The notes below the pieces were generated by a model. The model was not told the origin of the DNA. It did no database searches and saw nothing but the letters and a program-made list of their open reading frames with translations. A program made the translations under genes and the position numbers. From Bacteroidales bacterium (GTDB taxonomy: Bacteria > Bacteroidota > Bacteroidia > Bacteroidales > VadinHA17), in assembly GCA_049512815.1 (NCBI GenBank), contig JBEKWS010000008.1, forward strand, positions 7,013 to 71,012: DNA of 64,000 bases, given 5' to 3'. Positions within the stretch are counted from its first letter, which is position 1. Each line of letters starts with the position of its first letter. Positions 1-64,000 of the stretch are shown here, piece after piece.

Positions 1-1226
1 GATGACTGGTAAAATCGGTATCCTTTATATTTGAGGATATTATTCATGAAAATCATAAAAGGTTTTTCAACATTTTCTCTCTTATCAAAAAGAACAACAT
101 CGCTTTTGTAACCTGAAGGGCTCGTAGAACCAGGGTATCTCTCGAGAATGAAATGATTAAGTTTAATAGCAAAAGGAAGCATTATTAACTTTGAGCCATA
201 GCTGATCTCAAATGTGTTCCCATCTAATACACAGAAACCTGAAGCAATTTTTTCACCCTCTCTGTCCCATAAATAAACTATTGCCGATTCTTTGCCGCTA
301 AAAAGATGAAAAATAAAAGCATTCAGCCCTGTATTCTGTTCAGCAGGTTTTACTGCAACTGCTTTAATAACACCGGCAACCGACATCTGTTGAGGTACAA
401 TTTTTATATCATTTATTGTTAAAATCTGCATCTTTCTTAATTCAACCCGTTTGCCTGGCGCTGTTGAAGTTACTGACTGCGTCATCATGCTCATCTCACC
501 AAGGATGAATCTGGAGGTAATAAAAAACCTCCCTGAATCAACTGAAATATTTACATCAGCCGGTTGTGGTGAATCAAACCCGAAAGAAATTCCATTTGAA
601 GTTTTCGTAAAACCCTTTTTAAGAGTAAGAATTTCTTTTGACATCATATTTTTCGTTATAAGCATGGAAACAACAGGTTCTCCTTCAGGGCTATCAGACA
701 AAACTTCAGAGGCATTCGGGATGATCTTTGCTAGTACCAGTTCATAATCCTTATTATTGATTTTAAGTACTTTTTTAAAATTATCGGCTGAAACTGAGGT
801 CATTGAATATTTTTCGGAATGGCTCGTAATGATAGTTCCATTAATATCTTTAACCGAATAGCCAATATATTTTTCATTCGAAAAGCACTCTTTCTGTTCT
901 TCTCCTTCGCGAATATGAATTGAACCTTCCCATCCGAAATACCTTGTTATCCCGGCACCAATAATCATAAGAATGAATGAAAGGTGAAAGAGAGCCACAG
1001 GTAGTTTTGATCTCCTGAAGAGTTTAAATATAACTAACTGCCCTACAAGGTTCACAGAAAGAAGTAACAAGATCAACTCGAACCATTTTGTATTATAGAC
1101 CATACTGTAAGAAGCAAGTGAACCAAAATCATTCTCGATAAATGTGGCCACTGCCATGGCAAAGGCAAATAATACAAAAAGGATCCCCATTAAAACCGGA
1201 GAAAAAAGAAATTTAATATATTTCAT
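1..1226 (-). CDS. Cytochrome c biogenesis protein, ResB/Ccs1 (CcsB) family. The N-terminus is in the window and the C-terminal part runs off the left edge.
   Basis: The minus-strand frame is open from the ATG at 1226-1224 to position 1, so it is absent from the ORF track. My translation begins MKYIKFLFSPVLMGILFVLFAFAMAVATFIENDFGSLASYSMVYNTKWFELILLLL, a ResB-like hydrophobic N-terminus. It sits next to many cytochrome c genes. Confidence 0.6.
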   Translation of the reverse strand, partial: MKYIKFLFSPVLMGILFVLFAFAMAVATFIENDFGSLASYSMVYNTKWFELILLLLSVNLVGQLVIFKLFRRSKLPVALFHLSFILMIIGAGITRYFGWEGSIHIREGEEQKECFSNEKYIGYSVKDINGTIITSHSEKYSMTSVSADNFKKVLKINNKDYELVLAKIIPNASEVLSDSPEGEPVVSMLITKNMMSKEILTLKKGFTKTSNGISFGFDSPQPADVNISVDSGRFFITSRFILGEMSMMTQSVTSTAPGKRVELRKMQILTINDIKIVPQQMSVAGVIKAVAVKPAEQNTGLNAFIFHLFSGKESAIVYLWDREGEKIASGFCVLDGNTFEISYGSKLIMLPFAIKLNHFILERYPGSTSPSGYKSDVVLFDKRENVEKPFMIFMNNILKYKGYRFYQS

Positions 1227-1325
1227 ATTATTATTCTGTTACATATTTAATCTAATAAGTCGGAAGTCCTATGACCGAAGTCCGTGTCGCACTTCTTCAG
1301 ACTTCTGGCTTCTGACTTCTCAACA

Positions 1326-2093
1326 TTAACCCCTTTCTGATATCTGAATAAGCTTTTCCCTGTCCAGTATTTTTATCTTTGACGAATCAGAATAAATAAC
1401 TCCTGAAACCTCAAGTTTCTTCAGTATTCTTACAACACATTCCTTGGCCATATTTGTCATCTCGCCAAGTTCTTGACGTGATAGGATCATTTCATATTCG
1501 TCTTTGTGGAACACCTGATCTGAAAAATACAATAATGCGTCTGCAAGTCTGCCGGACATTTTCTTTTGTGACAGGTTGACCATCCTGTTAAGTGACCCAA
1601 GCGATTTTGCACTGATATCTTCGAGGAGGCCCTCTGCAAATGGTCCGTTCACCCTTACCAGATGTTTGAAAATCTCAAAATTTATAAAACAGGCCTGAAC
1701 AGCAGTTATAGCAGCAACTGTATAGGTATGTCTGGAATTTACGTATGCACCGGGACCCATTATCAACCTTCCGGGTAAAGCAATACTCATTATAAAATTT
1801 TTCCCGTTTAATCCCTCAATATATGTTTTTGCCATTCCGGATGCCAGAAACAAAGCATTAGATGTGGGAGAGCCCTGTTTCATCATAATCTCACCAGGTT
1901 TAAATGTGGCTTCATACCTGTTGTCGTTTACCAGTCGAAGCTCCTCTTTTGTCAGATGCTGAAAGTTTTTCCATCGGCGGGTGCAGGTCTCACAACTACT
2001 TATTAAATTGACCACTGACATATTTCCGTTTTTAAAGGGGTTCAAAAATAGGTTATTAATAACATAAGAATCTACAAAACTAACAAATATCAC
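1326..2093 (-). CDS. Crp/Fnr family transcriptional regulator. The likely true start is M25 at 2021.
   Basis: A cNMP-binding-like beta-roll is followed by a C-terminal HTH (SRQELGEMTNMAKECVVRILKKLEVSGVI). An N-terminal CETC motif is present. Confidence 0.8.
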   Translation of the reverse strand: MIFVSFVDSYVINNLFLNPFKNGNMSVVNLISSCETCTRRWKNFQHLTKEELRLVNDNRYEATFKPGEIMMKQGSPTSNALFLASGMAKTYIEGLNGKNFIMSIALPGRLIMGPGAYVNSRHTYTVAAITAVQACFINFEIFKHLVRVNGPFAEGLLEDISAKSLGSLNRMVNLSQKKMSGRLADALLYFSDQVFHKDEYEMILSRQELGEMTNMAKECVVRILKKLEVSGVIYSDSSKIKILDREKLIQISERG

Positions 2094-2101
2094 CCTATTA
2101 G

Positions 2102-2115
2102 TTGATATATATCAC
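2102..2115. promoter_or_regulatory. FNR/CRP-like imperfect palindrome TTGAT-ATAT-ATCAC
   Basis: Read directly from the sequence. It lies in the divergent intergenic region between the Crp/Fnr gene and the multihaem lipoprotein gene. Confidence 0.35.
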
Positions 2116-2228
2116 TCAGAAACACTATATCTGTCAATTATATATATCGCAAATAGCATATTATCTGCTAATAAAATAACAGAGCTTTTTAGTACATTGC
2201 AAAACGAAATTTCATAAATAAACCATAC

Positions 2229-3536
2229 ATGAAAAACCTTTTCAGATTATTTTCATTTTTATTTTCGGCTGGATTTCTGCTCACAGCTTGTGAAGGTCCT
2301 ATGGGCCCTGCCGGGACTGCCGGAACAGATGGGAAAGATGCGAATGCGACCTGTACCCAATGTCATAATTCAACCGGTGTTGATTCGGTAAAAACCCAAT
2401 TTGCATATTCAAAACATTCCTATGGCGATGCAAATTTCGAGGAAGTCGGTAGTACAGGTTGTTCCCCTTGCCACGAATCAGAGGCCTTTAAATATGTAGT
2501 TGAAAACAATGTATCAACGGTCTTCTCAATTGTACCTCCTGCAACTACTTATTCCAATCCTTATGCTTCATCTCCTGATAAATCCTACGGCCCTATGCAG
2601 TGCAATATGTGCCATAGCAAATTACATACTACATATACCTTTGCTGATTTCATGCCTCTGACAACTACTGCAGCCGTGCCAATGACCTTTTTCGGTGGTG
2701 CAAAAACCATTGACCTTCCACAGGATGATAGCAAAAGCAATTTATGCGCTAAATGCCATCAACCTCGTCCTTTTACAAATTCAAACACAAATAAGAATGT
2801 ATTGAATTACGCCTTATTAGTAAGCAATCCGACTGCTGTATTCTACGATGCAGCTCAATCCAATAGTCTGAATGTTCTTAAACCCAGTTTCAGAACAAGT
2901 ACACATAATGGTACTACCGCAGCAATATTTGCCGGTATTGGTGGTGTGGAATTCGGAACAGGTTACACCAATTCACAGCATACAACTGTTGCATCATGCC
3001 AGGATTGCCATATGGCACCAATGACAGGAAAAGCCGGGGGACACACATTTTCTGCCCAGGGAAACTTTAACGGATGTAATGTTGCAGGTTGCCATTCGGC
3101 CAATCCTATATCTTCAGCAACTACATCAAAATACTGGAAACAGACCAGAGACGGGGTTAAAGCACAACTCGACCAGTTAGCAGCAAAATTACAGATCGGG
3201 GGCATTGATATTCTAAATAGAAATAGTGATGCGACTTCAAACCTATGGGCCGGACTCACAACAAATAACTATGACGGAAATCTGAATATATATGACCCTG
3301 TCAATAATCCTACCGGCATTGTCTATAATACAACTATGTTTCAGAATACAAGCACTACAGGCTTTACTGCTGAGCAGATCGCAGCTAATAATTTATTACC
3401 AAAAATTACCTTGACGAATGCACAAATGGGAGCTGTTATCAACTTCCAGTTATGCCTCAGAGATTTTAGTTTAGGTATTCATAATGCTGCATATACAACA
3501 ACTTTGTTAGCTAACTCAATAGCAGTACTTCCATAA
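2229..3536 (+). CDS. Multihaem c-type cytochrome lipoprotein with a short collagen-like GXY tract
   Basis: Signal peptide plus lipobox (LLTAC). Five CxxCH sites (CTQCH, CSPCH, CNMCH, CAKCH, CQDCH) plus one CX4CH (CNVAGCH). A GPMGPAGTAGTDGKD tract follows the lipid cysteine. Confidence 0.8.
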   Translation: MKNLFRLFSFLFSAGFLLTACEGPMGPAGTAGTDGKDANATCTQCHNSTGVDSVKTQFAYSKHSYGDANFEEVGSTGCSPCHESEAFKYVVENNVSTVFSIVPPATTYSNPYASSPDKSYGPMQCNMCHSKLHTTYTFADFMPLTTTAAVPMTFFGGAKTIDLPQDDSKSNLCAKCHQPRPFTNSNTNKNVLNYALLVSNPTAVFYDAAQSNSLNVLKPSFRTSTHNGTTAAIFAGIGGVEFGTGYTNSQHTTVASCQDCHMAPMTGKAGGHTFSAQGNFNGCNVAGCHSANPISSATTSKYWKQTRDGVKAQLDQLAAKLQIGGIDILNRNSDATSNLWAGLTTNNYDGNLNIYDPVNNPTGIVYNTTMFQNTSTTGFTAEQIAANNLLPKITLTNAQMGAVINFQLCLRDFSLGIHNAAYTTTLLANSIAVLP

Positions 3537-3615
3537 TCTATTTACATTAAATAAAGAATAATTTATTCAATCCTCAGAGTTATGCCTTTGGGGGTTGTTT
3601 TTTTGGAGCCGGCAT

Positions 3616-3642
3616 AAAAAAAGCTGAACAATTCAGTTCAGC
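3616..3642 (-). terminator. Intrinsic terminator for the 3672-4067 cytochrome c gene
   Basis: The minus strand reads gctgaac-tgaatt-gttcagc followed by ttttttt, 30 nt after the stop codon. Confidence 0.55.
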
Positions 3643-3671
3643 CTTTGATTTTGAAGAAATACTATCTTCCT

Positions 3672-4067
3672 TTACTTCTTCAATGTTCTCAAGTAGTTGA
3701 CAACATTCCAGATATCATTATCTGATAATTTGCCTTCATACTTTGGCATTTCGCTTCTTCCGGTTTTTGTTTTATAAAAAAGATCGCCATCAGCAAGATT
3801 CTGGAATTCAGCTTTAGAAAAATCACCCGGGAATGTTTTAAGAGCCCTGGCTTTTACGCCATCGCCAAGACCAGCTTTCCCATGGCAGGATGCGCAATTC
3901 TTTGTATAAAGATCCATCCCGGTTTTGGTACTTGCGGCACTCTGAGCAATAGGGTTCTTCATTGAACTGGAGTTAGCCGGTACAACCCATGGCTTAGGCT
4001 GTGCCATCAATGTTGCGCTTAACATCAAAACCGAAGCGCTGGCAAATAAAAGTTTCAAAGTTTTCAT
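3672..4067 (-). CDS. Monohaem class I cytochrome c, secreted (paralog A)
   Basis: Signal peptide, a single CASCH site and a distal MPKY methionine. About 71 percent identical to the 7411-7806 product by hand alignment. Confidence 0.85.
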   Translation of the reverse strand: MKTLKLLFASASVLMLSATLMAQPKPWVVPANSSSMKNPIAQSAASTKTGMDLYTKNCASCHGKAGLGDGVKARALKTFPGDFSKAEFQNLADGDLFYKTKTGRSEMPKYEGKLSDNDIWNVVNYLRTLKK

Positions 4068-4581
4068 AAATATTATAGTATTAATTAAGGTGATAAATAC
4101 AATTATCGTGCAAAAGTTAGTTTAAATTTCTGAGTTCATCCTTCGCTATTTTTCAGCAAGGATATTTTTCCTTATAAGGCTGATTAAAACAAAGATATTA
4201 TGATCCAAGACAACGGCAAACAAAATTTGCATTAATTATTTCCTCATTTTTAGCGCTATATCTGATAATAGGTAAAGAATAGTTACAATTCTAATGTAAA
4301 AAACCACGGATTCAATTTGTAAATTTTAAACGTCGAATTAATAAATAACTACCAAAAATATTTGGGAGAATAGAAAATTAAAGCTATTATTGCTTTTACA
4401 CTTGTTATTATTCTTTTCTTGGTTATTGCCAATAAATTAGTTCCGAAATCTTTTTTAGAACACAGGCATTTAAGGACAATTAGCAATAATTGAAAACGAA
4501 TCACAAAATCTTCAATTTGATTTAATAAAGAAGGTTCTTTTCTACAACGCTTAAATTTTTTATTTGAAAAGTTAATTTAAT

Positions 4582-5163
4582 ATGAAGTATAAATTTTACG
4601 AAAACATTAAATTACCCCTTATAATAATAACACTTTTTCTTGTTTTGTTGTTTGGCTGTAAAAATAATGAATCAGACAATAATGGAATAAATAAAATAAA
4701 TAATGAAAAAGAAGAAATTAAAAGTACTGAACAATACAATGAATATGCTGTAGAACCACCTCCCTTCAGCGATGGTATATTTCCCTGCACTGATTGTCAT
4801 AAAAATTTAACTCCGAATCCTGTAAGAAGGGTATTAGTAGATTGGCATAACGATATTTCTGCAATGTTTAATCATGATAGTGAAAATCGTTGGTGTCTTG
4901 ATTGCCATGATCTTAAAAACAGAGATTCTTTAAGGCTTGCAAGTGGAAAATTATTAGATTTTAAGGAATCATATAAACTTTGCGGTCAGTGTCATGGGGA
5001 AAAATACAGAGACTGGAAAGTTGGGGTGCATGGAAAGAGAACTGGTGAATGGAACGGGAAAAAAGAATATTTGCTTTGTGTTAGTTGTCATAATCCTCAC
5101 TCACCAAAATTTAAAGAACTAAAGCCCGAACCGCCGCCAGTTATGCAGGAAGATATTAAATAA
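4582..5163 (+). CDS. Tetrahaem cytochrome c (c3-like) lipoprotein
   Basis: Lipobox LFGC. Four CxxCH sites (CTDCH, CLDCH, CGQCH, CVSCH). First gene of a three-gene plus-strand operon. Confidence 0.85.
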   Translation: MKYKFYENIKLPLIIITLFLVLLFGCKNNESDNNGINKINNEKEEIKSTEQYNEYAVEPPPFSDGIFPCTDCHKNLTPNPVRRVLVDWHNDISAMFNHDSENRWCLDCHDLKNRDSLRLASGKLLDFKESYKLCGQCHGEKYRDWKVGVHGKRTGEWNGKKEYLLCVSCHNPHSPKFKELKPEPPPVMQEDIK

Positions 5164-5189
5164 CTAGAATTATTGAATATTCAGCAAAA

Positions 5190-6080
5190 ATGAAAAACAA
5201 GAATTCAAGAAGATCGTTCATAAAAAATATTTCATTAGCAACATTTTCGGCACTTGCACTTTCAGGTTGTAATTCGGTAGTATTTGATGAATTTCTTCAG
5301 CGAAATTTTAAAACATTATCAAAAAAGGAAAAGGATAAAATAATTAAAAATCTGGAAACTAAATACAAAGAAAAGTACGGTAAAGAATTTCATGTGTCTG
5401 ACAAACCTGCGATAGATGGAACCTTATTTGGATATGCCCTCGATTTATCCAGATGTGTTGGATGCAGGAGATGTGTTTATGCATGTGTTAAAGAAAACAA
5501 TCAGTCGCGTGAGCCTCAAATTCATTATATAGAGGTGCTTCAGATGGAAAAAGAGAAAGGGATAGATTTTGCTCATTCCACTGCTCAGTATAATCCGGAA
5601 AAAGTTCCGGAAAAAGGATATTTTTATGTGCCAGTACAATGCCAGCAGTGTCAAAATCCTCCATGTGTAAAAGTTTGCCCGGTGAAAGCCACATGGCAGG
5701 AACCTGATGGTATTACTGTGGTTGATTACAATTGGTGTATCGGATGCAGGTATTGTATGGCAGCCTGCCCCTATGGAGCAAGGCATTTCAATTGGGGCGA
5801 GCCAAATGTGCCTATTGAAGAATTAAATACTGAAGTGCATTATTTAGGTAACAGGCCAAGAATGAAGGGTGTAGTAGAAAAATGTACTTTTTGTGTTCAA
5901 AGAGCCAGAGAAGGTAAATACCCGGCATGTGTTGAAATATGCCCGGTAGGAGCAAGAAAATTCGGAAATCTTTTGGACCCCGAAAGCGAAATCAGATACA
6001 TATTAGAAAACAAACGAGTAATTGTACTGAAACAGGAATTGAACACACAACCTAAATTCTACTATTTCTTTGGTATCTAA
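5190..6080 (+). CDS. Tat-exported 4Fe-4S ferredoxin-type subunit (NrfC/HybA/PsrB-like)
   Basis: Twin-arginine motif SRRSFIK. Four Cys clusters (CVGCRRCVYAC, CQQCQNPPCVKVCP, CIGCRYCMAACP, CTFC...CVEICP). Confidence 0.85.
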   Translation: MKNKNSRRSFIKNISLATFSALALSGCNSVVFDEFLQRNFKTLSKKEKDKIIKNLETKYKEKYGKEFHVSDKPAIDGTLFGYALDLSRCVGCRRCVYACVKENNQSREPQIHYIEVLQMEKEKGIDFAHSTAQYNPEKVPEKGYFYVPVQCQQCQNPPCVKVCPVKATWQEPDGITVVDYNWCIGCRYCMAACPYGARHFNWGEPNVPIEELNTEVHYLGNRPRMKGVVEKCTFCVQRAREGKYPACVEICPVGARKFGNLLDPESEIRYILENKRVIVLKQELNTQPKFYYFFGI

Positions 6081-6138
6081 ATAAAAGTTAATATTAAAGA
6101 AGCATTTAAAGTAGTTAAAAAAATAAATAGAATTTAAT

Positions 6139-7392
6139 ATGAATTTTATTCGTTTTATAACAGGCAGTATAAAAATAATTTTCCGCGGGAGCAAAACATA
6201 TTATACATGGCTGATCTTTTTGTTATTATTAATACTTTGGGGAGGCTTTGGTTATTCGGGTCAGTTAGCTCACGGGTTAATTAAAACCCACATGCGGGAT
6301 TCTGTATCCTGGGCTTTTTATATTGGAAACTTTACCTTTCTTGTCGGAGTCGCTGCAGCGGCTGTTATGTTAGTCATTCCAGCTTATATTTATGATTGGA
6401 AACCAATTAAAGAAATTGTAATTTTTGGTGAATTGCTGGCTGTCTGTTCTGTTATTATGTGTCTTTCATTTATTATGGTAGATATTGGAAATCCACTCAG
6501 ATTCTGGCACATGCTACCTCTGATAGGCACATTGAACTTTCCATCTTCTATGCTCTCCTGGGATTTTTTCGTTCTTAACATCTATTTATTTCTTAATTTA
6601 TTTGTTGTAACCTATTTATTATATTGTATTTTTTATAAAAAAGAATATAATAAATCAATTGTTTTACCGCTTGTTTTAATCAGCATTCCAATGGCTGTTG
6701 CTATCCATACAACGACAGCATTTCTTTATAATGCCTTACCTGGACGTGCATTCTGGAATAGCGCTTTACTTGCTCCAAGATTTTTAGCATCAGCTTTTTG
6801 CTCAGGTCCGGCTATTCTTTTGATTCTGTTTCAAATACTTAGAAAAACTACTAAGTTCGAAATAAAAGATGAAGCTATTTGGAAAATTGCTGAACTTATG
6901 GTCTATGCCATGTTCATTTACCTGTTTTTTACTATTGCTGAACTTTTTAAAGAGTTCTATTCCGGAACTGAGAATATCTTGTATTGGAAATATTTACTTT
7001 TCGGGATAGGGGAGCACAAAGAAATCGTTCCTTACAGCTGGTCGTCAATTATTATGGGATGTATCGCTTTTATACTTTTCTTAATTCCCAAAACCCGAAA
7101 AAATTTTCTGACTCTTAACATTGGGGCAGTTCTTATATATGGAAGCGTTTATGTAGAAAAAGGAATTGCTCTGATTATTCCTGCATTTACCCCGGATGTT
7201 TTAGGACAGATATATGTATATACCCCATCTATGACTGAAATCAGAACTGCGGTGATGATATTTTCAATTGGATTTTTACTTTTTACCTTTTTATCAAAAA
7301 TTGCTATAGCTATTGTATTTGAAAATTACAATATTGAGAGTCTAAGACCAAAAAAAGAGGCTGCCCAAATTAGTACAGCCTCGAATCTTTAA
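6139..7392 (+). CDS. NrfD/PsrC family polytopic membrane quinone-interacting subunit
   Basis: A 417 aa, highly hydrophobic multi-TM protein directly after the NrfC-like gene. This is the typical NrfCD gene order. Confidence 0.75.
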   Translation: MNFIRFITGSIKIIFRGSKTYYTWLIFLLLLILWGGFGYSGQLAHGLIKTHMRDSVSWAFYIGNFTFLVGVAAAAVMLVIPAYIYDWKPIKEIVIFGELLAVCSVIMCLSFIMVDIGNPLRFWHMLPLIGTLNFPSSMLSWDFFVLNIYLFLNLFVVTYLLYCIFYKKEYNKSIVLPLVLISIPMAVAIHTTTAFLYNALPGRAFWNSALLAPRFLASAFCSGPAILLILFQILRKTTKFEIKDEAIWKIAELMVYAMFIYLFFTIAELFKEFYSGTENILYWKYLLFGIGEHKEIVPYSWSSIIMGCIAFILFLIPKTRKNFLTLNIGAVLIYGSVYVEKGIALIIPAFTPDVLGQIYVYTPSMTEIRTAVMIFSIGFLLFTFLSKIAIAIVFENYNIESLRPKKEAAQISTASNL

Positions 7393-7410
7393 GAAAAAAG
7401 ATTTTCTTCT

Positions 7411-7806
7411 TTACTTCTTCAAAGTTCTTACATAGTTAACAACATTCCAGATATCATCATCTGATAATTTTCCTTCATATTTTGGCATGTCACCTCTTCC
7501 TGTTTTGGTTTTGTAGAAATGTTCTCCATCTGTCTGATTCTGTGATTCTGCTTTTGAAAAGTTCGTTGGGACGGTTTTAAGTGATTTTGCTTTCGGTCCA
7601 TCACCAAGACCAGTTTTTCCATGACATGCAGCACAGGTTTTTGCATAGAGAGACTGTCCTGCTATCGTGCTGGCATCGCTCATGGCAATAGGATTCTTCA
7701 TTGTTTTGAAGTTAGCCGGTACAACCCATGGTTTTGGTTGTGCAACCAAAGAAATGCTCAGAAACATAACTGCTGAGCAGATAAAGATCAATTTAAGAGT
7801 TTTCAT
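7411..7806 (-). CDS. Monohaem class I cytochrome c, secreted (paralog B)
   Basis: Signal peptide and a CAACH site. Same length (131 aa) as the 3672-4067 product and collinear with it. Confidence 0.85.
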   Translation of the reverse strand: MKTLKLIFICSAVMFLSISLVAQPKPWVVPANFKTMKNPIAMSDASTIAGQSLYAKTCAACHGKTGLGDGPKAKSLKTVPTNFSKAESQNQTDGEHFYKTKTGRGDMPKYEGKLSDDDIWNVVNYVRTLKK

Positions 7807-7877
7807 AATCCTCGATTTTAATTTATGTATAAAGATAACAATAACCGTGCAAATAATAATTTCAAAATTATTTAAAA

Positions 7878-8495
7878 TTATTCGTCATCCGAAACATTGT
7901 AGCCCGTTATGATTCCCCTGAAAAGAGAAGTCGGCTTAGTTCCAAGTGTGCAGGTATAAACATGGATTATCATAAATATCGTAAGGAAGAAACCCATTGT
8001 GATATGCAGTATGTCGGTAAGAATAAGACCACTAATGCCAAAAAATGTTGTAATGGTTATTTCAGGTAGCAACAGACCGATTCCTGATATAATAAGTAAA
8101 GGAAAAGCCACATACATGGCGAGTACATAAGTTAACTTTTGAAGTGGATTAAATTTGCGTTCTTCAGTTACAGGAAACGGATGTTTTTCACCTTTGAACA
8201 TTCCACTTGAATAATATTTAAATTGCTTCCGCAGATTTAACAAAAAATCTTTTCTGCCAATTCTGTAATACCTTCCATTATTTGTCAGAAGGTTTCCTGT
8301 AACAAATAATATATAGTTTAAAACCAATACCATAGCAGCAAAATTATGCCATCTTACTGCTTTGGCAAACCCGACAACATAAGAGGCATTTTCTTTATCA
8401 GTATACTGCATACTTAAACCAGTAACAATAAGAATAAGAAACATTATTGCGTTTATAACATGCCAGATCCTGATCCATTTTGGGTAGAGATACAT
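7878..8495 (-). CDS. Membrane b-type cytochrome (cytochrome b561 / HydC-FdnI-like family)
   Basis: About 4-5 TM helices with conserved His in the helices (WHVINAIMF, RWHNFAAMV, DILHITMGFF). Lies 12 nt downstream of the heptahaem gene. Confidence 0.7.
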   Translation of the reverse strand: MYLYPKWIRIWHVINAIMFLILIVTGLSMQYTDKENASYVVGFAKAVRWHNFAAMVLVLNYILFVTGNLLTNNGRYYRIGRKDFLLNLRKQFKYYSSGMFKGEKHPFPVTEERKFNPLQKLTYVLAMYVAFPLLIISGIGLLLPEITITTFFGISGLILTDILHITMGFFLTIFMIIHVYTCTLGTKPTSLFRGIITGYNVSDDE

Positions 8496-8506
8496 CTTCG
8501 TTTCCT

Positions 8507-9508
8507 TTAATAATTATTGTCTTTCTTTCTTATCCGTAATATGATGTGAATGATTATGACACCGATTACAAGAACAAAAATAACCAAACTTATAAGGTTC
8601 AGATATTCATTTCTGTTTGCTCCAATAACATATGATGCATTTAAAATTATTCCGTTAAAGAATCCGTCGCGGCGTTGTTTTTTTGATTCAAATTTATAAA
8701 GTGAGGCCATAAGTATTGAGTTTTTCGAATGACATTCATTACAAAGTTTGATAGCTTCTTCTTTGGGTTTAATCAGATGCGATACAGGAACATTATTGTT
8801 GATTTGAGTGTGGCATTCGATGCATCGTACGTTTGCAAAATGTGAAGTCTGATTAGGCAGCCATTCATGCTTTTGAATAATATTTATCTCTTTTTTATCA
8901 CTCAGAAGCTGAAAACGGCTGAAGTCCGAGTGACAATTCAGACAGATAGCGTTGTCATAAGCAATAGTCTCCTTGAGATTATTATTGTTTCGGACCGAGA
9001 TCTTGTAAGTGTGAGGATTATGGCATTTCCAGCATGAGAATCCATCTCCCTCCATTTTAAAGTGAGTGCTCTTCTGATATTCAGCTTTTATCTCTTCAAA
9101 ATGATATTTCGCAAATTTCTCATCACCACTATGACAATCTATACAATTATACTTTTGCTCCATTCTCAGTTCTCCCGAATGAGGAAATTTTACATACTCT
9201 GCTGAATGACAGTCGGTACAACTGAAGCTCCTGTGATTTGATCTGTAAAATTCATTCTTATGTATAATCAATTCCGAACACATTTGGGCTTTGACCTGTC
9301 TTCCAAGAGTTGCATTAGAGTATTCATACTTCTCCTGTCCGTGACATTTAAAACAGCGGTTGTTATCAGCATCAAAAGGAGAGACAAAGGAAGTTGTGTC
9401 CAAAACTTTACCATTATCTGTTTTGAAACGGAAACTTCCGGCAGAAGGGAGAGAAATTAAATTGATAAAAGCATACAGGATAATTATCCGGAACATAAAT
9501 AATTTCAT
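8507..9508 (-). CDS. Heptahaem c-type cytochrome with a C-terminal membrane anchor
   Basis: Seven CxxCH sites (CFKCH, CTDCH, CIDCH, CWKCH, CLNCH, CIECH, CNECH). N-terminal signal and a C-terminal TM segment LISLVIFVLVIGVIIIHIIL. Confidence 0.85.
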   Translation of the reverse strand: MKLFMFRIIILYAFINLISLPSAGSFRFKTDNGKVLDTTSFVSPFDADNNRCFKCHGQEKYEYSNATLGRQVKAQMCSELIIHKNEFYRSNHRSFSCTDCHSAEYVKFPHSGELRMEQKYNCIDCHSGDEKFAKYHFEEIKAEYQKSTHFKMEGDGFSCWKCHNPHTYKISVRNNNNLKETIAYDNAICLNCHSDFSRFQLLSDKKEINIIQKHEWLPNQTSHFANVRCIECHTQINNNVPVSHLIKPKEEAIKLCNECHSKNSILMASLYKFESKKQRRDGFFNGIILNASYVIGANRNEYLNLISLVIFVLVIGVIIIHIILRIRKKDNNY

Positions 9509-9527
9509 TCCTGATTACTTCATTGAA

Positions 9528-10394
9528 TTAGAATCTGACATGAATATTAAACCCTATCAGCCATTGGCTTTTTTTGAAATCATTCGTGTTGAACACGAGA
9601 TTCCGCTGATTAATAATCTGATCATAGTTGGTTACAAATATCTGGAAAGAATGTGTTGCCGTACCAATTTCCCAACCGAGCGAGAGATTTGGTTTTGGCT
9701 GTACAGCAATACTTTGCTTTGTAAGTAGTTGATCATATTCAATTATCAGCGATTGGGAACCGAATAAATTTGCACGTGCTCCTGCTGAAAGTCCTATGTT
9801 AAGATTCTTATAACCTGCTGTAGAATCTATATTTTGAGGTACGGAATTGAAATATGCCAGCGAAGGAGCTATCTGAACCGAAAACATATTGTTTATTTTG
9901 CGGGCCACAATCAGTTGAGTGAAATAAGATAACCTGTGAATTTGCCTGAAGCTTTCGGCTGGTCCGAAATCTCCTGCCTGTTGTAAATTAACTACGATAT
10001 TGCCATAATATGAAAGTGAAACAGGCATTTTATTATCTTCTGTCTGCCGCAGGATAAGATACTTCCACTGAATATCCTGAAGCTGATAATTCTTTGTTGT
10101 CCCGGCGCCGATCATTAACCTGTCGGTGATGCCATAATTAAGACCTATCCGTGTATTTGCCGAACCATAAATGCCAAAAAGATCATGATAATTTTCAATC
10201 GGGCTGAATCTATGACTTATTTCCAGTTCCAGACCGCCTTTATATGGTGTTTCAACTGTATTAATATCAATAAGAGTGGTCGTTCCAAAAGTAAACCGAA
10301 CAGGTTTTGATGTTACCTGTTTCAGAGTATCTTCCTGCGCGAACAAAGGAGAAATGAATAACGATAAAGTTAAAAAGATAAAAAAGTTTTTCAT
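9528..10394 (-). CDS. Putative outer-membrane beta-barrel protein (resembles DUF5777-type barrels)
   Basis: Signal peptide ending LFAQ, an alternating amphipathic strand pattern and a C-terminal aromatic residue (HVRF). Confidence 0.55.
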   Translation of the reverse strand: MKNFFIFLTLSLFISPLFAQEDTLKQVTSKPVRFTFGTTTLIDINTVETPYKGGLELEISHRFSPIENYHDLFGIYGSANTRIGLNYGITDRLMIGAGTTKNYQLQDIQWKYLILRQTEDNKMPVSLSYYGNIVVNLQQAGDFGPAESFRQIHRLSYFTQLIVARKINNMFSVQIAPSLAYFNSVPQNIDSTAGYKNLNIGLSAGARANLFGSQSLIIEYDQLLTKQSIAVQPKPNLSLGWEIGTATHSFQIFVTNYDQIINQRNLVFNTNDFKKSQWLIGFNIHVRF

Positions 10395-10424
10395 GTTATT
10401 TAGTTTTAACAGGTTAAGATATTT

Positions 10425-10808
10425 CTAATTATTATGGGCTCCCTGGTTGATCCAGTAGAGAACTTCAAGTTTGTCTGCTGCGGTTGACCTTGGAATATGG
10501 GCAGAATTAGTGGTCATTTGATGATACAGTATGCTTGTCGCTCCGGGAGGAGTAATATAGCCCCCACTGCTAAGCGATGTATAAGATTTACCACTCCTGA
10601 GGTCAGGGAATTGAGTCTTTCCATTATGACAAGTGATACAAATGGAGTTGAATATTGGCTGAATATCTGTTTGAAAGTGCCAGGTTTGATTCGGGTCAAC
10701 AGAAGGTGGAGAATATGAATACTTTTCACACGAAGAAAATCCTTCTACTGCCGCAATCAGAACTAATGCAGTTAGTATCTGTCTGATCCTGTTTAATTTC
10801 TGATTCAT
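10425..10808 (-). CDS. Small lipoprotein with a PSCyt1-like monohaem cytochrome c domain
   Basis: Lipobox GFSSC. The motif IQPIFNSICITCHNG...PDLRSG...GGYITPG...LYWINQGA matches the planctomycete-type cytochrome C pattern as I remember it. Confidence 0.65.
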   Translation of the reverse strand: MNQKLNRIRQILTALVLIAAVEGFSSCEKYSYSPPSVDPNQTWHFQTDIQPIFNSICITCHNGKTQFPDLRSGKSYTSLSSGGYITPPGATSILYHQMTTNSAHIPRSTAADKLEVLYWINQGAHNN

Positions 10809-11043
10809 GTTTTTGATATTGTTAATTCGTTCACAAAGATATCTGATTATCCTGATTAATAGTTTTTTATCAGCAACAAATTTGATGCTTACACATGCTC
10901 TTTATCATGTCCAAAATTGATCTTTATCACTCACTCTGATGATATTTATTTTGCCTGAATTTACAAAAAGGATGGTGTAATGAGTGTAGAATAAAAAAAG
11001 GCTTCCTAAAAAGCCTTTTCCCCAATCTTCATTAATACATATT

Positions 11044-12822
11044 TCAGAACTTATAAGCATTATCTTCAATAAGTTTATCAGCGATACGGCGCCTTGCATC
11101 TTTAACATTTACACATTCTACCCGTGAAAGATTTTCAATTGCCTTAATAAGTATCGGGCAGTTTTCCGGTGTTGAGAATGAGCCGATTGCATCAAAAGCC
11201 GATTTTCTGATGATGCTGGCTGTGTCAGACACATTAACGTCAAGCATATCTTTATAAAGTGATACATTCCCTTTCAGTGTTGACATTTTTTCAACTCTTA
11301 GAGCAAGTGATTCAGAGACATATGTTTCCATAATCATTTCAGCTATATTGTTGAGAACCTCCTGTTCTTTTATCAGGTCCTTATCAAATCGTTTTGTTGC
11401 ACCGTGAATACAAATCAGGATAGCCTTTTTGAAGTTCTTGATATATCTTGTTTTTTCCTGAAAATAACTTTCACCTGCTTTTTTACTATCGGTAATAATA
11501 CTTATACCTGAGTAGAGTTTCTCGGCTTCTCCGAACAGGTCAAATTCACCTTTCATTGCACGTTTCAAAGCTGTATCAACAACAAGCAGGCGGTTTATTT
11601 CATTTGTACCTTCAAAAATTCTGTTGATCCTGGAATCACGATAACCTCTTTCCACTGCCATTTCAGCTGAGTATCCCATACCGCCGTGTATCTGAACTGC
11701 CTCATCAGAAACATAATCAAGCATCTCAGATCCCACCACTTTCAGAATTGCTGCCTCAACAGCATAGTGACTGATTGCTTCAATTGAAGCCCTGCCATAA
11801 TCACCGCAATCAACTGTCAGTCTCTTCATCAGAATATCGATATCAAAACTTACTCTGTAAACAGCTGATTCTGAGGCAAAAAGACGAATAACCTGTTCAG
11901 CCATTTTGTGCTTTAATGCTCCAAATGTTGAAATTAAAACTCCAAACTGTTTTCTCTCGTTGGCATATTTAACCGAATCATTAATCGCTTTTTTAGCAGC
12001 TCCAATGACATTAGCTCCAAGCTTAAGACGACCCATGTGAAGGATACTAAGAGCAATCCTGAACCCTTCTCCTCTTTTACCAAGCAGGTTTTCTACCGGC
12101 ACTTTAACATCATTAAAGTAGATCTGGGCCGTTGAAGATCCTTTAATTCCCATTTTGTGCTCATCGGGACCCACAACTACACCCGGGTACTTACTTTCTA
12201 CAATAAACGCACTAAGGACCCTGTCGGTATCAATTTTTGCAAATACCACCAGTGTATCTGCAAATCCGGCGTTTGTGATCCACATCTTCTGTCCGTTAAG
12301 GATATAGAATTTGCCGTCTTCACTTAATTTAGCATTAGTTTTCCCTGAGTTTGCATCGCTTCCGGCACCCGGTTCGGTAAGACAGTATGCTCCGATAAAT
12401 TCACCGGAAGCCAGTTTTGTAACGTAACGCTCCCTTTGATCCTTGTTTCCATAGTACATGATTGGTAAGGTACCAATACCACAATGTGCCATATATGCTA
12501 CGGAAAATGAATAGCCGGCACCTGTTGTTTCAGCCACAAGCATCTGTGTAATGAATGATTGTCCGAATCCGCCAAACTCTTCCGGAATTGATATTCCCAT
12601 TAATCCAAGTTCACCTGACTTTTTAAGTATACTTTTCATCAGTTCCCTGTCACTCTTCTCAACTTTTTCCAGATTGGGATATACTTCAGTTTCAAGAAAG
12701 TCGCGGCATGTCTGAGCAATCATTTTTTGTTCTTCATTGAATTCCTCCGGAATGAAAATATCTTTCGATTCAACTTCGTTTACAAGAAATTCACCGCTTT
12801 TCAAAAGTTTATTGTTTTCCAT
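11044..12822 (-). CDS. Long-form acyl-CoA dehydrogenase (592 aa)
   Basis: Hallmarks of the acyl-CoA dehydrogenase family (CLTEPGAGSD, QIHGGMGY, IFEGTNEI). Last gene of the etf operon. Confidence 0.9.
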   Translation of the reverse strand: MENNKLLKSGEFLVNEVESKDIFIPEEFNEEQKMIAQTCRDFLETEVYPNLEKVEKSDRELMKSILKKSGELGLMGISIPEEFGGFGQSFITQMLVAETTGAGYSFSVAYMAHCGIGTLPIMYYGNKDQRERYVTKLASGEFIGAYCLTEPGAGSDANSGKTNAKLSEDGKFYILNGQKMWITNAGFADTLVVFAKIDTDRVLSAFIVESKYPGVVVGPDEHKMGIKGSSTAQIYFNDVKVPVENLLGKRGEGFRIALSILHMGRLKLGANVIGAAKKAINDSVKYANERKQFGVLISTFGALKHKMAEQVIRLFASESAVYRVSFDIDILMKRLTVDCGDYGRASIEAISHYAVEAAILKVVGSEMLDYVSDEAVQIHGGMGYSAEMAVERGYRDSRINRIFEGTNEINRLLVVDTALKRAMKGEFDLFGEAEKLYSGISIITDSKKAGESYFQEKTRYIKNFKKAILICIHGATKRFDKDLIKEQEVLNNIAEMIMETYVSESLALRVEKMSTLKGNVSLYKDMLDVNVSDTASIIRKSAFDAIGSFSTPENCPILIKAIENLSRVECVNVKDARRRIADKLIEDNAYKF

Positions 12823-12849
12823 CGTTTTCAGATAATTATTTGGACTAAT

Positions 12850-13644
12850 CTATAATTCAAGTGATTGTACAATTAGTTCTGCAATGTCAAGATTTTTGAT
12901 CACTTCTTCTCTGTTTTTATACTTAAGACCATCAGTCAGCATTGTCATACAAAACGGACAGGCAGTTGCAATTACCGTAGCATCAGTCTTAAGGGCATCT
13001 TCAGTTCTCTCTATAAAAATTTCCTTGTTGCCTTTTTCTGCCTCCTTAAACATTTGAGCACCACCGCCTCCACAACATAATGCGAAACTTTTGTTTCTGT
13101 GCATCTCAACCAGATTACCAGTCAGCTTTTTAAGTATAATTCGTGGTTCGTCATATATATCATTTGCTCTTCCGAGATAACATGGATCGTGATAAGTAAT
13201 TGATATATTATTTAATGAAACAGAATCAATTTTTAAATTACCTTCTTCGATATTCCTGTTAAGAAACTGAAGGTAGTTAATAACTTCGTATTCACCGCCG
13301 AGATCAGGATATTCGTTCTTAAAGATGTTGAAACAATGCGGGCAAATGGTAATGATCCTTTTCACATCGTACATTCTGAATATCTCAATTAACCGCAGCG
13401 CCTGCATCTGAAAAAGCATTTCGTTGCCGGCACGTCTTGCAGGATCACCGTTGCAAGTCTCTTCTTTCCCAAGAACAGCATAACTGACATTCAGATACAT
13501 GAGGATTTTCGCAAATGCCCTGACAACCTTTTTGTACCTGTCATCAAAAGCTCCTGCACAACCTACCCAGAATAGGTATTCAGGCTTTTCTCCTCGTGCA
13601 AAAAGGTCTGCCATAACAGGGACTTCAATTTTCCGGGTTTCCAT
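12850..13644 (-). CDS. (Fe-S)-binding protein with CCG domains (HdrD/GlpC-like C-terminal half of an ETF-linked oxidoreductase)
   Basis: Two cysteine-rich CCG-type motifs, including ALCCGGGG. Confidence 0.8.
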   Translation of the reverse strand: METRKIEVPVMADLFARGEKPEYLFWVGCAGAFDDRYKKVVRAFAKILMYLNVSYAVLGKEETCNGDPARRAGNEMLFQMQALRLIEIFRMYDVKRIITICPHCFNIFKNEYPDLGGEYEVINYLQFLNRNIEEGNLKIDSVSLNNISITYHDPCYLGRANDIYDEPRIILKKLTGNLVEMHRNKSFALCCGGGGAQMFKEAEKGNKEIFIERTEDALKTDATVIATACPFCMTMLTDGLKYKNREEVIKNLDIAELIVQSLEL

Positions 13645-13712
13645 TTTTTATCTTTTCTTTAAACTTTTAATTACACAGAGAGCCACAGAAGGTTCACAGA
13701 GGTACACAGAGG

Positions 13713-15032
13713 TTAATGAATATTTAGTTCCAGATCTTTTGCCCAAAGCAGCCTGTCCTCAGCTGAGTATTGCCACGGTGCACCGTTATTTTCTATATTA
13801 TTGAAAACTGTTTTAAGTTCGCCCGGAGCAGATGCTTCCTCCATTACAAGATACCTGCGCATGTCTAAAATCAATATGGGATGGTTAATATTAATAGGGC
13901 ACTCTTTTGCACAGGCATTGCATGTTGTGCAAGCCCAGAGCTCTTCCTCAGAAATATAATCCCTTAACAGAGACCGGTTGTCATTGAAATCTCTTCCGTT
14001 TTTAACCATTGCAGGACCCTTCTCTTTCATTCTTGCTCTCAGGTCCATCATGACTTTCCGGGGGGACAATTTCTTACCGGTGATATTTGCCGGACAGACG
14101 GAAGTGCACCTGCCGCATTCCGTACATGCTAATGAATCAAAATAGTTTTTCCATGAAGTATCTTCTGCGTCTTTCACTCCAAACCGTTCAGGAGGAACAT
14201 CAGAAGCGGTTGCAGTGAAGACTGCATTCGCATCAAGCATGAGTTTTACTTCCCTTGTAATACTGTCCATATTCGGAAGCTTACCAAGCGGATCTAACCT
14301 TGATAGAAACACATTCGGTATTGACATGAACACGTGGAAATGCTTTGAATAGGGTAAAATGTTTGCAAATAGAAATATCAGAAGTATATGGGTCCACCAT
14401 GATGCTTCATACATAAGTCTGAAACTTTCTGCATGACCACCCGTAATGAAACCTGCAATCACTGAGCTGACCGGGAAAAGGCCGACTGAAACATCGCCTG
14501 TAAGTGACTTATATTCAATATACCCGGTATTCATTGTAAGCAGCGAAATCATTAATAGCAGGATTATTGATAATGCAATATTTGCATCAATATGAGAAAT
14601 CCTTTTCATTTCAATACCTTCAAATCTCTTTATATGGAAGAAAATTCTGCGGCTCATGAAAATAATTATTGAAATGGCAACCAGAAGCGCAAAGATATCG
14701 CCGGAAGCCATTATTATTTTATATACAGGTCCCAGGAACTGTAAAACCCTCTCTGTACCTGTAAGTCCGTCAATGACCATTCCTAGACTCCCGAAAATTA
14801 TTACACAAAATCCCCAGAAGACCAGCGCATGAAATAATCCGATTATGGGTCTCCGGAAAATTTTTGTCTGACCAAAGGCAACTGTAAGCATGACTTTTAT
14901 TCTCTTTCCGAAGTCCTTTACCTGGAATGCCGGTCTGGTAAATCTGAAAAACCTGATAATCCTGTTAATTGTGTAAGAAAATGTCCCTATTGTTATCAGG
15001 AGAATGGTTGTAAATACTATCTGTTTTGTCAT
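13713..15032 (-). CDS. Membrane-bound 4Fe-4S dicluster protein (N-terminal half of an ETF-linked Fe-S oxidoreductase)
   Basis: About 5-6 N-terminal TM helices, then CTECGRCTSVCP and CTTCNACAKECP. Confidence 0.8.
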   Translation of the reverse strand: MTKQIVFTTILLITIGTFSYTINRIIRFFRFTRPAFQVKDFGKRIKVMLTVAFGQTKIFRRPIIGLFHALVFWGFCVIIFGSLGMVIDGLTGTERVLQFLGPVYKIIMASGDIFALLVAISIIIFMSRRIFFHIKRFEGIEMKRISHIDANIALSIILLLMISLLTMNTGYIEYKSLTGDVSVGLFPVSSVIAGFITGGHAESFRLMYEASWWTHILLIFLFANILPYSKHFHVFMSIPNVFLSRLDPLGKLPNMDSITREVKLMLDANAVFTATASDVPPERFGVKDAEDTSWKNYFDSLACTECGRCTSVCPANITGKKLSPRKVMMDLRARMKEKGPAMVKNGRDFNDNRSLLRDYISEEELWACTTCNACAKECPININHPILILDMRRYLVMEEASAPGELKTVFNNIENNGAPWQYSAEDRLLWAKDLELNIH

Positions 15033-15039
15033 AGTAAAC

Positions 15040-16011
15040 CTATGTCTTTTTAACTTTTTTTATTGCTTCAACAAGTTTTGGAAGAACTTTCATAGCATCG
15101 CCAATTATACCATATTGGGCCACTTCAAAAATAGGAGCATTTTTATCGGTATTGATAGCAACAATATATTTCGATGAACTGATACCTGCAAGATGCTGTG
15201 TTGCACCTGAAATACCTGCAGCAATATAGAGGTTCGGGGCGATGATCTTACCCGTCTGTCCGGTATGTTCTTCGTGAGGTCTCCAACCTTCATCAGACAC
15301 CGGACGTGAACATGCTGTTGCAGCTCCGAGTAAAGCAGCCAGTTCTACAAGCGGAGACCAGTTGTCGGGCGACTTCATACCCCTTCCGCCAGATACAACA
15401 ATATCTGCATCTGTCAGAAGTATTTTACCTGATTGTTTCTGAACCTCCTTTACCACTGTTTTCAGCAATGACACATCCACGGGCGTATTCAGATTCTCAA
15501 TCGTAGCATTATTGGTTGTTTCAATCAGATCGAAAGAATTCTGAGCCAGTGTGAGTATTTTTACATCGGATTTGATAACCAAATGAGCAAATGCATTCCC
15601 GGAATAAATCCTTTTATAAACAGTGAAAGGATTCAGATTCAAAGGAAGTCTGCTTACACCTGAACCGACACCGGCTTTCAGACGCACAGATAACCTGGGA
15701 GCAATTGCTTTCCCTGTATTATTATTCGATATTAAAATAACTGTGGCGTTTTCTTTCCAGGAGAGCTCAGAGATGACACTTGTATAAGCCTGACTATCAA
15801 GGGTTTTAAACTGATCATTATTAACATTAATGATCTTGTTTGCACCATAGTTCCCAAGCTTATTTAATTCGCCCTCATGAACCTTCCCGATTGATATTGC
15901 GGTTACTGTAGTACTTAGCATTTTTGCAACACCAGATGCATAAGAGACCAGTTCAAAAGAAAGTTTTTTAAATTTCCCATCCCAATTCTCGGTATATACT
16001 AATACTGACAT
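15040..16011 (-). CDS. etfA: Electron transfer flavoprotein alpha subunit
   Basis: EtfA C-terminal FAD-binding signature (PNLYIAAGISGATQHLAG) and position after etfB. Confidence 0.9.
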   Translation of the reverse strand: MSVLVYTENWDGKFKKLSFELVSYASGVAKMLSTTVTAISIGKVHEGELNKLGNYGANKIINVNNDQFKTLDSQAYTSVISELSWKENATVILISNNNTGKAIAPRLSVRLKAGVGSGVSRLPLNLNPFTVYKRIYSGNAFAHLVIKSDVKILTLAQNSFDLIETTNNATIENLNTPVDVSLLKTVVKEVQKQSGKILLTDADIVVSGGRGMKSPDNWSPLVELAALLGAATACSRPVSDEGWRPHEEHTGQTGKIIAPNLYIAAGISGATQHLAGISSSKYIVAINTDKNAPIFEVAQYGIIGDAMKVLPKLVEAIKKVKKT

Positions 16012-16042
16012 ATCGTAGTGATTTATTGTTTTTATCTAATTA

Positions 16043-16792
16043 TCATATAACTTTTGCTTCATTCTGTAAAAGATCAATAAGCTGCGCCGGATTATCCGGA
16101 TCAATATATTTACAGGCCGCACGTGCTGTCGGTTTTTCAAATACAACAATCTGGGTCAATGAATCAATTGCGACTGGTTCAACCAGTTTTACAGGTTTTG
16201 ATCTCGCCATCATAATACCACGCATAGCTGCGATTCGGGGTTCTTTGGCAATACCCTTCTGGACAATAGCAACAAATGGAGCTGGTACTGTTACAACTTC
16301 TTTGCCTCCGTCTATTTCCCTGGTCATAACCGGCTGTCCGTTTTCAATTCTAATACCTGAAACAGCTGAAACTGAAGGAATCCCGAGAAATTCAGAGATC
16401 ATCCCTCCTACTAAGGACCCGTTAAAATCGCTTGATTCAATACCGCACATGATGACATCAAACTGTTCTTTTTTAACCACTTTAGCAATCTGGGCTGCAA
16501 CAAACCAGGCATCAGATGATTCTGCATTTACCCTGATTGCATCATCAGCGCCAATAGCCAGGGCTTTACGGATTGTTGGCTCCGATGTTGCGGGACCAAC
16601 ATGGATGACAGTAACAGATTTTATTCCACTTGCCGTATCCTCTTTAAGTTCAAGGGCACGCGTAAGAGACAATTCGTCCCATGGGTTAATAACCCACTGA
16701 ATACCTGTAGTGTCAATTGAGGCATTTCCTTCGGCAAATTTAATCTTTGTCGTTGTGTCGGGAACATTACTGATACAAACCAGAATTTTCAT
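16043..16792 (-). CDS. etfB: Electron transfer flavoprotein beta subunit
   Basis: EtfB-like N-terminus MKILVCISNVPDTTTKI. 249 aa, upstream of etfA. Confidence 0.9.
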   Translation of the reverse strand: MKILVCISNVPDTTTKIKFAEGNASIDTTGIQWVINPWDELSLTRALELKEDTASGIKSVTVIHVGPATSEPTIRKALAIGADDAIRVNAESSDAWFVAAQIAKVVKKEQFDVIMCGIESSDFNGSLVGGMISEFLGIPSVSAVSGIRIENGQPVMTREIDGGKEVVTVPAPFVAIVQKGIAKEPRIAAMRGIMMARSKPVKLVEPVAIDSLTQIVVFEKPTARAACKYIDPDNPAQLIDLLQNEAKVI

Positions 16793-16870
16793 CTAAACAT
16801 TGATATTAGTTAATTAACTTATTCAGAATATTTATAGAATCAATATTGTATTTTTCAACCTTTGAGGCGG

Positions 16871-16878
16871 CAAATATA
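16871..16878 (-). promoter_or_regulatory. Candidate Bacteroidota -7 promoter box TATATTTG for the etf operon
   Basis: Exact TAnnTTTG match on the minus strand, about 80 nt upstream of the etfB ATG. Confidence 0.3.
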
Positions 16879-17093
16879 ATAATTTATGCTTCACAATCAA
16901 ATCACATAAATATCATTTCTTATGTATATTCGAAATAAAACATATTCATAACTGCCTATATTACTTATTATTAGACTGCCCTTCTATCAACGAAATTAAT
17001 TACAGTCGAAAGCGATTTAACTAATAATCTGAAATCATATGACCGCTCCGGTTATTAATTTCTATTGCCAATATTTATTACCGATTTTCTTAA

Positions 17094-17257
17094 CCCTTCC
17101 CCGACCCTTCCCTGCAGGCAGGCTTCGCTAAAATTGCCTGCCAGGCAATTTTTTTAACACTAGGCCCTCTCAAACAATAAGGGAAGGGCGAACATACTAA
17201 TAAATAATTAGTTACTCACCTTCCCTTAGACTTAATGGAAGGGGTTGGGGGATGGGT
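17094..17257. repeat. GC-rich hairpin cluster, including a terminator-like hairpin with a T-run
   Basis: ggcaggc (17117-17123) pairs with gcctgcc (17136-17142), followed by caggcaa and ttttttt. cccttccc (17105-17112) is complementary to gggaaggg (17181-17188). ccttcc pairs with ggaagg at 17219-17242. Confidence 0.5.
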
Positions 17258-17451
17258 TCTTAATATGTAGGAAAGGGTCAGGAAAATGAGAATGGTTCAG
17301 TGTTTTAGTAAAATCAAAGGGGAGGCATATCAGGGAATAAGGCATTGGCTATAATTCTAACCCAAAAATTGTCGGATATATATCAAATTATACCATTTTT
17401 AAATATAAATTCGCAGCGCCGGAAAAACACGACTTCATAAAATTTTTCAAA

Positions 17452-18375
17452 TTGAACAAACAAGTAAAAACATATGTGGCAGTAGTGTTGTCAATGATCT
17501 TCTGGTCCTTTTCATTCATCTGGTTCAAGGTTGCAAACAAAACATTTCATCCCATCACTATTGTCTTTATAAGACTTTTGTTTTCAGCAATTCTCCTGAC
17601 AGTTTATCTGAGTGTTACAAAGAATTATATGAAGATAATAAAAGGCGATTGGAAACTATTCCTTATGCTTTCTTTGTTTGAACCTTTTTTCTATTTTCTC
17701 GGCGAGAGTTTCGGACTAACTTATGTATCGGCAACTGTTTGTTCAGTACTGATTTCCACGATACCTGTTTTTGCTACTATAGCCTCATGGTTGATCTTTA
17801 AAGAGAAGCTGAAGCCAGTAAATTATGCAGGAATAATCTTATCTTTCATAGGAGTTCTTGTGTTTATACTTAACAGCGATGGAACTATTTCATTCAACAT
17901 TAAAGGATTGGGGCTTCTTACTCTTGCAGTCTTTTCAGCTGTCGGTTATAACCTGACTCTTAGTCGTCTGGTTGGAATATATAGTCCGGTTTATATTGTA
18001 AATGCTCAGAATTTAATCGGAGCAGTTTTCTTTCTTCCCCTTTTTTTAATACTCGATTTTAAACATTTTATCAGTACTCCATTCACTTTTAGTATGTTCA
18101 AACCAATAATCGAGCTTTCTTTCTTTGCATCATGTGGCGCTTTCATTCTCTTCGCATACTCTGTCAGAAATATGGGAATTACTAAGGCAAATGTTTTTTC
18201 AAATTGTATTCCTGTTTTCACGGCACTCTTTTCTTTCATTTTAATAGGTGATAAGCTGACTGTTCAGAATATAATTGGGATGGCCATTGTGATTGCCGGT
18301 CTTTTTATGTCACAGATTAATGGATTGAAAAAGAGCATAGGTGAAGCGCTTACACTTACCGGGAAAACTGCCTGA
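17452..18375 (+). CDS. DMT superfamily (EamA-like) transporter
   Basis: Ten predicted TM helices in two EamA-like halves, 307 aa. Confidence 0.8.
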   Translation: MNKQVKTYVAVVLSMIFWSFSFIWFKVANKTFHPITIVFIRLLFSAILLTVYLSVTKNYMKIIKGDWKLFLMLSLFEPFFYFLGESFGLTYVSATVCSVLISTIPVFATIASWLIFKEKLKPVNYAGIILSFIGVLVFILNSDGTISFNIKGLGLLTLAVFSAVGYNLTLSRLVGIYSPVYIVNAQNLIGAVFFLPLFLILDFKHFISTPFTFSMFKPIIELSFFASCGAFILFAYSVRNMGITKANVFSNCIPVFTALFSFILIGDKLTVQNIIGMAIVIAGLFMSQINGLKKSIGEALTLTGKTA

Positions 18376-18470
18376 TCTTCTCCAGATGCATATATCCTAT
18401 TCATTAATACTAATTTACATAACCACTCCGTTTAGATAAATCATACTATATTTGGTGTGTATTGACAGTT

Positions 18471-19505
18471 ATGAAAAAAAAGGTCCTGAGTTTTCTCTTC
18501 TTCATTATTATTTTTTTACCTTCTTTCTCACAAACCGGAGGGGATAATGTTTATGAATTCTTAAACCTCACACATTCCGGACTTGTTGCATCACTTGGCG
18601 GTACAAATGTTTCCTTACAGGGAAACAATCTTAATCTTGCATATCACAATCCGGCTCTTCTTAATTCCGGCATGAATAATAGTCTGGCATTAAATTATGT
18701 AAATTATTTTGCCGGTATCAATTATGGGCTTGCCATTTATTCAAGATCATATCCGGGGACAGGAAACTTTGCTTTAGGTTTAACCTACCTGAATTATGGT
18801 TCTTTTACCGAAACTGATGCTTCCGGAATAATAACAGGCGATTTTACAGCCGCTGAATATGCATTTTCTATGATTTACTCGCGTGAAATTGATTCGCTTT
18901 TCACAGTAGGTGTTAACTTCAAACCCGTATTGTCACATCTTGAGAAATATACTTCATTCGGATTCGCATTTGATTTGGGTGCCTCATGGCACACTAAAAG
19001 CAATCTTTTTTCAGCAGGTATGGTAATTAAAAATGCAGGTTATCAGGTTACTACATATGCCGGCGAACCACATGAAAAATTACCTTTTGAGATACAGGCC
19101 GGTATTTCACAAAGGCTGGCCCATGCTCCTTTTCGTTTCTCATTGACCCTGAGACATCTTGAAAAATTTGATCTTACTTATCAATATAATGATACTGTTT
19201 CAGCAGGAAATAATACTAAGTTATCATCTGACTTTATGGAGAATATCATGAGACATGTCATTCTGGGGGTTGAATTGATCCCTCATAAAAACTTCTATTT
19301 CAGTGCCGGGTACAACTATCAGAGAAGAAGAGAGTTGCAGGTAGATTCAAAAGTTTCAACAGTTGGATTTTCGTGGGGGTTCGGAATAAATACATCAATG
19401 ATGAATATTGAGTTCGGAAGGGCAACATATCATCTGGCAGGATCTTCAAGTAGTATCTCCTTAATTTTAGAACCGGATCTTTTTTATAAAAAGTATCGGA
19501 ATTAA
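18471..19505 (+). CDS. porQ: PorQ-like type IX secretion outer-membrane protein. ATG at 18471; the track starts at a TTG at 18462.
   Basis: Signal peptide, GGDNVYEFLNL...ASLGG N-terminus, beta-barrel-like sequence and synteny with cmk. Recognised from memory and not verified. Confidence 0.5.
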   Translation: MKKKVLSFLFFIIIFLPSFSQTGGDNVYEFLNLTHSGLVASLGGTNVSLQGNNLNLAYHNPALLNSGMNNSLALNYVNYFAGINYGLAIYSRSYPGTGNFALGLTYLNYGSFTETDASGIITGDFTAAEYAFSMIYSREIDSLFTVGVNFKPVLSHLEKYTSFGFAFDLGASWHTKSNLFSAGMVIKNAGYQVTTYAGEPHEKLPFEIQAGISQRLAHAPFRFSLTLRHLEKFDLTYQYNDTVSAGNNTKLSSDFMENIMRHVILGVELIPHKNFYFSAGYNYQRRRELQVDSKVSTVGFSWGFGINTSMMNIEFGRATYHLAGSSSSISLILEPDLFYKKYRN

Positions 19506-19661
19506 ACATTTCTTGTTAAATAATGGTTTATTTATAACCTTTGTGACATCTTTGCACGGAGCGCAGAACACAGGGCACAGAGTAAAGAGCAAGGTGCATA
19601 GAGCACACCCTGAGCCCTGGGCAATGAAAATAGTAAGAAAAACAAGGGTAAGAAGACATGT

Positions 19662-20357
19662 ATGGAGAAAAGACTAATTATAGCAATTGACGGTTATTCT
19701 TCGTGTGGAAAGAGCACATTTGCCAGATTAATTGCTAAAGAACTGAATTACATTTTTATTGATAGCGGAGCGATGTACCGTGCAGTGACACTCTATTGCA
19801 TGAGGAAAAGTTTTATTAGTAATGTGGGGTTGAATACACCGGGAATTCTCTCGGAACTTAAGGATATTCACATAGATTTTGTTTTTAATCCTGACATTAA
19901 CGAATATGAGACTTTCCTAAACTCCGAGAATGTTGAAAAGGAGATAAGAAATATGGTAGTTACAGCTCATGTAAGCAGGATAAGTCAGATACCTGAAGTA
20001 CGGGCCCGATTGGTTGAGTTGCAAAGGCAGATAGGTGTTACCAAAGGAATTGTAATGGATGGCAGGGATATTGGTACAGTTGTTTTTCCGGATGCGGATA
20101 TAAAAATCTTCATGACAGCCTCAGTCGATATCAGGGCTAAAAGAAGATATGATGAGTTGAAAGGGAAAGGTATAGTCATTGATTTTGAAGAGATTAAAAG
20201 AACTATAATAGCTCGCGATATTGCTGATGAAAACAGGGATATAAGTCCGCTCAGAAGAGCTGAAGACGCTGTTATTCTCGATAACAGCAGAATGACAGTA
20301 GAAGAACAGATGTCATGGGTAAAAAAGATCATCGAAAAGAAGAGAGATGGTTGTTGA
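19662..20357 (+). CDS. cmk: Cytidylate kinase
   Basis: P-loop IAIDGYSSCGKST and the DSGAMYR motif. Confidence 0.9.
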   Translation: MEKRLIIAIDGYSSCGKSTFARLIAKELNYIFIDSGAMYRAVTLYCMRKSFISNVGLNTPGILSELKDIHIDFVFNPDINEYETFLNSENVEKEIRNMVVTAHVSRISQIPEVRARLVELQRQIGVTKGIVMDGRDIGTVVFPDADIKIFMTASVDIRAKRRYDELKGKGIVIDFEEIKRTIIARDIADENRDISPLRRAEDAVILDNSRMTVEEQMSWVKKIIEKKRDGC

Positions 20358-21222
20358 AATTGATAAACAGTCGGGGTTCTGTTTTGGTGTTCAAAATGCT
20401 GTTGAGATAACAGAAAAAGCTCTTTCAAAAGGGGAAAAGGTTTTTTCACTTGGCCCGATCGTTCATAATGATAAGGAAGTTGATCGCCTTTCATCTCTTG
20501 GTCTGGTATCAATAGATCACGAAGAGTTCAGAAACCTGAAGGATTGTAAAGTCCTTATCAGGGCTCATGGAGAACCTCCTGAAACATATTTAATTGCTGA
20601 AAAAAACAACATTACAATAATTGAGGCTACATGTCCTATTGTAAAAAAGTTGCAATCAAAAATCAGGGAGACCTGGATTAAAACCAAGGAAGGTGAAGGA
20701 CAAGTCGTAATATTTGGCAAGCCAGGTCATGCTGAAGTGGTCGGATTGCTTGGCCAGATAAATAATGAAGGGATTCTTGTCTCCGGGCCTGATGATTTCG
20801 GGAAGATTGATATTTCTAAGCCAGTATATCTTTTTGCTCAAACAACAATGAGTGTAAAAGAATACAGTAACCTTACAGATACTCTGCGTTCAAAAATGGA
20901 AGAAAACGGGATATTGGATCCGGATAAAAGCCTGATAATAAATAAAACAATCTGTGGTCAGGTCTCAAACCGGGAGCCACATCTTAAGGCGTTTGCTAAA
21001 AAACACGATACCATAATTTTTGTCAGCGGCCGGGAAAGTTCCAATGGTAAAATGCTCTATTCTGTATGTAAAAATGTGAATCCGGATACACATTTTGTTT
21101 CTGCTCATGAAGAACTTGAAAAATCATGGTTCAAAGGTAAAAATTCAGTAGGGATCTGTGGCGCAACTTCCACACCAAAATGGCTCATCGAAAACATACG
21201 GGATATCATTTCAAATATCTGA
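20347..21222 (+). CDS. ispH: 4-hydroxy-3-methylbut-2-enyl diphosphate reductase
   Basis: LytB hallmarks (GFCFGVQNAV, HNDKEV, SSNGKML). Overlaps cmk by 11 nt. Confidence 0.9.
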   Translation: MVVEIDKQSGFCFGVQNAVEITEKALSKGEKVFSLGPIVHNDKEVDRLSSLGLVSIDHEEFRNLKDCKVLIRAHGEPPETYLIAEKNNITIIEATCPIVKKLQSKIRETWIKTKEGEGQVVIFGKPGHAEVVGLLGQINNEGILVSGPDDFGKIDISKPVYLFAQTTMSVKEYSNLTDTLRSKMEENGILDPDKSLIINKTICGQVSNREPHLKAFAKKHDTIIFVSGRESSNGKMLYSVCKNVNPDTHFVSAHEELEKSWFKGKNSVGICGATSTPKWLIENIRDIISNI

Positions 21223-21298
21223 CTATTGGAAAGTTCCTTCATTTGTATGGCTGAAAAAATTGTTTTACCTTTGATGCCTTATTTTACAAATATTATTT

Positions 21299-22279
21299 AT
21301 GGGAAGAATTAAAAGAATCGGGGTGCTGACATCAGGAGGAGATGCCCCGGGAATGAATGCAGCTATCCGTGGTGTAGTAAGGACCGCCGTTTATAATGGA
21401 CTGGATGTAATCGGAATTCGTCAAGGCTACCAGGGTATGATAGATGCAAACTTTATACCTCTTCAGTCTTCTAGTGTAAGCGATATTATACAGAGAGGTG
21501 GAACAATACTGAAAACTGCCAGATGTGAGGAATTCAAATCTCCTGAAGGCAGACTCAAAGCATATAATAACCTGAAGGAAGCTCAGATTGACGGAGTTGT
21601 GGTAATTGGCGGAGACGGATCATTTACCGGCGGTAGAATATTCAATGAAGAGTATGATATACCTTTTGTCGGGATACCAGGAACAATTGATAATGATATT
21701 TATGGTACTGACTATACGATTGGTTACGATACTGCTCTGAATACCGTTGTAGAAGCTGTTGATAAGATAAGGGATACAGCCAGTGCTCATAACAGGATGT
21801 TTTTTGTTGAAGTGATGGGCGCAGAAGCCGGGTTCATAGCTCTTTATAGCGGAATTGCTACGGGGGCTGAAGCAATCATCATACCCGAAATAAAGGGAGC
21901 AGAACAAGACATGAAAGCGATGATAGCAGCAGGCAACACGCGCAAGAAATCAAGCAATATTATTATTGTTGCAGAAGGCCACAAGGAAGGAGGCGCTTTT
22001 GCCATGGCCGAAAAAGTGAAAGATGATTTTAAAGAATATGATGTCAGAGTATCAGTGCTGGGACATCTTCAGCGTGGAGGATCTCCTTCAGCAATTGACA
22101 GGGTCAATGCAAGCCGCCTGGGACATGCTGCAGTTGAAGCCCTTATCGATGACCAGAAAAGTGTAATGGTTGGAATAATGAGTGGCGAGATAACACTTGT
22201 TCCATTCCGCAGAGCAGTAAAACTTCATAAAGATGTTAACCACGACCTTGTGGATTTAGCGAAGATATTGTCGGTATAG
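21299..22279 (+). CDS. pfkA: ATP-dependent 6-phosphofructokinase
   Basis: GVLTSGGDAPGMNAAIR, GGDGS and PGTIDND motifs. Confidence 0.9.
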   Translation: MGRIKRIGVLTSGGDAPGMNAAIRGVVRTAVYNGLDVIGIRQGYQGMIDANFIPLQSSSVSDIIQRGGTILKTARCEEFKSPEGRLKAYNNLKEAQIDGVVVIGGDGSFTGGRIFNEEYDIPFVGIPGTIDNDIYGTDYTIGYDTALNTVVEAVDKIRDTASAHNRMFFVEVMGAEAGFIALYSGIATGAEAIIIPEIKGAEQDMKAMIAAGNTRKKSSNIIIVAEGHKEGGAFAMAEKVKDDFKEYDVRVSVLGHLQRGGSPSAIDRVNASRLGHAAVEALIDDQKSVMVGIMSGEITLVPFRRAVKLHKDVNHDLVDLAKILSV

Positions 22280-22292
22280 AAAAATTCATTGT

Positions 22293-23411
22293 ATGTCTGC
22301 ATCAAAAGTTTATTTCACCAACCTCAGGGCAAAACCATCACAAAACCTCTTAAAAAAGCTTGATACACTTATTGTTAAAGCCGGAATCGATAAAATTGAT
22401 TTCCAAAAAAAAATAGTAGCAATAAAATTGCATTTCGGAGAACCAGGAAACCTGGCCTACCTGAGGCCTAACTATGCTGCCCGGATAGTAAAGTTCTTAA
22501 AAGCGAAAGAGGCTATACCGTTTCTGACTGATTGCAATACCCTTTATTATGGAAGGCGTTCAAATGCTCCCATGCATCTTGAGGCAGCTTTTGAGAATGG
22601 ATATAATCCACTGGTTACCAATTGTCCGGTTATAATCGGTGATGGAATTAAAGGAACAGATTACCGTGAAATTGAATTAAACCTTGAATACTGCGACATC
22701 GCAAAGATTGGAAGTGCAATAGCCGATTCAGATGTAATTATTTCAATGACCCATTTCAAAGGGCATGAATTGACAGGATTTGGCGGAGCTCTGAAGAATC
22801 TTGGAATGGGTTGTGCATCAGTTGGCGGTAAGCTATTTCTCCATTCAGGTTCTTCGCCTGAAATTTTTGAAGAGAATTGTACAGGATGCAGGGTGTGCGA
22901 GAAATATTGTGCCCATGATGCCATTGAAGTTGGTAACGACAAGATAGCACATATTGATTATGTTAAATGCGTTGGTTGTGGACAGTGTGTTGCTGTATGT
23001 CAGTATGATTCTGCAAGAGTTGTCTGGCAAAATTCATCTGAAACAGTCTGTAAAAGAGTTGCTGAATATTCTTTAGCTGTTGTTAAGGATAAACCCTCAT
23101 TCCATATTAATTTTATAATGAATGTCTCACCCAATTGTGATTGTTGGGGTTTTAATGATTATCCATTGGTACCTGACCTTGGAATAGCTGCATCATTCGA
23201 TCCTGTTGCACTTGATCAGGTATGTGCCGATATGGTCAAATCAGCACCTGCACTGCCGGGGAGCAGGATTTGCGATGATCATAAAGAAAACAATATGACT
23301 GGTGAAGATAAATTCAAAAAGGCACATCCGGACACATTCTGGCAAGCCGGTCTTGAGCATGCCGTAAAGATAGGGCTTGGAAATACAGAGTATGAATTGA
23401 TAACCGTTTAA
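22293..23411 (+). CDS. DUF362 domain protein with an inserted 2x[4Fe-4S] ferredoxin domain
   Basis: CTGCRVCEKYC and CVGCGQCVAVC motifs within a DUF362-like scaffold. Confidence 0.7.
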   Translation: MSASKVYFTNLRAKPSQNLLKKLDTLIVKAGIDKIDFQKKIVAIKLHFGEPGNLAYLRPNYAARIVKFLKAKEAIPFLTDCNTLYYGRRSNAPMHLEAAFENGYNPLVTNCPVIIGDGIKGTDYREIELNLEYCDIAKIGSAIADSDVIISMTHFKGHELTGFGGALKNLGMGCASVGGKLFLHSGSSPEIFEENCTGCRVCEKYCAHDAIEVGNDKIAHIDYVKCVGCGQCVAVCQYDSARVVWQNSSETVCKRVAEYSLAVVKDKPSFHINFIMNVSPNCDCWGFNDYPLVPDLGIAASFDPVALDQVCADMVKSAPALPGSRICDDHKENNMTGEDKFKKAHPDTFWQAGLEHAVKIGLGNTEYELITV

Positions 23412-23559
23412 TAATTAAGAAGTTAAACTAATTACCACTAAGACACAATGACTCCAAGGTACGTTAGAGCTTAGCTATAAATATTAATTCTTAGTGAAAC
23501 TTTGTGCCTTATTGCCTTGGTGGCAAAAAAAATACCACCGGAAATAACTTAAAGACTTC

Positions 23560-24408
23560 ATGAATGCTAAAGTAAGTATAGCCCGTCTTTCAATAATATC
23601 CAATACTTTGCTGATTTTAATCAAGTTGGCAGTTGGACTGATCAGCGGGTCGGTAAGTATAATATCTGAAGCAATCCATTCTTCAATGGATCTGATTGCT
23701 GCTATAATTTCTTTCCTGTCGGTCAGGGTTTCGGATAATCCTCCTGATTCGAGACATCCTTACGGACATGGAAAGATTGAAAATATTTCAGGAGTGATTG
23801 AAGCCCTGCTTATTTTTATTGCTGCTGTCTGGATTATTATCGAAGCTGCCAGAAAACTCTTTGGCGGGAAAATTGAACTCGATTCTATCCTCCTGGGTTC
23901 AACAGTAATGCTCATCTCAGCAATTGTCAATACTATTGTTTCAAGAAGACTATATAAGGTAGCACGCTTAACAAACTCAGTGGCGCTGGAAGCTGATGCC
24001 CTTCATCTTAAAACTGACATTTTCACTTCACTGGGAGTTGCAATAGGTCTTGGTCTGATTATGGTTACAGGAATTAACTGGTTAGATCCTGTAATCGCAA
24101 TTCTTGTTGCCATGTTTATAATAAAAGAAGCATATCATCTTCTGAGGAGGGCCTTCACTCCTCTTCTCGATGCAGCATGGAGCGATAGTGAGATTGACGA
24201 GCTTGAGAAAACATTAAGCCGGCTAGGGGTGAGTTATCATAATCTCAGGACGAGAGTTGCCGGAAACTACCGTTTTGTAGATATTCATATTCAGATTCCT
24301 GAAGATGTGTCAGTTGGAAATGCCCACAAATACTGTGACAAAATAGAAAATGAGCTTACCGGCAACTATGAAAATCTGACTGTGACAATTCACGTGGAAC
24401 CAAGCTAA
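23560..24408 (+). CDS. Cation diffusion facilitator (CDF) family metal efflux transporter
   Basis: Six TM helices, HSSMDLIAA / HLKTD metal-site motifs and a cytoplasmic C-terminal domain. Confidence 0.85.
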   Translation: MNAKVSIARLSIISNTLLILIKLAVGLISGSVSIISEAIHSSMDLIAAIISFLSVRVSDNPPDSRHPYGHGKIENISGVIEALLIFIAAVWIIIEAARKLFGGKIELDSILLGSTVMLISAIVNTIVSRRLYKVARLTNSVALEADALHLKTDIFTSLGVAIGLGLIMVTGINWLDPVIAILVAMFIIKEAYHLLRRAFTPLLDAAWSDSEIDELEKTLSRLGVSYHNLRTRVAGNYRFVDIHIQIPEDVSVGNAHKYCDKIENELTGNYENLTVTIHVEPS

Positions 24409-24581
24409 AGAACATCATTTGTTTTCTTCCTGTACATTCCTGCCACAGAATTCCTGTCATTTTCACACTCTTTTATTACTGGTATAAGATCTTTACCATC
24501 CAGCTTGAATTTTTCAGGGATGTATCTTGTATCTTTATATCATAATTTTTTCCAACTGTAGAATATTTTAAAACTTTGATT

Positions 24582-25034
24582 ATGTCACTTACCAAGAAAA
24601 TTTCCAGCGATCTTATAACGGCAATGAAAGCAAAGGATAAAGTTGTCCTTGAAGCAATAAGGGCTGCAAAAACAGCATTTACCCTTGCCCGTACCGAGAA
24701 AAGCGGGGATACTGTGCTGAGCGCTGAAGAGGAATTGAAAATCATTCAGAAGTTGGTTAAGCAAAGAAGGGAATCGGCGGCCATTTATAAGGAGCAAAAC
24801 AGACCGGATTTATATGAGAAAGAGATTACTGAAGCAGAGGTTCTTGAGAAATATCTGCCTGCTAAAATGGGTGATGAAGAGCTATTGAATATTATTAAAG
24901 GGATTATTGCCCGAGTAGGTTCGAAATCCCAGGCGGATATGGGCAAAGTTATGGGTGTTGCTGCAAAAGAGCTGGCAGGAAAGGCCGATGGAAAAGAGAT
25001 ATCAGATAAAGTGAAACAATTGCTCGGTTCATAG
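24582..25034 (+). CDS. GatB/YqeY domain protein. ATG at 24582; the track starts at a TTG at 24576.
   Basis: MSLTKKISSDLITAMKAKDK...EAEVLEKYLP is typical of the YqeY family. Confidence 0.8.
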   Translation: MSLTKKISSDLITAMKAKDKVVLEAIRAAKTAFTLARTEKSGDTVLSAEEELKIIQKLVKQRRESAAIYKEQNRPDLYEKEITEAEVLEKYLPAKMGDEELLNIIKGIIARVGSKSQADMGKVMGVAAKELAGKADGKEISDKVKQLLGS

Positions 25035-25119
25035 AGCATCTCTCGATATACCGCTTTGTCTGTGCAAGGTAGCTTCTAACGAAAGCAGGTAAGGAGTAAA
25101 TGACATTCAGGCAGCCAGG

Positions 25120-25455
25120 TTATATAGTCAATATTTTTTCTCCGGATTTAATATAATCAGTCAATGGTTCACCCATATATCTCACACTAATTCCAAGTTT
25201 TGTTAATTTATCTGTAACTTCAAAATTGTCGGAGCATTCTTTACAGGCTTCAATCCGAACACCTTGATTAATCATTTCGATTATCTCGGTTTGTACCTGG
25301 GCATCAGATGCAACTAATTTTGCAGAGGCTCCCCATATAATCACATTAACATTTTGCCACCAATTATTGATTTTAGAGTTAATAGCGTACATCGCTAACA
25401 TATTAATTACGGTATCTTTATTGTCAGTTGTCCAAAGAATATTTAATTTATCCAT
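25120..25455 (-). CDS. DsrE/DsrF-like family protein
   Basis: Size and overall pattern only (111 aa, conserved Cys in EACKEC). Confidence 0.45.
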   Translation of the reverse strand: MDKLNILWTTDNKDTVINMLAMYAINSKINNWWQNVNVIIWGASAKLVASDAQVQTEIIEMINQGVRIEACKECSDNFEVTDKLTKLGISVRYMGEPLTDYIKSGEKILTI

Positions 25456-25472
25456 AGTCTGGTTCTATTATA

Positions 25473-25892
25473 TTATTCTATTGAAATTTTATGCCCTTTG
25501 TCTTCGAGTGCTTTTATTGCATTATTTAATTCTTTTTGTTTAACTAATATATAGTCAGTATCGTAAGTCGATATTGTAAAAATAGAAATTTTTTTCTCTT
25601 TGAGAATTTCAGATATATCAGCTATTATCCCAATGAAAGAAAGATCCAAAGGTCCAACAGTTTTAAAAATTCTCCAGTCTTTACTACAGATAATATCTTC
25701 TGCAATAAAATCAGTTTGGGTAGTAATTACAGATAACTCATCTTTTGTTTTAGTTATTGAGTAAAAATCAGACAAATAAATCCAGTCAGGCAAAACACAA
25801 TCAATCTGAAATTTATAAATTGAATATTTCTTTGCTAATACTATTAAATTCATTGTCATCGATATATTTTTGGCTAAGTTACTATTTCCCAA
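25473..25892 (-). CDS. ACT-domain-like small protein. The true start may be M12 or M14.
   Basis: Weak resemblance to ACT_7-type proteins. No strong motif. Confidence 0.35.
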   Translation of the reverse strand: MGNSNLAKNISMTMNLIVLAKKYSIYKFQIDCVLPDWIYLSDFYSITKTKDELSVITTQTDFIAEDIICSKDWRIFKTVGPLDLSFIGIIADISEILKEKKISIFTISTYDTDYILVKQKELNNAIKALEDKGHKISIE

Positions 25893-25977
25893 TTATTTCA
25901 AGCGCATACCTTATTTCTGCATTGGGGTCAAATTTATATTCTAACAACTTACGGTAAGTGATTAAATAATCCGGGAT

Positions 25978-26997
25978 TTAAACTCCATTTTTAATTTTAT
26001 CGGAAAATGAAGTATAGTATTTGCATGCAACCCATCCGTTTAACCCGGTATTATCTAACTTATAATTTAATATCCAGCCTGCATTGTTTCCCGCCTGACT
26101 TGAAGGTGTCCCGATTAATACTGCCCCCATCTCATGCAGCATTTTCATCATTGTAAAAAATTTTGCCCCATTTAGCTGATACTCATTTTCAAGTCCAACC
26201 AATTCAAAGTTTTCACGGAAACCGCCCATACCGTCAACTTTTAAAATCGCAATTTTAGGATTGTTTTCTAAAAAGCCATAATTAAATTCGCATTTTTCTG
26301 TAGAGGGTAAATTAATTTTTGTCTTGGTTGATATCAGAGGATTGTTCATTTGAAGAATAGTACTTAGCCCAATTTCTTTTTCTTCACCAGATGGTAATTT
26401 CAATTTAACAGTGATGCTATCATTATTTTGCCATTCCGGTATCAAATCCTGTAATTGTTCTTTATACCATAAATAGTCTTTCCCTTCCAAAAGTGTCAAT
26501 CCTCCGTATTCGTTATCGACACCTCTTAAACTGATTACCCGTGTATAAATATCCTGAAATGAAATGTTTTAAACTGATAATAATATTGAGCCAATCAAAT
26601 ATTCATTTTTTGGATCTGTTACACCAGCTACATAAAGAGAATGCTCAATTATTTTAAATAGAAGAGGGATTCCCCCGGGTTGTTTATCATTCCTTTCATA
26701 AGAGACATGAATTCTTGTATGTCCATCACCTACAGATGCTACGAAAGGGAGTAATAATTTTTGAAATTTGCTCTTTGTCATTCCGGAATCAGGAATAGAA
26801 ATCATAAGTTTATGAAGTCTCTCATGGAAAGCTATCTTTCCTCCGCCTCTAATGTATGGATCTGGATGAGATGTTTCTAAAATATCCGACAACTGCCTTA
26901 TATCTTGAATAAGTAAGTCTTTGCTAATTCTTTGTGAATAAATAACACCAATAAAACTGCAAAATAGTAGTGTTATTAAAAAGCTTTTGGGTTTCAT
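25978..26997 (-). pseudogene. Split or degraded secreted peptidase-like gene (S41-like N-terminus), now two ORFs
   Basis: ORFs 26569-26997 (signal peptide, tail-specific-protease-like N-domain) and 25978-26499 are collinear but interrupted. No complete catalytic domain is visible. Confidence 0.35.
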
Positions 26998-27030
26998 ATT
27001 TCCCCTTTTTAAATAATGGACAACCTTTTT

Positions 27031-27297
27031 TTATTTCATTAGTTTGTGTTTTATCAAAAATTCATCAACAAAAGTGAATATATCATCATTGTACATTCTT
27101 GCATGTTTCTTGCATGTTTCATCGAAGAAGTGGCCTTTTCCTTCAAATCTTATCAAGTCCATATGATTTCCGGCTTTTTTTGTATTATAAAGAAATTGTT
27201 CATCTGTCCAGTAAGGAACAATATCATCCTCCGTTCCATGAAATACTAACATAGGCGGCAGCCCTCCTTTAATGTTGTGAAACGGGTCAATGTTCAA
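27031..27297 (-). pseudogene. C-terminal fragment of an alpha/beta hydrolase
   Basis: Only the last 88 aa remain (PPMLVFHGTEDDIVPY ... GKGHFF, a catalytic His region). Upstream sequence reads as an out-of-frame continuation. Confidence 0.5.
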
Positions 27298-27403
27298 TAT
27301 TTCAGATCTGCGATGAATAATTAGCTATTGAACCAGGAATCTTCTGTAACATTATAACATGCAGACCACAAAATAATTGCGTTGGGTTTTGAAGAAATAT
27401 TAA

Positions 27404-27446
27404 AAATGCCGTTCAGATTATGTAGTCATGAATTTCCAAACGGCAT
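27404..27446 (-). terminator. Possible intrinsic terminator after the DUF4097 operon
   Basis: aatgccgtt (27404-27412) pairs with aacggcatt (27438-27446), followed by a T-run on the minus strand. The loop is long (25 nt). Confidence 0.4.
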
Positions 27447-27461
27447 TGGTCAACTAAAACC

Positions 27462-28289
27462 CTATTTTCCGGCTTTTTTCACATAAATATTCCCCTGCAT
27501 GTTTTTCATAAGCATCTCAGGGCCACCGCCATTGATCTTCCCATAAACCCAGTCATCTTTTTTGATTTTATACAATCCGGGTTCAGTAGTCTTATCTATT
27601 TTGGCCGGAGTTTTATCAATATCTACATCGAAATCGCTGAATACATCTCCATTATCTGACTTTAATTTCAGATTGGCTTTTGTATCTGCCGGAAGAGTAA
27701 CATTGACGTCGCCATTAAGAGTTGAGAATGCCATCGGGGCTTTCGGATCAACAGTTTTAAAAGTCACATTTACATCTCCGTTCACTGTATTGGCAACTAC
27801 TGATCCTGAAATATTGGTAAGGGTGATCTTGTCATTCACATTATTCACTTCCAGTTCACCACGTACATTTTCAACTGCTACCTCACCATCGTTTACCGTA
27901 CCTAATTTAAGCTTCACATCCTGTGGAATTTTAAGGTCAAGATCAACAGCCCTGTTGGGATTGCCTGTATTCACTGTGACAGTATTATCGGCCTCCTTCG
28001 CAGTGATTTCAAAGCCGCCGGGTGTCGAAATACGTTTCATACCGTTTTCAGATGTTTTCGATCCTTCCTCGTTGTCGCCCGTCCTGGGAGAAGCATTGAT
28101 TACGATGTCTTTCCCGTCATAGCCGGTAACCTTAATTGATCCTGTTACCAGATGCACTTTTAAGGAGTATGGTTTCCCGGGGCTGCTTAATGGCACAGTT
28201 AATGTTTCAGTTGAACCCGATTGTGCTAGAGATTTTGTTGCGATCATAAGGCTTAGTAATACCAGGCCCGCAATTTTCATGTTTTTCAT
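27462..28289 (-). CDS. DUF4097-like beta-strand repeat protein (putative adhesin fold), secreted
   Basis: Signal peptide and repeated GD/GS-V-x-V strand motifs (NGDVNVT, GSIKVTG). Confidence 0.65.
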   Translation of the reverse strand: MKNMKIAGLVLLSLMIATKSLAQSGSTETLTVPLSSPGKPYSLKVHLVTGSIKVTGYDGKDIVINASPRTGDNEEGSKTSENGMKRISTPGGFEITAKEADNTVTVNTGNPNRAVDLDLKIPQDVKLKLGTVNDGEVAVENVRGELEVNNVNDKITLTNISGSVVANTVNGDVNVTFKTVDPKAPMAFSTLNGDVNVTLPADTKANLKLKSDNGDVFSDFDVDIDKTPAKIDKTTEPGLYKIKKDDWVYGKINGGGPEMLMKNMQGNIYVKKAGK

Positions 28290-28300
28290 AATTGTATGGA

Positions 28301-29167
28301 TTAAGATTGTTTTTTAATATAGACGTTCCCGTTAAGCGTTTCGAATTTAAATATCTTACCTCCCTTGCCAAAACGGACGGAAGTAATTGCGTTGAGTTTG
28401 TAGACTATCCCATCACCTTTCTTTTCCTGGACTTTCGTAACCGTAGCCGGCAATCGTTCCACCTCTTGAAAATCAGTATAGAAATCCCCGTTCATGCTTT
28501 TAAACTGAAGATCTGCTGAAAGACCTGGCTGATAGCTTACACGGATATTACCGTTAATTGTGTAGTAAGATGATTCTTCAGGAGGATTAGTCAGATAATT
28601 GACAGATACATCTCCATTTATGGTATGAGCATAAGTTGTTCCTTTTGCATTTTTAACTGATATTTCTTCGTTCACATTATTTATATTCAGTGTTCCGCTG
28701 ACATTATTTACCGTGATAATCCCATCATTTACAGTTGAGATATGAAGGTTCATGCCGAATGGCACTTTAACCGTAAAATCAACATTATAATCATAATCGA
28801 TTTCACGACGGTCATCATTATATTGCCAACGTCTGCGCGGACGCGAATCATATGGCTCTGCTATATAGGCCATTATGGTATCTGTTCTTTCGTCGAAAGC
28901 AAGTCTGAATTCCTTCTTACCCGTTTCCAGAGTTTTATCATCATCTGCAGTAATGGTCTTATCCATTTCAAGCAAGACCTTATTTCCGGCATAACCTTCC
29001 ACCTTTATAAAACCTGAAATATTATAAATGAACAGTGTACTTCCGGTAGCATCTTTGGAAAGATTAAATTCTTTTCTGATATGCTCTTTAAATTCCCGGG
29101 CATTTGCCTTCTGAATGGCGCATATGATTCCCAATCCCATTAAAAGGGTGATTATTTCTTTTTTCAT
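28301..29167 (-). CDS. DUF4097-like beta-strand repeat protein, second paralog
   Basis: Same repeated NG-D/I-I-x-V motifs and a signal peptide. Confidence 0.65.
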   Translation of the reverse strand: MKKEIITLLMGLGIICAIQKANAREFKEHIRKEFNLSKDATGSTLFIYNISGFIKVEGYAGNKVLLEMDKTITADDDKTLETGKKEFRLAFDERTDTIMAYIAEPYDSRPRRRWQYNDDRREIDYDYNVDFTVKVPFGMNLHISTVNDGIITVNNVSGTLNINNVNEEISVKNAKGTTYAHTINGDVSVNYLTNPPEESSYYTINGNIRVSYQPGLSADLQFKSMNGDFYTDFQEVERLPATVTKVQEKKGDGIVYKLNAITSVRFGKGGKIFKFETLNGNVYIKKQS

Positions 29168-29190
29168 AATCGGTTATGTAATAATTGTTT

Positions 29191-30033
29191 TTAGATCAAT
29201 TTCTGAATGCTTTTTTCGATATTGAGTTTAACCATTTGATTAAGATCTTTTTTATTGAGCAGTTTCTGCAGGGATTGTACTGAGCTTTTTTCCCGTAATT
29301 TTACCATGACGTCTGCTATGGCTGATTGCATTAGTGGTGATTCCTGCAGACTTATACTCCGGACGAGGCCTTCACGAACCTGTGGTTTATCAGATAATTT
29401 AACAAGAGCTTCAAGGGCTGCCAATCTTACATTTACATTCGGGTCCACATTTAATGTTGTAAATAAAGCATCAATTACCTTTAGGTCAACATTGCTCATT
29501 TCATCGGTATAAGAAACAGCGCGTATACGCTCTGAGGCTGAAGGGTCCTGAAGGAGAGAAAACATCATTACTTGTTTCATTTCCAAAACCTGTGAAGCGA
29601 GCGAAGCAATCTGCCTGTTGTACGAAATTGTTGTTTGTGCCGGCTGATGCAATAAATATCCCATAATGAGCCCGATTACAATCAATACAAGACTAAATGC
29701 AAAACGAGGCTTTGCCTGCATGGACCAATGCTCGCGAAGCTTAATTATCAATTCGCCAATCGGATTTTTATTTACAATCAATCCTTCTTTGTAATTTGAG
29801 ATTATAATAGCATTAAAGCCCGACCGCATTGCCTCTGAAGGCTCCGGCTGAGGGATTTCTCCCATGAGATCCCAAATTTTTTTAGTTGCCTCAAATTCTG
29901 TCCGGCAATCTGTGCAACGTGCCAGATGACTTTCGATCTCACTGCGTTGTACCTGATCAAGGGCATCAGTAAGAAGTAAGCCAAATTGTTCTCTGTAATC
30001 TTTGCATTCCATATTAATTTCTTTAATTCTCAA
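29191..30033 (-). CDS. Anti-sigma factor (zf-HC2) with a TM segment and a HEAT-like periplasmic domain. The start may be M8 at 30012.
   Basis: HLARCTDCRTEF zinc-finger motif, a central TM helix, and position directly after the ECF sigma gene. Confidence 0.7.
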   Translation of the reverse strand: MRIKEINMECKDYREQFGLLLTDALDQVQRSEIESHLARCTDCRTEFEATKKIWDLMGEIPQPEPSEAMRSGFNAIIISNYKEGLIVNKNPIGELIIKLREHWSMQAKPRFAFSLVLIVIGLIMGYLLHQPAQTTISYNRQIASLASQVLEMKQVMMFSLLQDPSASERIRAVSYTDEMSNVDLKVIDALFTTLNVDPNVNVRLAALEALVKLSDKPQVREGLVRSISLQESPLMQSAIADVMVKLREKSSVQSLQKLLNKKDLNQMVKLNIEKSIQKLI

Positions 30034-30574
30034 TTTTTAAATAATTGCTTTTCAACTGGTTCAACGCACGATGTACTCTCACTTTTACTGCTCCTTCGGT
30101 TGTATTAAGTATCTGTGCTATTTCATTATACTTTAGCTCCTGGAAGCGACATAAGATCAGTAATTCCCGGTTTTCATCGCTTAAATTCCCCATAGCTGTT
30201 TGAAGGGTTTTTAATTCCTGTTCCTTTTCTAAATGTGCATCTGCATACTGCTCCCCTTCTGTTCTTTCTTCGAAATTCTTCAGGTCGGAATGAGAAGGGG
30301 TTCTTTTAACTTTTCTAAAATGATCATACATAGCATTTCTTGCTATATGATACATCCAGGTCTTAAATTCACCAAAGCCCATAAAGCCTTCAGGATACTT
30401 CAACATTCTTAAAAAAATATTCTGAACCATATCTTCACTTAACTCTTTCTGTCTGGTCATATTAAAAAGGAATCTGTATAACTGACGATGGTATCGTTCA
30501 TAAAGCAGGCCCATTTTATCAATGTCACCATTTTTTACTTTCAGCATTAGCGCATTATCCGAGAGCGTATCCAA
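30023..30574 (-). CDS. ECF-type RNA polymerase sigma-70 factor
   Basis: Region 2 (DMVQNIFLRMLKY) and region 4 HTH (LKYNEIAQILNTTEGAVKVRVHRAL). Confidence 0.85.
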   Translation of the reverse strand: MDTLSDNALMLKVKNGDIDKMGLLYERYHRQLYRFLFNMTRQKELSEDMVQNIFLRMLKYPEGFMGFGEFKTWMYHIARNAMYDHFRKVKRTPSHSDLKNFEERTEGEQYADAHLEKEQELKTLQTAMGNLSDENRELLILCRFQELKYNEIAQILNTTEGAVKVRVHRALNQLKSNYLKIEN

Positions 30575-30774
30575 ACTTTGATGTATTAATTTGATGCAAT
30601 TTATACTGAAAACCGCTATAAAAGGAAAAGGTTACAGGGAATCGGTCAATTTTTAATAAAGATACTTTCTTAATGGCAACTCTGAGGAATCACGGAGGGT
30701 GTTGGAAAGTCGTTAAGTCTTGCTGTCTTGCTGTCTTATTTTCGTAGTGTTGATTTGCCTTTTATCTTTTACCT

Positions 30775-31473
30775 CTATTTCTTAACGGGATATCCGACTG
30801 TCTGGCCAAAAAGGACCCGTTGATCAGCGCTCAAATTTAATTTTGCCCTGAGACCGGGTTTATTGCAATTATGAAACCATGATGCCAGACCCTGGGAAGC
30901 AGCAAATAAATATACATTTGCAGCGATGAGTCCTGTATCGACAAAATAATATGACTTTTGAATTTCCGGGTCGAGCAAACCAGGTTCCTGGTAACCGGAA
31001 GTATTGGAAAGTTTATGCAAATCTGCAACGTAGATGAGACGAACAGGAGCCTTATTTCCAAAGTTCGCCTGACCCTTACCAATTGCCAGAGTACGCAGGT
31101 CGCCGGCAACAACCGGAATCAGCCGGTGATTAAATGCGTCATAAGAATAAGTACCTTCCTGAAAGGAAACATAGAGATCAATTTCCTGCGAATTGCTTGC
31201 GGTAGCTGCAGTTCTTCCCGGAATTCCAAATGGACCTTTTTTACGATTTACCCCACATGCTGCCCAGAGGAGATTTGAAAGCATCTGCAAAGGCAGCTTT
31301 TTATCACTTATCTCACGGATAGTCTTACGCTGTTTTAATGCTTTTAATACTGATCTTCTATTATCAATTTCAGGTTTCAAGAGTACAATCGGTTTCAAAT
31401 TCTGTAAAGAAGCATTATCTTTAGATTCAGAAGCTTGCGCCGATACTTTTTTTATTCTTTTCTTAAGCATCAA
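30775..31473 (-). CDS. SagB-type / nitroreductase family protein
   Basis: LLWAACGVNR...GRTAATASNSQEIDLYV is typical of SagB-like nitroreductase domains. Confidence 0.65.
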   Translation of the reverse strand: MMLKKRIKKVSAQASESKDNASLQNLKPIVLLKPEIDNRRSVLKALKQRKTIREISDKKLPLQMLSNLLWAACGVNRKKGPFGIPGRTAATASNSQEIDLYVSFQEGTYSYDAFNHRLIPVVAGDLRTLAIGKGQANFGNKAPVRLIYVADLHKLSNTSGYQEPGLLDPEIQKSYYFVDTGLIAANVYLFAASQGLASWFHNCNKPGLRAKLNLSADQRVLFGQTVGYPVKK

Positions 31474-31540
31474 ATCCTTCTTTCTTTTTCAGGAATTGTT
31501 TATTAATAGAATTCTCATGCTAAAATATCCTTGAAGCCGG

Positions 31541-32695
31541 CTATTTATCAAAATTAATCCTTTTGAAATCAGCTAGTTTCATGGCCTCTTTCCTGTATAT
31601 TTTACGGGTTTGTTTTTCGCCGTTGGCTTCACTAATGCGGCTCAGACCAAAATAAGCATAGGCAGCATATTCATTCCCATACTTACCAAATATTGAAATG
31701 TCACTGATCCCTTTATTATAATATTGTTGAGCCAGTTTATTATCATGATACTTCTTTTCCTGTACTATTCCCTTTAAAATTATAAACTGTGCCTGAAAAT
31801 ATTTATTTCCTTCTTCCTCTGGTGAAGCTGATATCAGTTTTTCAGCTTCGTCATATTTCTTCATGAGCAGAAGATTTCTTATATATGTGATAAGATAAAG
31901 TACATTACCAGGGTACTTTTCATTAAGAGTTTTGCAGTAATATGAACTCTCAGAGAGCTTATTCTCAAAATTTAAATAAATCAATGCAAGCAAAGAACAT
32001 GATTCAGCTCTTAACACAACAGAATTTATGGCGGCTGTCTGCAATTCTTTTAATCCTGTTTCCATATCTCCATGTGGAAATAGAAGGGCCAGAGGTTTAT
32101 ACACCGGATATATTTTGGGATAGGCCTCACGGTAATATTTGTAAACTCCGGTAAAATAGTATAAATCCGTACAGACTGCGGCAAAATCAAAGGCACGCCT
32201 CAAATGTTTATAAGTACTTGTTGTAAGAGGAATAACCTCCATAATAAGATCATTATCATCATAAAACGTCAAAAGCATTCCCCTTGCACACAAATCAGCC
32301 AGCAAATATTCTGCCTTATAATCCGGATTATCATTCGTTTCCGATAGTCTGATGCATTGACGCATATCTTCTTCAAAGGAAACATGAGAAGAAGATGTAT
32401 GAAGCATAGGATAATTCTCCCAGTACGTCATAATTCCTCTCAGAAGGAATACAATCGGATGTCCGGGATATGACCGGATGATCTTTGTGTAAACCTCACG
32501 GGCATTATTAAACTGCAGATTATAAATGTAATCAATATCATTCTTAACCAGGTTAAAAGCAGTCGTATCCTGAAGTAATTGAGCATTTACCGGGACTGAG
32601 CTTAGAAATAATGAAAGCCCCATCCATTTCATGATTATTTTGAACCTTCCGGTCATTGTTAAAGAAAATTTCTGGTATAAATTTATTAAAATCAA
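31541..32695 (-). CDS. Secreted helical-repeat (TPR-like) hypothetical protein. The likely start is further in, at MKWMGLSLFL.
   Basis: Signal peptide ending VNAQ and a helical-repeat-like composition. No catalytic motif. Confidence 0.4.
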   Translation of the reverse strand: MILINLYQKFSLTMTGRFKIIMKWMGLSLFLSSVPVNAQLLQDTTAFNLVKNDIDYIYNLQFNNAREVYTKIIRSYPGHPIVFLLRGIMTYWENYPMLHTSSSHVSFEEDMRQCIRLSETNDNPDYKAEYLLADLCARGMLLTFYDDNDLIMEVIPLTTSTYKHLRRAFDFAAVCTDLYYFTGVYKYYREAYPKIYPVYKPLALLFPHGDMETGLKELQTAAINSVVLRAESCSLLALIYLNFENKLSESSYYCKTLNEKYPGNVLYLITYIRNLLLMKKYDEAEKLISASPEEEGNKYFQAQFIILKGIVQEKKYHDNKLAQQYYNKGISDISIFGKYGNEYAAYAYFGLSRISEANGEKQTRKIYRKEAMKLADFKRINFDK

Positions 32696-32925
32696 ATCTA
32701 AATCGCAAGATCAGGGATCTGCGGTACTGCGGTCTCGCAGTCTTGCGGTCGTTTTGACTTTTGTATTTTGACTTTTTTTACAACGGCGTTATATGGATTC
32801 AAATCTCCCCTTCCCCCATTCTCCTCTGCGCCCACTCTTCCTCTCAAGCTTTTGTGCCTTTGTACTATTACACCATTGCACCTATGTACCATTCTTCCTA
32901 TCTTTGTTTTCCTATTTCCCATGAT

Positions 32926-33348
32926 ATGTATCAGAAAGATTACATCCTCCGTATGATTGAGATGCTAGGTGACCTTATTGCCGGTATCCTGGGACTGATC
33001 AAAAAAGGTGAGTTTGAACATGCTGAAGAAAAACTTGAGAACCTCTATAACAAAATGCTTAAAGAGGATTCTGCCTTCTTCAGGGATATCCCTGAGAACG
33101 ACCTGACAGACAGGCTGCTTCATCAGCATAATTATACCAATGGCCATCTGGAGGTATTGGCAGAGCTCTTCAATGCTGAGGCTGAGCTGTGCCTGGCACA
33201 GGGTAATAAACCCGGAAGTCTTGAGTATTCACACAGGTCATTGAGGCTGTTTGAGTTTATCGATGCGGAATACAGGGTCTTCTCCCGGGAGCGTATTTAC
33301 AAGATGGAGGCAATACGGGAAAGAATAAGAACACTGGAAACCGTTTAG
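32926..33348 (+). CDS. Hypothetical protein (about 140 aa, helical)
   Basis: The track ORF 32761-33348 has an N-terminus that translates the repeat island. The first plausible start is the ATG at 32926 (MYQKDYILRM). Confidence 0.45.
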   Translation: MYQKDYILRMIEMLGDLIAGILGLIKKGEFEHAEEKLENLYNKMLKEDSAFFRDIPENDLTDRLLHQHNYTNGHLEVLAELFNAEAELCLAQGNKPGSLEYSHRSLRLFEFIDAEYRVFSRERIYKMEAIRERIRTLETV

Positions 33349-33423
33349 AGCTGAGCGTTCTGTGTTCAATAAGTCGCATCTTCATAAGTTTCTTTGTTGA
33401 AAAAGATTTTCTTCAGACTTAAC

Positions 33424-34908
33424 TTAATCTTTAGAATTTAATTTTAACATTATCTCTCTAAAGCTTTCTAATCCCGCTTCCATGTTTTCAATAATTTCAG
33501 CTGCCAGAATATCAGGATCAGGCAGGTTGTCGAGATCGGCCAGTGATTTATCTTTTATCCAGGTTATATCAAGACTGGTTTTATCCCGACTGATAATTTC
33601 CTCATAAGTGAATTTTCTCCATTGCCCTTCCGGATTAGTATCTGAATTAAATGTCTCTTTTCGAAGTTGCCTGTTGACCGGATTATAAATTTTGATGAAA
33701 TCTTTAAGGTCATCCATCTTAAGTGGATTTTTCTTAAGGGTGTGGTGAATATTTGTCCGGTAATCATAAATCCAGACTTCTCTGGTCCATGGCTCCCTGG
33801 AAGCCGGTTTGGCATCAAAAAATATGACATTCGCTTTCACACCCTGGGCATAAAATATTCCGGTCGGTAACCTCAGAATAGTATGCAGATCTGTGGTTTC
33901 CAGTATTTTTTTTCTTACGGTTTCTCCGGCGCCTCCCTCAAACAGAACATTATCAGGTACAACAACTGCTGCCTTCCCAGTAGTTTTCAGCATGGTACGT
34001 ATATGTTGTACAAAATTTAATTGCTTGTTACTTGTTGTTGCCCAGAAATCCTGACGATTGTAAGTCAGGTCTTCTTTCTCTTGTTCCCCTTCCTCATTTG
34101 TGAATGTCATGCTGCTTTTCTTTCCGAAAGGGGGATTAGTAAGTACATAATCAAACCTCATCCCGTTATCGGCAACGAGGGAATCGTTTGGAGATATTAC
34201 ATTTTCACTTTCAATATCTCCAATGTTATGAAGAAAGAGGTTCATAAGACACAGTCTTCTTGTGTTGGCAACTATCTCGTTGCCGAAGAAGGTCTTGTAT
34301 TTTAGGGATTGCTTTTGCTCAATGTTAAGTGAATGATTGGCGATCAGATTATCATATGATGCAAGGAAAAAGCCACCGGTTCCACAGGCAGGATCAGCAA
34401 TGGTTTTTTCGGGTTGAAGGTTTAAACATTCTACCATCACTTTTATAAGTGCTCGCGGAGTAAAATATTGCCCGGCCCCGCTCTTGGTATCCTCGGCATT
34501 CTTCTCGAGAAGCCCCTCATAAATCTGACCCTTGATATCTGTTCCCATCGTGCTCCACCTCTCTTTATCTATCAGATCGATCAGTTTGAACAACTTGGCC
34601 GGATCCTGAATTTTATTCTGGCTCTTGGTAAAAACCTGACCAAGAATTCCTTTTTGCTGTGATAATTCCCTGAGTAATACTGAATAATGTAGCTCAAGAG
34701 CTGCACCCGTTTTTGAAGTCAAGCTTTCCCAGTTGTATTCTTTAGGAATAGGAAGTTTACGGTTATAAGGCGGCTTGCTGAATTCATCAGCAAGCTTAAG
34801 GAACAGCAGATAAGTCAGTTGTTCAAGATAATCGCCATAGCTTACACCATCATCGCGAAGGGTGTTGCAGAAATTCCAGACTTTGCTGATTATTGTGGAT
34901 GTATTCAT
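33424..34908 (-). CDS. hsdM: Type I restriction-modification system methyltransferase subunit
   Basis: HsdM N-terminal domain (WNFCNTLRDDG), motif I DPACGTGGF and catalytic NPPFG. Confidence 0.9.
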   Translation of the reverse strand: MNTSTIISKVWNFCNTLRDDGVSYGDYLEQLTYLLFLKLADEFSKPPYNRKLPIPKEYNWESLTSKTGAALELHYSVLLRELSQQKGILGQVFTKSQNKIQDPAKLFKLIDLIDKERWSTMGTDIKGQIYEGLLEKNAEDTKSGAGQYFTPRALIKVMVECLNLQPEKTIADPACGTGGFFLASYDNLIANHSLNIEQKQSLKYKTFFGNEIVANTRRLCLMNLFLHNIGDIESENVISPNDSLVADNGMRFDYVLTNPPFGKKSSMTFTNEEGEQEKEDLTYNRQDFWATTSNKQLNFVQHIRTMLKTTGKAAVVVPDNVLFEGGAGETVRKKILETTDLHTILRLPTGIFYAQGVKANVIFFDAKPASREPWTREVWIYDYRTNIHHTLKKNPLKMDDLKDFIKIYNPVNRQLRKETFNSDTNPEGQWRKFTYEEIISRDKTSLDITWIKDKSLADLDNLPDPDILAAEIIENMEAGLESFREIMLKLNSKD

Positions 34909-34953
34909 TTTATAATTTTTATTTTCTTTCGGAAGAATTTTTCAAACTTTTCC

Positions 34954-35607
34954 AGCTCCGGAGGAGCGGTACATTAATAGTAAATTTAGTTATAAAAATA
35001 CCGAGCTCCGAAGGAGCGGGAAATTAATAGAAGAATTAATCATATCAATGTTGAGCTCCGGAGGAGCGATATCTTTAAATATCATCAAACAGATATTCGG
35101 TTTTATAGACTATATTATTATAATTAAGCAAATTAACATATTCCTCCTTGAAACTCTTCATCTTATGATGTTCTTCCTGGTTTTTAATATAATTGATTAT
35201 TGTATCCAATTCGGCAGGATTACACGTGAAGGCTCCGAATCCATGTTGCCATTCAAAACGTCCTTGAACCCATCTCTGTTCGTTGATAAAACGGGATGAG
35301 TTGGCTTTTATATCTCTGATCAGATCAGATAAAGCTATAGCGGGTTTAATGCTCAACAGAAGGTGAATATGATCGGGCATGCCATTGATTATCATTAGTT
35401 TCTGATCATTATTAGTAACGATACCTGTTATATATCTGTATAGATCATCTTTCCATCGCAGGGAGATGATGTTTTCTCTGCCTCTGACGGCAAAGACTGT
35501 ATGAATGAATAATTTTGTATATGTATCGGCCATGAGGTGTCGCTCCTCCGGAGCTCATAATATTTTATATATCAATAGTTCTATTAATATTTCGCTCCTC
35601 CGGAGCT
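34954..35607 (-). mobile_element. REPtron: a RAYT transposase gene flanked by inverted REP hairpin units
   Basis: Three forward units, (g)agctccg(g/a)aggagcg, at 34954-34968, 35003-35018 and 35053-35068. Two inverted units, cgctcctccggagct, at 35541-35556 and 35593-35607. Three of the five units carry the attaatag tail. Confidence 0.7.
35075..35533 (-). CDS. REP-associated tyrosine transposase (IS200/IS605 Y1 family, RAYT)
   Basis: MADTYTKLFIHTVFAVRGRE ... HIHLLLS (HUH motif) ... a C-terminal Tyr region. 152 aa. Confidence 0.8.
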   Translation of the reverse strand: MADTYTKLFIHTVFAVRGRENIISLRWKDDLYRYITGIVTNNDQKLMIINGMPDHIHLLLSIKPAIALSDLIRDIKANSSRFINEQRWVQGRFEWQHGFGAFTCNPAELDTIINYIKNQEEHHKMKSFKEEYVNLLNYNNIVYKTEYLFDDI

Positions 35608-36955
35608 AATTATAGTTCTCATCCGGTTTAACTAGTTTCCCTTCAAACGCCTGTTTAAGAATCGATTGCCGTAGCGATTCGGATTGTTGCAGGCAGTTTT
35701 CAATTGTCTCCTCCATCTTATCGCAGACTGAAAAACGGGTTTCGATCTCAGAAATAATATGTTGTTGTTCTTCAATTGAAGGAATCAACATTTCAATTTC
35801 CTTGAAATCTTTGATCCCGACTAAATTTGGCATTGCAGTTCCTTGTGATTGATCAAAGATTTTCTTTTGAAAAAAAGCTGTCCTAAAGTGCTGGATAAAG
35901 TATTTGTTTAGGATAATATTATTTCTTAGGCGAATTCTTAGCAACGCCTGATTAATAATGCCTGCTTTCGCATCTTTTGGGATTTCACATATTCTCCCCA
36001 GGGTTACTCCAGAGCAACTTATAATTAAATCATTAGGAATTACTTTGAAATTTTTTAATTCATTGTATTTATCCTCATTAATAAAATACTTTCCTCTGTA
36101 AGGATCATTATTTATTGCATTTCCCTGTTCATAAACCTTATAACCAACCGGTACAAAAAAATCTTTCTTGATAGCGCTCCCAAAGGGTCCTCGTCTTAAT
36201 CCCTCTTTATCGAGTGTGATGTCTTTCAATTTATAAGATTTCCATCCTACTGGCAATTCTTTTCCAGACAGGTCGTGGCCTTTCGTTAAAGTGAATCTAC
36301 CCTCAAAAGCCCACTTTAAAACTGACTGTCGATAGGTTTTCAATTGCAGCTTTACCATTCCGAGTTGCTGTTTACCTTTACCCAACTCGCTGAATAACTC
36401 TTCGATCTTGGATACTATTTGTTGTTGCTCCAAGAGAGGGGGAAGTGGAACATTTATCTTTATGTAGTCAGGGAATTTGAGATTTCTAAGATTATTACTT
36501 CCTCCCTGGTATTTAATTATTTCTCCTGTAGAGTAGAAAAATCGTAAATAATAGTTTAAAAACTTTGAATCATTTTCTTTTAAAGGTCTAATAACTCGTA
36601 AAAAATTGGTGCAAATCTTGGGTATATCTTTCTCAAAACTCAAAGTTGCTTTATCAATTAAGACAGTTCTACCAACAGGCTGCTCTGGACCGCCTCCAGA
36701 AATCTCAACAAGAATATCTCCAACTTCGAGTTGTCTGGTAATGATTGATGATTTTTTAATTTTCCGAAGAGAAGCTGTCATACCTTTTGATATTTCCCAG
36801 TTCCGTATTTCGGAACCTCTTATGCAATAAGCCAATTCATATCCAGGGTCAGAGTAAGTTATTTCTTTTCCCCAATCACCACCAATAGCTAGTTGAATCA
36901 ACTCCCTAAGACTTTTTATTTCCCAATGCTTTGGAATTGTATCTTTATCAATCAT
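35606..36955 (-). CDS. hsdS: Type I R-M specificity subunit. Start taken at the ATG at 36955, 4 nt after the upstream stop.
   Basis: Two target-recognition domains separated by conserved helices (LPPLLEQQQIVSKIEELF and IPSIEEQQHIISEIETRF; ...LKWAFEGRF and ...LKQAFEGKL). Confidence 0.85.
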   Translation of the reverse strand: MIDKDTIPKHWEIKSLRELIQLAIGGDWGKEITYSDPGYELAYCIRGSEIRNWEISKGMTASLRKIKKSSIITRQLEVGDILVEISGGGPEQPVGRTVLIDKATLSFEKDIPKICTNFLRVIRPLKENDSKFLNYYLRFFYSTGEIIKYQGGSNNLRNLKFPDYIKINVPLPPLLEQQQIVSKIEELFSELGKGKQQLGMVKLQLKTYRQSVLKWAFEGRFTLTKGHDLSGKELPVGWKSYKLKDITLDKEGLRRGPFGSAIKKDFFVPVGYKVYEQGNAINNDPYRGKYFINEDKYNELKNFKVIPNDLIISCSGVTLGRICEIPKDAKAGIINQALLRIRLRNNIILNKYFIQHFRTAFFQKKIFDQSQGTAMPNLVGIKDFKEIEMLIPSIEEQQHIISEIETRFSVCDKMEETIENCLQQSESLRQSILKQAFEGKLVKPDENYN

Positions 36956-36959
36956 TATA

Positions 36960-37685
36960 TTAAATTGAACTAACCTTTTGAGGTATTTCTGTGTATTGTT
37001 TCCCTTGAAGTAATTTTCCGTTTTTCTTTTTATTTGTGCCACCCCATTGTTTAAAATAAAAGGTAACATTTGCATTCCGACATTGATCTTTAATATCCAG
37101 GACCCATTCTTCTTTTACAGGGCGCGGTGTCCTGCCGCTTTCTCCACCAACAATAACCCAGTCAATATCTGCAAGATTCATACCGGAGATCTCAGTTAGT
37201 AATGGTTCGCAACTTAGGAATTTGATTTTTGCTCCGGTTTGTCTCAGTAAATCAATGCGTTTTGTAACGGTATTATCTTCAACCGTAACTCCCATCCAGA
37301 TATTATGTGTCCATTCAAGATAACCTTCTTTATCATAATATAAGAGCAGATCAGCTCGCTTTGTAAGTATTTGAAAAACATGGTGAGGGTTCTCCTTCAT
37401 TATCTTAAAGACATCTATTATATATTGTACAGGTATATCTTTATGGAAAAGATCGCTCATTGAGTTAACAAAGATCACTCTCGGTTTCTTCCATGTATAA
37501 GGTTCCTTTAGTGTTTCAGGATGCAAAGTCAGATTGAAACCATTCAGGTATTTCTCCTGTCCCATCGCCTGTAGCCTGCGGGTCATAACTTCGGCATAAC
37601 AGTTCTTACAACCGGCAGAAATCTTTGTACAACCTGTTATCGGATTCCAGGTCGATTCGGTCCATTCTATTTTGGTTTTAGCCAT
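36960..37685 (-). CDS. DUF5131 / phage Gp37-Gp68 family three-Cys-motif protein
   Basis: N-terminus MAKTKIEWTESTWNPITGCTKISAGCKNCYAE (a CX6CX2C triad) and C-terminal WVIVGGESG...FYFKQWGG. Family recognised from memory (PF07505). Confidence 0.75.
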   Translation of the reverse strand: MAKTKIEWTESTWNPITGCTKISAGCKNCYAEVMTRRLQAMGQEKYLNGFNLTLHPETLKEPYTWKKPRVIFVNSMSDLFHKDIPVQYIIDVFKIMKENPHHVFQILTKRADLLLYYDKEGYLEWTHNIWMGVTVEDNTVTKRIDLLRQTGAKIKFLSCEPLLTEISGMNLADIDWVIVGGESGRTPRPVKEEWVLDIKDQCRNANVTFYFKQWGGTNKKKNGKLLQGKQYTEIPQKVSSI

Positions 37686-37687
37686 AT

Positions 37688-38560
37688 TTAAAAATCTAAA
37701 GATAGTTGTTGTTTAACTCTCTGCTGAACCTTAGTAAAGTAATCCTCCCCTCTGGTATGCTTTGAATAGAAAGAAAGATAATATAACGGAAGATTTTTTT
37801 CATTTGACCTTATCTGGTGCATATGTTTTTCAGGCTTGTATCCAAGTTTACACATTTGCGACTGATACTGATCTGCGAGAAATTTTACGAAATCTTTTCT
37901 ATAAATACAACCATTCTGTTCAAATACCTCGCGCCAGCTTTCAAGCCCAAGATAATTTGCTATCCGCTGGTTTTCATCTTTCATATATTTCTCAAAATTC
38001 CTGTTAGCGTCCATGTGTAAAGCCTGTAGTATAAGAAAATCCATAAGGTTTTTACCGAGCTTTGCTATTGTAGAAAAACTTAGATCTAAAGAGAAAGGGT
38101 CAACGAAACAGAAAGGTAAAAGTGTGTTGCCTTTTTTGAAACCTGGAATTGATTTAAGAACAGCTTCTATGCTTTGATTGCTATCACCTAATAGTAGATC
38201 AAAGTTCAGATGATTATAATCTCTTTCAACTCTCTTTTTAAGAGCTTCAAAACGCACAGGGTCCTGTTCACATAAAATATATTTTGTGAAGGGATTAGGA
38301 ACTGACATTGCAATAAGAGCCGAAGATTTATAGACTATCTTAGTTTCCTTTATCCTTGAATATCCGGCTCCGGCAAAAAGATCAATATAAATAAGTTGAT
38401 CCCATTTTCTTTTCATACCTGAAGTAAAAATATCGCAATAACTTCCTGCAAGTTTGTATTTTTCAAGCGACCACGATCTTACTTCCGGAGTAAAAAGACC
38501 ATCATCAGGTACTTTCATCAATGGGTCAAAATGGATAATATTTTGACTGGGTATCCTCAT
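37688..38560 (-). CDS. tcmP: Three-Cys-motif partner protein TcmP-like (Rossmann / methyltransferase-like fold)
   Basis: EVRSWSLEKYKL..., then IDLFAGAG (SAM motif-I-like), ILCEQD and FCFVDPF. Always-adjacent partner of PF07505 as I recall TIGR04474. Confidence 0.65.
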   Translation of the reverse strand: MRIPSQNIIHFDPLMKVPDDGLFTPEVRSWSLEKYKLAGSYCDIFTSGMKRKWDQLIYIDLFAGAGYSRIKETKIVYKSSALIAMSVPNPFTKYILCEQDPVRFEALKKRVERDYNHLNFDLLLGDSNQSIEAVLKSIPGFKKGNTLLPFCFVDPFSLDLSFSTIAKLGKNLMDFLILQALHMDANRNFEKYMKDENQRIANYLGLESWREVFEQNGCIYRKDFVKFLADQYQSQMCKLGYKPEKHMHQIRSNEKNLPLYYLSFYSKHTRGEDYFTKVQQRVKQQLSLDF

Positions 38561-38561
38561 T

Positions 38562-39671
38562 TTAGTTTTTATATAAGTCGGAAATTATCTCCAGTACATT
38601 TTTATTATAAAGAGGTTGGTTTCCATAAGAGACCTTACCATCGTGAGCAAGCTTTCCCACAATAATAGCCGGATGAACTTCATATTTTTCAGCACACTCT
38701 TCAACCTTTGAAGTTGTCAGATAACCGATATAAGGTTCGAGAAACGAAATGATTTCATTGTGATTCAGATGCTTTGATGCAAGTTCATTTGCTTCATTCT
38801 CAAGTTTGTCGATTTGCCCGTTTTTCAGATCGTCAAGAATGAAAGGGGTTTTTTCATTCAGATGTTTTAAGATATGTGCTATTTCATGTGCAACCGTAAA
38901 CCAGAAATTATCGATCCTGTGATACCTGCCGGTATAGACAATTACAGGATTTTCACCAGAATAAAATGCTGCGCCATCGAGATATGTTTTTAACAGGTGA
39001 GGGAGAACGAAGAAGATTACCCCGACCATGTTTAGTTCCTTAATAAAGATGTTTATACCATCAGGTTTAATTGTATACGAATGAAGATCGTCATATAATG
39101 CTATAAGTTTTTCAAGATTATATTTGCTAACCTTTTTTTCGGCAGCAACAATGCAGGCTTTCTGATACCAGGTTAGAGCATAAGAGGCATTGAATTGATT
39201 AAATGCCTCTGACTTTCTGGTAAGGCATGGTAACTGTTTATCCAAAACTGAAAAATCAAGCTTTTTCCAACCCCAAAATTCTAAAACCTGATTTTTTAAG
39301 TCATCTAAATCTCTAAAAGGATTCAACCACCCCTTTTTTACCATATCATTAACAGGCATCCTTTCATAAATAGTGCCTTTTAAATCTGCTGCAATTTCTT
39401 TTTCCGATCTTTCCTGTTCAAGCCATAACCTGTAGCCGGTATCGATGTTAATCCAGTATTGTGCCGATGTATCAAAAACCTCACCCAGTAATCTTGCAAT
39501 TTCGAGAGTTATGGCCTGCTTGTTTTTGAGTATCTTGTTTAAATGTTTTTCTGATACTCCAATAACATCAGCCAGATCTTCCTGTATCCAATGACGTAAG
39601 TCCATCTGTTCCTGAATAAAATATCCCGCACCAAATTTCTTTGCTGCTCTTAGTTGTGTCGTCTGTACCAT
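38562..39671 (-). CDS. XRE-family HTH protein fused to an ImmA/IrrE (M78) metallopeptidase domain (HigA-like antitoxin or regulator)
   Basis: N-terminal HTH (LADVIGVSEKHLNKILKNKQ) and C-terminal HEIAH zinc motif. Confidence 0.8.
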   Translation of the reverse strand: MVQTTQLRAAKKFGAGYFIQEQMDLRHWIQEDLADVIGVSEKHLNKILKNKQAITLEIARLLGEVFDTSAQYWINIDTGYRLWLEQERSEKEIAADLKGTIYERMPVNDMVKKGWLNPFRDLDDLKNQVLEFWGWKKLDFSVLDKQLPCLTRKSEAFNQFNASYALTWYQKACIVAAEKKVSKYNLEKLIALYDDLHSYTIKPDGINIFIKELNMVGVIFFVLPHLLKTYLDGAAFYSGENPVIVYTGRYHRIDNFWFTVAHEIAHILKHLNEKTPFILDDLKNGQIDKLENEANELASKHLNHNEIISFLEPYIGYLTTSKVEECAEKYEVHPAIIVGKLAHDGKVSYGNQPLYNKNVLEIISDLYKN

Positions 39672-39683
39672 AATTCCTGATTG

Positions 39684-39995
39684 TTAATCTCCATAATGAG
39701 ATGAGATCACTACAATGATGAATTCTCCAACTGTATTATCGATGTTTTTCCATTCAATTTCCATTTCGAGTCTGTACTTTCCTGTAAGCCTCATTGAATA
39801 ACGCTTCTTAAATCCTCTTAGTTTTTCAAATTTGAGTCCACTGTCTTTCCAAAAATCATGGATACTGGTTGCTGATTCAATCTTCTGAACTGTTGCAAAG
39901 AATTTGTCAATTACGGTTTCAGGAAGCCTGAGTTTTTTTGAACTCCCTGTTTCGTAAAGTTTAATTAACTCTTTATCATTTATTTGGACATTCAA
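39684..39995 (-). CDS. HigB-like (RelE/ParE superfamily) toxin with a TTG start
   Basis: 103 aa with the pattern ...FEKLRGFKKRYSMRLTGKYRLEMEI...SSHYGD, typical of killer-protein HigB. Directly upstream of the HTH gene. Confidence 0.65.
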   Translation of the reverse strand: MNVQINDKELIKLYETGSSKKLRLPETVIDKFFATVQKIESATSIHDFWKDSGLKFEKLRGFKKRYSMRLTGKYRLEMEIEWKNIDNTVGEFIIVVISSHYGD

Positions 39996-40010
39996 TGATT
40001 AAATGTTTTA

Positions 40011-40045
40011 CAAATATACACCTAATTGGTTAAAATGCAAATATA
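40011..40045 (-). promoter_or_regulatory. Two exact TATATTTG (TAnnTTTG) -7 boxes upstream of the HigB-like gene
   Basis: Plus-strand caaatata at 40011-40018 and 40038-40045. Confidence 0.4.
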
Positions 40046-40048
40046 TAT

Positions 40049-40065
40049 TTTACCTGTCAGGTAAA
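40049..40065. promoter_or_regulatory. Perfect 8+1+8 palindrome tttacctg-t-caggtaaa, a candidate operator for the HTH protein
   Basis: Read directly. It lies just upstream of the -7 boxes in the 90-nt gap between hsdR and the toxin gene. Confidence 0.45.
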
Positions 40066-40085
40066 TATGTGATATAATATTCGAA

Positions 40086-42863
40086 TTATGCAGCTAGCAC
40101 CTCATTAAGTTCGGCTATGATTAATTCACAATCTTCTCCAAACAACTGCCACATCTTACCTTTTCCCCCGAATGCATTGAAAGGAGTATAATCGAGATCA
40201 TCATACTCAATATGAATGCTTGTGGCAATATGATCTTTTATCATTCTCAGCCAACTCATTTGTGATTCACTGAATTTAAGTGTCCCGGCTTGTTTTTTAA
40301 ATACCCACTCCCGGAAATTTTTATCAACTGTTTTGTCATAACTGGTAAGATCCTTGTCAATACCTGTTATTTTCCTGAGTAACGAGATAAGTGCGATCAT
40401 TTCATTTTTTGGTGATCCTGTTACTTTTTCAATCTGGCTGTATGCCTGCCAGATATTCATAGGAGCCAGAAGAGGTTTATCTGAAATCAGATGATCAACA
40501 AGTTCCTTCATCATTTTGAAAGTAATCTCACGTCTTCTGAGCGGTTGATTATAAAATATCTGCAACGCAACAATTTCATTCTTATGAGTTTCGATCCAGC
40601 TTTTGAAACTTTCTACCAGCTCCGCAGCATTTGATTTATTGTCCTTATCCCATCCTGCAAAAATGATCTTGTCGCGGTTAATGTCATCGATTACCTGTTC
40701 ATGTGCTTTTCTGACATTTTCAATGTAAGTATTGAGTTCACCAGTAAAGATCGAAGCGGCAGTTTCAATTAATTCATTATGTCTGCGGGTTAATTCATTC
40801 TCTTTATCAACTGGAGGAGAGGTGGCAAATTCCGATTCAACTTTTAACCTTACCCCTTCAATAATATCAGGATCATAAGCATTCAGAAGTTCTTTTATAG
40901 TCTGATTTATGGTTTTACCTTTGGCTTTCTCTGCAAAAAGATTTTTTTCTTTTTCTGTAATTTGTTTTTCAAGTCTTATTAGTCTGTTAGCAATCGATGA
41001 AAAAAGATCATCATCACGCACCCCCACTGCAATTGCGCCCAGCAAATCCTTCAGCGGAATTCCTGGTTTCTTTTCAAGAGGACGACTGTCGGTCTTCAGG
41101 CTTTTGGTAACACCAACAGAATCAACAATTACAAAATGGTCTTTCGTATATTTAGCTGAAGGGCTGACTTTCCTCAGATCATCTAGCGAGATTGTCCGGG
41201 TTCCCCGACCTTTCATCTGTTCAAAATAATTCCGGCTTTTCACATCTCGCATAAACAGAAGACATTCGAGAGGTTTCACATCGGTACCGGTAGCAATCAT
41301 ATCTACTGTAACTGCTATCCTCGGATGATAGGCGTTTCGAAATTGTGCAAGAACAGATTTGGTATCTTCTTCAGATTTATAAGTCAGCTTTTTACAAAAC
41401 CTGTTCTCTTCGGCAAACTCCTCCCTGACTATTTGAATAATGTCATCCGCGTGTGAATCAGTCTTTGCAAAAATCAGAGTTTTAGGCACTTCAAATTCGC
41501 CATTTTCTGAGAATCTCTCAGGAAACATGTCGGGAAGATGATCTTTAAAGTTTTTGATAATTGTTCTGATCTGATTAGGATTAACAACTTCATCGTCAAG
41601 TTTCTTATTTGAATAGACCAGATCCTCATCCAGCTGATCCCAACGCTTTTTTCGGGTCAGTTTTTCACGATGGTCAACAAATTCTCCTTTCCAGATTTTT
41701 GAGCCCTTCTTAGTAATATCAGTTTCAATGAGGAAAATATTATAGCCGACATTAACCCCATCGACAACAGCCTGCTGGTGAGTGTATTCACTTACAATAT
41801 TTTGTCTGAAATATCCGAATGTCCTGTTATCGGGTGTTGCAGTCAGTCCGACCTGGAAAGAATCGAAATATTCGAGAACCTGTTTCCAGAGGTTATAAAT
41901 ACTTCGGTGGCATTCATCAATAACCACAAAATCAAAAAACTCTACCGGCAGTTTTGCATTATAGACAACAGGAACCGGTTCGCGTTTTTGCCAACTAATT
42001 TCTCCCGGATTTGTTTCTTCAGCTTCTTCAGGAAGTTCCTCTCCTTTTAATATAGAGTATAATCGTTGTATAGTACTGATACAAACCTGGCTGTCAGAAG
42101 CTACGTAACTGCTTCTTAACCTCTGTACATTATAGAGTTCCGTGAACTTACGGTTGTCGTCTGTTGGCGTATAAGCCATAAATTCCTGTTCTGCCTGTTC
42201 ACCCAGGTTACGTGTGTCGACAAGGAACAGTATCCGCCTGGCGCCACTGAATTTAAGTAGCCTGTAAATTGAGGTTATGGCTGTATATGTCTTGCCTGAT
42301 CCGGTAGCCATCTGGATCAGAGCGCGAGGTCTGCTCTCTTTAAAAGATTTTTCCAGATTCCGGATCGCAACAATCTGGCAGTCTCTTAATCCTGTTGTTG
42401 TTAGTAACGGTAAGTCCAATAATCTTTTTCTGAGAGTCTTCTCTTTTTTATTCCACTCACGGAATGTTTCCGGTTTGTGAAAAGTAAAGGTTGGTCTCGA
42501 TCGCGGTTTTGGATCGCGGTAATCTGTAAAACGAGTTAGTTCACCTGTACTTTCATATACAAAAGGTAGAGGATCATTATTCAGATATTTGAGTTTGCTT
42601 TCCGCGTAATCCCTGGATTGTTCTTCATAATCTGTAAGACGGAAACCTTCCTCTACTTTTTTTGCTTCAATTATTCCTACAGGTTGTTTATCGACGAAAA
42701 GTAAATAGTCAGCAGGTCCGGTATCCGTTTGGTATTCCCTTATAGCTATACCGATCCCGGCATTCAGATTAATCTCTTTCTTATTCTGAATTGTCCAACC
42801 ACAGGCAATCAATTGCTTGTCAATATTATCACGAGCTATTTGTTCGGGGTTTTGGTTGGGCAT
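40086..42863 (-). CDS. hsdR: Type I restriction endonuclease subunit R (EcoEI-like, 925 aa)
   Basis: N-terminal nuclease domain, helicase motif I MATGSGKT, motif II DECHR, and a long C-terminal helical domain. Confidence 0.9.
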   Translation of the reverse strand: MPNQNPEQIARDNIDKQLIACGWTIQNKKEINLNAGIGIAIREYQTDTGPADYLLFVDKQPVGIIEAKKVEEGFRLTDYEEQSRDYAESKLKYLNNDPLPFVYESTGELTRFTDYRDPKPRSRPTFTFHKPETFREWNKKEKTLRKRLLDLPLLTTTGLRDCQIVAIRNLEKSFKESRPRALIQMATGSGKTYTAITSIYRLLKFSGARRILFLVDTRNLGEQAEQEFMAYTPTDDNRKFTELYNVQRLRSSYVASDSQVCISTIQRLYSILKGEELPEEAEETNPGEISWQKREPVPVVYNAKLPVEFFDFVVIDECHRSIYNLWKQVLEYFDSFQVGLTATPDNRTFGYFRQNIVSEYTHQQAVVDGVNVGYNIFLIETDITKKGSKIWKGEFVDHREKLTRKKRWDQLDEDLVYSNKKLDDEVVNPNQIRTIIKNFKDHLPDMFPERFSENGEFEVPKTLIFAKTDSHADDIIQIVREEFAEENRFCKKLTYKSEEDTKSVLAQFRNAYHPRIAVTVDMIATGTDVKPLECLLFMRDVKSRNYFEQMKGRGTRTISLDDLRKVSPSAKYTKDHFVIVDSVGVTKSLKTDSRPLEKKPGIPLKDLLGAIAVGVRDDDLFSSIANRLIRLEKQITEKEKNLFAEKAKGKTINQTIKELLNAYDPDIIEGVRLKVESEFATSPPVDKENELTRRHNELIETAASIFTGELNTYIENVRKAHEQVIDDINRDKIIFAGWDKDNKSNAAELVESFKSWIETHKNEIVALQIFYNQPLRRREITFKMMKELVDHLISDKPLLAPMNIWQAYSQIEKVTGSPKNEMIALISLLRKITGIDKDLTSYDKTVDKNFREWVFKKQAGTLKFSESQMSWLRMIKDHIATSIHIEYDDLDYTPFNAFGGKGKMWQLFGEDCELIIAELNEVLAA

Positions 42864-43014
42864 TGTTTAATTCAGGTCTGTATTAATCCGTTAAATTAAG
42901 CAAAATCATTTATATTTTTAAACCTTTCCAATGTTATCTACCTGGGCATACTCCTGCTACGAAGGTTATATGATTTAATACGGAAAGTAAAGTGTTTGTT
43001 ACCCGGGGATGGTT

Positions 43015-43235
43015 GGTTTACAGTTTGCGGTAGGCGTCTCACGACACACGACGCACGATGCAGGGTCTTGCGCTGCGTGCTGTCCTGCTCTCTTCTGTCG
43101 CTTGTCTTGAAGTCTTGGAGTCGTACAGTCTTATGATTATTTTGACTTTTGTATTTTGCATTTTATTACCCCGGAGTTAACTGAGCATCATGGAGTCAGA
43201 TCACCTCTTCTCCTAATTTCCTCTTCGTCCTCGAA
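43015..43235. repeat. GC-rich degenerate tandem-motif island (gtcttg / acgac motifs)
   Basis: It shares a 19-mer with 32752-32770 and a 17-mer with 59163-59179. Confidence 0.7.
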
Positions 43236-43239
43236 ATAG

Positions 43240-44490
43240 TTACATTTTATTTTTAAGCGATAGCTTCCTGAGCGGTTTATTTACCTTAATAGTGGTAAAA
43301 ACAACTGCAAGTGTCATAATACCACCGAAAACTACCGAAGGCACCAGACCCATTAATTTAGCAGTAACCCCCGATTCGAATGCACCTAACTCGTTCGATG
43401 ATCCTATAAATATGCTGTTTACAGATGCAACCCGGCCGCGCATATCATCGGGTGTAAATAGCTGGAGAATGGTTCCTCTGATCACAACACTTATATTATC
43501 GAAAGCGCCACTTAGAATTAACAGCAAACCCGATAAAATGAAACTTGTAGAGAGTCCGAAACCAATCATACAAAGACCGAAACCAAGAACACAAATGAAA
43601 AGTATCTTCCCTGTTTCTCTCATAGGCGGACGGAACATTAGAACGAATGCCATAAGTGTAGCTCCTATGGCTGGACAGGCCCTGAGCAAACCCAGACCCT
43701 GGGGACCGACATGTAATATATCGGATGCAAATACAGGAAGCATCGCAACTGCTCCGCCAAACAGCACAGCAAACATATCGAGTGTAAAAGCTCCAAGCAA
43801 TTCCGGTGTTTTAAAAACAAAACTGATGCCGCTTCGTATCCTGGTAAATACACCTTCGGTTGTTTCAACAACTTTGTGCCTGCCGACTTTTATAAGCATT
43901 ATCATAAAGAACGACAAAGTATATAAACCTAATACCAGTGAATAGGCCGGCACTATTCCCCAAAAACCATAGACCAGTCCTCCGATTGCCGGTCCCATAA
44001 CAGCTGCCACCTGCCAGTTAGCACTGTTCCAGGTAGCCGCATTTGCATATAAATTCCTCGGAACAAGCTGGCCCAATAGTGCAACCTGGGCAGGGCCTAA
44101 TATTCCTCGTGCCAGTCCTGTTAAAAAGATAGTGACGAAAATTGGAATGATGCCGAATTTTTCGGAGAAATAAGTTGCATTTGCACTATAAATCAACAGA
44201 ATCACCGAACCCAGAATAAGTAAAAGAGTGGTATAATTAATAATCTTACGCCGGTTCCATAAATCGATATAATGCCCGGCAAAGAGAGATATACTTACCT
44301 GCGGAATCACCTCAGTCAGGCCAATAAACCCCAGCCAGAGCACATTGTTGGATAAAGCGTATATCTGCCATCCTACAATAACCGACTGCATAAGGGTGGC
44401 CATTGTCATAAAAATTCGATAGAACAGATAAAAACGGAAATTTTTAACGCGTACTGCTGCAAAAGCTTCACCGGAAAACCAGTACTTCAT
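43240..44490 (-). CDS. MFS transporter
   Basis: 12 predicted TM helices, 416 aa, and an MFS-like loop 2-3 motif (GHYIDLWNRRK). Confidence 0.8.
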   Translation of the reverse strand: MKYWFSGEAFAAVRVKNFRFYLFYRIFMTMATLMQSVIVGWQIYALSNNVLWLGFIGLTEVIPQVSISLFAGHYIDLWNRRKIINYTTLLLILGSVILLIYSANATYFSEKFGIIPIFVTIFLTGLARGILGPAQVALLGQLVPRNLYANAATWNSANWQVAAVMGPAIGGLVYGFWGIVPAYSLVLGLYTLSFFMIMLIKVGRHKVVETTEGVFTRIRSGISFVFKTPELLGAFTLDMFAVLFGGAVAMLPVFASDILHVGPQGLGLLRACPAIGATLMAFVLMFRPPMRETGKILFICVLGFGLCMIGFGLSTSFILSGLLLILSGAFDNISVVIRGTILQLFTPDDMRGRVASVNSIFIGSSNELGAFESGVTAKLMGLVPSVVFGGIMTLAVVFTTIKVNKPLRKLSLKNKM

Positions 44491-44704
44491 ATCAATTTAT
44501 TTTCACAGGCAAAAGTAGCTATTTGATACAGAATTACGACTTAGAAATTATGAATTTGAGTGACGACCGGGTAGGAAGCGAAAGATTAGAAATTGACCCT
44601 TTGTCTGATTTCAGGAAGGAGTCTGAATAAGCACTTGTCCGCAGGAGCAACATTTACTTAACCACCACAACTTTTACACCTTTTTTTATACCATTTTCGT
44701 TAGT

Positions 44705-44960
44705 AGTATTTACGTTTATATTTTGTCATCCAATCACCCTCTATCCATGGATCTTCAGCTGGTTATTGTAATCACCGGTTTGTTCCCATCCGTAATCTTT
44801 TTTATTACTATTAAAACACTCTGTCGGAGTTCCTATAGGATTAAAACTCCTGGAGTCGAGTTCAATACCGTAAATTGGTTTACTATTCGAACATTCGTAA
44901 TAAAGGTAAAGACGGCCATCTTCATCGAGAAATAAACAGGGATCGGTAAGCCCTCGTTAC
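44705..44960 (-). pseudogene. Relic of a GH43 glycoside hydrolase
   Basis: The minus strand reads GLTDPCLFLDEDGRLYLYYECSNSKPIYGIELD...GWEQTG, then a stop, then an out-of-frame PWIEGDWMTKYK. No start codon and no remainder of the gene. Confidence 0.5.
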
Positions 44961-45021
44961 TTTGTGTGGCTCACTTGCCTGTTAAGATCTGGTTGCGCGT
45001 TTATAGGAGGCAGAAGATATT

Positions 45022-45585
45022 CTACTTCTGATGCGTTAACAGGATTGCCCTGCTGAATAATACCTTTGGTCTGCCGACAATTTCAAATCCTGCTTTTTTT
45101 ATTCTGGCAGTCATCTCTTTAAATGCTGCTCCTGTAACATGTATCTTCGGTTCTATGATGTAAATTTTCCCGTCCGGTTTCAAAATTGCCTTCAATTCTT
45201 CAAAAAGTCTGTCATGATCCGGCACTTCATGAACCATCCAGAAAGCCAGAATGAAATCCGCTTTTTCAGTAAGGCCAATACTATTGATCTGGCATTTATG
45301 CAGCTCAACCAGTTGCTCTGACTCTGTACCTTTTATTTTGCGGTCTACTATATCAAGCATTCCCTCTTGTACATCTGCTGCAAAAACCTTCCCTGATTCA
45401 TGAAGCAATTTTGCTATTTCAACAGTGAAAACACCAGGACCACAACCCAGATCAAGAACTGTCATTCCCTTGTTAATGTATGGCTTAAGTATTTTCTGAG
45501 GATTTTGTAACCATCTCCTGAAAAAATTATCAAGACTTCCGGCTAATCCTGCAGGACAAACGTATGGGTTCTTTTTGTTATTCAT
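45022..45585 (-). CDS. Class I SAM-dependent methyltransferase
   Basis: Motif I VLDLGCGPG. Confidence 0.8.
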   Translation of the reverse strand: MNNKKNPYVCPAGLAGSLDNFFRRWLQNPQKILKPYINKGMTVLDLGCGPGVFTVEIAKLLHESGKVFAADVQEGMLDIVDRKIKGTESEQLVELHKCQINSIGLTEKADFILAFWMVHEVPDHDRLFEELKAILKPDGKIYIIEPKIHVTGAAFKEMTARIKKAGFEIVGRPKVLFSRAILLTHQK

Positions 45586-45736
45586 AATCGCTAATTAATT
45601 TGATATTATTCACAATAATTGTGTTGCTTGGTGCTTATTGTTTGTTGCTTTATTAAAGATAAGAAAACAATTAAAATTCCACTAAATAAACCAGATCTCC
45701 CCTCAAACAAAAAACCGGACAAAGCCGGTTCTTTCT

Positions 45737-46036
45737 CTAAGCCTGCTCAGGAGTTGCTATCTTTTCATCCTCACTGCAGGAATGTCTGTATTTATTATTA
45801 AATTTTCTTTTCCAACCTCTCCTGCCACGGTCATGTGAACCCGGGGCTACCCCGGTAAGAAGAATTTTCGAAAGAAGAAACAGCCCTGCTGTCTGCCAGA
45901 AGGTGAGTACCGGTCCGTGGAACAATAAGGGAATAAGCGAGTTCCATAGACACATTACGATATAAATTGTCAGGGTGATGAAACCTAATCCGAGTATACC
46001 AAATCCTACATACTTTAAAATTCTTAATGTTTTCAT
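45737..46036 (-). CDS. Small two-TM membrane protein with a basic tail (possible partner of the ECF sigma)
   Basis: Its start is 1 nt after the sigma gene stop. Two hydrophobic helices. Confidence 0.45.
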   Translation of the reverse strand: MKTLRILKYVGFGILGLGFITLTIYIVMCLWNSLIPLLFHGPVLTFWQTAGLFLLSKILLTGVAPGSHDRGRRGWKRKFNNKYRHSCSEDEKIATPEQA

Positions 46037-46037
46037 A

Positions 46038-46598
46038 CTAGATATTTTTTAAAAGTTTATATAAATCAATTAATCTCCCCCTTAAGGCAAGGACAGCATA
46101 TCGTTTCCGCGAGATGAGGGTATTGACTCCAATACCGGTTTTTTCAGATATATCTTTGAAACTCATATCCTCAAACTCGTTTGCCACGAATACATAACTT
46201 TGCTCTTCGGGTAGTTCTGAAAGAGTCTCTTCAATGGCTTCCCATATCATCTCCTTTATCTCATCATCTTCGTGTGTCGATCCAAGCGAAGGGAGTATCT
46301 CTTCGAGTGTTAATGGGCCTTCGTCATCATCATTTGCGTTTTCTTTGTAGTTGATGCTGATTGGTTTCTTTTTACGGAAGAGGTCGGTGATACGGTTATC
46401 GGCCACTTTATAGAGCCATGCTGTCAGGTTTTCAATCCTCCTGATGTCCCTGAAGCCGACGGTAAGCTGGTAGAAGACATCCTGCAGAATATCTTCAGCC
46501 TCTACCCTGTCGGAAATTCTGTTTCTTATATAGCCGAGCAGACGTTTCCGCTCGTCTTTATAGACAGCTCCAATTTTTTCTGACTCTTTAGGACTCAT
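46038..46598 (-). CDS. ECF-type RNA polymerase sigma factor
   Basis: Region 2 (EDILQDVFYQL) and region 4 HTH (MSFKDISEKTGIGVNTLISRKRYAV). Confidence 0.85.
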   Translation of the reverse strand: MSPKESEKIGAVYKDERKRLLGYIRNRISDRVEAEDILQDVFYQLTVGFRDIRRIENLTAWLYKVADNRITDLFRKKKPISINYKENANDDDEGPLTLEEILPSLGSTHEDDEIKEMIWEAIEETLSELPEEQSYVFVANEFEDMSFKDISEKTGIGVNTLISRKRYAVLALRGRLIDLYKLLKNI

Positions 46599-46921
46599 TT
46601 AAGAGGTTGTTTAGTTCCATAGACGAAAGAGGTGAGCAAATATTTTAAATATTTAACTTATTTTTTGAATTCGTTTATTAAAAGTTAAAAATAAAGATTA
46701 ATAGTTAAAAGAGGTTGGCTTGTGATAAGCTGGGCGTAGTCCAAAAGTATTTTGCCTACGGACCGCTGATTATAGAACTTTTGCAAGTGGTATATAACCC
46801 CCTCTGTCCCGCCGAAGTGTTTGAAAAAATTTGTACAACCGGACTCTTTTATTTACTTTGCACGAATTAATCTACAATCTCAAATTAGATTTTTACTTTA
46901 ATCATCCTTAATAATGTGCTG

Positions 46922-48151
46922 ATGACAAACTTTTCACTCGATAAAAGCAAGATCAAAGTTCTACTGCTGGAAGGGATCCATGAGAATGCTATGCATTTCT
47001 TCAGGGAAAAAGGCTATACCGATGTTGAATGCCTGAATGGAGCTCTATCAGGTGATGAGCTGGAAAAAAAATTACAGAATATCCACATAATCGGGACCAG
47101 AAGCCGTACGGAACTTCGTAAAAGCCTGCTTTTCAATACTCCTAAACTGTTTGCTATAGGATGTTTCAGTATAGGTACAAATCAGGTGGATATCCATGAT
47201 GCCAAAATGCTTGGCATACCTGTATTTAATGCCCCTTTCTCAAATACACGCTCAGTAGCGGAACTGGTTATAGCCGAGTGTATTATGCTTATGCGGGGTA
47301 TTCCTGAAAAAAATGCCCTGGCTCACAGGAAAATATGGATGAAATCATTTAATAACTCGGTGGAAATAAGAGGTAAAACCCTTGGGATCATAGGTTACGG
47401 ACATATAGGTTCACAGGTTTCCATCCTTGCCGAAAGCCTTGGTATGAGAATTATCTATTATGATATTGAAAAGAAACTCAGTCTGGGTAATTCGAAACAT
47501 GTAGCAAGTTTGAATGACCTGTTAAAGATCTCTGATACAATAACTATTCATGTTCCTCTAACAGAATTAACAAAGAATATGATCTCAAAGGACCAGATTG
47601 CTATCATGAAAAAGGGAGCATGCCTGATCAATGCATCTCGCGGAGATGTTGTTGATTATAAGGCTGTTGCTGATGGACTCAGGTCGAAACACCTGGCCGG
47701 AGTAGCCGCTGATGTTTTTCCGGTGGAACCGGCCTCAAATGATAAACCATTCGAAAATGATCTCCAGGATTTTAATAATGTAATACTTACACCTCACATT
47801 GCCGGCAGTACTCAGGAAGCACTGGCCAATATCGGACTTGAAGTAGCTGAAAAACTCGTAAGATACAGTGATACAGGTTCAACAATCGGGGCTGTAAACT
47901 TCGTTGAGATTGCTCTTCAGCCTAACGCCGCCAAACAACGCTTTTTACATATTCATAAGAATGTTCCTGGTGTTCTGCGCGAATTAAACCAGTATTTTTC
48001 GTCAAGGGGTATCAATATTTCAGCCGAATACCTGCAGACTGACCCTGACATAGGTTATGTTATTATGGAAACTGACAGTGACCTTGATCCTTCAGTTCTT
48101 AAGGACCTGAAGAATATCCCATACACAATACGGGTAAGGATTTTATATTAG
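46922..48151 (+). CDS. serA: D-3-phosphoglycerate dehydrogenase with a C-terminal ACT domain. ATG at 46922.
   Basis: Collinear with E. coli-type SerA (SLDKSKIKVLLLEGIH; GIIGYGHIGSQ NAD motif; C-terminal HIHKNVPGVL ACT domain). Confidence 0.9.
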   Translation: MTNFSLDKSKIKVLLLEGIHENAMHFFREKGYTDVECLNGALSGDELEKKLQNIHIIGTRSRTELRKSLLFNTPKLFAIGCFSIGTNQVDIHDAKMLGIPVFNAPFSNTRSVAELVIAECIMLMRGIPEKNALAHRKIWMKSFNNSVEIRGKTLGIIGYGHIGSQVSILAESLGMRIIYYDIEKKLSLGNSKHVASLNDLLKISDTITIHVPLTELTKNMISKDQIAIMKKGACLINASRGDVVDYKAVADGLRSKHLAGVAADVFPVEPASNDKPFENDLQDFNNVILTPHIAGSTQEALANIGLEVAEKLVRYSDTGSTIGAVNFVEIALQPNAAKQRFLHIHKNVPGVLRELNQYFSSRGINISAEYLQTDPDIGYVIMETDSDLDPSVLKDLKNIPYTIRVRILY

Positions 48152-48235
48152 AGTATTTGTTCATTTGACTTCGTCGAGCTCGTCCCCCTAAAGCGTTCCT
48201 CGGTTCTTTGTATCAAGACAAAGAAAGTAACATGA

Positions 48236-48751
48236 TTATCTTCCCCCATGTGGGCAATACATTCTTAAATAATATGTATAAAGTGTTCTCAAATTTTCTG
48301 TAGGATATTTTTTCAGAGGGTTAAAATTTATAGGTTTTACCATCCAACCTGATGTGGTACAAATATTTCTGTGTGGCATTATCAGGAGAAGCCATAAAAT
48401 AGACATGCCTTTTTTGCTGTCGATATATTTCAGGTCTATTATATCAAAATTACCTTTAGTTACCAGTTTTTCCGGCTTCCCTTCCAGAAAAACCTGGTAA
48501 TAATGTAACCAGCCATCTTTATCAGATGCCCACAGAATGCTCCTGGTTTCATTTAGCCATATAAAACTATTGATAAAGTCTATAGTATAAGGGTTTCCTG
48601 CCTGATAGATATCAATCCAGGTATTGTCAGATTCTTCCTTAATTACCCTAGAACTACCCGCAACAACTCCACAAATAAAAAGTTTGCTTTGATTCTGTTT
48701 ACGGTTTAACTGCTGAATAAGCAAATTGTCAGAAGAAGGAATAAACTCCAT
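48236..48751 (-). pseudogene. Fragment resembling the beta-propeller N-domain of a DPP-IV / S9 peptidase
   Basis: ILWASDKDGWLHYYQVFLEGKPEKLVTKGNFDI is propeller-blade-like. No catalytic domain follows. Confidence 0.35.
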
Positions 48752-49109
48752 CCTGACAAGATAGTTTTGGGTAGGATCACCAGGAATATTAAAGCTTTCT
48801 GCAGGTCGTTTGTGAAAGCGTAATAACTGAGCTCAAGAGGAGTTGTGCTTCCTTGTGGGGTAAGTTGTTGTTTGGATATGATTACTCTCTATTTATTCTC
48901 AGGCAGGGTGTACTGAAAACTAATGAGCATAGAAGGAAATTTTTAAAAAAGATTATTGATAAAAAGAATCTTTACGAAACAAAAACGGAATGTGATTGTT
49001 TGTTAATTACAAAGTGTAAGAACTGATTTTATTTGAAAATCAAAAAGTTGAAATGGGGAAAGTTCCCCGGAATATTTGTATTAGTAATAAACATTTAAAA
49101 ACTTTAATT

Positions 49110-49388
49110 ATGATCTCGGGAAAAGTAGTTTTAGGCGCATTGGCTGGCATTGCTGCCGGTGCGTTGATCGGGGTCTTATTTGCTCCCGATAAAGGTTCTG
49201 AAAGCCGGAGTAAAATAGTTAAAAAAGGAGAAGACTATTTGGATTCCATAAAGGGAAAATTCAATTCGCTTCTTGACAGTATCTCCGGAAAATTTGATGG
49301 GGGAAGAGTAGAAGTCTCTGACATTGGCGAAAATGGAAAAACCAAATCAAAAGAAGCTAAAAGAGATATGCAACCTTCCGCAGGTTAA
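49110..49388 (+). CDS. YtxH domain protein. Start at MISGKVVLGALAG.
   Basis: GALAGIAAGALIGVLFAPDKGSESR is the YtxH signature. Confidence 0.7.
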   Translation: MISGKVVLGALAGIAAGALIGVLFAPDKGSESRSKIVKKGEDYLDSIKGKFNSLLDSISGKFDGGRVEVSDIGENGKTKSKEAKRDMQPSAG

Positions 49389-49452
49389 AATATTCATCAA
49401 AGTATTTTAGCAGTGATTCATTCGCAATAACACAACGTTCTTTTAAAACAAT

Positions 49453-49569
49453 AGGGTGTCTCAAAAGGGCACCCTCCTAAACGCTCGGCCCTCCTAAAGG
49501 GCTCTGTTTTGGGACCAGAGCCCCTCTGTCATCCGCCAAATGGCGGATGACATCTCCCCTAAAGGGGAG
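49453..49569. other. Five consecutive GC-rich hairpins between convergent genes
   Basis: Stems: agggtg / caccct (49453-49475), gccct / agggc (49488-49502), gggctctg / cagagccc (49499-49523), gtcatccgcc / ggcggatgac (49528-49551), ctcccc / ggggag (49554-49569). Confidence 0.7.
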
Positions 49570-49613
49570 CTAATTCTGTGGTATTTAGGTAAATTGCTCT
49601 TGGGTGTAGAGTA

Positions 49614-50054
49614 TTATGATTTTGCCGAGTAGTTTACCATCCAATGAATGCCAAATTTGTCAGTAAGTGAGCCATAATAGTCTCCCCAGAACATATCCTG
49701 CATAGCCATTTCTATTACACCAGCTTCCGAGAGCCTGCTGAAAAGGCTGTCTGCCTCCTTCCTGGAATCAGGATGAAGTGAGATATAGACGTTATTGCCA
49801 TTGTTTACTTTGAATCCCATCGATTCAGGAGCATCTGTTCCCATAAGAAGGTGACCTCCAAGTATCGGAAGGCTAACATGCATTACCAGTTTTTTGTCCT
49901 CCTCCGCGAGGGGCGGTATCCCCTCCTGTGCAGGCATATCGCCGAAACGGTTGATTTTTCCATCAACAAAATCACCACCGAAAACCGATTTGTAAAAGTT
50001 AAAAGCTTCCTCGGTATTTCTCTGAAAATTAAGATACGTACTAGTCTTTGACAT
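49614..50054 (-). CDS. VOC (glyoxalase / PhnB-like) family protein
   Basis: 146 aa with the PhnB-like ending FGIHWMVNY. Confidence 0.75.
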   Translation of the reverse strand: MSKTSTYLNFQRNTEEAFNFYKSVFGGDFVDGKINRFGDMPAQEGIPPLAEEDKKLVMHVSLPILGGHLLMGTDAPESMGFKVNNGNNVYISLHPDSRKEADSLFSRLSEAGVIEMAMQDMFWGDYYGSLTDKFGIHWMVNYSAKS

Positions 50055-50538
50055 ATTTGTAAGTATTATTTATTTTTTGAAACATTTCATCAGTTCGTCT
50101 TTGCATTTCTGTATATGAGACATCCTCTAAATGGGTCATTATTGTCCATTTATGTCCAAAAGGATCGGTAAGGGTGCCTGTCCGGTCGCCATAAAACTGA
50201 TCCTTAACTGCCATTTCTCCCATCACTTTTGCTCCTTCCTGAAGGGCCCGGGCAAATACTGCATCAACATTCTCAACATACAAACAAAGGTGAACAGGAG
50301 AGCCTCCAAGTGTTTCAGGACTAAGATTGCCCCATTGTTTATTCTCTTCAGCTATCATAATTTTTGAACTGCCAATATCCATTTCACAGTGACCTACGGT
50401 GCCACTGGGCATAGTAATCCGCCCGGTTTCTTTTGCACCAAATGCTTTTTTGTAGAACTCTATTGCTTTATCTGCATCTATTACAGTGATATAGGGAGTA
50501 AGTGTATTATATCCTTCCGGAATTGGTCTTGTTTTCAT
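50041..50538 (-). CDS. VOC (glyoxalase / bleomycin-resistance) family protein
   Basis: 165 aa with YGDRTGTLTDPFGHKWTI, typical of this family. Confidence 0.75.
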   Translation of the reverse strand: MKTRPIPEGYNTLTPYITVIDADKAIEFYKKAFGAKETGRITMPSGTVGHCEMDIGSSKIMIAEENKQWGNLSPETLGGSPVHLCLYVENVDAVFARALQEGAKVMGEMAVKDQFYGDRTGTLTDPFGHKWTIMTHLEDVSYTEMQRRTDEMFQKINNTYKYVKD

Positions 50539-50755
50539 TGAATTTTCTATTTTGAGTTTAACATTTTATGAGAAATAAAGTTCATCTAAAAAAATATTAA
50601 ACCCAGAGAGATTCGCGTAAATCTGCGTGATCTCCGGGAATAGGATTTCACCATGCACCTTGCAACCAGCAACCTGCAACCAGCACCAAAGAATACCGTA
50701 AACATTCGTATCTTTCTCTCGTATTTTAAAAATAACCCAAGCGGAACAGATTATT

Positions 50756-51499
50756 ATGAGTACTGCTTATTTCCGGTTTTATGAGGAGCTGAATGATTTC
50801 CTGCCTCAGGAGAAGAGAAAAAAACTGTTTCCCTATGAATTCAACGGCACTCCTTCAATTAAAGATGCTGTTGAAGCGATTGGGGTACCGCATGTTGAAG
50901 TTGACCTGATCCTGGTGAACAGTCTGTCGGTCGACTTTTCTTACAAACTAAAGAATGCAGATTCCGTATCCGTTTATCCTGTTTTTGAAAGCTTTGACAT
51001 TGCTCCCGTAACGCATTTAAGGAAAAAACCTTTAAGGGATTTGAAGTTTGTCGCTGATGTACACCTGGGAAAGCTCACAAAATACCTTCGATTATGCGGC
51101 TTTGATACATATTACCGTACTGATCTTAACGATGAGGAAATAATTGATCTCTCACTATCGGATAAAAGAGTTATCCTGACAAGGGACAAAGGATTGCTTA
51201 AGAATAAAAAAGTGACACATGGTTACTATATAAGATCGCGGTACCCCCGTTATCAATTAAAAGAAGTTTTCCTCCGTTTTGATTTAAAGAACCTGATCGC
51301 TTCATTCACACGTTGTATGGAATGCAACGGGCTGCTGAGGAATGTAACAAAAAAGGAAATTCTGGACCGTTTATTACCCAAAACCCGGCAATACTACCGG
51401 AAATTTAAAATGTGTAATGATTGTAACCGTATCTACTGGAATGGCTCGCATTGGCAGAATATGAAAAGAGATATTAAAACATTAATGCTGGCAACCTAA
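50756..51499 (+). CDS. Mut7-C RNase domain protein (ubiquitin-like N-domain + PIN-like domain + Zn ribbon)
   Basis: FVADVHLGKLTKYLRLCGFDT, then CMECNG...CNDCNRIYW cysteine pairs. Confidence 0.75.
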   Translation: MSTAYFRFYEELNDFLPQEKRKKLFPYEFNGTPSIKDAVEAIGVPHVEVDLILVNSLSVDFSYKLKNADSVSVYPVFESFDIAPVTHLRKKPLRDLKFVADVHLGKLTKYLRLCGFDTYYRTDLNDEEIIDLSLSDKRVILTRDKGLLKNKKVTHGYYIRSRYPRYQLKEVFLRFDLKNLIASFTRCMECNGLLRNVTKKEILDRLLPKTRQYYRKFKMCNDCNRIYWNGSHWQNMKRDIKTLMLAT

Positions 51500-51500
51500 C

Positions 51501-51623
51501 GGCGCAATGGCTCAATGGCGCAATGGCGGCTTGAGGTTGAGGTTGAGGTACAGGTTGAGGTTGAGGAGTGATAAACGAAAAACGCGAAACGATTAATCCT
51601 GCACCATGCACCCTGCAACTTGA
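51501..51623. repeat. Composite GC-rich repeat: c(g/t)caatgg x3, then ggcggc, then a gaggtt-type hexamer run, then caccatgcaccctgcaac
   Basis: Read directly. Its junction is a 23/24 nt match to 59573-59596. Confidence 0.8.
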
Positions 51624-51765
51624 AGATGAGATATTAAAATTCCTGATCAGCCTGGCAGATATAAGAAAACATACTGAAGCGGTATTTCCTCTTGCAAGGA
51701 AATTTGTACGACCCGGATTTGATCAATAACCTGAAATATAAAAATTTGTCTTAAGGTCAATATCA

Positions 51766-52572
51766 TCAGTCTTGGTTAGTCTTCTTTATAAGTATTTGAT
51801 CAACCATTTTTGGTGCTATTAATCTTAGCCATAATCCCAACTTTCCTTCAAATGTCATTACGACTTCGCGCTTACGTTTTGCGACCGCTTTTACAATTAT
51901 TTTGGCGCAAGTTTCTGCTGACATTGCACCTTTCTCATGGATTGAGATTTCTCCCGTAGGCATGCCATCTGCTTTAATTGCCCGGCTGGTAATACCAGTA
52001 CTTACCCAACCAGGGTAAATAATTGTCACACTGACCTTACTATCAGCCAGCTCATTTCGAAGAGAAGAGAAAAATTCAGTCATTGCGTGCTTACTGGCAC
52101 CATAACCATCTGCGGTTGCTGATGGCAATTTACCACGGATACTGGAAATTGCCACTAAACGCCCATTGGTTTTTTTAAGATAGGGTAGTGCATAATGGGT
52201 GCAATATACACTTCCGAAAAAGTTCACCTGAATAATCCTCTCAAATAATGTCAGATCATTCAATGCATCAAATTTGGATGCTACAGCAAAACCTGCATTA
52301 TTGATCAGGGCATCAATCTTCCCATATTTCTCAATAGTACGCTTAATCAGGTTTTGACATTGAGATTTTTCAGCAACATCTGTGGGTATAACGATAACTT
52401 TACCACCCAGTTGCTGACATTTTTTTGAAACTTCTTCCAAATGCTCAACATTGCGGGCTGCCAAAACGAGCCATGCACCTTGTTCCGCAAGACGCAACGC
52501 CAGGTGCTGGCCAATACCTGATGATGCACCTGTTATAATAATAACATTTTCAAAAAACGCCTGTTTATTCAT
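51766..52572 (-). CDS. Short-chain dehydrogenase/reductase (SDR)
   Basis: TGASSGIG cofactor motif and the YGASK catalytic motif. Confidence 0.9.
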   Translation of the reverse strand: MNKQAFFENVIIITGASSGIGQHLALRLAEQGAWLVLAARNVEHLEEVSKKCQQLGGKVIVIPTDVAEKSQCQNLIKRTIEKYGKIDALINNAGFAVASKFDALNDLTLFERIIQVNFFGSVYCTHYALPYLKKTNGRLVAISSIRGKLPSATADGYGASKHAMTEFFSSLRNELADSKVSVTIIYPGWVSTGITSRAIKADGMPTGEISIHEKGAMSAETCAKIIVKAVAKRKREVVMTFEGKLGLWLRLIAPKMVDQILIKKTNQD

Positions 52573-53025
52573 CTAATAAATCTTTCTTAAGATGTTTCTT
52601 AACTAAATTAACTTCGAATTTGCAATCTGCCTATACCAGATCTTCGATATAATTTCGAAATCATAATCTACTAAAATACTAATCTGTTTATTGAATATCA
52701 AATAAATAAAAAAAGATTAAGAGGTTATAAACGTTTTTGAAAAGGCAACCTGGTAAATAAATGAGTGATGTGTAAACTGAATATCAAATAGAATCGATGG
52801 CACAACATTCTGATATCGTAAATTCCGTAATAACAATGTTCTATAGGGTTTTGTGTGTTAGGGGTTGACGGAAACTGTGACGGATTTTGTAACGTACACA
52901 TAATCAGGTTAGTACAAAATATATTTCAAGCTTGTTTTTTTCTATTTATTTTGTACTAAAACTCTTTCAGAATAATAAACTTATCTTTTTTTACAATGAG
53001 GTGGTCATAGTATGTTTAAAATATT

Positions 53026-53358
53026 CTAATTCAGGAGTGTCCATAATATCTTCTCTACCTTCTCCTTTGATGGTTGGATTTCAGCTTGATTATTTTCTGA
53101 TTTTAACAAATCATATTTAGACTTTTTAAATTTTTTTGATGAACCATAAATGTCTTCTTTTAAATCCTTTAAGGGCTTTTTCTTTGTATTCAATTCCTTA
53201 AAAGGTTGAACTTCCCAGTGACTGAGAATCTGCGATTTTAATAGATAATGGTATTCTTCATCACTTAACACACCCGACTTATGCAATCTAATTAATTCCT
53301 TAATTTTCGATGAGTCTGATTTTGAATCGTTCTTCATAATATTAAATATTAACGACAC
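53026..53358 (-). CDS. Hypothetical protein with a SHOCT-like segment
   Basis: IKELIRLHKSGVLSDEEYHYLLKSQIL resembles SHOCT. The rest is a Lys-rich tail. Confidence 0.3.
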   Translation of the reverse strand: MSLIFNIMKNDSKSDSSKIKELIRLHKSGVLSDEEYHYLLKSQILSHWEVQPFKELNTKKKPLKDLKEDIYGSSKKFKKSKYDLLKSENNQAEIQPSKEKVEKILWTLLN

Positions 53359-53811
53359 GATTTTTGATAATGTTGTTTAATAGCATATTGATAATTCATA
53401 GCAATTTAAAATAAAAACTTCAAAAATACAAACTTGCAGCATTAATATCATTAAATCTTCTTGTAAAAACCTATATATTTATTATATTATTAAATTAAGA
53501 TGATTATTGAAACCAGTTAACAGTTTGGAGAGTATATTTTAATCATAGCCTGATTCTATAGATGAATGAATGCTGTTTTCATCAATCAACACTTTCCAGT
53601 TATCGGCTTCCCTTAGGATTTTAGATGTTTTTACTAAAAACATTTAAATGGTGTCACACAACTAAACTGAATTCACAGAACTATTAATTATAAACAAAGT
53701 CGACAGAGGAATGCATATACCCCAGATTTAACAGAATGCCGTAAATCGCTTTAAAATGAATAATTTTGCCATTTATGATAAAAGAAGGTAAACCAAATAG
53801 ACTTTAACATT

Positions 53812-54078
53812 ATGAATATGGAAATTTTAATAAGTGAGATGATTCCTATCAGTCAGATTGGTGGTTCATTTGTTATAACAACTAAGAATAAAATAAATGG
53901 TAGAATTATTTTCACCAATATCGAAGGACAATTAAAATCATATTCATTAACAAAATATAATCGTTGCGAATTTAATATTTCTGAAATGATTGAAAATAAA
54001 TTCATGACATTCTATCCTGATTTTGGTGAATTTAGGTCAGATGATGATTTAAAGTCAATAGTAATTGACAATTATTAG
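53812..54078 (+). CDS. Hypothetical small protein
   Basis: ORF only. It lies 85 nt upstream of the nuclease-like gene on the same strand. Confidence 0.3.
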   Translation: MNMEILISEMIPISQIGGSFVITTKNKINGRIIFTNIEGQLKSYSLTKYNRCEFNISEMIENKFMTFYPDFGEFRSDDDLKSIVIDNY

Positions 54079-54162
54079 AACCTTCTGGGAACCAGAAGTT
54101 AGTTTGAGTATTATAGAGATAACAAATGAAAAATCTGGGTCAATCAACTGAAAACAAAGAAA

Positions 54163-55035
54163 ATGGAACAAATTAAACTTTGGAAAATTGAATCAGATGG
54201 CGTAATAAAAATAAGTAAAGTACATCTTGATTACGAACATCGACTTGAAAAATGGCTAATTGAAGATATCGCTATACTGTCTCAAAATTTAGCCATAATT
54301 GGATGTCAGGTAGTTTCACCATACGGCAAAAAGATAGATATTTTGGCTATCAATTCAAGTGGTGATTTAGTAATTATTGAACTTAAACGTGATAAACCTG
54401 ATCATGAAGTTATTGCCCACGTTCTTGATTCGGCTACATGGATAAAAGAATTGTGCTATGATGAATTGACCAATATTTTAAATACATACGGGAAATCAGA
54501 GTACAAAGATATTGAAGAATTTTTTTCTGCAACTTTTCACAAAAATTCGAAAGAGATAGAACTAAATTCTGACCACCAGATGATTATTGTTGGTTCAGAA
54601 ATTGATGAATCGACTATCAGGATAATTAATTATTTAGCAAAAGGACCATATTATCTAAACATCAATGCTGTAAATTTCATTTATTATAAAGATTCTGATG
54701 GGAATGAGTTTTTAGCACAATCATTTGTTCTGCCTGAGAATAATGTTATAGGAGGTGGTGCAACTAAAAGGAAACCTGCAAAATCAATAATAGCGACTTT
54801 ATTCGAATTAGGTAAACTTAAAGTTGGTCAAAAAGTATACTTAAAACCAGCGATAGATAAGGGACATTCAAAGGATAAGGTCAGTGCGACAATAGTAAAT
54901 ACAAAACAAAAATGTCTTCAAAGAGGTAGTGATGATAATTTATACACGTTCAATGGACTTAGATTTATTTTAGCTGAAGAATTAGGATTAAAAAATGTAC
55001 AAAAGTATTGGGAATTTGGAGTCAGATATGATTGA
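54163..55035 (+). CDS. NucS/DUF91-like PD-(D/E)xK nuclease-fold protein with an extra C-terminal domain
   Basis: YEHRLEKWLIEDI...GKKIDILAINSSGDLVIIELKRD matches the D...E-x-K core of NucS-type nucleases. Confidence 0.5.
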   Translation: MEQIKLWKIESDGVIKISKVHLDYEHRLEKWLIEDIAILSQNLAIIGCQVVSPYGKKIDILAINSSGDLVIIELKRDKPDHEVIAHVLDSATWIKELCYDELTNILNTYGKSEYKDIEEFFSATFHKNSKEIELNSDHQMIIVGSEIDESTIRIINYLAKGPYYLNINAVNFIYYKDSDGNEFLAQSFVLPENNVIGGGATKRKPAKSIIATLFELGKLKVGQKVYLKPAIDKGHSKDKVSATIVNTKQKCLQRGSDDNLYTFNGLRFILAEELGLKNVQKYWEFGVRYD

Positions 55036-55280
55036 GTGGTTGAAAACATGAAAAATCTGTCAGAATTACTTGATGAATAGAGTATAAACTTTTGAAAATC
55101 CTGTCAAATAGAGCACCTAAAACCGGAGAAACTGGATAATGTGATTCCGGATGTAACTGAGCATCTTAATTTGAGATTTAAACATCATAATATCAAGGTA
55201 AAAGGGGAAATGAAATTTATCTATGAACTGACTGATTATTTAAGCTGAACAAGGGTGCTCAATAATACTTGAATTTCCAT

Positions 55281-55718
55281 TCAAGTGCTCAACTTAGTTA
55301 ACATTGAGATAATAATTCCGGCTATTATAGCAACCATAGCATAAAGAGACCCTTTCCAGGGTGTACCTACTTTTGTTTTCCTGTAGAGTAAATAATTAAT
55401 CACAAAAAGTCCTGTGCAAAAAATTAATGCTATAACAGGGATTGAATATTTGTAGAACTTATTTTGAATAAAATAATTGATTATAGGAGTGACTAATAAC
55501 AAAATAGATATAATAAGAAATCCAAGACCGGCAAGCCTCAAAAGTGTCAAGATTACAAGTTTTAAAGGATTATCAATCTCATCCCATGTTTTACTGGCTA
55601 CCTTTTCATGAAAAAGCAAAAACTTATTGGAAAATAAACTTTTTATAGCCATAACCATACTGATTACGCCAACAATCATATATAGCATAATTGGCATTAT
55701 TTTAAGTATTCCATTCAT
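55281..55718 (-). CDS. Four-TM membrane protein, unknown function
   Basis: Hydrophobicity pattern only. Confidence 0.4.
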   Translation of the reverse strand: MNGILKIMPIMLYMIVGVISMVMAIKSLFSNKFLLFHEKVASKTWDEIDNPLKLVILTLLRLAGLGFLIISILLLVTPIINYFIQNKFYKYSIPVIALIFCTGLFVINYLLYRKTKVGTPWKGSLYAMVAIIAGIIISMLTKLST

Positions 55719-55807
55719 TTGAAACCTAATGGAAATTGTTTATAATTATCTATATTTCAATGCACTGCTTCCAAACCGTCAGGCCTGTTGCTAATTTGAA
55801 CTAATTT

Positions 55808-56383
55808 TTAATATATTTTTGGAATCAATCTCTTTGTACGCTTTTGATAACCTATATATTTTTCTCCCATTTGTTCAATCATAAATCTTTCCTCTACTTT
55901 TATCCGATAAATAAATCCCAATAAAACCGGAATAATCATAAATAAAACAGATAGCCAATTTGATAATGATATTGATGTTCCTATAAAAATAATCAGTTGT
56001 CCCAAATATCCCGGATGTCTGATACTTTTATATAATCCGGCTTCAATTAACTCATGATTCTCAATCTTAGTAACAGTATAGGTGAAATGTTGTTTAAGTG
56101 TCATTATTGAGGTAATTCTAATTATTAATCCAACAATTATCACAATTGCTCCAATTGCAAAAAATGCATTCCAATGATAAATTCTACCTAATCTTGTTGC
56201 AGCAATACTGAAAGAAAGAGCATAACCAACCGCTATGAGAATAAATAGTAACCAAAAACTCCCTTTATCCCCTGAGTTAACAATATTCCGTTTCCATTTT
56301 CGTCCTTGCCTTACACCCAGGATAATCTCAAAGATTCCGTATAAATATGCAAAAACAATAATTATTATCAATTTTATATCCAT
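55808..56383 (-). CDS. Isoprenylcysteine carboxyl methyltransferase (ICMT/PEMT) family membrane methyltransferase
   Basis: GLYKSIRHPGYLGQLIIFIG...EERFM motif. Confidence 0.7.
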   Translation of the reverse strand: MDIKLIIIIVFAYLYGIFEIILGVRQGRKWKRNIVNSGDKGSFWLLFILIAVGYALSFSIAATRLGRIYHWNAFFAIGAIVIIVGLIIRITSIMTLKQHFTYTVTKIENHELIEAGLYKSIRHPGYLGQLIIFIGTSISLSNWLSVLFMIIPVLLGFIYRIKVEERFMIEQMGEKYIGYQKRTKRLIPKIY

Positions 56384-56764
56384 TTAAGCGACCTTTCTTT
56401 TAATTGTTAACCCGGTGATGTAAGTAGACAAAAATATCAATGAAAAAGGAATCCATGTTCCCAAAATACTTTTAAACAATCCATAACTTTTTTCAAATGC
56501 CGGGGCAACTAATCCTGCATCCATTGCAATTACAAAGAATAAAAAGATAAATGCAGTGCTAATAGGAGATGTATAATTAAATTTCTTATAATAAACCATG
56601 GAAACTAAACAAGCAAAAATCGGAGCACCAATTACATGAATTATTAATGTTAATTCAATTGTTGTGAGAGAACGCCCAACCGCTATTGTCGCTCCACAAA
56701 GTGCCCACACTATAAATGTGTGGCTTAAAATAATAATGATTTTTTTGAAGTTTAATTTGTTCAT
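56384..56764 (-). CDS. Four-TM membrane protein, unknown function
   Basis: Hydrophobic. Its stop abuts the start of the ICMT-like gene. Confidence 0.4.
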   Translation of the reverse strand: MNKLNFKKIIIILSHTFIVWALCGATIAVGRSLTTIELTLIIHVIGAPIFACLVSMVYYKKFNYTSPISTAFIFLFFVIAMDAGLVAPAFEKSYGLFKSILGTWIPFSLIFLSTYITGLTIKRKVA

Positions 56765-56886
56765 GTTTTTATCTCCTTAAAATGGCTACGTTTATGTCAC
56801 TCATTACAAAACTTACTTGCATTAGCTTCCAAGCGAATACTTCTAAAACCTGCATGGTATGAGCCATTGTTGGGCATTCATACATT

Positions 56887-57711
56887 TTATTCACATTTCC
56901 AAGTCATGATATATTGCAAGTCATCAATTGAGTTAATACTCTCTTTTATATGTTTAAGCCAGCTACCTGATAATCCATTTTGCAGTGACGTTAACTCGAA
57001 ATGAGACAAAGCAATGCCCATGTCAATATCATGTAATCCTCGTAACTCGTACCTATTGCTTATCACTTTTTTATAAAAATGAAATTCATTCAAAGTTTCA
57101 TTAAAAAACACTCTCCAGGGTTGAGTATTTCCGGATGATGGTGCTAATCTTACCATCTCTAAAGAATCAGAATATTTCTTTACATAATCAGATGTCAGTG
57201 GTGTTTTCAATTTGTAATTGAAAAACAACTTGTCCCAACTGTTCCTTTTCGGAGCATTAATAGTTAATCTTACAAATTTATTTTGTAATGTTTGTCTTTC
57301 CTCAGAATATCCAACAATTACTATACTTGGTATATCAAAACCATCTTCAATGGATATTTCATTGAAATAATTATAGTCAAAATATCCCACCCAGCAAGTT
57401 GACACGTTCATTTCAGTGGCTTTTAAAACTATTTTTTCCATAAGGTATCCATAGTTTACCCTTGATACTAATGTAGATTTTGCTGTCCCCAGAATATAAG
57501 TATTGTGCCCTTTAATCATTCCTAAGTCAAGTTTCATTTGATTGTCAGTAAATTTTTTTTCAATGATTTTAAAATTAACTGTCTCATTTTCTAAGCCTTT
57601 ACTATTTTCAACAATAAAATTTTCGAGGTTTCCCTTATCAGCAGGTGCTAAAGCAACTTGTTTATATGTTCTGCTTGATTTCCGTTTATTTATAGCCTCA
57701 ATTATGTTCAT
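56887..57711 (-). CDS. Nitroreductase family protein
   Basis: RKSSRTY near the N-terminus and APSSGNTQPWRVFF. Confidence 0.65.
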   Translation of the reverse strand: MNIIEAINKRKSSRTYKQVALAPADKGNLENFIVENSKGLENETVNFKIIEKKFTDNQMKLDLGMIKGHNTYILGTAKSTLVSRVNYGYLMEKIVLKATEMNVSTCWVGYFDYNYFNEISIEDGFDIPSIVIVGYSEERQTLQNKFVRLTINAPKRNSWDKLFFNYKLKTPLTSDYVKKYSDSLEMVRLAPSSGNTQPWRVFFNETLNEFHFYKKVISNRYELRGLHDIDMGIALSHFELTSLQNGLSGSWLKHIKESINSIDDLQYIMTWKCE

Positions 57712-57811
57712 ATTTAGTCATTATAAAATGATACTTTACATTTCAACTATTGCGCCAGGTTTCGTTTAATTGAGTCTGAGACGAAATCAATGTAAGATGT
57801 AAGACCCAATT

Positions 57812-58441
57812 TCATTTCTGTCCGATGTGGACTTTTTGGCTGATTCTGATTATTTTGCGACCTTCATAATTTAAACCTGAATCAACTATTAATTCTTTAA
57901 ACTCTTTTGTACTATACATCTTCACATGTCCATTTTCAAAAAAATGGATTAGTTTATGAATAATTTTAATAGCCCAAATATCAGCAGTCGGGTCGAGTAT
58001 ATAGACTTTCCCTCCTGTTTTGATCAGTCGATACATTTCTTTCAATGCTTTATCAGGATGTAAATAATGATGAAAAGAATTAGTACAAATGATGGCATCA
58101 AATAAATTGTCATCGAGAGGGATTGATTCTGCATTTGACTTTATAAAATGAAAATTCTCTTTTGCTTTAAAATTCTCTTTCGCTCTTTCAATCATTTTTG
58201 CGGATAAATCAACACCGTAAAAAGAACCTTTGTTGTCAATTAATCTTGCAGTTTGTCCTAATGCCCAGCCTGTCCCGCATCCAATGTCAAGAATGCTCAT
58301 GTTTTCTTTGAGTTGCAATAAAGAAATTACATCACTTTGTCCACGTCTTAAGTAATAGTTCCTCCAATTATTATTATCCAGTGAATTTGCCCATTTATCC
58401 CATTTTGCTTCATTTAGTTCAATGTGTTTTGATTCATTCAT
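57812..58441 (-). CDS. Class I SAM-dependent methyltransferase
   Basis: Motif I ILDIGCGTG and a post-I acidic residue (GVDLS). Confidence 0.8.
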   Translation of the reverse strand: MNESKHIELNEAKWDKWANSLDNNNWRNYYLRRGQSDVISLLQLKENMSILDIGCGTGWALGQTARLIDNKGSFYGVDLSAKMIERAKENFKAKENFHFIKSNAESIPLDDNLFDAIICTNSFHHYLHPDKALKEMYRLIKTGGKVYILDPTADIWAIKIIHKLIHFFENGHVKMYSTKEFKELIVDSGLNYEGRKIIRISQKVHIGQK

Positions 58442-59039
58442 GATTAGTTTCTTTATTTAATAAAACTTACAGAAAATGATTACGTTAGACAGTATTATAA
58501 AATATAAAGTGAATTACTACAAGTCAAAACTAATTTGCTTTTGGTCTTTCTTTGGGTGATTCTAAAAACTTAAAATTACGAAAAAGGCGTTACAATGTAA
58601 TTCGCTGCATATCTTATTCTTTTATATGAACGGAGTAAAACAAGTTACTTTAAAGTGGATCCAACAGATTAAATAAAAAGTAAATTGGTATTGGATAATA
58701 AGTAACATATAAAATTTTACCTGCCAAAGAGGATAAAAAGAAGAAAACCATTCATTTAGAAGAAAAAATGCTCAATACTTCGATGTAATTATATAGGCAA
58801 TTTGCACAATGTAATTAAATATGCAGGTAAATGGAAAAGCTTACATCTGTGATAGATCAATAATGAATTTAGTTCAAATAGCACTCGAACTCAATATTCT
58901 AAGATGCATATTTACAATATTATACGAAGTGATAAAAAACCCAGGGTGACGAATCTGCTGATATTTCCAATTTCTAATCCCAAAAAAAGCCTTACATACG
59001 TCTTGGCGAGAAGATTGTTCGTCATGTTGGCGCATGACT

Positions 59040-59180
59040 CCAACCTCCGCTAAAGCTACGGTTGGCAAAGTACAACGTAGGGTCTTGCTCGCGACGCTCG
59101 ATGTCTTGTCGGCTGTGGCCTCCTTTTTTAGCTCTTCGCGCCAGTCTGGTTCGCTTCGCTCCCTTGTCTTGAAGTCTTGA
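59040..59180. repeat. GC-rich degenerate island related to 43015-43235
   Basis: Shares agggtcttgc and the 17-mer cttgtcttgaagtcttg (59163-59179 versus 43101-43117). Confidence 0.7.
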
Positions 59181-59541
59181 AATCTTTTATATTAAAAAAT
59201 ACAGAACATACCAACGCTGCAATGAAAGCATACAGTGTCACATTATCAACAAGAGAAGCATTAAGGTCCAGCCCTGAAAGTCTATCTACGAGATATTTGA
59301 TATATGAGTTAGGCAAATCTGTTTTCCCAAGTTTTTCAAGAATGCTGAAATGCCAGTCTGTCAGCGGACAATAACCTAATGTTCCGACTATCAGTCCAAG
59401 GAATAACCACGATGCGCCTGTTATTATCAGGGTAAACAGGTTGAGGATCCTTGTTCTTTTCCATATCCAGCCGAAAAGATTAAAGAATATCAGGAAGGTG
59501 TGGAACACTACAAAAAATATGTCGAGGAGGCGCCAGATCAT
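59128..59541 (-). CDS. DUF2784-like membrane protein. Start at MIWRLLDIFF.
   Basis: GYCPLTDWHFSILEKLG motif. The track's longer N-terminus (LTSTSTLTSTS...) is a translation of the hexamer array. Confidence 0.6.
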   Translation of the reverse strand: MIWRLLDIFFVVFHTFLIFFNLFGWIWKRTRILNLFTLIITGASWLFLGLIVGTLGYCPLTDWHFSILEKLGKTDLPNSYIKYLVDRLSGLDLNASLVDNVTLYAFIAALVCSVFFNIKDFKTSRQGSEANQTGAKS

Positions 59542-59572
59542 TTTCGAGAGTGTTTTTGTAAAGATCGGAAAA

Positions 59573-59700
59573 ATGGCGCAAAGGCGGCTTGAGGTTAAGG
59601 TTAAGGTTGAGGTTGAGGTTAAGGTTGAGGTTGAGGTTAAGGTTGAGGTTGAGGTATGAGGGAAAGACAAAAGACAAAAGGAAAAAGACAAAAGGCAGAA
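59573..59700. repeat. Composite repeat: atggcgcaaaggcggc, then 11 x (g/a)aggtt hexamers (59591-59656), then agacaaaag repeats
   Basis: Read directly. Confidence 0.85.
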
Positions 59701-59785
59701 ATGTATTATAGGCGATGGGTGTAAGGGCTCAACAGCACAACGACTCAAGGGTGTAATAGTTTGAACGGTTCATTTCAAACCACTG

Positions 59786-60013
59786 CTATAGGAATATCTT
59801 TCTGATAATGTATATCAGTAATGAGAGCAAAAGGCTCAGCAGGATCATAGTAGTTACAGGGAAATAAAACCTTAAATTAGCTCTCTTTATCCGTATATCT
59901 CCGGGTAGATGACCTATCCAGTGCAGCTTATCATGAAAAAAGTAGACTACAATACCGATAACGACAATACAAATTCCGATAAGAATTATCCATTTCCCAG
60001 TGTCACTGTTCAT
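59786..60013 (-). CDS. DUF2905 family small membrane protein
   Basis: GHLPGDIRIKRANLRFYFPVTTMILLSLLLSLL is the family signature. Confidence 0.7.
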   Translation of the reverse strand: MNSDTGKWIILIGICIVVIGIVVYFFHDKLHWIGHLPGDIRIKRANLRFYFPVTTMILLSLLLSLLIYIIRKIFL

Positions 60014-60440
60014 AGGGCAAAAATACTATATAAAATGATATTTGATACAGGCAAAGGTGCGAGGCGTGAGGCGTGAGGTGTACGGTTGTGCGGTTTATTA
60101 AATTCTTCCATGTATTAGAGCCTGAAAAAAATCGATATGATACCACATCTTTGCATAGAAATAGGAAAGAACCAGCAGTGCTGCCAGGAATGTAAATAAT
60201 AATCCAAAGTATTTGCCGGCGACAGACTTTCCCGATTTGATTGCTTAAAATTATCCTTTTATACGGGAATAGCAACTTCCATCGAATGATCACAGGTAAT
60301 GAGAAGAATACGTATATCCTTTAGGTTGCCATTTGATATGAAAACCAAGTCCAATTTAAAAGTGGATCTGAAGTATATTATCTGAATGATGACCTGATAA
60401 GAATCTTATCAAGGTAAATCAGAGGTATTTGGAATATCAT

Positions 60441-60779
60441 TTACAATTTGCTCCAGGAAATAATAGCCTCTCTTACTTCTGCCTGAAAATCTTTAAGGTC
60501 ACTTATAGAAATTACTCCATCAGCAAGCTGGCCAGCCATTACCTCTACCCATCGTGATCCTCCCTTGTCGTTGTATAACCAGGCTATATGCTTGTCATTT
60601 TTTTCTATGCATTTATACAACTCCATATAGGCTTCCTTGTGGTTAGAAAATGCCCCGTTTTGCCAATTCAAAATAATTGACCCAGCTTCTTTGAGCCCTT
60701 TTAAATAATGGTTTTCCAATCCTTTATCCATTACAGTACGGGCAATTTTCTTTTGGGATTTTGAAAGTTCGTAATACAT
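60441..60779 (-). CDS. Hypothetical protein (112 aa)
   Basis: ORF only. Confidence 0.35.
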   Translation of the reverse strand: MYYELSKSQKKIARTVMDKGLENHYLKGLKEAGSIILNWQNGAFSNHKEAYMELYKCIEKNDKHIAWLYNDKGGSRWVEVMAGQLADGVISISDLKDFQAEVREAIISWSKL

Positions 60780-60948
60780 AAAGTATAATGTTTAAGCATT
60801 CGCTAAAATATGAATATTTCTGCTTAAAACCTACCAATCCAGGAGAAGATGCAATTATCATGTCAGAAGCGCAGGATGATGACAAACTTGAAGTTTATAG
60901 GAATTTTAATCGCTTTTGAAGGAACAGATTAAGGAAAGAATAGCCTGA

Positions 60949-61632
60949 TTATATTTTCTCAAGGTAAATTCTGTTCAGAATAAAGCTTCCTTTCCCGGCT
61001 TCTTCAGGATTCTCTTTCAGCACAACCGTTATTGTATTTGTCCCTTCTCTTATGAATAACGAACCAATGTATTCTTTCGCGACAAATGTATTTTCTCCTG
61101 CAAAGGCATCAATTTTACGGTTAATCGGGACTTGCCTCTGGTTAACGGCAAAAGAGCCACAATCCGGCCCCTTAAAATTAGAGAAGTACAATTTATATTC
61201 CCCCTCTCCCGGCACTTCCAGTTCAAACTTCACATAATCGTTCCTGCCAGCTTCCAGTCTGAGTACGGAGTAACTTTTACCACTCTTTGTATCTGTTCTT
61301 GTCTCCTTCGATAGAACCGCCCCGTCACTCATAGCTCTTACAGAAAGCAGTTGAAGAGCATCTTTCTCTTTCTGTGTGAACTGCTCCCGGAAGGAAGATA
61401 TTGACGATCCGTCTTTCATCTTGCAGTATTGAATCTGAATAAATTGCATTGTGCTGCCTCTGTAAATGATTTTACAGGAACTCTTATAAGGTATTGGCAG
61501 ATAAAAATAGTAACCTCCGACCTCATTCCCTGATATTGGCCTAATGAAGGGATAATTGTTTCCCGAAAAGTGGTAAAGAAAAAGCCTTTTATTTGCTATA
61601 ATGTGAGAAGACTGTTCGTCATGCCGGCGCAT
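60949..61632 (-). CDS. Hypothetical beta-sandwich protein, possibly an N-terminally truncated DUF2961-like glycan enzyme
   Basis: GGYYFYLPIPYKSSCKIIY resembles a DUF2961 segment. The annotated N-terminus (MRRHDEQSS) is read from a repeat element. Confidence 0.3.
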   Translation of the reverse strand: MRRHDEQSSHIIANKRLFLYHFSGNNYPFIRPISGNEVGGYYFYLPIPYKSSCKIIYRGSTMQFIQIQYCKMKDGSSISSFREQFTQKEKDALQLLSVRAMSDGAVLSKETRTDTKSGKSYSVLRLEAGRNDYVKFELEVPGEGEYKLYFSNFKGPDCGSFAVNQRQVPINRKIDAFAGENTFVAKEYIGSLFIREGTNTITVVLKENPEEAGKGSFILNRIYLEKI

Positions 61633-61793
61633 GACTCACGGACATTCTGGGGGTGACTTATTGATTATCAAATTTAATTTTTCTACTACTTTTTTTGAAA
61701 CTTAAACTTTTTGTGCTAGTTTTATAACTGAATTGTCCTTCTTATGTGCGTTGTCAGATCTCTTGCCACCTATTAAAAATTAATTTTAGAAAA

Positions 61794-63497
61794 ATGAAAA
61801 TGATTCTTGTGCTATTCCTTTTTATAATTTCTTATTCGTCACAAAATCCTGAAAAAGAAAAGACTTATTGCAATCCAGTGAATCTAAACTACCGTTTTCA
61901 ATTCACCGATGGTAACTCATACAGGGAAGCTGCTGATCCGTCGATGATAAGGTATAAGGATAAATATATTCTGTTTGCCTCTCATAGTGGTGGGTACTGG
62001 TATTCTGACGATATGCTCACCTGGAATTTCCTTCGAATAAAATCACTGCCAATAGAAGACTATGCACCTGACGTGATAACAGTAAATGATACAACATATT
62101 ATGCTGCGTCTGCAGGAGTAAGAAAGCCTCTTTATTATACCATCAACCCCCTGGAAGACAATTGGAAACCAAAAAGTGACACACTTCCCTTTGCGATATG
62201 GGATCCGAATTTTTTCCGGGATGATGACGGAAAAGTTTATCTATACTGGGGATGCTCAAATATTCTTCCTATTTATGGAGTCCGGCTTAATTCAAAAATG
62301 CAGCCGGTAACTGAACCGGCGATCTTTATAAATCATAATCAAAATCGTTATGGGTGGGAAGCTCCGGGAGAATTCAATGAGATTCCCAGGAATGGCTATA
62401 ACGAAGGAGCCTGGATGACCAGACATAACAACCGATATTACCTGCAATACGCTGCTCCGGGAACAGAATTTAAGACTTATGCCGATGGTGTTTATACTTC
62501 CGACTCACCGCTGGGACCATTTAAATATGAGGCTTACAGCCCATATTCTTATAAACCTGGAGGCTTTGCCGGTGGGGCCGGACATAGCTCGACATTTCAG
62601 GATAAGTATGGCAATTACTGGCATATCTCCACAATGTCAATATCCGTTCGTCATATGTTTGAACGCCGTCTGGGATTGTTTCCTGCAGCCTTCGACAAGG
62701 ATGGTGTACTGAGGACCTTCACAACTTTTGGCGATTATCCGACTATTATGCCTGACCATAAAATCAATTTTGAAAAAGAGAGTCTTTTCAGAGGATGGAT
62801 GCTGCTCTCCTATAAAAATAAGGCAGAAGCATCATCCTCAATGGAAAAATATCCGGTTATAAATGCCTTAGATGAAGATATCAGAACCTGGTGGTCTGCC
62901 AGTACCGGGAATGCAGGGGAATGGCTTAATGTTGAACTGGAGGACAAAGTGACTGTGAATGCAATCCAGGTAAATTTTGCGGATAACGAGTCAAATCTTA
63001 AGCCAGACAGTAAAAACATTTATTATTGTTATCGTATTCTTGCCTCCAATGACAAAAAAACATGGAATGTTATTGTTGATAAAAGCCATAATAATGAGGA
63101 TGCCTGTCATGACTATATAGAACTGGAAAAGCCTGTTAATACAAAATATATCAAAATTGAAAATGTAAAGGTGCCTGATGGAAAATTTTCAATTTATGAT
63201 TTAAGGATTTTTGGAATAAAGAAAGGTAAAATCCCCGGGAATATTAAAGATTTTACGGTAGTACGCAATGAGACGGATACGAGAAAAGTTACGATAGAAT
63301 GGCCAAAAGACAATCTTGCCACCGGGTATGTAGTAAACTATGGGACTGACATAAATAAACTATATACTTCTGTAATGGTGTATAATACCAATTCGCTAAT
63401 GCTCACGGGTTTGAATAAAGATGTGACATACTATTTCAGTATCGATGCTTTTAATGAATCAGGAATTGCCAAGGGTACCAAGATCATAAAAAAGTAG
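61794..63497 (+). CDS. GH43 glycoside hydrolase with an F5/8 type C (discoidin) domain and a C-terminal Fn3-like domain. ATG at 61794.
   Basis: ADPSMIRYKDKYILFAS, FFRDDDGKVYLYWG and EGAWMTRHNNRYYLQY beta-propeller blades. WWSA...GEWLNVEL discoidin motif. Confidence 0.8.
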   Translation: MKMILVLFLFIISYSSQNPEKEKTYCNPVNLNYRFQFTDGNSYREAADPSMIRYKDKYILFASHSGGYWYSDDMLTWNFLRIKSLPIEDYAPDVITVNDTTYYAASAGVRKPLYYTINPLEDNWKPKSDTLPFAIWDPNFFRDDDGKVYLYWGCSNILPIYGVRLNSKMQPVTEPAIFINHNQNRYGWEAPGEFNEIPRNGYNEGAWMTRHNNRYYLQYAAPGTEFKTYADGVYTSDSPLGPFKYEAYSPYSYKPGGFAGGAGHSSTFQDKYGNYWHISTMSISVRHMFERRLGLFPAAFDKDGVLRTFTTFGDYPTIMPDHKINFEKESLFRGWMLLSYKNKAEASSSMEKYPVINALDEDIRTWWSASTGNAGEWLNVELEDKVTVNAIQVNFADNESNLKPDSKNIYYCYRILASNDKKTWNVIVDKSHNNEDACHDYIELEKPVNTKYIKIENVKVPDGKFSIYDLRIFGIKKGKIPGNIKDFTVVRNETDTRKVTIEWPKDNLATGYVVNYGTDINKLYTSVMVYNTNSLMLTGLNKDVTYYFSIDAFNESGIAKGTKIIKK

Positions 63498-63610
63498 CTA
63501 ACCTTACCTATTTGAGAGATCTAACAAACCCTTATCATCTGAATAGACAAAGGGCAAGATTCTTGGGCAATTATTTTCTCAGTATGTATTAAAACCTTTA
63601 GTTTACCATA

Positions 63611-64000
63611 TCAACAGAGTTCGCTTGTTCTGAAAGGAGATGCAGGTAACCCTTCTTTGTTGTATAAACTAGCTCCAACAGGATTATTCGCCCATGCATA
63701 TCTTATGGCAACAGGATTAATAACGTTTTCACTCCACACAATAATTTTATCATTCACAATTTTTGCCTTAGCCGGAACATATGCGTTATCACTACCGCAT
63801 ATTTCAAAACACTTTAACTCTTCTCCATTTTTAGAAGTTAAACCACTTCCCACGTCAGTGAAAGATAAGATTACTTCCTTACCTTTTATTTTCATTGATT
63901 TAAAAACAGGACCTGAATATACAATCTGTTTTTCGCCATAAGTTGTTCTCTGAGCTGCAAGGGCAAGACGATAGCCAACATCCTTTTTATTCACCGGATG
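63611..64000 (-). CDS. Sialate O-acetylesterase-like protein. The C-terminal part is in the window and the N-terminus lies beyond the right edge.
   Basis: The ending IRYAWANNPVGASLYNKEGLPASPFRTSE is typical of this family. The frame is open to the window end. Confidence 0.65.
   Translation of the reverse strand, partial: HPVNKKDVGYRLALAAQRTTYGEKQIVYSGPVFKSMKIKGKEVILSFTDVGSGLTSKNGEELKCFEICGSDNAYVPAKAKIVNDKIIVWSENVINPVAIRYAWANNPVGASLYNKEGLPASPFRTSELC

Follow-up and report, generated by a model that had tools for sequence, protein, structure and literature searches.

A TcmP-DUF5131 radical-SAM pair within a Type I restriction-modification operon of a Bacteroidales bacterium, a candidate DNA-directed cassette

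In the stretch of DNA analysed here (64,000 nucleotides, hereafter the window), the genes of TcmP and of a DUF5131 protein were found to lie between hsdR and hsdS of a Type I restriction-modification (R-M) operon. The favoured reading, held tentatively and at somewhat short of an even chance, is that the pair forms a two-enzyme cassette, autonomous and directed at DNA, that rides on the R-M operon and is not part of its self-marking. TcmP-DUF5131 would be a self-contained, horizontally mobile cassette and a candidate defence system, and in the Bacteroidales clade of the window it would be a stable passenger between hsdR and hsdS, co-transcribed with the operon (Table 1). The pair is already listed in PADLOC as the candidate defence systems PDC-M41 and PDC-M30, so the arrangement is not new; such PDCs were found by "guilt-by-embedding" in BREX, DISARM and Type I R-M and are candidates (Payne et al. 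2024, 10.1101/2024.01.29.577857). The putative anti-phage activity of the pair is guilt by association only. No functional study of TcmP or DUF5131 was found in the searchable literature, in line with the first-pass annotation, which knew of no experimentally assigned function.

Table 1. Genes and motifs of the operon in the window (aa, amino acids)
Feature	Position	Strand	Remark
hsdR, Type I restriction subunit (925 aa, EcoEI_R_C type)	40086..42863	-	first gene of the operon
small HigB-like protein (103 aa), counterpart of PD-lambda-2 component A	39684..39995	-	between hsdR and HTH/M78
Xre-HTH/M78 (ImmA/IrrE) peptidase fusion (369 aa), resembling PD-lambda-2 component B	38562..39671	-	
TcmP (290 aa), predicted RlmJ-like class I SAM-methyltransferase-fold partner; PADLOC PDC-M41A	37688..38560	-	
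TcmP motif I IDLFAGAG, predicted SAM-binding glycine loop	38363..38386	-	read from sequence
TcmP ILCEQD, acidic residue after strand 2	38261-38278	-	C97-E98 conserved
TcmP motif IV-like FVDPF (D154-P155-F156)	38093..38107	-	colinear with RlmJ IDPPYE
DUF5131 / Gp37-Gp68 family protein (241 aa), radical-SAM superfamily; PADLOC PDC-M41B / PDC-M30B	36960..37685	-	
DUF5131 CX6CX2C motif, C19/C26/C29, predicted [4Fe-4S] ligands	37599..37631	-	GCTKISAGCKNCY
hsdS, Type I specificity subunit (449 aa)	35606..36955	-	Pfam Methylase_S, two stretches; PADLOC Specificity_I 4e-65
Y1 (IS200-like) transposase gene, hsdS-hsdM slot	35075..35533	-	Pfam Y1_Tnp 4e-26; NF033573 3e-20
hsdM, Type I m6A methyltransferase (494 aa)	33424..34908	-	Pfam N6_Mtase 3e-70, HsdM_N; PADLOC MTase_I 3e-191

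The minus-strand operon was found to contain, in order, hsdR, the HigB-like gene, the HTH/M78-peptidase gene, the TcmP gene, the DUF5131 gene, hsdS, the Y1 transposase gene and hsdM. The hsdR product contained the Pfam domains ResIII (9e-40), EcoEI_R_C (3e-39) and HSDR_N and matched PADLOC REase_I, and HsdR homologues of 72-95% identity were found to be widespread. For hsdS, a longer ORF from 37075 is an alternative; identical contigs were annotated with the 449-aa form. Since hsdR, hsdM and hsdS were all full length with the expected domains present, the Type I R-M system is intact. Homologues of the Y1 transposase were found at the same hsdS-hsdM slot of diverged operons; this gene and the HigB-like gene had been omitted from the first-pass annotation.

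The TAA of the HTH_3/Peptidase_M78 gene (38564-38562) was separated by 1 nt from the ATG of TcmP (38560), followed by a gap of 2 nt between the TcmP TAA (37690-37688) and the DUF5131 ATG (37685) and of 4 nt between the DUF5131 TAA (36962-36960) and the hsdS ATG (36955), all on the minus strand. The placement of the pair inside the Type I R-M operon, its coordinates, spacing and motifs had been given correctly in the first-pass annotation. No terminator-like site was found on the coding strand from hsdR to hsdS, and because of this and of the 1-4 nt gaps the pair is probably co-transcribed with the R-M operon. A sigma-70 promoter scan gave fewer matches than were found in shuffles, the sigma-70 model being ill-suited to Bacteroidota promoters.

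The HigB-like protein matched Pfam HigB-like_toxin (E=1.4e-5, just under the gathering score) and phrog_3066 'toxin of TA system' (3e-7), followed in the operon by the HTH/M78 protein with matches to Pfam HTH_3 (1e-8) and Peptidase_M78 (2e-9), to PADLOC PD-Lambda-2_B (2.9e-47) and weakly to capP/capH. In relatives the HigB-like gene was always paired with the HTH/M78 gene, and the two were found in 8 of the 21 embedded clusters, interspersed over the TcmP tree. Near the TcmP-DUF5131 pair in 160 wider loci neither was found, and a role for them as general regulators of the pair was therefore rejected. The two form a PD-lambda-2-like toxin-antitoxin cassette of their own that shares the slot with the pair, so the four-gene unit including HTH-ImmA that had been drawn earlier is composite. 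The role of the HTH/peptidase component in PD-lambda-2 was described by Vassallo et al. 2022 (PMC9519451).

The DUF5131 protein was found to match PF07505 with E=1e-96 and 323.6 bits (cut-off 28.9), residues 3-235 corresponding to positions 1-243 of the 243 in the model, followed by matches to TIGR04471 'radical SAM mobile pair protein A' (5e-25) and to PADLOC PDC-M41B and PDC-M30B (2e-121). It was 100% identical to a Bacteroidales MAG protein. The residues C19, C26 and C29 were invariant in alignments of 53 close and 24 diverse homologues, including phage copies. The Cys triad had been likened to a radical-SAM-type site, and CX6CX2C is indeed a recognised variant, stated in PMC9477430 as the cluster motif of Megacluster-5-2, to which RadicalSAM.org assigns DUF5131; DUF5131 is a curated radical-SAM subgroup (SFLD) in the megacluster that also holds spore photoproduct lyase and MJ0683-like proteins. 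Apart from a 3-residue insertion, the Cys loop was found to align with the CX3CX2C loop of a radical SAM enzyme of the PA0069 family. By family assignment and by this CX6CX2C variant, DUF5131 is classed as a radical-SAM superfamily member. An AF2 model built from the alignment of the 53 close homologues was of low quality (pLDDT 63) and was set aside as evidence; with it, Foldseek gave weak TIM-barrel matches and a match to spore photoproduct lyase (E=0.16), none of them significant. As a member of this family, DUF5131 would bind a [4Fe-4S] cluster via C19/C26/C29 and cleave SAM to the 5'-deoxyadenosyl radical.

TcmP was found to match TIGR04474 with E=2.4e-35 and 122.7 bits (cut-off 53), and the long, phage and R-M-embedded TcmP forms passed the same model at 109-148 bits; both families had been named in the first pass, and the profiles bear them out. 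The match to PADLOC PDC-M41A was 1.3e-20 and 72 bits, compared with 359 bits for the TcmP of locus L010, the TcmP of the window being a Bacteroidota subfamily distant from the PADLOC seed models; PDC-M30A is the long TcmP form. Among 99 TcmP sequences of 28-48% identity, D154 was the sole invariant residue, followed by D60, L61, G66, D126, N128 and P155 with at least 90% conservation. Motif IV contained only D154-P155-F/Y156, the second proline of (D/N/S)PP(Y/F/W) being missing.

The AF2 model of TcmP had a pLDDT of 83, and its top PDB matches with Foldseek were RlmJ (E=2e-6, TM 0.47-0.49). In total 78 PDB matches had E<=1e-3, and nearly all of the best 50 of these 78 were class I SAM methyltransferases. 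Judged from this model, TcmP is a class I SAM-methyltransferase-fold protein; its motif I, the acidic residue behind it and a putative, shortened motif IV of the DPP(Y/F) type had been pointed out in the first pass. With phmmer or a profile, no PDB match that would indicate RlmJ/DUF519 homology was found for TcmP, and no Pfam match; PDB chains searched with the single DUF5131 and TcmP sequences and with the TcmP profile gave nothing meaningful, and PHROGs contained no family for TcmP. With hhalign, the TcmP profile was aligned with RlmJ at motif I only (probability 6%). The profile alignment does not reach motif IV and the TcmP DPF is colinear with the RlmJ DPPY by hand alignment only, so the likeness to RlmJ rests on the fold and on hand-aligned motifs. 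Being RlmJ-like with an intact SAM loop and a D-P-F/Y pocket, TcmP may bind SAM and present a flipped-out base. The two proteins together would then introduce or undo a covalent modification of a nucleic-acid base, DNA being the most likely substrate.

In a DUF5131-seeded survey, a TcmP-family gene adjoined DUF5131 in 71 of 80 species genomes of many phyla, with heterogeneous flanks beyond the pair, and in TcmP-seeded loci DUF5131 directly followed TcmP in 63 of 63. The two are near-obligate neighbours; the word "obligate" used in the first-pass annotation was too strong, since longer phage-type DUF5131 copies occur alone. With one narrow search pattern the pair was found in at least 597 of 185,579 species genomes and also in hundreds of viral contigs. 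It was present on 59 of 79 IMG/VR viral contigs and, as gp42/gp43, in the immunity region of Gordonia phage Fairfaxidum. When patterns for close TcmPs were searched against the viral contigs of IMG/VR, the TcmP subfamily of the window was not detected and other TcmP forms were present. The neighbours of the pair in other close relatives included a split Type IIG-like R-M with GmrSD, a UvrD/PDDEXK protein with a methyltransferase and a nuclease, a gasdermin protease with an AAA_15/21 ATPase, an integrase and IS110 elements.

The tie to Type I R-M was found to be a property of one clade. In the Bacteroidota clade of the window, 21 of 32 informative clusters (66%, in a metagenome sample ranked by similarity to the window and thus not unbiased) were embedded in or adjoining Type I R-M, usually between hsdR and hsdS, whereas across phyla Type I genes were found within 10 kb of only 4 of 80 loci; the description of the pair as hard-wired into Type I R-M therefore holds for the clade and fails for the family. 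The hsdR-hsdS position was kept across TcmPs of 59-95% identity. In most of the diverged operons without the HigB/HTH-M78 pair the hsdR stop was followed after 1 nt by the tcmP start, and in 14 of the 21 loci that have hsdS downstream of the pair, the DUF5131 stop and the hsdS start overlapped by at most 4 nt or were separated by at most 19 nt. Operons of the order hsdR-hsdS-hsdM with an HsdR of 72% identity were found to have an empty hsdR-hsdS junction, so a place for the pair as an integral component of Type I R-M was rejected.

The same observations bear on the proposal of the first pass that the pair extends self-marking. In this reading it would write an extra DNA mark read as 'self', which is highly improbable: co-transcription, the translational-coupling-like spacing with hsdR and hsdS and the amino-methyltransferase-type D-P-F motif of TcmP are consistent with it, but the pair is mostly found away from Type I R-M with no restriction partner, the same R-M family works with its junction empty, the intact HsdM is enough for Type I marking, operons that retain the pair differ freely in their HsdS (33-35% identity), and TcmP contains no recognisable target-recognition domain and resembles HsdM in general fold only.

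Of the remaining rivals, the one that survives best, although it is judged rather unlikely, is a DNA-damage repair or tolerance module. DUF5131 would reverse or process a base lesion (alkyl adduct, crosslink or photoproduct-like) that TcmP recognises and flips out, and the R-M or defence location would be secondary, the mobile cassette lying in a permissive slot or mitigating self-inflicted damage. Its main evidence is a recurrent SOS and DNA-repair context of relatives, which the first-pass annotation had missed. Seven Chitinophagaceae genomes contained umuC and umuD divergent from an operon of LigT, a PA0069-family (SplB-like) radical SAM gene, TcmP and DUF5131, and an exact LexA box CTAA-N5-TTAG was found in the divergent intergenic region of 7/7 loci; over 141 kb the motif matched only 8 times, and 7 of these matches were the ones named. 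The Bacteroidetes LexA motif is taken from PMC8565304, where SplB is SOS-regulated in Bacteroidetes. Locus L074 contained, on one strand, LexA, Fpg and a Y-family polymerase followed by DUF72, TcmP, DUF5131 and a MrfA-like helicase, and loci L006 and L190 contained a LexA-like gene, TcmP, DUF5131 and DUF72 followed by PolB. Ada, AP_endonuc_2, DUF72, DUF4130, DprA, UvrD and RadC were recurrent flanks; the placement of Ada beside the pair is of a single lineage in convergent orientation and has little weight. The radical-SAM megacluster of spore photoproduct lyase, to which DUF5131 belongs, also favours repair.

These DNA-damage contexts fit repair at least as well as immunity, and the SOS operons point to DNA as the substrate of the pair. 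The Chitinophagaceae loci, however, are phylogenetically related and count as about one event, and the L006 cluster, which lies directly beside a tRNA-Met gene, may be a mobile island in its own right. The distribution of the pair is patchy and horizontally transferred, with prophages often carrying it, and a fast-evolving TcmP beside a conserved DUF5131 is more typical of conflict systems. In the clade of the window R-M and defence genes dominate the neighbours, and an intact SAM-binding methylase fold is not obviously required for repair. In the window operon no CTAA-N5-TTAG was found, so its control by LexA was rejected, and matches to GGA-N5-TCC were intragenic only.

A guard of the PrrC type is distinctly unlikely. 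The pair would be silenced by HsdRMS or sense it, and would fire when a phage anti-restriction protein disables the complex, aborting the infection through nucleic-acid damage or modification. The long-kept hsdR-hsdS position and the 1-nt coupling to hsdR could mean functional coupling to R-M and not hitch-hiking, the same slot attracts the PD-lambda-2-like cassette of toxin-antitoxin, abortive-infection type, and PrrC itself is a precedent found almost only inside Type I R-M. Close relatives whose TcmPs are 67-73% identical, and the greater part of the family at large, on the other hand, occur without any Type I genes, and the pair has no domain in common with PrrC or RloC.

An RNA-directed module is very unlikely. 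TcmP would methylate rRNA or tRNA like RlmJ and DUF5131 would add a radical-SAM step (compare RlmN/Cfr, and TYW1 with TYW2), the altered translation apparatus resisting ribotoxins or phage takeover. RNA has a place among the possible substrates because TcmP resembles an rRNA methylase, its best structural matches being the rRNA m6A methylase RlmJ and the tRNA enzyme TYW2, and because a LigT-like RNA 2',3'-cyclic phosphodiesterase heads the Chitinophagaceae SOS operon; in the window a HigB-like ribonuclease-type toxin lies two genes upstream, an association that is clade-specific. DNA is the likely substrate because the neighbourhoods are almost exclusively DNA-related (R-M, DNA methylases, translesion polymerases, glycosylases, helicases and phage replication modules) and because DUF5131 is kin to spore-photoproduct-lyase-type enzymes, its nearest radical-SAM relatives, which act on DNA.

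On the favoured reading of an autonomous cassette, the pair would add to the operon a second layer of immunity that is directed at DNA and does not depend on methylation by HsdM/HsdS. A more speculative form of the chemistry, which we consider a long shot, is a radical-SAM 'eraser/rewriter' of DNA bases, an oxygen-independent counterpart of AlkB-type dealkylation. The adenine-methylase-like pocket of TcmP would flip out an N-alkylated or hypermodified base, followed by removal or conversion of the adduct by DUF5131 through hydrogen abstraction. If true, one chemistry would serve two lifestyles: repair of alkyl or other adducts in the LexA-controlled operons, and, where the pair is embedded in R-M operons and defence islands, stripping of the base modifications by which phages escape restriction, so that the co-transcribed Type I enzyme could again attack their DNA.

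Among radical-SAM subgroups without a known reaction, the pair is one of the more widespread. It is tractable for new nucleic-acid chemistry because of its near-obligate RlmJ-like partner, its long hsdR-hsdS lock-in in one clade and its LexA control beside translesion polymerases in others. It also tests whether 'guilt-by-embedding' candidates are immune genes or DNA-repair passengers. For annotation, three stacked modules are now separated in the window: the Type I R-M system, the PD-lambda-2-like toxin-antitoxin pair and TcmP-DUF5131.

Compared with known systems, the window has in common with PD-lambda-2 (PMC9519451) a HigB-like gene followed by an Xre-HTH/peptidase fusion, of which the B component was matched as given above. 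The A component had no PADLOC match in the window and is HigB-like by the sub-threshold Pfam match only, and the third component C, which is needed for defence in E. coli, had no C-like gene in the window; the full three-component system was accordingly rejected.

The spore photoproduct lyase and SplB-like 'DNA repair photolyase' enzymes (COG1533; PA0069/Rv2578c) have the radical-SAM megacluster and the NPxxGC...GCxxCYA cluster loop in common with DUF5131, and in Chitinophagaceae a PA0069-family gene is co-operonic with the pair. DUF5131 is much smaller (~240 aa), contains CX6CX2C instead of CX3CX2C and requires a TcmP partner; it is not known to have lyase activity. The closest structural match of the TcmP model, E. 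coli RlmJ (23S rRNA m6A2030 methyltransferase, DUF519), was found by hand alignment to contain in colinear order an N-terminal Lys-containing helix, motif I DTHAGAG (in YLDTHAGAG; DLFAGAG in TcmP), GSPLIA (SPLLAL), an acidic residue following strand 2 and, at motif IV, IDPPYE (VDPFSL). The sequence similarity is marginal and the second proline of motif IV is missing from TcmP; RlmJ is a solitary housekeeping gene acting on rRNA, whereas TcmP is mobile and paired with a radical-SAM partner.

For the PF07505/TIGR04474 pair, the window passes both curated cut-offs and has the adjacency that is its defining property; these families are defined by co-occurrence and not by function, and the window is a plain member without difference. 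In PDC-M41 and PDC-M30 the same two families are found in the order TcmP then DUF5131 with embedding in Type I R-M, and in the window both PDC-M41 component models matched adjacent genes on one strand; these systems are candidates and therefore transfer no function to the window pair. The PrrC/RloC anticodon nucleases, with domains different from those of the pair, resemble it as non-R-M genes stably nested in a Type I operon and co-transcribed with it, but PrrC hardly occurs outside Type I loci and TcmP-DUF5131 is mostly found elsewhere.

The TcmP and DUF5131 genes were found within a single co-directional gene string on the minus strand, running from 42863 down to 33424, in which they are embedded between hsdR and hsdS of a Type I restriction-modification (R-M) operon. 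The first-pass annotation had described this tight packing directly upstream of hsdS, and that account was confirmed as accurate: the gaps of 1, 2 and 4 nt around the pair and the quoted peptide motifs were found to be exact, and both HMM matches lie far over their curated cut-offs. The DUF5131 protein was found to be 100% identical to a Bacteroidales MAG protein, and the same locus is carried by three public contigs. No terminator-like hairpin was found on the coding strand of the hsdR-to-hsdS stretch.

Features of the gene string, in order of transcription (positions in the window)
Feature	Position	Strand	Product	Domain or profile match
hsdR	42863-40086	minus	925 aa	ResIII + EcoEI_R_C
HigB-like gene	39995-39684	minus	103 aa	
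Xre-HTH/M78-peptidase fusion	39671-38562	minus	369 aa	
TcmP	38560-37688	minus	290 aa	TIGR04474, E=2.4e-35
DUF5131	37685-36960	minus	241 aa	PF07505, E=1e-96
hsdS	36955-35606	minus	449 aa	
Y1 (IS200-like) transposase gene	35533-35075	minus		
hsdM	34908-33424	minus	494 aa	

A terminator-like GC hairpin (GCTCCTTCGGAGC followed by a T-rich tail) was found at 35005-35017 (minus), between the Y1 transposase gene and hsdM, so that hsdM possibly needs its own promoter; alternatively, an IS200-type end structure could account for the hairpin. Homologues of the Y1 transposase, 62% and 52% identical, occupy the same hsdS/hsdM slot in two related loci (L223 7162-7659 and L208 7875-8333), in operons with HsdR 68% and HsdM 78% identical. 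The transposase is no fresh insertion; it seems to have diverged in step with the operon and is perhaps domesticated or long resident. The hsdS/hsdM junction is a second embedding slot of this R-M family, and was found to contain a uracil-DNA-glycosylase-family gene in L266 (12844-13557) and two small unknown ORFs in L093 (8555-9359). The G+C content was slightly lower in the embedded genes (35-36%, window 36500-41000) than in the flanking hsdM, the 5' part of hsdR and the neighbouring genes (38-41%).

The DUF5131 family is a radical-SAM superfamily subgroup assigned to Megacluster-5-2 by RadicalSAM.org/SFLD, with CX6CX2C as its named cluster-motif variant, and the megacluster is shared by spore photoproduct lyase and the MJ0683-like 'DNA repair photolyase' proteins (PMC9477430). 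The residues C19, C26 and C29 were found to be invariant in alignments of 53 close and 24 diverse sequences, phage copies among them, and the window protein matched the NCBIfam model 'radical SAM mobile pair protein A' at 5e-25. Its NPxxGC...GCxxCYA loop aligned with the CX3CX2C loop of a PA0069-family (SplB-like) radical SAM enzyme (hhalign E=1e-4), with a three-residue insertion. AlphaFold gave a poor model (pLDDT 63), whose Foldseek matches, to TIM barrels and to spore photoproduct lyase (E=0.16), were non-significant.

No match to TcmP was found by sequence in Pfam, PHROG or PDB. Its structure model was good (pLDDT 83), and the best PDB matches were to E. coli RlmJ (Foldseek E=2e-6, TM 0.47-0.49), the 23S rRNA m6A2030 methyltransferase, followed by many class I SAM methyltransferases including TYW2. 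Colinear motifs of the RlmJ sequence and the TcmP consensus were read by eye (YLDTHAGAG/YIDLFAGAG, GSPLIA/SPLLAL, TEL/CEQD, ADG/GDSN and IDPPYE/VDPFSL), and D154 of the D-P-F motif was the sole invariant residue in 99 TcmPs (28-48% identity). Fold and motifs together describe a methyltransferase fold resembling that of RlmJ, in which the SAM loop is intact and the amino-methyltransferase motif IV is shortened; membership in the RlmJ family itself was not demonstrable. The profile comparison aligned motif I alone. The enzymology proposed from sequence at first pass is largely right as regards the cluster motif of DUF5131 and the methyltransferase fold of TcmP, while Fe-S/SAM radical chemistry by the former and binding of SAM and of a base by the latter are presumed activities. 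The strong conservation of DUF5131 across phyla and the fast divergence of TcmP, which varies in length and orientation, fit a catalytic subunit that is conserved and a partner, for targeting or sensing, that evolves fast. At L021 (Flagellimonas chongwuensis) 8877-10001 and about 20 other loci, TcmP was observed in two lengths, short (~280-300 aa) and long (~370-430 aa), and in three orientations, lying upstream of DUF5131, downstream of it or convergent with it.

The pair was surveyed in 80 species genomes with a conserved DUF5131 (54-76% identity) from Bacteroidota, Chloroflexota, Planctomycetota, Acidobacteriota, Ignavibacteria, Actinomycetota and other phyla. A TcmP-family gene adjoined DUF5131 in 71 of the 80, in 65 of them as the gene immediately upstream in the same direction, and contig edges were among the nine genomes without it. 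The remaining flanks were heterogeneous, third families each accounting for at most 5 of about 75 flanking genes. The pairing is near-obligate and the pair is autonomous across phyla. Type I genes lay within 10 kb in 4/80 loci against a background of 1% (P about 0.009); proximity to Type I R-M is clearly no rule across phyla, though over background.

Conserved DUF5131 was also common in IMG/VR, where TcmP adjoined it in 59 of the 79 top loci, 10 of them with an S24 repressor gene within 6 kb. The Gordonia phage Fairfaxidum carries gp42 (DUF5131) and gp43 with the integrase on one side and the immunity repressor on the other, where lysogen-expressed genes typically lie. The annotation of gp43 reads 'methyltransferase'; it scores 109 bits against TIGR04474 and belongs to the long TcmP form. 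The two Fairfaxidum genes are convergent (L090, MK814757.1, 3983-5924), and gp42 is 50% identical to the window DUF5131. Longer, more divergent DUF5131 genes without a partner were found in phage replication/recombination modules among lytic-cycle genes, such as Sbash gp69. In Sinorhizobium meliloti (SMa2243/SMa2245), a TcmP gene and the gene for the Hna defence helicase are two locus tags apart and are upregulated together in a nolR+ strain (PMC12445080), a further defence-adjacent instance, mentioned in passing in that paper. Any biological role of the pair is one that we infer, and the reading tentatively favoured here is that it would be an autonomous DNA-directed two-enzyme cassette, carried along in the R-M operon and adding a further layer of immunity.

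Contexts of relatives bear on DNA repair. Seven Chitinophagaceae genomes of several genera were found to contain umuC and umuD divergent from a LigT-like gene, followed by PA0069-family radical SAM, TcmP and DUF5131 genes. An exact CTAA-N5-TTAG with a near-repeat was present in the umuD/LigT-like intergenic region in 7/7 (L011, L015, L025, L030, L035, L042 and L045); the sequence is the LexA-binding motif described for Bacteroidetes by Sánchez-Osuna et al. (PMC8565304), and seven of its eight matches in 141 kb fell in these regions. The four genes from LigT-like to DUF5131 form a conserved predicted SOS operon. In an unrelated MAG (L074 3304-13045), a closely packed one-strand DNA-repair cluster contained LexA, Fpg/Nei glycosylase, Y-family polymerase, DUF72, TcmP, DUF5131 and MrfA-like (DEAD + MZB) helicase genes, and a 72% TcmP relative (L006) contained LexA-like, a 67-aa ORF, TcmP, DUF5131, DUF72 and, further on, PolB. 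A tRNA-Met gene (L006 6877-6950) lies immediately upstream of the latter cluster, which may be an integrated element or island, possibly pipolin-like, instead of a host SOS operon. DNA is the probable substrate to judge from these SOS contexts, from the R-M and DNA-methylase genes nearby and from the replication modules of phages, all of which also make defence one reading among others. An accessory DNA-damage repair module is a possible, if rather unlikely, account of the pair. Other clades are associated with SOS genes, and no CTAA-N5-TTAG box was found in the window operon.

Window-type TcmP served as the seed of a metagenome scan, which gave 80 loci ranked by similarity; these were clustered at 95% identity. 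Type I genes adjoined the pair in 21/32 informative clusters at >=59% identity, a fraction that describes the clade and is no unbiased frequency since the sample was ranked by window similarity, and in only 2/13 clusters at 38-52%. The order in nearly all of the 21 was hsdR-[higB-HTH/M78]-tcmP-DUF5131-hsdS...hsdM, with 1 nt from the hsdR stop to the tcmP start in most loci lacking HigB/HTH-M78. Embedded operons made up the clade's deep branches in a neighbour-joining tree, and lineages of other contexts were nested among them. An empty site, RadC-hsdR-hsdS-hsdM-HNH with nothing embedded, was found in HsdR homologues at 72% identity, and at 75% the pair was present again with a UDG gene between hsdS and hsdM. 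Fixation in the hsdR/hsdS slot is a clade-specific trait, and the pair is dispensable for this R-M family. A guard of the PrrC kind, coupled to the Type I enzyme, would suit the slot and is unlikely given the autonomy of the pair; an RNA-directed module, suggested by the likeness to RlmJ, is similarly unlikely beside contexts that point to DNA. Extension of Type I self-marking, raised at first pass, found no support and is very unlikely.

Relatives at 67-73% TcmP identity adjoined a split Type IIG-like R-M system with GmrSD; a UvrD/PDDEXK helicase-nuclease with an N6_N4 methylase and a ResIII/TnsA-like protein, followed by an HTH/M78 gene downstream; a gasdermin protease with an AAA_15/21 ATPase; and a SNF2 helicase island, an integrase and IS110 copies. 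The arrangement is already catalogued as candidate PDC-M41/M30 and as the TIGR04474-PF07505 pair. The two window proteins were matched by PADLOC PDC-M41A/B; PDC-M30A is the long TcmP form (about 372 aa) and PDC-M30B the same DUF5131 family. These candidates derive from cassettes embedded in BREX, DISARM and Type I R-M, listed as CAS_00149 (PDC-M41) and CAS_00125 (PDC-M30) with FAM_00989 common to both (Payne et al., bioRxiv 10.1101/2024.01.29.577857), and a later preprint left PDCs out as unvalidated. The PADLOC split follows the TcmP form, yet both forms pass the same NCBIfam model. A full-text literature search for DUF5131, PF07505, COG4422, TIGR04474, TcmP, Gp37 and Gp68 found no functional study. 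Added here are the dissection of the locus into three modules, the RlmJ-like fold of TcmP, the counts that make embedding a clade trait with the empty-site control, and the LexA/SOS link as a concrete alternative hypothesis.

The HTH/M78 fusion upstream of the pair was matched by PADLOC PD-Lambda-2_B at 2.9e-47. The E. coli PD-lambda-2 system has three components: A, which is HigB-like; B, a toxic Xre-peptidase fusion that A neutralises; and C, on which defence depends (PMC9519451). The window locus differs in the absence of a C-like gene. HigB/HTH-M78 genes were found in 8/21 embedded clusters, scattered over the TcmP tree, and near 0/160 wider loci, which indicates that the hsdR/hsdS slot holds two stacked, independent two-gene modules, one of them PD-lambda-2-like.
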